NCBI RefSeq assembly: GCF_020969955.1
Contig: NZ_JAHDSX010000068.1
Location: 1 to 8,111, forward strand
From: Allobaculum fili
GTDB taxonomy: Bacteria > Bacillota_I > Bacilli_A > Erysipelotrichales > Erysipelotrichaceae
Direction of reading: 5' to 3'
Length of the DNA: 8,111 nucleotides
The notes beneath the pieces are model-generated. The model saw only the letters and a list, made by a program, of their open reading frames with translations. It had not been told where the DNA came from and searched no databases. This document shows, piece after piece, positions 1 to 8,111 of this stretch (within the stretch, counting starts at the first letter, position 1; each line of letters opens with the position of its first letter). The translations under genes were made by a program, and so were the position numbers.

Positions 1-80
1 CCGGAAACATATCGAACCCGGCCGTTAAGCTGCAGAACGCCGACAATAGCCGCAAGGCAAAGATAGGAAGCTGCCAGACA
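1..80 (+). rRNA. rrf: 5S ribosomal RNA, 3' portion (5' end lies upstream of the window)
   Basis: Read by eye against bacterial 5S (e.g. the B. subtilis 5S pattern ...CCGAACACGGAAGTTAAGC...AGCGCCGATGGTAG...AGAGTAGGA.GC.GCCA). The window has CGAACCCGGCCGTTAAGC (13-30), AACGCCGACAATAG (36-49) and AGATAGGAAGCTGCCAG (61-77) in the same order and spacing. A terminator follows immediately. The exact 3' end is +/- a few nt. Confidence 0.8.
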
Positions 81-85
81 AAATG

Positions 86-135
86 AAATCCCCGAAGGAT
101 AAAGGAGAGATCCAATATCTTTCGGGGATTTTTTT
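86..135 (+). terminator. Rho-independent terminator at the end of the rRNA operon
   Basis: AAATCCCCGAA (86-96) pairs perfectly with TTCGGGGATTT (121-131). An inner GGAT/ATCC pairing (97-100 / 110-113) shortens the loop. A run of 7 T follows (129-135). Confidence 0.8.
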
Positions 136-535
136 GCTGTCTGGAAATTTGTTCGAGAAATTTGCGTATTGAAAAATTTGTTTTTCGATTCGTCGGATGC
201 CTGCCCGAACACCAGGCGATCCTGTTTTCTGTCGAAACGATTGGAATTTTTACAGGATTCGCAAAGAACCTTTTAAATCTGGAGTTTTACGTATCTCTTA
301 ACAGAACTTTCGGGAGTCTTAGAAAGCACATACCAAAAACGGAGCGTGAGTCTTTATAGTCAGCCGTTTTGAAGGTTCACCCCCTGAAAAAACGGTTTCT
401 GTCGAATGGATAAAATCTATGTACCGAAATACGAAACGCCTGCTTTAGCAAAACAATCGTATTTCCGTATCGGACGCAAACTTTGTACGAAAGATGCGCC
501 AAAGAAATTTGCGAGGAAATGGAAGAAGGAAGGAA

Positions 536-1696
536 ATGGAAAAACCAAATGTATTTGTACCCCTGGGCGGGGCACAGTCTGTTGGCGACAGCTGCTATTT
601 TGTCCGTATGAATGGTGTGAACATCCTTCTGGATGCGGGTGCTGCAGTTCATGAGGGGCAGATTGAATATCCAGATTATGAATACCTCCTTCGGGCTGGC
701 ATTCTGGAAAGCTTCAGCGAAATCAATCTGATTCTGATTTCCCATGCCCACCTGGATCATTGCCGTGGTTTGCCTGTGCTGACCAATCTGGCAAAAAATG
801 CGGAAATCTGGACGACAGAAACGACATGGAAACTGGTTGAGCTCCAGCTCCAAAGGGGATTTCATCGGGATCTGCATGCTTCCAATCTATGGGTGACGCG
901 GATACAGGAGCGAGTAGAATTTCTGGATTTCATGCAGGAACGAAGTTTTGCCGATCTGAAGATCACGTGCCTCCAGGCTGGCCATATTCCAGGAGCTGCC
1001 ATGTTCTGGATCCAGAGCCGGAATAGCTCTCTGCTGTATACCGGCGATTACAGTCTGAACCAAATGCCGCTTACTGGGTCCGCCATTTTGCCCGAAGATA
1101 TCCATCCGGATGCGCTGATTCTTTGCGGTCTGCATGCACTGGATGAATACAGGTGTACCCGCTCCGGTCTTTCTGGTCTGCTGGGCGCAATTCAAAGCCA
1201 TATTGATGCCGGCGAGGCAGTGAACTGCCTGATTGGGCAGCTCTCCAAAGGGGTAGAGTTTCTCAAAATTATTCTCGATGAAATCGATGGTCTGGAGAAC
1301 ATCTATCTCGATACACGGGTTATGGATACCGTTCATGCGCTCGAGCAGAGCGGGATTCCGATACTGGATAAAAAATGCCGGATGCTGGCTGGGGAAGGAG
1401 ATGACGTTTTCGATGCGCCGCATACCATAACGATTGCCTCCGATTTGCGCTGTTTCCCGTTATACATCGATCCGTGGATAGTGGATTTCACGCTGCATGA
1501 GTCATATCTCCAGATGAAGGAAATTCTAGAGAGGCTCAATGCCGTACAGGTGTTTATCGTTCACTGCGATCCCCGGCGACAGAGCGGCCGGCCGATTGAT
1601 CAGCGCCTTCTCAATGAAGGCAGATGCTTCTCGCAAATCGAAATGCCGCAAAAGAAGGAGATTTTCCTTCTGCCGTTTCAGCCCGCATCCTGCTGA
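536..1696 (+). CDS. Metallo-beta-lactamase fold, beta-CASP family nuclease (RNase J/CPSF-like core, standalone, ~386 aa)
   Basis: ORF 494-1696. I prefer the ATG at 536 because it is preceded by GGAAGAAGGAAGGAA (SD-like) and because beta-CASP proteins start close to the 'PLGGAQSVGDSCY' strand. Motifs in order: LLDAG (motif 1), SHAHLDH (HxHxDH, nt 743-760), AGHIPGAA (motif 3), YTGDY (motif 4), DFTLHES (beta-CASP motif B His), VFIVHCD (motif C His). The upstream ATG at 494 cannot be excluded. Confidence 0.88.
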   Translation: MEKPNVFVPLGGAQSVGDSCYFVRMNGVNILLDAGAAVHEGQIEYPDYEYLLRAGILESFSEINLILISHAHLDHCRGLPVLTNLAKNAEIWTTETTWKLVELQLQRGFHRDLHASNLWVTRIQERVEFLDFMQERSFADLKITCLQAGHIPGAAMFWIQSRNSSLLYTGDYSLNQMPLTGSAILPEDIHPDALILCGLHALDEYRCTRSGLSGLLGAIQSHIDAGEAVNCLIGQLSKGVEFLKIILDEIDGLENIYLDTRVMDTVHALEQSGIPILDKKCRMLAGEGDDVFDAPHTITIASDLRCFPLYIDPWIVDFTLHESYLQMKEILERLNAVQVFIVHCDPRRQSGRPIDQRLLNEGRCFSQIEMPQKKEIFLLPFQPASC

Positions 1697-1817
1697 AAAG
1701 CTGAGAGGAGGTTTCGATCAAGGCGATCGATCTAATTTGAACAGAGCTGATTTTGTCATATCCCGTCCGAGCAGAGCCGTTCAATTCAGCTCGATCAGAC
1801 TTTGACCGTATCTCGGT

Positions 1818-1826
1818 TGGAATATT
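1818..1826 (+). promoter_or_regulatory. Candidate extended -10 element (TGgAATATT) for the 1933-6242 operon
   Basis: TG at 1818-1819, one spacer nt, then AATATT (4/6 to TATAAT). TTGACC at 1802-1807 is only 13 nt upstream, so it is not a proper -35. The call is weak. If real, the tandem array 1857-1926 lies in the 5' leader. Confidence 0.25.
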
Positions 1827-1856
1827 GCCCAAACGCAGAAGTTTGTATGGAAAGAA

Positions 1857-1926
1857 ATTCAGGAAATGAAATTCAGGAAATGAAATTCAGGAAAAGAGAT
1901 TCAGGAAAAGAGATTCAGGAAAGGAA
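1857..1926. repeat. Head-to-tail tandem array, 5 copies of a 14-bp unit (ATTCAGGAAAnnnn)
   Basis: Unit starts at 1857, 1871, 1885, 1899 and 1913, an exact 14-nt period. Copies 1-2 are ATTCAGGAAATGAA, copies 3-4 are ATTCAGGAAAAGAG, and copy 5 is ATTCAGGAAAGGAA. Copy 5 supplies the SD-like AGGAAAGGAAAG just before the ATG at 1933. Confidence 0.97.
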
Positions 1927-1932
1927 AGCCAA

Positions 1933-3279
1933 ATGAGTGACCACAGAAAAACATCCCGCCGCCCGCATAGAAATGTGTCCCGACAGGACGAAAAAAGAGA
2001 AGACGTAAAGCCAAAAAAGAAACCCGTCGAAAAGGAGGGAGAAAAGGCAGCTCGATCCTCACGACAGACTAGACCGGAGACGAATGCGAAAACGAAATCC
2101 TGCCCGAAAAACGAAACCAGAAATCAGGAGAAATCTGAGGGCAATCCAGAAAAGCGAAACGCAGCATCTTCCGCAGTTAGACCTGGCTCTGAGGCGACAG
2201 CCGCTTCGCCTACGGTGCAGGATCAGGTGATCGATAAGCTGCACGAAAAGATTCAAAACCGTCATACCAAAAAGAGAGTCCGTCAGGAGATCAGCAACGA
2301 AAACTGCATGCTCATGGTCTGCCTGCAAAACCCCGGACTGAGTCCGATGCAGATGGTTGAACGGGTGAATACGTATTACGGAACGATGGTTCGCTACGAT
2401 GACGTCCTGGAGTTTTTCCGGGTGCAGAAAATCAATCGGCCAGAAGTTCGCATCGCGATTTTTACGCAGGCAAAACAGAGCGCATCGCTTCTTGAACAGG
2501 CTATGAAAAACGATTTGTCCGCTCTCAATCAGTTCGAAGAAGAAATGAAAAGCCGTTCGAAAGAATTTGGCATTCATCGACAGTTCTTCTCTCGCATCCT
2601 GCTGACGACCTTCTTCCAGAACAATCCAGCCTTTCATAAATATGGCGATGAAGAAGATGTCGCCCTGATGGGCAATACGCTGCAGTTTTATACCCTGCTG
2701 GATTTGATCGATTCCATTCGACAGGCCATCGAAAATCAGGAAGAGGTCGAAAGCGCAGAAGAAAAAACGCTGAAAACCGTACCGGTTCGCGAACTGGAAA
2801 AAGCCAGCCAGAGAATTCGCGAGCTGGAAAGCGCGCTCGAGAGAACCGGCTATCTTCTTTCCGATTTGCAGGATGAATTCGACGCCCAGCTCGAACAGAA
2901 CAAGATTCGGGAAATCGTCGAGTTTTTCTCGCAGCTCAATTCGGAAAAATACGGCTTTTTGCTGGATGAACTGCTGGCCCTGCAAAAAGGCGTCAGCCGT
3001 CTTCGTAAGCAGAAGTACGAAACGCCGCCCGAAATCAGCGGCGTTCTGATCCTCGTTCGAAAACTGATCCAGTTTGTTCAGGACAGTCACATTAATCCGA
3101 TGTTCCGCCTCGATCAGGTGCTCGAAATTACCGCATCTCAGGCCGAGGAAATGGACTACGAAGGCGATCCGTTTCTCGACAATACGATGCTACGGAAAGT
3201 CCAGGTGCTTTCCCCCGGATGGATTTATCAGGATAAGGAAATTCAGATTTCAAGACCAAAAGTGAGGGAAATGAAATGA
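1933..3279 (+). CDS. Hypothetical protein with a GrpE-like C-terminal half. Putative dedicated nucleotide-exchange/adaptor partner of the downstream Hsp70-like ATPase
   Basis: 448-aa ORF with an SD-like purine tract upstream; its stop overlaps the next start (ATGA at 3276-3279). aa 1-120 are K/R/E/S/P-rich low complexity. aa ~283-360 are heptad-like helix (RELEKASQRIRELESALER...DLQDEFDAQLEQNK...EKYGFLLDELLALQKG; compare GrpE AEFENyRkR...EKf..eLLPV.D.L.RA). The C-terminus VQVLSPGWIYQDKEIQISRPKV (nt 3211-3264 cover SPGW...PKV) matches the GrpE beta-domain pattern V..v.qkGY.l..r.iRPa.V. Coding status is confident; the functional call was made by eye. Confidence 0.8.
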   Translation: MSDHRKTSRRPHRNVSRQDEKREDVKPKKKPVEKEGEKAARSSRQTRPETNAKTKSCPKNETRNQEKSEGNPEKRNAASSAVRPGSEATAASPTVQDQVIDKLHEKIQNRHTKKRVRQEISNENCMLMVCLQNPGLSPMQMVERVNTYYGTMVRYDDVLEFFRVQKINRPEVRIAIFTQAKQSASLLEQAMKNDLSALNQFEEEMKSRSKEFGIHRQFFSRILLTTFFQNNPAFHKYGDEEDVALMGNTLQFYTLLDLIDSIRQAIENQEEVESAEEKTLKTVPVRELEKASQRIRELESALERTGYLLSDLQDEFDAQLEQNKIREIVEFFSQLNSEKYGFLLDELLALQKGVSRLRKQKYETPPEISGVLILVRKLIQFVQDSHINPMFRLDQVLEITASQAEEMDYEGDPFLDNTMLRKVQVLSPGWIYQDKEIQISRPKVREMK

Positions 3280-6242
3280 CAAATCAGGCGAATGAACTTT
3301 GTGTCGGCATCGATCTGGGTACGACCAACTCTGTAATTGCGTTTACCAATACGCGCCCAAACGGCGATCTCGTCAGCCGGGTCTTCTCGGCCAGACGAAG
3401 CAACGATGTGTATTATGTGGCCGGTTCCGGGCAGTCGGTTTCCACCGTTCTGGAACCGACGCTGCCCAGCGTTGTGTACTATTCGATGGAAAGCGGCTAT
3501 CAGCCAATAGTCGGCAACTTTGCCCGTCATCAGTATGCGATTCGTCCGCATCTGGTGGCGCGTTCCATCAAAAGCCAGATGGGACAGCCCAGAGTCACCG
3601 GGCTTTCTCCGGATGTTCCGGATGAGACGCCGGCTAAAATTTCCAGCCGGATTCTCAAGCATCTGATCGCGGATATGTCCCGCAAATTCCGCACGCCGAT
3701 CGAAGAAGCGATTATTACCGTTCCGGCTAGCTTTGATGCCATCATGTGCGAAGCCACACGAGAAGCCGCAAGGCTCGCTGGACTTCGGATTTATCAGGAA
3801 GACGGCAGTGAAATGCCGATTCTGCTCTCGGAGCCCAACGCGGTGATTTACGATCTCATCAACCAGATTCGAAACGGGGAAGTACCCTCCTCGCTTCTCG
3901 ATGTTTCTTCGAAAAAGCGCGTTCTGGTCTTTGATCTGGGCGGCGGCACGCTGGATGTTTCCCTGCATGAAATTGAGCAGGATGCGCAAAGCGGTTCGCT
4001 GATGGTGGATGAAGTCGCCACCAACCGCTACACCCGCCTGGGCGGCGATGATTTTGATCGTCTTATTGCGGACGCGATGTATCAGCGTCTCTATACGCAG
4101 TATCACAAGCATCCGGAAATCCAGAATAAAATTGTGCAGCTGAAAGAGCAGATTTATCCGCAGCTGCTTGATAAGGCGGAAGGCTTAAAGCTTTCCGTGA
4201 GCATGGCGCAGGAAGATGTGCTGGGCAGCGGCTGGGGCGATGATGAGGAAGAGGATCTGTATCCGGTCGGCGGCCGAATCAGCACCCTGGGCTACGCGTA
4301 TGATGATTCCTTCACCAGGGAAGAAATAGAAGAAATCCTTTCTCCGCTTATGGGAAAGGATCTGACGATCGATCAGTATCAGAATATGGATACGATCGAA
4401 AATACGAAAAATATAATTTACCCCATTCTGGATGTTTTAAACAAAGCGTCCAGAGATACAGAAGGACCGGTTCCGGTCGATGCAGTCGTGCTGAATGGCG
4501 GCATGTCCAAGTTTTATCTGATCGAATCCCGTCTGGAAGAGTTTTTCGGCTTTAAGCCGATTACCGCAGTGGATCCCGATCAGTCGGTCGCCCGCGGTGC
4601 CGCGATTTATCATTATCTGCTGAAGCACAATCAGATCGCGAAGGGAAAAGGCCAGGTCGAACAGCTGCAGGAAGAAGGACTCGATCGAAAGGAAACGCTC
4701 GGATCCAATCCAGCCGATCCATCGGGTTCCAATGGCTTCGGAGCTTCTGCTGATTCTGAAAATGTGCAGGACGTTTCAAATATGACCTGGACAAATTCTG
4801 GCTCTTCGTCCACAGGTCAAAGCCTGAACGCTTCGGCTGGGTCAGAGCGGACTGCGGGTTTTCGGATTCGCCAGACCAGCATTCTCAATGAGAGTCTGTA
4901 TTTGCAGGGGCAGAATGACATTCATCGAAAAATCATTGAAGCCGGGACAAAGCTTCCGCATGAATCCGCTGTTTTAAACGGATTCATGATTCGAGCCGGT
5001 CAGAACAAGATCGCCATTCCGATTGAACATCGAAGCTACGATGGTTCGTATCGAATCATCGCCAACGGCGTCGTGAATCTGAACACGGTGTATGAGCAGA
5101 ATTTGCACGTGCGTCTGCAGATGAATCTTTCCAGCTCAAAAATCCTTTCCCTTCGTGCCTGGATTGTCGAAAATTCAGACAGCGAGGACGTGCTGGAAGA
5201 AGTTTCAGCACAGCTTTCCGTCTCTGGCGTAGGCCGTTCGGAACCGAAGGGGGCCCCGAAAATGCTTCCAAGTCTGATTTTCCAGAACACCCCAAGAAAA
5301 GTATCGACGGGCAATATGCAGGGAACAGGAACGGTGGATGTTTCCCGGCTTCTTCGAAACATGGAACGGGCTCTGGAATCTATGGATCGAGTGACCCATC
5401 CTGTACAGCGCGGAGAAAAAGTGAAAGAAGCCGCGCGGATCGGCAATCAGATTGCATCCTGCGCCAATAAGAAGGAAGCTGCATTTCCAGTTTTGGCCCT
5501 TCTGAAAAACACGACCAACGGTTTTCTGCGTGAACGGCTGTTCATTATCGCACGAAAGCTTGCTCCGTTCTGGACCGAACGGCAGACCGGCGAACTGGTG
5601 AAGATTGCCAAAGTTTACCTGACCAGTTCTCAATCGTATGGCCCAAAAACACTCAATCGCAATGGAGCGAATATTGAAGCCATTCATACGATCAGCGCAT
5701 GCGGCAAACCGAAGGATGCGCTGGATATTCTGGGAATGGGCTACGAACAGCAGTATCGCAATCCTCTGCTTAACCTTTGCGGTAAGCAGCAGGTCGCCAT
5801 CGACTGGATCAGCCGCTGCTTCTTAGAAGATGCGGATGCGGTATTCCTTCGCAAGCCCTGCAAGATCAGCGAAAGCACGCGTGCTCTGGGCAATGCGCTG
5901 CGCTTAAGTTCCGGACAGCGTGTAGCCATGTCTTCCCGAGACTTTTATATGGAAAAGCTCATCGCTCTGCTGCAGTCCGGATCGCTGTTTGACTTTGAAG
6001 TCGACAGCTGTCTGGTTGCGCTGGGCAGTATCGGCGATCAGCGCTTTGCGGACAATACGGTGGACGAAAAAATGCTCGAACGGGCACGCCGCTGCATTTC
6101 CAGAGTTCCGGACATTTATATCGACGTCCTCGCCACGCGTTTTGACCGCGCCAGAGAAGTCGTTGACATGCTTCTTTCCGGTCAGAAACTGGAGGCGGAT
6201 CAGGAAGCGTATCTTCTGGTTATGCTGGAAGGAAACGACTAG
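3276..6242 (+). CDS. Atypical Hsp70-family ATPase (988 aa): DnaK-like NBD, low-complexity insert, SBD-beta-like region and HEAT-like helical C-terminal domain
   Basis: GAGGGA SD 7 nt upstream of the ATG. Hsp70 motifs in canonical order: GIDLGTTNS (aa 11-19, nt 3306-3332), TLPSVVYY, IITVPASFD, LSEPNAV, VLVFDLGGGTLDVSL (DLGGGTLD at nt 3933-3956), LGGDDFD, VVLNGGMSKFYLIESRLEEFFG, DPDQSVARGAAIY. aa ~451-528 are S/G/N/Q-rich. aa ~529-650 resemble the DnaK linker plus SBD-beta (SILNESLYLQG; IIEAGTKLPHESAV; LHVRLQMNLSSSKILSLRAW). aa ~691-988 are helical with HEAT-like signatures (AIHTISACGKPKDALDIL; RALGNALRLSS; VALGSIGDQR at nt 6015-6044). Confidence 0.95.
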   Translation: MTNQANELCVGIDLGTTNSVIAFTNTRPNGDLVSRVFSARRSNDVYYVAGSGQSVSTVLEPTLPSVVYYSMESGYQPIVGNFARHQYAIRPHLVARSIKSQMGQPRVTGLSPDVPDETPAKISSRILKHLIADMSRKFRTPIEEAIITVPASFDAIMCEATREAARLAGLRIYQEDGSEMPILLSEPNAVIYDLINQIRNGEVPSSLLDVSSKKRVLVFDLGGGTLDVSLHEIEQDAQSGSLMVDEVATNRYTRLGGDDFDRLIADAMYQRLYTQYHKHPEIQNKIVQLKEQIYPQLLDKAEGLKLSVSMAQEDVLGSGWGDDEEEDLYPVGGRISTLGYAYDDSFTREEIEEILSPLMGKDLTIDQYQNMDTIENTKNIIYPILDVLNKASRDTEGPVPVDAVVLNGGMSKFYLIESRLEEFFGFKPITAVDPDQSVARGAAIYHYLLKHNQIAKGKGQVEQLQEEGLDRKETLGSNPADPSGSNGFGASADSENVQDVSNMTWTNSGSSSTGQSLNASAGSERTAGFRIRQTSILNESLYLQGQNDIHRKIIEAGTKLPHESAVLNGFMIRAGQNKIAIPIEHRSYDGSYRIIANGVVNLNTVYEQNLHVRLQMNLSSSKILSLRAWIVENSDSEDVLEEVSAQLSVSGVGRSEPKGAPKMLPSLIFQNTPRKVSTGNMQGTGTVDVSRLLRNMERALESMDRVTHPVQRGEKVKEAARIGNQIASCANKKEAAFPVLALLKNTTNGFLRERLFIIARKLAPFWTERQTGELVKIAKVYLTSSQSYGPKTLNRNGANIEAIHTISACGKPKDALDILGMGYEQQYRNPLLNLCGKQQVAIDWISRCFLEDADAVFLRKPCKISESTRALGNALRLSSGQRVAMSSRDFYMEKLIALLQSGSLFDFEVDSCLVALGSIGDQRFADNTVDEKMLERARRCISRVPDIYIDVLATRFDRAREVVDMLLSGQKLEADQEAYLLVMLEGND

Positions 6243-6369
6243 CTCTTCAGGTCGTATGCACGTCAGACCAGATTTCACCGATCAGCAGAAGAACAGAGGA
6301 ATACGATAGAAGAATGGAAGAACAATACCCAGAGATTCAAAGCTTCTTCATAAATCCATAAACCCTGAA

Positions 6370-6412
6370 CGCCTGGACTTTACGAACATCGAGAAGATCC
6401 AGGCGCTTTTTT
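6370..6412 (+). terminator. Rho-independent terminator of the Hsp70-like operon
   Basis: CGCCTGGA (6370-6377) pairs with TCCAGGCG (6398-6405), and a CTT/AAG pairing extends the stem into the loop. The stem is followed by C + TTTTTT (6407-6412). The loop is large, hence moderate confidence. Confidence 0.7.
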
Positions 6413-6453
6413 ACCCTCGATTCCTGGCGCATGGGAAACAGTGTGGATTTGTT

Positions 6454-6489
6454 GTTTATGATAAACGACTAAAAACATTCGATAAACGA
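6454..6489 (+). promoter_or_regulatory. Operator-like ATAAAC repeats upstream of the DUF2975/XRE pair
   Basis: Palindrome GTTTAT-g-ATAAAC at 6454-6466. Direct repeat GATAAACGA at 6460-6468 and 6481-6489, 21 bp apart (two helical turns), placed just upstream of the -35 position of the promoter at 6520-6528. Confidence 0.35.
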
Positions 6490-6519
6490 TAAATATAGAA
6501 TGCAAAACGTTAAAAATCA

Positions 6520-6528
6520 TGGTATACT
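6520..6528 (+). promoter_or_regulatory. Extended -10 promoter element TGgTATACT for 6556-7427
   Basis: TG (6520-6521), n, TATACT (6523-6528; 5/6 to TATAAT). It lies 28 nt upstream of the ATG at 6556, with AGGAGG in between. The -35 is weak (ATGCAA/TGCAAA), as is common for extended -10 promoters. Confidence 0.6.
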
Positions 6529-6555
6529 CTAGCCATCAAACAGGAGGAATTCCGT

Positions 6556-7131
6556 ATGGAAAAACTGTATGCCAGTCCCGCTTTTCAAAAAATCGCCATT
6601 GTTCTGATGAAAGTGATCGAAATTCTTTACTGGATCGGATCGATCGGCATGCTGCTTCTCATGCTTTACGGTCTGTTCAATCCAAGTGCTCTGCCTGAGC
6701 TTGCTGCAGGCCTTCGATCCTCCGGTCAGGATCTTGTGATCGGTAGCTACTCGCTCGAAATGAATACCGATACGGCTGCGTTGGCAAACCAGGATCTTGT
6801 TCTGTTTCTGTTTGCGTGCATGCTGATGATGACCATGATCGCGATGATTTTTCGCAATCTCTATCTGATCTTCCGGCGGTCCGAATCCGGTACGCCGTTT
6901 GATTCGGATTCCATTCGCATGATGGGCGAAATTGGGATTTTCTCGATTCTGATTCCCGTTATCGGTCTGCTCTTCAGCGTCATTTTGCGCATCCTTCATT
7001 TCTTTACTTCCGGTACAGCGGTCATGACGGTGTACATGGACGGTATCATTCTTGGCATCATCGTCTTCTTCATTGCCGGCTTCTTTGTTCGAGGCCATCA
7101 GCTTGAAGAAGATGTAGACGGACTGATTTAG
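6556..7131 (+). CDS. DUF2975-type integral membrane protein (4 predicted TM helices)
   Basis: Strong SD (ACAGGAGGAA) upstream. Four hydrophobic segments: IAIVLMKVIEILYWIGSIGMLLLMLYGLF, LVLFLFACMLMMTMIAMIF, IGIFSILIPVIGLLFSVIL, GIILGIIVFFIAGFF. A 'GTPFDSDSIRMMGEIG' loop between TM2 and TM3 is typical of DUF2975. The gene sits immediately upstream of a YozG-type HTH gene, which is the usual pairing. Confidence 0.85.
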   Translation: MEKLYASPAFQKIAIVLMKVIEILYWIGSIGMLLLMLYGLFNPSALPELAAGLRSSGQDLVIGSYSLEMNTDTAALANQDLVLFLFACMLMMTMIAMIFRNLYLIFRRSESGTPFDSDSIRMMGEIGIFSILIPVIGLLFSVILRILHFFTSGTAVMTVYMDGIILGIIVFFIAGFFVRGHQLEEDVDGLI

Positions 7132-7178
7132 TCTGGATTTTTGTTAGACTGAATAGAGAAAACGAGTCAGAAACAGCT

Positions 7179-7427
7179 ATGGGAAAAATCATTCTTCATC
7201 TTGACCGGGTGATGCTCGAGAGGCATATGAGCCTGAATGAACTTGCCAGCCAGGTCGGCATTACCAACGTCAACTTATCCAAAATCAAAAACAATAAAGT
7301 CAATGCGATTCGCTTCAGCACACTCGAAGGGATTTGCAGAGCGCTGAACTGTACGCCCGGCGATCTTCTCGAATACGTACCCGATGAATCTGACGAAGCG
7401 AAACCCAAAGAGATATCGGAAGAGTAA
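7179..7427 (+). CDS. XRE-family helix-turn-helix transcriptional regulator, YozG-like (COG3655 type)
   Basis: 82 aa. LDRVMLERHMSLNELASQVGITNVNLSKIKNNKVNAIRFSTLEGICRALNCTPGDLLEY is the characteristic YozG-family pattern (HTH followed by 'aiRfsTLe.iC.aL.C.PGDlLey'). Acidic C-terminal tail. Confidence 0.9.
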   Translation: MGKIILHLDRVMLERHMSLNELASQVGITNVNLSKIKNNKVNAIRFSTLEGICRALNCTPGDLLEYVPDESDEAKPKEISEE

Positions 7428-7447
7428 TCCGAAAGAGTAATCCGAAA
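7422..7447. repeat. Perfect 13-bp tandem duplication (GAGTAATCCGAAA x2) spanning the XRE stop codon
   Basis: Copy 1 is 7422-7434 and copy 2 is 7435-7447, identical. The TAA stop of 7179-7427 lies inside copy 1. Confidence 0.95.
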
Positions 7448-7652
7448 GATCCATGAGAGGGTGCAATCTGCAGGAAACACGGCTTCGTGTTCCGAATGGA
7501 AATGAGATCGTCGACAGGGTTGAGCAGGATCGCCTGCATACCTGTTGTCGGGCAGCTGCTTTCCGTCAAAAATGCATAAATAAAAAACGGATGGAAAAGA
7601 GGCTGCTGAAAAAGTCCCGTTTTTTGAAGTATAAAATCCGTGAAATAAAATT

Positions 7653-7693
7653 AAACCCAGCGAAGTTGCGTCAAAGACGCCCTCGTTGGGTTT
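7653..7693 (-). terminator. Hairpin, probable minus-strand terminator downstream of the transposase (or a structured IS end)
   Basis: AAACCCAGCGA (7653-7663) pairs with TCGTTGGGTTT (7683-7693) with one mismatch. An inner GCGTC-aaa-GACGC stem sits at 7668-7680. On the minus strand the hairpin is followed by AATTTTATTT (U-rich). On the plus strand the tail is only TTTGTGCTT. Confidence 0.5.
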
Positions 7694-8111
7694 GTGCTTG
7701 ATATGTGCATGATAATTTTCGAAAAAGCCGGTAATGGGGGTGAGATATCCCCATTATTCGGTGGATAAGTCCGTTTTTTCCGAATTTTGGGCGCACTTAT
7801 CCCAGGGATTTTCCGAAAGCTTAAAAATTCGCTGGATGTTTGACAGAAAGATCGTAACGGCCGCCTGCAGTTTCATTGAATTCAGCCCGCCTCCGCTCGC
7901 CTTACCGTATCCATAGTTCTGTTTAAGCTCGGCATTTTTCGCTTCGATTTTATAACGCTCATGCATCAGTTCCTGGTATTCTTCTGTCTCCATGAACGCC
8001 ATCTGCTCAAGGTGAATATCGCTTTTGATTTTGACGGAGTAGCTTTTTGATTTTGCTCCTTCTTTGTAGCACCCTTCTTTGAGCGGACAGTGTTTACAGC
8101 GCTCTACATCG
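7694..8111 (-). mobile_element. Partial insertion sequence (IS1182/IS5-like). The inner boundary is not determinable from this window
   Basis: Inferred from the transposase fragment. The other IS end is not in the window, so the terminal inverted repeat cannot be identified. The boundary is placed arbitrarily just outside the 7653-7693 hairpin and could lie anywhere between ~7450 and 7753. Confidence 0.35.
7754..8111 (-). CDS. IS1182/IS5-like DDE transposase, C-terminal part (N-terminus beyond the window edge)
   Basis: The minus-strand frame is open from the window edge: DVERCKHCPLKEGCYKEGAKSKSYSVKIKSDIHLEQMAFMETEEYQELMHERYKIEAKNAELKQNYGYGKASGGGLNSMKLQAAVTIFLSNIQRIFKL. The CxxCPL..C cluster followed by Y..R..IE..n.elK...G...a...GL......Q......N+.RI is the typical C-terminus of IS1182-family (DDE_Tnp_1_6-like) transposases. 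The listed ORF 7754-8002 is only the Met-initiated tail of this frame. Confidence 0.85.
   Translation of the reverse strand, partial: DVERCKHCPLKEGCYKEGAKSKSYSVKIKSDIHLEQMAFMETEEYQELMHERYKIEAKNAELKQNYGYGKASGGGLNSMKLQAAVTIFLSNIQRIFKLSENPWDKCAQNSEKTDLSTE

Follow-up and report, generated by a model that had tools for sequence, protein, structure and literature searches.

Three adjacent genes within the 8,111-nt stretch of Allobaculum fili DNA analysed here (the window) probably encode an ATP-driven nuclease machine that has so far gone unstudied. The first gene (g1) codes for a predicted β-CASP nuclease, the second (g2) for a GrpE-like protein, and the third (g3) for an Hsp70-like ATPase that carries a helical-repeat tail. 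The linkage of the three genes is strict, and the residues expected of an Hsp70 ATPase, together with most of those expected of a β-CASP nuclease, are conserved across their families. The features of the locus are collected in Table 1.

Table 1. Features of the window and domains of the three encoded proteins
Positions	Strand	Feature	Basis or remark
1..79	+	5S rRNA gene, probable 3' three-quarters, cut by the window start	Rfam RF00001; context, outside the module
85..140	+	Intrinsic terminator, hairpin and U-run, closing the upstream transcription unit	Fold
536..1696	+	g1, predicted β-CASP nuclease of metallo-β-lactamase (MBL) fold, CPSF73/IntS11 type, 386 aa	ORF 494-1696
1851..1927	+	14-nt tandem repeat AAAGAAATTCAGGA, 5.5 copies, directly 5' of the g2 start	TRF score 119
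1933..3279	+	g2, GrpE-like protein, 448 aa	
1933..2214	+	g2 residues 1-94, basic low-complexity N-terminal extension, lineage-specific, predicted disordered	
2215..2763	+	g2 residues 95-277, all-helical N-domain, family-specific, function unassigned	
2779..3279	+	g2 residues 283-448, GrpE-like domain (long helix, two bundle helices, small β domain)	
3276..6242	+	g3, Hsp70-like ATPase with helical-repeat tail, 988 aa	
3276..4631	+	g3 residues 1-452, Hsp70 nucleotide-binding domain (NBD), all catalytic motifs	
4632..4880	+	g3 residues 453-535, variable low-complexity insertion between NBD and linker-like motif	
4881..5225	+	g3 residues 536-650, Hsp70 substrate-binding β domain (SBD-β)	AlphaFold2, Foldseek
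5340..6242	+	g3 residues 689-988, α-solenoid, HEAT/ARM-like, ~16 helices, ~300 residues, in lid position	
6370..6412	+	Intrinsic terminator closing the three-gene unit	Fold

Organization and linkage of the three genes

A sequence-only reading of this DNA had proposed one uncharacterised three-gene module lying between an rRNA-operon terminator and a terminator of its own. The three same-strand reading frames and the ATGA overlap of g2 and g3 (3276-3279) are real, and the g1 start at 536 is both the one chosen by gene callers in three other samples and the point where the orthologue alignment begins. The trio is bounded by two strong terminator hairpins. The downstream one (6370-6405, ΔG -20.1 kcal/mol, z -5.3) is followed by UUUUUU, and the upstream one (85-132) folds with a ΔG of -29 kcal/mol and a z of -6.4, a stability equalled by 0/200 shuffles. 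Its assignment to an rRNA operon is plausible but not proven, because bases 1-79 score no more than 17.4 bits with RF00001 (model positions 29-120, 5'-truncated, E 0.19). The Rfam gathering threshold is 38, and at that level no 5S rRNA is detected there. Between g1 and g2, which are separated by 236 nt, the only terminator-like site is a weak one at 1714-1730 with an unremarkable fold (z -0.7), in agreement with the earlier view that no convincing terminator divides them. The long gap is lineage-specific, that of relatives being mostly 20-100 nt, and this strengthens the case for co-transcription. Every unit of the AAAGAAATTCAGGA repeat has AGGA, and in three other samples of this organism the repeat is shorter by one copy.

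The three genes were found in the same order and on the same strand in 80/80 genome loci retrieved through g2, which belong to Lachnospiraceae, Selenomonadaceae, Treponema and Epulonipiscioides; g1 was detected in 74 of these loci and g3 in 79, the remainder being contig ends. Recurrence across all 80 loci excludes chance. The trio was likewise complete around all five g3 homologues looked up, a neighbourhood check that the sequence-only reading had suggested, and in 5/5 of the divergent g2 relatives checked. It is carried by more than 80 bacterial species of the gut, rumen and mouth. The family is patchy, a pattern scan having picked out 106 of 185,579 species genomes, spread over three phyla. 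The only conserved ORFs at the 80 loci are g1, g2 and g3, with no fourth conserved gene among them. In many loci g2 and g3 overlap or abut, and on one contig g1 and g2 are fused in frame (732 aa) ahead of the Hsp70 gene; the fusion, the ATGA overlap and the strict linkage were counted in favour of a single machine. The claim of an uncharacterised module thus holds on both counts, since the linkage is kept throughout and neither PADLOC, which gave no significant match for the trio, nor the literature searched, which yielded no published description of it, supplied a named system.

The nuclease

Compared singly with the PDB (phmmer), g1 matches IntS11 (8.7e-25) and CPSF73 (1.4e-23). The family profile reaches 1.1e-47 with CPSF73, covering both halves of the protein including motifs B and C, followed by IntS11 (2e-45), aCPSF1 (1e-37), Cas14 (4e-28) and RNase J (5e-13), whereas lactonases and other simple MBL hydrolases are matched at merely ~1e-9. 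These comparisons confirm the earlier prediction of a β-CASP nuclease, with CPSF73 and IntS11 as its nearest relatives. An alignment of 32 sequences shows no variation at the residues of motifs 1-4, B (H321) and C (H343), and the acidic residue of motif A is replaced by a conserved C197-G-L-H200, in which C197 is invariant and G198, L199 and H200 are each present in at least 90% of sequences. Since a Cys stands where the canonical acidic residue would be, catalytic competence, as judged from these residues, is not assured. Motif C has the His form, which Callebaut and colleagues are said to have described in 2002 as the mark of the RNA-cleaving branch of the β-CASP family. In Pfam, g1 itself matches Lactamase_B families only; the precomputed matches of its orthologues include Anti-Pycsar_Apyc1 (PF23023), a family of MBL-fold cyclic-nucleotide phosphodiesterases.

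The GrpE-like protein

The N-terminal extension of g2 is missing in most of 38 aligned homologues, and residues 1-90 have a pLDDT below 50 nearly throughout. The N-domain that follows is predicted by AlphaFold2 to form nine helices (block-mean pLDDT ~73-97, mostly >90), for which a PDB fold search gave no significant match; two family members have weak HTH_Tnp_Tc3_2 matches in it, and the domain is doubled in P0254, P0296, P0317, P0346 and P0358.

The C-terminal ~165 residues are supported as a remote GrpE homologue, below the Pfam gathering score. When a 231-sequence g2 profile was compared with five GrpE sequences by hhalign, residues 291-444 aligned with residues 40-192 of E. coli GrpE over 142 collinear columns (probability 77%, P 2e-5), against a P of 0.13 for the reversed control. 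Pfam GrpE is matched below threshold by 8/39 members, in collinear alignments that span positions 5-156 of the 165-position model, and six of ten divergent members also had a collinear sub-threshold match. Furthermore, the predicted topology of this domain is that of GrpE, while GrpE is missing from the Foldseek PDB list for g2. The similarity emerges from family-level comparison and is undetectable with the g2 protein of the window alone; it is at the level of the family profile that the earlier label of GrpE-like is upheld.

The Hsp70-like ATPase

The g3 NBD matches Pfam HSP70 (4e-35), the NCBIfam models HscA (4e-41) and DnaK (1e-35), and the DnaK NBD in the PDB (5e-21). As had been noted from the single protein, the ATPase motifs are kept: D13, T16-T17, K99, E186, D220-G-G-G-T-L-D227 and G256-G-D-D-F-D261 are invariant among 24 homologues except for L221 and D259, the latter present in at least 90% of them. 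From these intact motifs g3 is predicted to be a catalytically competent Hsp70-type ATPase. Homologues differ by tens of residues in the length of the insertion at 453-535, and after it the motif ILN(D/E)SLYL is conserved, with I536, L537, N538, L541, Y542 and L543 invariant.

The region beyond the ATPase domain had been described as HEAT-type and non-chaperone-like; the predicted structure supports a HEAT-type C-terminus, but part of the region does resemble a chaperone. Residues 536-650 are modelled as an SBD-β of eight strands (block-mean pLDDT ~80-90; mean of the g3 model, 84), and in Foldseek they match the E. coli DnaK SBD (1.9e-4), M. genitalium DnaK without SBD-α (rmsd 4.6 Å over 123 columns) and the Ssa1 SBD-β (rmsd 4.7 Å over 119 columns), so that g3 is a fuller Hsp70 than had been assumed. 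The solenoid, with a pLDDT mostly >90, gives Foldseek probabilities of 0.9-1.0 with importin α/β, importin-4, designed helical repeats and IntS4 of the Integrator cleavage module (7sn8_D, E 0.038, TMq 0.38; 7pks_d, TMq 0.39). The HEAT/ARM likeness is generic, IntS4 being one among many solenoid matches whose E exceeds 0.01.

Genomic context and alternative explanations

The sequence-only reading had seen in the locus the logic of a defence module. If the trio were an anti-phage or conflict system that pairs an NTPase with a nuclease, g3 would sense a phage product (protein, RNA or a misfolding signal), g2 would set the threshold, and g1 would destroy invader or host RNA. Among β-CASP nucleases, Cas14 of type VII CRISPR, which g1 matches, acts in defence, and accessory or conflict systems, too, typically show a patchy spread like that of this family over three phyla. 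Of two divergent loci, one lies beside cas4-cas1-cas2 and the other beside a type III restriction gene (ResIII/RE_endonuc), and the downstream flank of the trio differs between close relatives. There are also precedents for its parts: CnuD of the predicted RNA-targeting CoCoNuT restriction systems joins an Hsp70 NBD/SBD to HEAT-like repeats (PMC11090510), a computational precedent for the g3 architecture that was overlooked when the composition was first called undescribed, and Hsp70 occurs together with GrpE in GAP1-N2 conflict systems (PMC7159879). We nevertheless consider a defence system unlikely. The genes around the trio, mostly housekeeping ones, speak rather against a defence island: the most frequent flanking families are TatC, TauE, tRNA synthetases, DNA polymerase III and pantothenate genes, and, of 227 nearest neighbours counted across 80 genomes, the only ones related to defence are one RM pair, one TnpB, one Csx1 and a few kinases. 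Synteny is stable within clades, both in Selenomonadaceae (TatC upstream, TauE and an AMP-binding enzyme downstream) and in Lachnoanaerobaculum, and no copy of the trio was found on plasmids, phages or IMG/VR viral contigs. The PADLOC result points the same way, and, whereas effector swapping is usual in conflict systems, the effector here is invariably the same MBL nuclease.

It is improbable, in our judgement, that the trio is instead a chaperone dedicated to its own client, on the model of HscA/HscB serving IscU, with g3 and g2 folding, metallating or assembling the MBL-fold g1, which would then be a product and not a regulated effector. The slight lead of HscA over DnaK among the NCBIfam models for g3, the retention of SBD-β, and the conserved and unusual Cys-x-x-His of motif A, which could be an extra metal site, would fit such a role, but simple folding accounts for neither the 300-residue solenoid nor the additional N-domain of g2. 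Furthermore, no J-domain partner is encoded with the trio, although HscA requires HscB; other β-CASP enzymes are not known to need a dedicated chaperone; and the g1-g2 fusion is easier to reconcile with a stable complex than with a client that binds transiently. That g1 is a small-molecule or cyclic-nucleotide phosphodiesterase, with the Hsp70 pair engaged in unrelated signalling, is suggested by the Anti-Pycsar_Apyc1 match and the lack of an acidic residue in motif A, but is very hard to credit against the far stronger nuclease profile matches, which span the β-CASP insertion and motifs B and C that simple MBL phosphodiesterases lack, and the weakness of the lactonase and MBL hydrolase matches.

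A proposed gated RNA nuclease

The chances seem to us about even that the trio is one self-contained machine, a scaffolded RNA nuclease gated by an Hsp70 cycle. In this machine g3 would be both ATPase and scaffold, g2 its dedicated nucleotide-exchange factor, and g1 the effector. Several observations weigh against it: the Cys in motif A of g1, the remoteness of the GrpE homology, the generic nature of the HEAT/ARM likeness, the lack of an encoded J-domain partner that could trigger ATP hydrolysis, the patchy spread of the family, and the two divergent loci beside cas4-cas1-cas2 or a restriction gene. We infer that the three proteins form a complex in which the solenoid of g3, its SBD-β or both would hold the nuclease; the hold is likened to that of the HEAT proteins symplekin and IntS4 on CPSF73 and IntS11, which they also activate. 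Driven by ATP/ADP cycling in the NBD, which g2 would reset, the complex would toggle between states that may correspond to substrate loading and release or to opening of the g1 active site, and RNA would be the likeliest substrate.

Adjacency to the rRNA operon, mentioned in the sequence-only reading along with an alternative role in RNA maturation or quality control, is peculiar to this organism and incidental, and hence provides no argument for rRNA maturation. In the least certain part of our proposal, the genomic context leads us to favour a physiological role over a classical mobile anti-phage one: the machine, chromosomal and vertically inherited, may serve RNA processing, decay or quality control.

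Linkage and distribution of the three genes

The three genes of the window, g1 for a putative beta-CASP nuclease, g2 for a GrpE-like protein and g3 for an Hsp70-like ATPase, are obligately linked. A genome scan with the g2 alignment gave 106 species, and 80 loci were kept. In every one of these, g1 lies directly 5' and g3 directly 3' of g2, on one strand, wherever the contig extends; g1 is missing from 6 of the 80 loci and g3 from one, in each case because the contig ends. When the ORFs of the 80 loci were clustered, g1, g2 and g3 were the only ones common to the loci. The same trio was found at all five g3 homologues looked up and at each of the five divergent g2 representatives checked. At 50% identity the g2 family forms 361 clusters in a set of 1.84 billion representatives. 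The hosts include Lachnospiraceae (Lachnoanaerobaculum orale, L. saburreum), Selenomonadaceae (Megamonas, Quinella), Phascolarctobacterium, Treponema and Epulonipiscioides.

The sequence-only reading had proposed these genes as a module, and had made the proposal depend on conserved linkage, on the lack of a named system of this composition and on the lack of a convincing terminator between g1 and g2. The linkage is kept in all 80 loci and in both sets of five; no PADLOC system matches the trio, and no description of it was found in the full-text literature; and the 236-nt gap between g1 and g2 has a single weak terminator-like site and an ordinary fold (z -0.7), so that a terminator there was rejected. 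The finding is real, and the module claim withstood the refuting conditions set for it. In most relatives the gap measures just 20-100 nt, which makes co-transcription of g1 and g2 likely, and the long gap is peculiar to the source lineage.

One divergent locus (L094, 4675-6873) carries an in-frame fusion of g1 and g2 coding for a protein of 732 aa (P0294), followed by the Hsp70 gene and with a ResIII/RE_endonuc restriction gene upstream. This fusion was seen on a single contig, and a sequencing error that removed the stop codon may account for it.

Layout of the window and candidate regulatory signals

The layout first described for the window, with three ORFs on one strand, an ATGA overlap of the g2 stop with the g3 start, and flanking hairpins, was correct. 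The start of g1 at 536 is the choice of gene callers in three other samples, and similarity between orthologues also starts there; residue numbers below follow this form.

Coordinates of the features in the window
Feature	Position	Strand or place	Details
Probable 5'-truncated 5S rRNA	1-79	cut by the window edge	sub-threshold match
Hairpin with U-run	85-132		very stable, dG -29, z -6.4
Inverted repeat, arms TACCGAAATACGA / TCGTATTTCCGTA	422-469	about 70 nt 5' of g1 start	13-nt arms, 92% complementary, 22 nt between
g1 ORF	494-1696	same strand as g2, g3	start at 536 gives 386 aa
14-nt tandem repeat AAAGAAATTCAGGA	1851-1927	directly 5' of g2 start codon	5.5 copies
g2	1933-3279	same strand as g1, g3	448 aa
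g3	3276-6242	same strand as g1, g2	988 aa
Second strong hairpin with U-run	6370-6412	3' of g3	dG -20.1, z -5.3
Two-gene cassette (g4, g5)	6556-7427	downstream of trio	191-aa multi-pass membrane protein, then 82-aa Cro/C1-type regulator
DDE transposase fragment	7754-8002	minus strand, near window end	DDE_Tnp_1_6, 2.9e-6

Positions 1-79 show a sub-threshold match to a 5S rRNA over its 3' three-quarters, scoring 17.4 bits where the gathering threshold is 38; at that threshold no 5S rRNA was reported in the window. The contigs of the source organism all end at this 5S-like and terminator side (window 1-140), the other end being a transposase, which suggests that its assemblies break at repeats. 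In L087 (6578-8116), from another sample of this organism, the gene called on the transposase strand codes for 512 aa and reaches the contig end.

Each unit of the AAAGAAATTCAGGA repeat carries a Shine-Dalgarno-like AGGA. In L087-L089, which come from three further samples of this organism, the repeat is one copy shorter, so that its copy number varies between populations; it could tune the translation of g2 and g3. The inverted repeat 5' of g1 could be an operator or form an RNA hairpin. A CIRCE/HrcA operator was looked for and none was found; heat-shock regulation of the trio was rejected on this ground. The cassette downstream, with a weak DUF2975 match in the membrane protein g4 (E 0.01) and HTH_26 in the regulator g5 (3e-24), was also rejected as part of the module, since other genomes never have it along with the trio.

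A predicted CPSF73-type nuclease

Compared alone with the PDB, g1 matched IntS11 (8.7e-25) and CPSF73 (1.4e-23). A profile of 32 orthologues matched CPSF73 at 1.1e-47, IntS11 at 2e-45, Ysh1 at 4e-41 and archaeal aCPSF1 at 1e-37, followed by Cas14 (4e-28), TTHA0252 (2e-24), RNase J (5e-13) and Artemis (2.5e-12). In metallo-beta-lactamase enzymes, motifs 1-4 (D, HxHxDH, H, D) bind two metal ions. The corresponding residues of g1, D33, H70-x-H72-x-D74-H75, H150 and D171, are invariant in the 32 orthologues and aligned with their CPSF73 counterparts. The profile alignment crosses the beta-CASP insertion (residues 4-299 against CPSF73 11-304, and 300-351 against 374-424), which is about 70 residues shorter in g1 than in CPSF73; the Pfam Beta-Casp and RMMBL models did not match g1.

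The beta-CASP insertion carries an Asp or Glu at motif A, a His at motif B, and at motif C a His in RNA enzymes or a Val in DNA enzymes. Callebaut et al. 2002 reportedly took the motif C His as the mark of the RNA-cleaving branch. Both H321 (motif B) and H343 (motif C) of g1 are invariant in the 32 orthologues. At motif A, Glu204 of CPSF73 is aligned with the invariant Cys197 of g1. In the alignment of the g1 family (A6), this motif reads Cys-Gly-Leu-His (residues 197-200, window 1123-1137), with the other three residues at least 90% conserved. The motif may provide an additional site for a metal or for redox chemistry, or represent a catalytic variant specific to the family. Judged by these motifs and matches, g1 codes for a conserved, predicted nuclease of the CPSF73 type.

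The bacterial beta-CASP RNases, RNase J and TTHA0252, have the fold and the metal-binding motifs in common with g1. However, the profile scores of g1 are far better for the CPSF73 clade of eukaryotes and archaea (1e-47, 1e-37) than for either TTHA0252 (2e-24) or RNase J (5e-13); the C-terminal domain of RNase J is absent from g1, and motif A has Cys where enzymes of the RNase J and TTHA0252 type have Asp or Glu.

An Hsp70 ATPase with a solenoid tail

The nucleotide-binding domain (NBD) of g3 matches Pfam Hsp70 (PF00012) at 4e-35, and the HscA and DnaK NCBIfam models also match it. Its catalytic residues, including D13, K99, E186, D220, T225 and D227, are invariant in 24 homologues. Between the NBD and the conserved motif ILN(D/E)SLYL there is a variable low-complexity insertion of tens of residues. 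This motif has the position of the interdomain linker of DnaK, VLLLDVTPLSLG.

A structure model of residues 530-988 (mean pLDDT 84.4) has a beta domain of eight strands, followed by a disordered stretch and about 16 helices. Foldseek matched the beta domain to the substrate-binding domain of DnaK (1.9e-4; M. genitalium DnaK with an rmsd of 4.6 A over 123 columns) and to the substrate-binding beta domain (SBD-beta) of Ssa1. When the C-terminal half of g3 was compared with a single DnaK substrate-binding sequence by hhalign the result was not significant, so that the SBD-beta assignment rests on the structure model. The helices matched importins, designed repeat proteins and IntS4 of the Integrator cleavage module, and in the model a 16-helix solenoid replaces the helical lid (SBD-alpha) of Hsp70. 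We consequently describe g3 as a protein with an NBD, a modelled SBD-beta and a HEAT/ARM-like solenoid, predicted to be a competent Hsp70 ATPase. Of the earlier claims on g3, HEAT was right and a non-chaperone-like C-terminus half right: beside the solenoid, the model has an SBD-beta. The other domain calls, beta-CASP, GrpE-like and Hsp70, were right, with GrpE-like understood as remote homology only.

In one divergent lineage (L095, 2914-5091) the linked Hsp70-like protein is just 725 aa long, so that this lineage may do without part of the C-terminal solenoid or encode it at another place. Neither a J-domain nor a conserved HPD motif was found in g1, g2 or g3.

A remote relative of GrpE

As a single sequence, g2 of the window gave no match in Pfam, NCBIfam, PADLOC or the PDB (phmmer). 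Proteins of the family are about 360 aa long, and the window copy has in addition a basic N-terminal extension of about 94 residues that is predicted to be disordered. Its AlphaFold2 model (mean pLDDT 79.6) has a helical N-domain (95-277), a 53-residue helix (283-335), two shorter helices (338-359 and 366-384) and a small beta domain with strands at 387-446. The long helix, the two helices and the beta domain form, in this model, the layout of GrpE.

Comparisons of the family point the same way. Sub-threshold matches to Pfam GrpE were found in 8 of 39 family members and, among divergent members, in the C-terminal half of 6 of 10, with 4 of 10 collinear over positions 5-156 of 165. The best member reached 18.7 bits against PF01025, whose gathering score is 25.8, so that the curated threshold was not reached. 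An hhalign comparison of a 231-sequence profile with five GrpE sequences gave a probability of 77% and a P of 2e-5 over 142 columns, aligning g2 291-444 with E. coli GrpE 40-192 (P 0.13 for the reversed control); an earlier one with a shallow profile had been weak (P 0.02). An hmmsearch of the PDB with a 39-sequence profile found no GrpE, only insignificant matches to MukF, and Foldseek with the whole model listed nothing significant in the PDB and no GrpE (globins and AhpD at E >0.1), a result that we regard as uninformative because the N-domain dominates the search. We accept the term GrpE-like in the sense of a remote homology seen in profiles and model, not of membership by the curated threshold. 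The adjacency and translational coupling of g2 and g3 are only suggestive of g2 being the exchange factor of g3.

In several lineages the g2 homologues reach 540-590 aa (P0254, P0296, P0317, P0346, P0358), because two tandem copies of the helical N-domain precede the GrpE-like part. Two family members gave weak matches to HTH_Tnp_Tc3_2, the best at 6e-4. To judge from the sequences, the N-domain appears to behave as a modular binding unit, and it is a candidate trigger of ATP hydrolysis or nucleic-acid binder. A hidden J-domain in g2 was rejected (hhalign P 0.25, with the HPD motif not conserved).

Comparison with known systems

The trio shares with DnaK-GrpE the gene order, grpE-like then hsp70-like; g3 has intact catalytic motifs in the NBD and the modelled SBD-beta fold in common with DnaK, and g2 the long helix, helical bundle and beta domain of canonical GrpE, collinear with residues 40-192 of the E. 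coli protein. In contrast to DnaK-GrpE, the trio encodes no J-protein, has no CIRCE/HrcA operator and is strictly linked to a nuclease. Furthermore, g3 has a solenoid of 300 residues for a lid and the variable insertion of tens of residues before the linker motif, and g2 has an extra helical domain of about 180 residues and stays below the Pfam GrpE threshold.

By its published description, CnuD is the nearest architectural precedent of g3. In CnuD/CnuCD of type III CoCoNuT systems, which are McrBC-like, an Hsp70-like NBD, a substrate-binding domain and HEAT-like repeats lie in one polypeptide encoded beside nucleases, and RNA targeting has been predicted computationally (Bell et al., eLife 2024, PMC11090510). 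CnuD always occurs with an McrB-type NxD GTPase (CnuB) and an McrC/DUF2357 homologue (CnuC), it has a degenerate Walker A-like motif for which poor ATP hydrolysis is predicted, the nucleases are HEPN or PD-(D/E)xK and not beta-CASP, and GrpE is unmentioned (PMC11090510). McrB and McrC genes of the CnuB/CnuC type are absent from the window and not conserved in the 80 loci, and g3, unlike CnuD, keeps every Hsp70 catalytic residue.

Dedicated Hsp70 and GrpE proteins in non-housekeeping operons of Firmicutes and Actinobacteria have been described in GAP1-N2 GTPase conflict systems (Kaur et al., eLife 2020, PMC7159879). At the core of these systems stand GAP1-N2 GTPases, accompanied by FNIII/DnaJ or TPR proteins, and a beta-CASP nuclease is lacking (PMC7159879), whereas no GTPase, FNIII or DnaJ gene is linked to the trio. 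Searches of the literature found no described Hsp70 hard-wired, with a private GrpE-type exchange factor, to a nuclease. The trio joins Hsp70/GrpE machinery to an NTPase-plus-nuclease module in a combination that is not yet described.

The closest characterised relatives of g1, CPSF73 and IntS11, belong to the CPSF73-CPSF100-symplekin and IntS11-IntS9-IntS4 cleavage modules, which process the 3' ends of eukaryotic mRNA and snRNA. In these, a scaffold of HEAT repeats holds the beta-CASP RNA endonuclease and activates it. The g3 solenoid has IntS4 from Integrator cleavage-module structures among its fold matches, a generic likeness at E >0.01. The trio has no pseudo-nuclease partner equivalent to CPSF100 or IntS9, and its scaffold, unlike theirs, is fused to an Hsp70 ATPase. 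The resemblance is an analogy in logic and not a demonstrated homology of the complexes.

A possible machine and its function

We see about an even chance that the trio works as one machine. The three proteins would form a complex in which the nuclease is held by the solenoid of g3, by its SBD-beta or by both, as CPSF73 and IntS11 are by HEAT scaffolds; a nucleotide cycle reset by g2 would gate substrate binding or cleavage, and RNA would be the substrate. A tentative extension, which we consider rather unlikely as it stands, makes the trio a bacterial counterpart of the CPSF/Integrator module, a CPSF73-type RNA endonuclease docked on the HEAT-like tail of an Hsp70 motor, with cleavage gated by an ATP/ADP cycle that the GrpE-like protein resets. 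The Hsp70 would then be put to a new use, as an allosteric switch for the nuclease and not as a protein-folding chaperone. In Lachnospiraceae, Selenomonadaceae and gut Treponema, the system could have a part in the processing of RNA 3' ends or in RNA surveillance.

That the trio is instead a defence system seems to us doubtful. Its g2 family is patchy across three phyla, and two divergent loci adjoin genes of defence systems: at L093 (65-4897) the trio lies immediately downstream of cas4-cas1-cas2, the sole CRISPR adjacency seen, and at L094 beside a type III restriction gene (ResIII). Apart from these exceptions, the defence islands looked for were not found. A census took in the two genes closest to the trio on either side, 227 proteins in all. 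The neighbours were mostly of housekeeping or metabolic families, and PADLOC recognised few of them: one RM pair, one TnpB, one Csx1 and a few kinases. The flanks in Selenomonadaceae are TatC upstream (17 loci) and TauE (12 loci) and an AMP-binding enzyme (8 loci) downstream, and elsewhere proS-dnaE-yajQ, serS-ftsW-pan genes or pseudouridine synthase-recU. No copies of the trio were found on 72,556 plasmids, in 50,697 phages or on IMG/VR contigs. PADLOC-DB 2.0 has no model for the trio, and the component proteins gave no significant system match, the best being PDC-M61B (2e-4 over 73 NBD residues) and RTasMBL (0.011). Because of this genomic context, a physiological RNA role is favoured over defence. 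A functional link to the rRNA operon was rejected, since clades differ in their flanks and ten other genomes have no rRNA close to the trio, which makes the rRNA neighbour in the window incidental.

In one Lachnospiraceae genome (L010, 11415-11588) a Clostridiales-1 sRNA (Rfam RF01699, 101.8 bits) lies just 3' of the trio.

Significance

Few molecular machines have been studied as thoroughly as Hsp70 systems. Should the ATPase cycle of g3 turn out to gate a CPSF73-like RNase, control of nucleic-acid cleavage would be added to protein folding among the known roles of Hsp70. How HEAT scaffolds activate beta-CASP nucleases is a central question in eukaryotic mRNA and snRNA 3'-end processing, for which the trio, if such gating is true, would provide a simple three-protein bacterial model. 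If the trio is a defence system, it would add a class of Hsp70-based sensors to bacterial immunity and give an experimental handle on the CnuD proteins, so far only predicted computationally. The family is sizeable, with its 361 clusters, and its hosts are abundant bacteria of the gut, the rumen and the mouth.

Follow-up and report, generated by a model that had tools for sequence, protein, structure and literature searches.

Gene content of the locus

The window, i.e., the whole stretch of 8,111 nt that was analyzed, carries a cassette of three genes read in the same direction (Table 1). The first encodes an MBL-fold protein, the second (MID) a protein of approximately 350 aa, and the third, ORF 3276..6242 (+), an Hsp70-type protein of 988 aa. 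The reading frames of the cassette overlap or nearly abut; the stop codon of gene 2 overlaps the start codon of the Hsp70 gene by 4 nt (ATGA), and overlaps of this kind are also observed at other loci. The gap between genes 1 and 2 is unusually long in this copy and contains a tandem repeat. The frame of gene 2 is open from the ATG at 1933, which is preceded by GGAAAGGAAAG, while its homologues, 355–365 aa in length, start at about aa 90–99 of the local ORF. Alternatively, the segment 1933..2226 may be non-coding, with gene 2 starting at the GTG at 2227.

Promoter and terminator scans yielded nothing above shuffled expectation, and no Rfam matches were obtained. A transposase fragment is located 1.5 kb downstream within the window.

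Table 1. Coordinates (nt of the window), strand and supporting evidence for the features of the cassette.
Feature	Coordinates	Strand	Evidence
Gene 1, 400-aa MBL-fold beta-CASP-type nuclease (CPSF73/IntS11-like)	494..1696	+	phmmer vs. PDB, NCBIfam, motifs
14-nt tandem repeat, 5.5 copies, in the gap between genes 1 and 2	1851..1927	.	Tandem Repeats Finder score 119
98-aa K/E/R-rich N-terminal extension of gene 2, copy-specific	1933..2226	+	homologue starts, open frame
Gene 2 core, N-terminal helical domain and probable GrpE-like half	2227..3279	+	AlphaFold2, Foldseek, Pfam, hhalign
Gene 3, aa 1–450, Hsp70 NBD with intact catalytic motifs	3276..4625	+	Pfam, NCBIfam, hhalign, family alignment
Gene 3, aa 451–534, compositionally biased variable tether from NBD to interdomain linker	4626..4877	+	composition, family lengths, pLDDT
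Gene 3, aa 535–650, conserved ILN(D/E)-x-LYL linker motif and predicted eight-stranded SBD-beta-like domain	4878..5225	+	AlphaFold2, Foldseek, PHROG
Gene 3, aa 651–688, second flexible tether	5226..5339	+	pLDDT, alignment occupancy
Gene 3, aa 689–988 and stop, predicted 15-helix alpha-solenoid (ARM/HEAT-like fold) at the lid position	5340..6242	+	AlphaFold2, Foldseek

An Hsp70 with an intact nucleotide-binding domain

The N-terminal part of the gene 3 product matches the Pfam HSP70 family (PF00012; E = 4e-35, 121.6 bits at a cut-off of 20.6) and aligns with residues 4–382 of E. coli DnaK at a probability of 99.9% (hhalign, E = 7.9e-33). All five motifs quoted in the preliminary description of this DNA are present in the form given there, namely, GIDLGTTNS (aa 11–19), LSEPNAV (aa 184–190), DLGGGTLD (aa 220–227), NGGMSKF (aa 407–413), and DPDQSVARGAA (aa 433–443), and their conservation in the family alignment of 119 homologues is at least 80–100%. 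The Walker-A-like motif is not degenerate, GIDLGTTNS being conserved in 100% of the family, and the equivalents of DnaK K70, E171, D194, T199, and D201 are kept at 90–100%, the first of them as K99 of the SIKSQMG segment. We conclude that the protein truly derives from Hsp70 and that its NBD, judged by its motifs, is ATPase-competent.

Compared with DnaK in the same alignment, the NBD has 22 additional residues in three gaps at aa 26–59, in agreement with the insertion of about 20 aa described earlier; subdomain IB is shorter by 21 aa, and elsewhere 8, 14, and 18 aa are inserted. The equivalog models of NCBIfam score the protein far below their cut-offs, both for HscA (NF003520, 141 bits vs. 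620; TIGR01991, 134.9 vs. 708.55) and for DnaK (NF001413, 122.7 vs. 648; TIGR02350, 119.7 vs. 822.55). These top scores argue for a position outside the characterized Hsp70 clades.

Tethers, linker, and beta domain

The segment that follows the NBD is rich in serine, glycine, asparagine, and glutamine (13 S, 11 G, 7 N, 7 Q, and 7 A among the 84 residues of aa 451–534), with pLDDT below 50 at aa 525–533. The initial description of its composition holds, but the segment is shared by all family members rather than being an insert of this one copy. It is a linker of varying length, from 27 to 105 aa (median 51) between conserved flanks; the copy studied here has 88 aa, in which aa 451–460 and 511–530 are copy-specific. 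It leads to the DnaK-linker-like sequence SILNESLYLQG, located at aa 535–545.

The remainder of the protein (aa 525–988) was modeled with AlphaFold2 from an alignment of 46 sequences (mean pLDDT 85.8, pTM 0.67). Eight strands are predicted at aa 541–649, with pLDDT of 79–94 across aa 535–650, and their order agrees with beta1–beta8 of DnaK, as the earlier pairing by eye had it. The best 23 PDB matches of this C-terminal model (Foldseek, probability 1.00, E from 1e-4 to 5e-3) are all SBDs of the Hsp70 family, from DnaK, HscA, mortalin, BiP, Hsp70-x, and Sse1/Hsp110; PDB entries that contain SBD-beta only superpose at 4–7 Å rmsd over 113–139 columns. An Hsp70-type SBD-beta sandwich at aa 536–650 is thus predicted with high confidence by the structural model. 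At the level of sequence models, the sole support comes from the Hsp70-like PHROG model phrog_22570, which aligns with aa 6–635 in a single stretch; a profile of the beta domain retrieved nothing at E ≤ 10 from all PDB sequences (hmmsearch), the family profile yielded no SBD-beta alignment with E. coli DnaK (hhalign), and the domain consensus had no Pfam match. Mean pairwise identity within the family is 61% for SBD-beta vs. 42% for the solenoid, and such strong constraint on the beta domain is compatible with one fixed ligand.

A predicted helical solenoid in place of the lid

The second flexible stretch, placed at aa 651–690 in the preliminary description, is seen as pLDDT below 50 at aa 651–682 and as low occupancy in the family alignment, so that about 38 residues of predicted disorder (aa 651–688) separate beta8 from the first helix of the C-terminal domain. 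In the model, this domain consists of fifteen helices of 8–20 residues each (aa 689–985, pLDDT mostly above 90), none of which corresponds to a long helix B. Its structural matches are solenoid proteins, not lids, including importins alpha and beta, IntS4, STAG1, an entry of the 19S proteasome, and designed helical repeats (Foldseek, E = 0.005–0.05). The claim that a conventional lid is absent is borne out accordingly at the level of predicted structure.

The likeness to HEAT repeats, also claimed earlier, is supported by the predicted fold but not by the sequence. The suggested A.ALG.IGD signature is without statistical support: no HEAT or ARM model of Pfam matched (the best match, U3snoRNP10 at E = 0.011, is under its cut-off), and comparison of the solenoid profile with itself revealed no internal repeats (self-hhalign, best off-diagonal P = 0.09). 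We therefore describe the predicted solenoid as ARM/HEAT-like only at the fold level. A phmmer search of 1.84 billion representative sequences with the C-terminal region found only the protein's own family, 107 matches, all at the C-terminus of proteins of about 890–975 aa. The domain order that emerges from the alignments and the model is NBD, long tether, hydrophobic-N-D linker, SBD-beta, second tether, and an alpha-solenoid replacing the lid.

The partner proteins

The closest PDB sequences to the gene 1 product are IntS11 (entry 7sn8_K, E = 8.7e-25) and CPSF73 (1.4e-23), followed by Ysh1, archaeal CPSF, TTHA0252, and Cas14 (phmmer); the alignments to IntS11 and CPSF73 take in the region of motifs B and C. 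The NCBIfam match is aCPSF1 (4.5e-19). MBL motifs 1–4 and beta-CASP motifs B and C (LD.G, ISHAH.DH, AGHIPGA, YTGD, LH.D, and VH) are conserved in at least 90% of 62 orthologues, the metal ligands being kept. For beta-CASP motif A, no acidic residue can be discerned among the family members; the aligned position reads C-x-L-H. By these sequence criteria, the gene 1 product is a metallo-nuclease of the CPSF73/IntS11-type beta-CASP class, and its nearest relatives make RNA the most likely substrate.

The assignment of gene 2 is less direct. The AlphaFold2 model (pLDDT 86.2) contains a C-terminal half composed of a 53-residue helix, two helices, and a small beta domain, a layout that agrees with GrpE, and the only PDB match with a probability above 0.5 is GrpE in 1dkg_A (Foldseek, E = 0.2, probability 0.63). 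The Pfam GrpE model (PF01025) matches nine of 41 members of the gene 2 family over model positions 8–154 of 165, with a best E-value of 0.0015 and all scores below the cut-off of 25.8 bits. Aligned by hhalign with a GrpE profile of 16 sequences, 15 of them diverse GrpE genes from plasmid and chromid records, gene 2 gave P = 0.0017 (probability 15%) over 138 collinear columns, compared with P ≥ 0.023 for all 31 reversed or shuffled controls. The gene 2 profile retrieved no GrpE from PDB sequences at E ≤ 10. Taken together, the C-terminal half is probably GrpE-like, with scores below every curated threshold.

Conservation of the cassette

The order MBL-MID-Hsp70 is kept at all 68 genome loci and at nine metagenome loci of sufficient extent. 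The Hsp70-solenoid gene is the third gene of the cassette in all 68 species genomes, and gene 1 was found upstream at every locus not interrupted by a contig end. The three proteins diverge together, their matrices of pairwise distances correlating at r = 0.93–0.94. Carriers belong to the Lachnospiraceae, Negativicutes, Synergistaceae, Spirochaetales, and Riflebacteria, and among abundant taxa of the human gut, oral cavity, and rumen they include Phascolarctobacterium, Lachnospiraceae, Megamonas, and Lachnoanaerobaculum. When the flanking ORFs were clustered all against all, no further conserved partner, be it a J-protein, a GTPase, or a second nuclease, emerged beyond synteny among close relatives, and the cassette itself has no gene for a J-domain protein. 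The initial suggestion that this Hsp70 is specialized rather than housekeeping gains strength from the operon, in which genes for a beta-CASP nuclease and for a probable GrpE-like protein invariably accompany it.

Comparison with known systems

The closest published architecture is that of CnuD from the type III CoCoNuT systems, which are related to McrBC, so the domain order itself is not unprecedented; the two were compared by description only. CnuD has been described computationally as an Hsp70-like NBD/SBD followed by HEAT-like repeats, encoded together with CnuB, a McrB-like GTPase, and CnuC, a DUF2357 protein, in operons with nucleases and with a predicted action on or near RNA (Bell et al., 2024; PMC11090510). 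A single protein with this order of domains and a nuclease in the operon are common to both. In contrast, a beta-CASP MBL nuclease and a probable GrpE-like protein take the place of CnuB and CnuC here, and neither McrB nor DUF2357 appears in the 25 Pfam families that the census of 129 flanking proteins lists; the ATPase motifs are intact, whereas the Walker-A-like motifs of CnuD are degenerate. A literature search for the triad returned nothing closer than the papers on CoCoNuT and on ternary conflict systems.

With the DnaK-GrpE(-DnaJ) system, the cassette shares the NBD fold and motifs, the hydrophobic-D linker, the predicted SBD-beta sandwich, and a co-encoded partner of probable GrpE type. 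It differs in several respects: it lacks a helical lid, its operon encodes no J-protein, a tether of 27–105 aa precedes the linker, the NBD carries one deletion and four insertions, and the GrpE-like protein has an additional N-terminal helical domain of about 180 aa. HscA is the top-scoring NCBIfam family, and the HscA-HscB-IscU system offers the concept of an Hsp70 dedicated to a co-encoded client, but the score of 141 bits is far under 620 and no Fe-S genes are present here. Moreover, HscA keeps a (shortened) lid, requires the J-protein HscB, and does not use GrpE.

A different likeness is that to the CPSF73-CPSF100-symplekin and IntS11-IntS9-IntS4 complexes, which likewise combine a CPSF73/IntS11-type beta-CASP nuclease with a HEAT-type solenoid. 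IntS4 (7sn8_D) has the highest query-normalized TM-score among the 50 matches listed for the C-terminal model (TMq 0.38), although this solenoid match is generic, importins scoring alike. Unlike those complexes, the cassette has no second, inactive beta-CASP subunit, and its solenoid is fused to an Hsp70 ATPase. Finally, Hsp110/Grp170 and other "DnaK derivates" (PMC13580251) share the Hsp70 chassis, the remodelling of the SBD, and insertions that are acidic or of low complexity, and Sse1 is among the Foldseek matches of the C-terminal model; Hsp110, however, is eukaryotic, keeps a lid-type helical bundle, is itself a nucleotide-exchange factor, and has no nuclease partner.

Possible function and alternative explanations

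We suggest, at a probability of about 0.55, that the Hsp70-solenoid protein is the ATP-driven subunit of a three-gene module comprising also the beta-CASP nuclease and the GrpE-like factor, and that it gates or scaffolds the nuclease. It would act as a client-dedicated Hsp70, modeled on HscA with IscU. Binding and hydrolysis of ATP by the NBD would change how tightly SBD-beta holds a particular stretch of a partner, from low affinity to high and back, and the gene 2 product would reset the cycle as a private nucleotide-exchange factor of the GrpE type. The solenoid, in the lid's stead, may form a docking platform, most plausibly for the nuclease and otherwise for the nuclease's substrate. In eukaryotes, CPSF73 and IntS11 are docked by HEAT scaffolds in such a manner. 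The result would be a metallo-nuclease, most likely one that cuts RNA, whose activation, assembly, or targeting is gated by ATP. As to the biological role, the stable chromosomal contexts of housekeeping type agree somewhat better with conserved RNA processing or quality control than with anti-phage defense. Only tentatively do we extend this proposal to a chaperone-gated ribonuclease in the strict sense, in which an Hsp70 cycle reset by the GrpE-like factor controls a CPSF73/IntS11-type endonuclease via the fused HEAT-like scaffold.

A reading that we regard as unlikely is an anti-phage defense of the abortive-infection type, where the Hsp70-solenoid protein would sense a phage protein or nucleic acid and unleash the beta-CASP nuclease. 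The cassette has several attributes of such systems: it is an autonomous three-gene module with a nuclease as effector, scattered patchily over at least four phyla in many unrelated neighborhoods; one MAG harbors divergent paralogous cassettes (identity of 47% for Hsp70, 42% for MBL, and 31% for MID), one contig carries two cassettes, and the transposase fragment of the window lies nearby. Hsp70-HEAT and Hsp70-GrpE combinations also have precedents in conflict systems (PMC11090510; PMC7159879), the former as CnuD in the CoCoNuT restriction systems and the latter in GTPase-centered ones. Against this, none of the three proteins has a significant match in PADLOC-DB 2.0 (the best, PDC-M61B, reaches E = 2e-4 across 73 NBD residues; gene 1 stays at E > 0.01, and gene 2 has none), and a census of 129 nearest-neighbor proteins from 48 loci with Pfam and PADLOC lends the defense reading no support. 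The flanks are mostly of the housekeeping type, with ABC transporters as the commonest family along with tRNA synthetases, DNA polymerase III alpha, riboflavin genes, and the like, and include only about one R-M pair, one Old-like protein, and one or two WYL proteins. Searches of plasmid, phage, and viral-contig (IMG/VR) collections did not recover the cassette. An identical Hsp70 protein is indexed in 154 data blocks, the contigs read sharing one chromosomal context, and the downstream synteny is common to two Lachnoanaerobaculum species.

It is improbable that the solenoid acts instead on its own ATPase, as an oversized lid or an ARM-type exchange factor in cis, with the nuclease a client or merely a co-expressed enzyme. 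ARM-type exchange factors of eukaryotic Hsp70s, namely, HspBP1, Fes1, and Sil1, are well established and act in trans. The solenoid does occupy the lid's position in the chain, and the pTM of 0.67 for the model of beta domain and solenoid hints that the two are arranged in some defined way relative to each other. However, the disordered tether of about 38 residues lies between them, neither HspBP1, Sil1, nor Fes1 is among the 50 Foldseek matches listed, and a separate, probable GrpE-like exchange factor is already encoded in the cassette.

We hold it equally improbable that the protein is a divergent general-chaperone paralogue, i.e., a stress Hsp70 with its own GrpE, next to an MBL protein that is unrelated or hydrolyzes a small molecule such as a cyclic nucleotide. 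The intact ATPase motifs, linker motif, and predicted SBD-beta would suit a general chaperone, and the Pfam labels on MBL orthologues include Anti-Pycsar_Apyc1. Yet the triad does not vary between phyla and its reading frames are coupled, the lid is absent, and no CIRCE heat-shock operator was detected in the window with three mismatches allowed; the best matches of the MBL protein are beta-CASP RNA endonucleases by about ten orders of magnitude, with motifs B and C conserved. An ATP-binding, essentially non-hydrolyzing RNA-binding module, as proposed for CnuD, is very improbable, for while the domain order is the same and the partner is an RNase-type nuclease, the Walker-A-like motifs of CnuD are degenerate (PMC11090510), the catalytic motifs here are conserved at 90–100%, and a nucleotide-exchange factor would be pointless without turnover.

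Implications

Judged by this cassette, anaerobes of the gut, rumen, and mouth would possess a nuclease module under chaperone control that has not been described before. Hsp70s count among the most thoroughly studied proteins; nevertheless, many bacterial "DnaK derivates" have remodelled C-termini, and their roles are essentially unknown (PMC13580251); the family reported here provides a clean, testable case, in which a motif-intact Hsp70 has its lid exchanged for a solenoid and its partners locked in an operon. Since two carriers, Lachnoanaerobaculum saburreum DSM 3986 and L. orale DSM 24553, are cultured type-collection strains, experiments are feasible. If the coupling is real, the Hsp70 allosteric cycle would have been recruited for nuclease control, the few bacterial beta-CASP enzymes on record would be joined by an ATP-gated one, and the related, uncharacterized CnuD proteins would gain a functional handle. 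The chaperone-gated ribonuclease, if true, would be a kind of machine not recognized before, a bacterial equivalent, powered by a chaperone, of the cleavage modules that eukaryotes build from symplekin or IntS4 and a nuclease; in host-associated anaerobic bacteria, it might serve RNA surveillance through a new pathway or immunity through a new class of system.

A three-gene module around the Hsp70 gene

The invariant three-gene module to which the Hsp70 gene belongs is a more interesting result than the architecture of the Hsp70 itself. The preliminary description had placed the Hsp70 reading frame exactly; the operon context lies beyond what it used. Ahead of the Hsp70 gene, contigs from metagenomes and genomes alike always carry an MBL gene of ~380 aa and an unannotated gene of ~360 aa. 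With each GTDB species represented by one genome, a scan yielded 68 loci, including Lachnospiraceae, the cultured Lachnoanaerobaculum saburreum and L. orale, Epulopiscium relatives, Phascolarctobacterium, Megamonas, Pectinatus, Synergistaceae, Spirochaetales, and a Riflebacteria MAG. Wherever a contig end does not cut the locus short, the three genes occur in the same order, their reading frames either overlapping or separated by a few bases. The pairwise distance matrices of the three products are correlated (r 0.93-0.94). Mean pairwise identity is 70% for the nucleotide-binding domain (NBD), 61% for the beta part of the substrate-binding domain (SBD-beta), 50% for gene 2, 49% for the nuclease, and 42% for the solenoid. 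Clustering of all flanking ORFs revealed no further conserved neighbour, and no J-domain protein is encoded in the cassette.

Features of the cassette and its surroundings in the window
Feature	Position	Strand	Description
Gene 1	494-1696	+	400-aa MBL-fold protein
Tandem repeat	1851-1927		14-nt unit AAAGAAATTCAGGA, 5.5 copies, between gene 1 and the conserved gene 2 start
Gene 2	1933-3279	+	Stop codon overlaps the Hsp70 start (ATGA)
Gene 3, Hsp70	3276-6242	+	988 aa, last of three co-directional genes
DUF2975-like multi-pass membrane protein	6556-7131		Weak Pfam match, E 0.01
Cro/C1-type HTH_26 regulator	7179-7427		Follows the DUF2975-like gene, E 3e-24
82-aa ORF	7754-8002	-	Transposase remnant close to the contig end; similarity limited to the C-terminal end of DDE_Tnp_1_6 transposases, E 2.9e-6

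Gene 1 and the conserved gene 2 start lie unusually far apart in the window (~240-530 nt); at other loci the gap is usually only about 10-30 nt. The DUF2975-like and HTH_26 pair is unrelated to the cassette and missing at the other loci.

Some genomes hold two cassettes. Those of Pectinatus MAG061 (L055 and L064) are old paralogues, with identities of 47% (Hsp70), 42% (nuclease), and 31% (gene 2), and the neighbouring pair on Lachnospiraceae contig CAJUSJ010000045.1 (L048/L049) is 77% identical over the overlapping part. At another locus (L074:70-8795), the C-terminal part of an Hsp70-solenoid gene is directly followed by another nuclease and gene-2 pair, after which there is no Hsp70; a 414-aa unknown protein and a kinase-STAND-TPR protein of >1100 aa are found instead.

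Architecture of the Hsp70-solenoid protein

The Hsp70-solenoid protein matches the Pfam HSP70 model (E 4e-35) and the NCBIfam HscA and DnaK models (1e-35 to 1e-41), but its scores fall short of all curated equivalog cut-offs by a factor of four to six; by these profile scores it is therefore classified as an Hsp70, but not as DnaK, HscA, or YegD. About 117 Hsp70 sequences from the PDB match, but only at aa ~9-313 and 362-447, and the family profile aligns with E. coli DnaK 4-382 (probability 99.9%, E 7.9e-33). All NBD motifs quoted as canonical in the preliminary description were found and are 90-100% conserved among 119 homologues, as is K99, the equivalent of DnaK K70. The insertion of ~20 aa noted at aa 31-55 amounts to 22 extra residues relative to DnaK within aa 26-59; the NBD further differs in lacking 21 residues in subdomain IB and in carrying inserts of 8, 14, and 18 residues.

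The segment at aa 451-534 is rich in S, G, N, Q, and A, but it is not a one-off insertion. In all family members a variable segment occupies this position (27-105 aa, median 51; 88 aa in the window copy, among the longest), flanked by conserved YLHKYEEMQDDM... on one side and ...AIQWG on the other. The region is thus a flexible tether, common to the whole family and expanded in individual copies, that joins the NBD to the docking linker. ILN(D/E)xLYLG, the motif immediately ahead of the beta domain, is invariant across the family and, in a by-eye reading rather than a scored alignment, corresponds to the DnaK interdomain linker LLLDVTPLSLG.

No sequence library tried recognised a match to aa 450-988. 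An AlphaFold2 model of aa 525-988, built on a 46-sequence alignment (mean pLDDT 85.8), places eight strands within aa 541-649, followed by disorder (aa 651-682) and fifteen helices (aa 689-985). The modelled strand order agrees with the SBD-beta alignment previously made by eye and with DnaK beta1-beta8. In a Foldseek search of the PDB, the first 23 matches are all Hsp70-family SBDs, from DnaK, HscA, mortalin, BiP, Hsp70-x, and Sse1 (probability 1.0, E 1e-4 to 5e-3), and entries containing only SBD-beta superpose with an rmsd of 4-7 A over 113-139 columns. Matches of the helical part are importin alpha/beta, IntS4, STAG1, a proteasome 19S entry, and designed repeat proteins (E 0.005-0.05). The HEAT-like domain proposed earlier is accordingly retained as a predicted alpha-solenoid, and the ARM/HEAT-like label holds for the model at the fold level only, because Pfam HEAT/ARM models gave no match and no internal repeat was detectable in the solenoid. 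With these two corrections, to the tether and to the HEAT label, the original observation is confirmed and the earlier interpretation of the protein is supported.

Full-length relatives from a word-indexed search (about 920-990 aa, about 40% identity) come from Lachnospiraceae and Selenomonadales MAGs and are annotated only as "Hsp70 family protein". An exhaustive phmmer search of 1.84 billion representatives, with the C-terminal 458 aa as query, recovered only 107 proteins. Since the match in long proteins always lies at the C-terminus of ~890-975-aa proteins, the beta-plus-solenoid module is confined to one architecture. A phage profile of unknown function, phrog_22570 (682 positions), aligns in a single stretch with aa 6-635 (nt 3276-5180; E 3.3e-56); therefore, some phages encode Hsp70-like proteins, with the profile reaching through the beta domain.

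Products of genes 1 and 2

The best PDB matches of gene 1 are IntS11 (8.7e-25) and CPSF73 (1.4e-23), followed by Ysh1, archaeal CPSF, TTHA0252, and the type VII CRISPR nuclease Cas14, with alignment extending to beta-CASP motifs B and C. Among 62 orthologues, MBL motifs 1-4 and the histidines of motifs B and C are at least 90% conserved; the acidic motif A is not evident. Gene 1 encodes a compact, probably active beta-CASP nuclease, and its nearest relatives cut RNA.

The AlphaFold2 model of gene 2 (pLDDT 86.2) comprises an N-terminal helical domain, a 53-residue helix, two helices, and a small beta domain. From the long helix onward, the modelled layout is that of GrpE, as known from the 1DKG structure. 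Foldseek found nothing significant; the sole match with probability >0.5 is GrpE bound to the DnaK NBD (1dkg_A, E 0.2). Weak matches to Pfam GrpE occur in 9 of 41 members (best E 0.0015) and span positions 8-154 of the 165-position model. Using hhalign, we aligned the C-terminal half of the family with a profile of 16 GrpE sequences from diverse plasmid and chromid copies (P 0.0017, 138 collinear columns, GrpE 37-187); the alignment ends with SPGWIYKDKEIQ paired with QKGYTLNGRTIR. The reversed profile gave P 0.023 over 29 columns, and thirty column-shuffled profiles gave P of at least 0.028. GrpE-type homology of this half is probable, albeit unproven.

The first 98 residues of gene 2 (1933-2226, K/E/R/P-rich) are specific to the window copy, the homologues (355-365 aa) being without them. 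They may form a disordered tail recalling the N-terminal tail of GrpE, which contacts the DnaK SBD; alternatively, this stretch may be non-coding, with gene 2 starting at a GTG at 2227.

Biological role and proposed mechanism

Hsp70 NBD/SBD domains joined to HEAT-like repeats have been described computationally in CnuD/CnuCD of type III CoCoNuT systems, proteins that accompany McrB-like GTPases, have degenerate Walker-A-like motifs, and are proposed RNA binders (PMC11090510); their domain order is the same as that of the Hsp70-solenoid protein. GTPase-centred conflict systems also contain Hsp70-GrpE pairs (PMC7159879), and a 2026 review points to many "DnaK derivates" that have altered C-termini and are uncharacterised (PMC13580251). 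A full-text literature search, with most subscription-journal papers outside its scope, found no paper on a cassette of MBL/beta-CASP, GrpE-like, and Hsp70-solenoid genes.

A role in conflict or defence would fit the patchy occurrence across phyla, the two divergent cassettes in one Pectinatus MAG, and one contig with two cassettes about 5.5 kb apart. The flanks vary between lineages and are mostly housekeeping, e.g., ProS/DNA polymerase III alpha/YajQ, a MacB-type transporter/SerS, HisS/RecU/pseudouridine synthases, and riboflavin genes. The 129 nearest neighbours (48 non-redundant loci) matched 161 different Pfam families, of which ABC transporters are commonest (6); defence-type neighbours are limited to about one R-M pair, one Old-like protein, and one or two WYL proteins. 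PADLOC recognised none of the three cassette proteins, and searches of the plasmid, phage, and IMG/VR collections found no copy of the C-terminal region. Two Lachnoanaerobaculum species have downstream synteny in common, and one homologue (P0105), indexed as an identical protein in 154 data blocks, has the same context on all contigs examined. A conserved function in RNA processing or surveillance is considered somewhat more likely than defence.

Three features speak for a functional Hsp70 allosteric cycle: the catalytic motifs are intact, the docking linker is retained, and SBD-beta is strongly conserved. The co-encoded, probably GrpE-like exchange factor speaks for genuine turnover of nucleotide. 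The simplest model would be a client-dedicated Hsp70, likened to HscA with IscU. SBD-beta would clamp a defined segment of the partner, and the solenoid (nt 5340-6239), occupying the position of the lid, would dock the beta-CASP nuclease or its substrate. IntS4 (7sn8_D) has the highest query-normalised TM-score among the matches listed for the C-terminal model (TMq 0.38), and IntS11, the best PDB sequence match of gene 1, belongs to the same entry (7sn8_K); IntS4 is the HEAT scaffold of IntS11 in the Integrator cleavage module. Importins match about as well, and the coincidence probably reflects generic solenoid similarity, and is a lead only for the docking hypothesis. Under the client-dedicated model, ATP hydrolysis and exchange driven by the GrpE-like protein would gate the assembly or activity of the nuclease.

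Follow-up and report, generated by a model that had tools for sequence, protein, structure and literature searches.

What does a protein do when its gene sits between a nuclease gene and the gene of an Hsp70-like ATPase? ORF2 of Allobaculum fili raises this question. In the window analysed here (the whole 8,111-nucleotide stretch of contig NZ_JAHDSX010000068.1; Table 1), it follows a gene for a beta-CASP metallo-beta-lactamase-fold (MBL) nuclease, and its TGA stop codon shares bases with the ATG that starts the Hsp70-like gene (ATGA at 3276-3279). GrpE (PF01025) is the nucleotide-exchange factor of DnaK and mtHsp70 (structures 1DKG, 8GB3, 9BLS and 3A6M) and is regarded as a compact, easily recognised housekeeping co-chaperone. 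An initial annotation of the locus proposed that ORF2 ends in a GrpE-like half, preceded by a middle helical domain and a long basic tail.

ORF2 belongs to a previously unannotated family, which splits into more than 300 clusters at 50% identity and has members of about 360 aa in gut and rumen Bacillota and in Treponema. The protein matches nothing in Pfam, NCBIfam or PADLOC at E<=1, a PHROGs search gave nothing significant, and PDB sequences gave no match to ORF2, nor to the family profile at E<=10. The AlphaFold2 model of the full-length protein (mean pLDDT 82, 90-sequence alignment) consists of a disordered stretch over aa 1-89 (pLDDT ~40), an all-helical domain of confident helices running from H95-111 to H248-275, a 52-residue helix (283-334) followed by helices 337-359 and 366-384, and a small beta domain at the C-terminal end with strands between 387 and 446. 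The proposed three-part layout therefore holds, with slightly shifted limits: the K/R/E-rich disordered stretch is present but ends near aa 90-94 rather than 120, and the helical domain exists but spans about 95-275 rather than 120-280. The segments singled out as GrpE-like lie where they were placed, EKYGFLLDELLALQKG in H337-359, GVLILVRKLIQFVQD in H366-384 and VQVLSPGWIYQDKEIQISRPKV in strands 421-446. Foldseek with the full-length model returned only noise against the PDB (AhpD, globins; probability <=0.44) and against BFVD; the isolated C-terminal model was the only Foldseek query that proved informative. Rfam gave no family within the window, and no promoter-like site was seen between 1600 and 2300.

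Table 1. Features of the cassette in the window (strand + throughout; aa numbering of ORF2).
Feature	Position	Strand	Details
beta-CASP MBL-fold nuclease, cassette gene 1	494..1696	+	400 aa; Pfam Lactamase_B_2/B_6
14-nt tandem repeat, AAAGAAATTCAGGA x5.5	1851..1927	+	Tandem Repeats Finder; in the unusually long MBL-ORF2 spacer
ORF2	1933..3279	+	448 aa; ATG start
Basic disordered N-terminal tail, aa 1-94	1933..2214	+	lineage-specific; pLDDT ~40
All-helical family-specific domain, aa 95-275	2215..2757	+	confident AlphaFold2 helices; conserved across the family
Long helix, aa 283-334	2779..2934	+	AlphaFold2; predicted equivalent of the GrpE N-terminal dimerisation/stalk helix
Two helices, aa 337-384	2941..3084	+	AlphaFold2, hhalign; predicted equivalents of the GrpE four-helix-bundle helices
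Small beta domain, aa 387-446	3091..3270	+	AlphaFold2, Foldseek, hhalign; predicted equivalent of the GrpE C-terminal beta-sheet domain
Hsp70-like ATPase	3276..6242	+	988 aa; Pfam HSP70 4e-35

The C-terminal module and GrpE

Modelled alone, aa 283-448 reach a pLDDT of 92.6 (AlphaFold2) and show the architecture of GrpE: a long helix, two bundle helices and a C-terminal beta domain. The best eight PDB matches in Foldseek are all GrpE, from four organisms, and include the E. coli (9a81_A, 1dkg_A), M. tuberculosis (8gb3_E) and Thermus (3a6m) proteins and human GrpEL1 (9blt_B, 9bls_C, 9bls_B). Their probabilities reach 0.91 (TM 0.49/0.51) over 163-184 columns, which is the full model, and after the GrpE entries the probability drops to 0.11 or less; the E-values are weak (0.011-0.67) and the global TM does not exceed 0.51. 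Profile-profile alignment leads to the same family: hhalign, run with 245 C-terminal sequences of the family against 74 of GrpE, gave a probability of 91.9% (P=7.1e-7, score 49.0) over 136-153 columns, collinear through the long helix, the bundle helices and the beta domain, whereas reversed profiles scored 17-19 and column shuffles at most 24.6. The long-helix segment alone scored 22.6 against the GrpE long helix (P=1e-3), and the four-helix-bundle and beta segment alone scored 32.1 (P=1e-4), in the correct GrpE register. Significance came only with deep profiles (a thin GrpE profile of three sequences gave a non-significant probability of 1%), and reciprocal HMM searches were weak but consistent (best 8.6e-6 and 1.2e-5, in small databases).

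Plain HMM searches gave a different picture. The hmmscan against PF01025 that the initial annotation had put forward as a check found nothing in ORF2 even at E<=1-10, below the Pfam gathering threshold; PF01025 was sub-threshold in 11 of 90 relatives (best E=0.0015), and one family member, P0222, has a precomputed weak Pfam GrpE match. By plain HMM standards ORF2 is therefore not a member of the GrpE family, and the proposal of a GrpE-like half stands at the level of fold and of profile-profile alignment. Could the resemblance then be a product of convergence or an artefact, in which composition makes a coiled coil with a small beta domain look like GrpE? The missing sequence-to-profile match, the failure of the three-sequence profile and the coiled-coil families among the sub-threshold Pfam matches would fit such an explanation. 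It is nevertheless very improbable, given the distance between the deep-profile score and its reversed or shuffled controls, the significance and right register of the bundle and beta part, which is not coiled coil, the exclusively GrpE identity of the best structural matches, and the genomic coupling of the family to an Hsp70 homologue at every locus counted below. Judged by profiles and a predicted structure, the C-terminal 165 residues of ORF2 are a very divergent GrpE homologue.

This module is the most conserved part of the family. Its bundle helices carry the signature FFSxLNSEKYG...LDELL, and ten residues of the bundle region (F331, F332, N336, S337, Y340, G341, D345, G353, G370 and F381) and five of the beta domain (Y409, G411, G429, W430 and P442) are invariant. 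DUF2096_N is sub-threshold in 43 of 90 relatives, where it falls on the bundle helices rather than in the N-domain. In the long helix, hydrophobic residues recur by eye at heptad-like spacing (L288, I295, L298, L302, L309, L312, F316 and L320). The GrpE motif GYxLxxRxLRPAxV is partly kept, corresponding to SPGWxYxDKxIQISRPxV in the ORF2 family, so that a C-terminal G-[YW]-x-[LY]-x-D-[RK]...RP-x-V pattern is common to both. GrpE has two further sequence signatures, and neither is retained: where its stalk helix bears the basic ENxRRR, ORF2 is acidic (DLQDEFDAQLEQ; DLQDEFxxQLEE in the hhalign alignment), and FDPxxHxA has no counterpart in the hhalign alignment of the family with GrpE. In M. tuberculosis, DnaK binding requires the ENxRRR stalk patch (PMC10803776). 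A charge swap, with the acidic stalk helix facing basic residues of the partner NBD, was considered and dropped; the partner retains an acidic residue at one or more of the equivalent positions.

The three-gene cassette and what it may do

The initial annotation had also pointed to the nuclease and Hsp70-like genes adjoining ORF2, and this arrangement proved strict. Among family genes with enough flanking DNA, 52/52 loci have a beta-CASP MBL gene directly upstream of the ORF2 homologue, and 53/53 have an Hsp70-like gene directly downstream. The MBL-ORF2-Hsp70 order is common to Lachnospiraceae, Selenomonadaceae, Treponema and Allobaculum loci, and in a single example (P0173) an MBL::ORF2 fusion precedes the Hsp70-like gene. 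The flanks examined hold no conserved neighbour besides the triplet, no J-domain partner was seen in the cassette, and no ORF2 relatives were found in IMG/VR viral contigs. This constant flanking by nuclease and Hsp70-like genes suggests that the three genes form a mobile module equipped with a chaperone-cycle regulator of its own.

Both partners are recognisable. The MBL protein matches the NCBIfam models aCPSF1, Cas14 (sub-threshold) and RNase J N-terminal, and its nearest solved structures are IntS11 and CPSF73 (E ~1e-24); its translation shows the HxHxDH motif (SHAHLDH) and candidate beta-CASP motif B/C histidines (FTLHES, IVHCD). The Hsp70-like protein comprises an NBD (~aa 1-450), a low-complexity linker and a C-terminal half, and its best PDB match is 1DKG_D, the DnaK NBD of the GrpE complex. 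An SBD-beta likeness after the linker, visible by eye, did not reach significance in a comparison with one DnaK SBD sequence. Homologous partners measure ~780-990 aa, mostly ~900-990. In 32/32 aligned homologues the ATPase catalytic residues D8, K70, E171, D194, T199 and D201 (DnaK numbering) are invariant, and a nucleotide cycle is therefore probably in use.

ORF2 may best be understood, with moderate confidence, as a dedicated GrpE-like regulator or adaptor, encoded by the middle gene of a self-contained, horizontally mobile nuclease/GrpE-like/Hsp70-like conflict cassette. The GrpE-like module would dimerise via its long helix, and the dimer would dock onto the NBD of the co-encoded Hsp70-like ATPase and control ADP/ATP exchange or lock the nucleotide state; it would act as the private co-factor of a divergent ATPase, replacing housekeeping GrpE. 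The helical domain could tether the nuclease or nucleic acid. In this domain the IS630, Tc3 and HTH_32 models match only sub-threshold, and a homeodomain-like HTH around aa 118-164 is possible; the domain has no fold match in the PDB or BFVD and is present in duplicate in four relatives (P0135, P0177, P0195 and P0227). The state of the ATPase would then gate the CPSF73/IntS11-like nuclease, most plausibly in an anti-phage or anti-mobile-element abortive response.

A GrpE fold need not exchange nucleotides. It could be a structural adaptor only, used for docking, which keeps the nuclease attached to the Hsp70-like ATPase or inhibits that ATPase in the manner of a built-in antitoxin or scaffold. 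Such a role would suit the loss of the DnaK-contacting basic patch (PMC10803776) and of FDPxxHxA, the larger insertion that replaces DnaK loop region 28-34 in the partner NBD, and the extra 180-aa helical domain, which together with the one MBL::ORF2 fusion suggests tethering. We regard it as unlikely all the same, because the invariant catalytic residues make a nucleotide cycle probable and because the beta domain and bundle helices are what the family conserves most. In GrpE, these are the parts that contact NBD lobes IB and IIB.

Whether the cassette serves immunity is a separate matter, and here its surroundings are the guide. These vary from locus to locus: the cassette lies beside McrBC and type I RM genes at one, a STAND-kinase and HEPN/MNT genes at another, DarT, Macro and IS110 at another and a ResIII restriction enzyme at another. 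DDE transposases flank it at some loci, and Cas1 and Cas6 occur in some flanks. On this genomic context the cassette is probably anti-phage. It might instead be an accessory module for RNA processing, RNA quality control or stress proteostasis, pairing a CPSF73/RNase J-like RNase with a specialised chaperone pair. RNA 3'-end endonucleases are indeed the nearest kin of the nuclease, housekeeping genes (rpoC, nrdD and transporters, for example) make up many of the flanks, the IMG/VR viral contigs yielded no relatives, and known defence models do not match: PADLOC-DB v2 models pick up nothing in the cassette but generic NBD or MBL similarity, with a weak NBD match for the Hsp70-like protein (candidate PDC-M61B, 2.3e-4), only E>0.01 matches for the MBL protein and none for ORF2. 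A non-immune role is nevertheless improbable for a cassette that is patchy across distant phyla, keeps its gene order while its neighbours vary, and recurs beside RM, McrBC, DarT, STAND-kinase and Cas genes and transposases. Our full proposal for an immune role goes further and is correspondingly tentative, possible rather than probable: a new prokaryotic immune module in which a private Hsp70 cycle (a competent ATPase and a diverged GrpE-type factor) would act as the sensor and timer that licenses a CPSF73-like nuclease, with the helical domain coupling nuclease to ATPase.

Relation to known systems

With canonical GrpE, the ORF2 module shares the order of its elements and the neighbourhood of an Hsp70 homologue gene. 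The differences lie around it: where GrpE has a short disordered N-tail, ORF2 has a 180-aa folded helical domain and an 86-aa basic tail; its partner is a divergent Hsp70-like protein rather than DnaK, and comes with no DnaJ; and it belongs to a nuclease cassette, not to housekeeping, and stays below the Pfam threshold. Beta-CASP nucleases are known as immune effectors, as in Cas14 of type VII CRISPR-Cas and in MBL effectors paired with proteases. Gene 1 of the cassette resembles them (sub-threshold to Cas14, strongly to CPSF73/IntS11), but the cassette has no CRISPR, Cas or protease partner, and its regulator would be the Hsp70/GrpE-like pair.

Our literature search found no description of an MBL/GrpE-like/Hsp70 cassette and no phage-challenge data for one, but two predicted defence settings come close by description. 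HSP70 and GrpE modules (with DnaJ-fused FNIII in some) occur in GAP1-N2 GTPase-centric conflict systems (Kaur et al., 2020, PMC7159879), so that there, too, an Hsp70 ATPase and a GrpE-type factor have been recruited into a predicted conflict operon. Those systems, mainly of actinobacteria and firmicutes, have GTPases, FNIII or DnaJ proteins and a recognisable GrpE (PMC7159879), whereas the ORF2 cassette has no GTPase and no J-domain, a beta-CASP nuclease as its effector, and a GrpE-like protein that had gone unrecognised. The CnuD/CnuCD proteins of type III CoCoNuTs, which are McrBC-derived systems, combine an Hsp70-like NBD/SBD with HEAT-like repeats (Bell et al., 2024, PMC11090510); what the two settings share is a large Hsp70-like protein that extends C-terminally into a long helical region and is encoded, together with a nuclease, in an operon of defence type. 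The ATPase motifs of CnuD are reported to be degenerate, and GrpE is never mentioned in that paper (PMC11090510), whereas in the ORF2 cassette the ATPase residues are invariant and a GrpE-like gene is obligatory.

In the ORF2 family the GrpE fold has diverged so far that HMMs miss it; it is joined to a new domain and, within a nuclease operon, dedicated to a non-canonical Hsp70. If the proposed reading is right, the family would offer a testable case in which the nucleotide cycle of a chaperone has been turned into a nuclease switch, probably in immunity, would extend the hints of Hsp70 conflict systems from GTPase-centric systems and CoCoNuTs by a minimal, easily cloned three-gene unit, and would annotate several hundred clusters of 'hypothetical proteins' in gut and rumen bacteria.

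The Allobaculum tail and the start codon

The initial annotation saw in the polycationic tail a link between Hsp70 cycling and nucleic acids. As a general idea this did not survive comparison with the family: the N-terminal extension is shorter than 15 aa in 214/244 family proteins, and the 86-aa tail, predicted to be disordered, occurs in just one cluster, made up of near-identical sequences from Allobaculum. It sits within a ~0.5 kb lineage-specific insertion that begins with the tandem repeat; at other loci the MBL-ORF2 gap is ~15-150 nt, mostly 15-60. Absent from most family proteins and carried by such an insertion, the tail therefore cannot provide a general link from Hsp70 cycling to nucleic acids here, and being restricted to the Allobaculum cluster it falls outside the core mechanism. 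It is a recent lineage-specific add-on to the conserved machine.

The tail may still be translated, and the idea that it serves Allobaculum as an arm, binding RNA or DNA and so tying the Hsp70 cycle to them, deserves weighing. The stretch of 94 aa contains 25 K/R and 14 D/E (net charge +11), and the N-tail of canonical GrpE is likewise disordered and functional (PMC10803776). A good Shine-Dalgarno-like AAGGAAAG, read from the sequence and derived from the last repeat unit, lies 7 nt before ATG1933. The ORF2 frame is open across the tail while the other two frames have 2 and 5 stops, and an open frame of 98 codons has a chance expectation of ~0.02, calculated from base counts. Against these points, the tail lacks the codon-position GC periodicity seen in the rest of ORF2 and varies between strains about twice as much (its variants, at >98% identity, are too close for a dN/dS test), and GTG2227, with an AGGA, is available at aa 99, the family-type start position. 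Together with the disorder, the lineage-specific insertion and the absence of a tail from most of the family, they make such an arm doubtful at best. A 350-aa sequence 99% identical to ORF2 (P0002) was rejected as support for the GTG start: its contig lacks window positions 1244-2045, by deletion or assembly join, and so it is not independent evidence on the start codon. The 448-aa ORF is kept in 15/15 listed members of the Allobaculum cluster, and the closest relatives, P0003 and P0029, bear shorter polar or basic tails.

Domain organisation of ORF2 and its likeness to GrpE

The ORF2 family has no existing annotation. The query gave no match to Pfam, NCBIfam, PADLOC or PHROGs, and searches of PDB sequences, including one with the family profile at E<=10, returned nothing. 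An AlphaFold2 model of the full-length protein (90 homologues as input; mean pLDDT 82) bears out the three-part architecture proposed in the initial annotation, and the peptides quoted there map, within the C-terminal module, to the beta strands and the two helices preceding them. The basic N-terminus is present and disordered (25 K/R and 14 D/E in its first 94 residues) but ends near aa 90-94 rather than aa 120, and the middle helical domain exists but spans about aa 95-275.

The module itself (aa 283-448), modelled in isolation, reached a pLDDT of 92.6, and its best eight Foldseek matches in the PDB are GrpE without exception: E. coli (9a81_A, 1dkg_A), M. tuberculosis (8gb3_E), human GrpEL1 (9blt_B, 9bls_C, 9bls_B) and Thermus (3a6m_A/B). 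These alignments cover 163-184 columns, with probability <=0.91 and TM up to 0.49/0.51; from the ninth match down the probability is 0.11 or less. Their E-values are modest (0.011-0.67), as expected when a protein is elongated and hinged. For profile-profile comparison by hhalign, 245 C-terminal modules of the family were set against 74 diverse GrpE sequences (from genome loci, plus PDB-verified E. coli, Geobacillus and human sequences). The resulting alignment is collinear from the stalk helix through the last strand (91.9% probability, P=7.1e-7, score 49.0 versus 17-19 for reversed profiles and at most 24.6 for column-shuffled GrpE profiles), and every sub-segment falls in the correct GrpE register: P=1e-4 for bundle-plus-beta alone, 1e-3 for the stalk helix and 0.02 for the beta domain. 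The Pfam GrpE profile (PF01025), which the initial annotation had proposed as a check, does not detect the query and gives only sub-threshold matches in 11 of 90 members (best E=0.0015); a divergent member, P0222, has a precomputed weak Pfam GrpE match, and reciprocal HMM searches gave a best E of ~1e-5, in small databases. Because structure, profile-profile and weak sequence-to-profile tests agree, we conclude from profiles and predicted models that aa 283-448 is a remote GrpE homologue, as had been suggested for this half of the protein, lying outside PF01025 as now defined.

GrpE is the closest known family, sharing fold and profile homology with the module, but the module scores below Pfam's threshold and lacks two of the three GrpE sequence signatures. 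In M. tuberculosis, GrpE cannot bind DnaK without the basic ENxRRR patch on its stalk helix (PMC10803776); in the hhalign alignment the family has an acidic DLQDEFxxQLEE stretch at that position instead. The FDPxxHxA motif of GrpE has no counterpart, and the C-terminal GYxLxxRxLRPAxV is kept as PGWxYxDKxIQISRPxV. In the N-terminal helical domain, which is duplicated in several members (P0135, P0177, P0195, P0227), relatives give repeated sub-threshold matches to IS630 transposase, HTH_Tnp_Tc3_2, HTH_32 and Homez models, mostly within its first ~100 residues, and three short helices of the model (118-132, 138-149, 155-164) may form a homeodomain-like HTH.

The basic tail and the MBL-ORF2 spacer

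The initial annotation made the polycationic tail the link to nucleic acid, a role that its distribution does not support: among the 244 family members whose N-terminus could be matched, 214 have an extension shorter than 15 aa, and the 86-aa basic tail is confined to a cluster of near-identical Allobaculum sequences; of the close relatives, only P0003 (34 aa) and P0029 (26 aa) carry shorter polar/basic tails. Other loci have about 15-150 nt (mostly 15-60) between MBL and ORF2. The window has an unusually long spacer, and from the MBL stop to the conserved core there is about 0.5 kb, made up of 237 nt of non-coding DNA, with a 14-nt tandem repeat at its end, and the tail-coding stretch. The repeat and the tail-coding stretch look like a lineage-specific insertion of ~0.5 kb. 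The tail may well be translated. Its start, ATG1933, has an SD-like AAGGAAAG 7 nt upstream, supplied by the tandem repeat; its frame is open across 98 T-poor codons (the other two hold 2 and 5 stops), for which base counts give a chance expectation of about 0.02; and the 448-aa length is kept in 15/15 listed strain variants. Against this, or neutral: the GC periodicity by codon position that marks the remainder of ORF2 is missing from the tail, its density of variable positions among strain variants is about doubled, and a GTG with AGGA upstream lies at aa 99, near the point where relatives start aligning. The tail is a recent lineage-specific addition, not what defines how the system works.

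One locus (L005, contig k141_9467) is 99% identical to the window but has no counterpart of 1244-2045, so that the end of the MBL protein, the whole spacer and the beginning of the tail are gone. The two sides of the junction overlap by 8 nt, and the contig represents either a deletion that arose naturally or a join made in assembly. The 350-aa variant P0002 was considered as start-site evidence and is uninformative, its source contig lacking window 1244-2045.

The three-gene cassette, its partners and a proposed mechanism

Searches returned 157 family matches among 90%-identity clusters and, among 50%-identity representatives, 361 at E<=1e-3 (290 at E<=1e-10). Named sources are Lachnospiraceae, Selenomonadaceae and Treponema MAGs plus Allobaculum, the remainder coming mostly from gut or rumen-type metagenomes; a typical protein has 355-365 aa and aligns to query residues about 95-448. 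Linkage of ORF2 to the beta-CASP nuclease and the Hsp70-like ATPase is obligatory. In a sample of 67 metagenome loci, counting those with enough flanking sequence, the MBL gene lies directly upstream on the same strand in 52/52 and the Hsp70-like gene directly downstream in 53/53, and every individually inspected locus has the triplet. In one case, the 732-aa P0173, MBL and ORF2 are fused in frame ahead of an Hsp70-like gene. No fourth conserved gene was found: 3 is the highest count reached by any family in the 117 flanking ORFs. The three + strand genes are closely packed in the window, and ORF2 is probably coupled in translation to the ATPase and nuclease genes.

The MBL protein is a beta-CASP enzyme whose nearest matches are IntS11 and CPSF73 (E ~1e-24), with further matches to archaeal aCPSF1, TTHA0252, Cas14 and Artemis/Apollo; its translation shows HxHxDH as well as histidines like those of motifs B/C. 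When it is aligned with IntS11, LCGLH stands opposite the motif A acidic residue (ISESTY in IntS11/CPSF73). Its beta-CASP motif A may be absent or displaced. The Hsp70-like protein carries a full NBD, for which the DnaK NBD of the GrpE complex 1DKG is the top match in the PDB. It appears catalytically intact by its motif residues: in an alignment of 33 homologues (window protein included) with DnaK, where two are truncated and 32 span the N-terminal motifs, D8, K70, E171, D194, T199 and D201 (DnaK numbering) are invariant in 32/32. A larger insertion replaces DnaK loop ~28-34 and lobe IB is shortened; an NBD this divergent could plausibly depend on an exchange factor of its own. The NBD is followed by a low-complexity linker rich in S/G/N (aa ~455-540), and by eye an SBD-beta-like stretch follows within aa ~540-988 (SLYLQGQNDIHRKIIEAGTKLPHE vs DnaK). 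By hhalign that stretch is not significant against DnaK, the C-terminal half, including its last ~300 residues, has no significant match, and Pfam finds no J-domain in the cassette proteins.

In the mechanism we consider most likely, the stalk helix would make the GrpE-like protein a dimer, its conserved bundle and beta surface would engage the partner NBD, and it would set the nucleotide state of the ATPase, by exchange or locking. The N-terminal helical domain would contact either the nuclease or nucleic acid, the sub-threshold IS630/Tc3-type HTH signals being a lead towards the latter, and the nuclease would be gated by the ATPase cycle; an abortive response against phages or MGEs is the most plausible setting. 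Of the ORF2-Hsp70 link in the initial annotation, the partnership with the adjacent gene stays plausible, but nucleic-acid coupling through the tail does not.

The GrpE fold could instead be a pure adaptor or inhibitor, which the missing signatures would allow; with a catalytically intact NBD next door, we consider this unlikely. That the resemblance is convergence is scarcely credible, the collinear alignment scoring well above its controls. A tail-centred model would depend on a region confined to one Allobaculum cluster, and seems improbable; we give equally little credence to a non-immune RNA-processing or stress module, which the likeness to IntS11 and CPSF73 might suggest. The cassette flanks speak to the latter in both directions: they hold McrBC and type I RM in one locus, a STAND-kinase and a HEPN/MNT pair in another, a ResIII restriction enzyme, Cas1, Cas6 and PD-T4-6-like kinases, along with transposases and plain housekeeping genes. 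In L154, a divergent cassette whose Hsp70-like protein has only 779 aa, a DarT-domain protein, an IS110 transposase and a Macro-domain protein follow (6536-9799), and the DarT/Macro genes resemble a DarTG-like toxin-antitoxin defence pair.

GAP1-N2 GTPase-centric conflict systems contain HSP70 and GrpE modules (PMC7159879), and CoCoNuT systems contain Hsp70-like CnuD proteins (PMC11090510); both are conceptual precedents, but neither has this triplet, the N-domain or an unrecognisable GrpE, and the reported ATPase motifs of CnuD differ from the invariant catalytic residues here (PMC11090510). The literature searched contains no description of an MBL/GrpE-like/Hsp70 cassette. For a specialist, a GrpE homologue that escapes HMM searches and is firmly tied to a nuclease would be a mild to clear surprise, and the three-gene unit is small enough for direct testing.

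Surroundings of the cassette

Features of the window and AlphaFold2 regions of ORF2
Feature	Position	Strand	Remarks
Metallo-beta-lactamase-fold protein (MBL)	494-1696	+	400 aa
14-nt tandem repeat AAAGAAATTCAGGA	1851-1927		5.5 copies, 92% matches; end of 237-nt spacer
ORF2	1933-3279	+	448 aa
ORF2, disordered region	aa 1-89		pLDDT about 40
ORF2, confident all-helical domain	H95-111 to H248-275		window 2215-2757
ORF2, single 52-residue helix	aa 283-334		
ORF2, two further helices	aa 337-359, 366-384		
ORF2, small beta domain	aa 387-446		
Hsp70-like protein	3276-6242	+	988 aa; ATG overlaps ORF2 stop as ATGA
DUF2975-like membrane protein	6556-7131		sub-threshold Pfam match
HTH_26 Cro/C1-type regulator	7179-7427		
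DDE transposase, C-terminal piece	7754-8002	-	window end

The cassette sits in a mobile, variable context; no ORF2 relatives were found in viral contigs. An exact match of its sequence assigns ORF2 to uncultured Allobaculum (Bacillota). On the Allobaculum genome contig L086, two DDE_Tnp_1 transposase genes bracket it (1359-2663 and 15810-17342). The DUF2975-like/HTH_26 pair downstream in the window is unrelated to the cassette and does not accompany it in other lineages, although a small HTH_26 gene lies upstream of the cassette in L154. The ~5.9 kb upstream of the cassette in L086 (2663-8604) hold only two short called genes.
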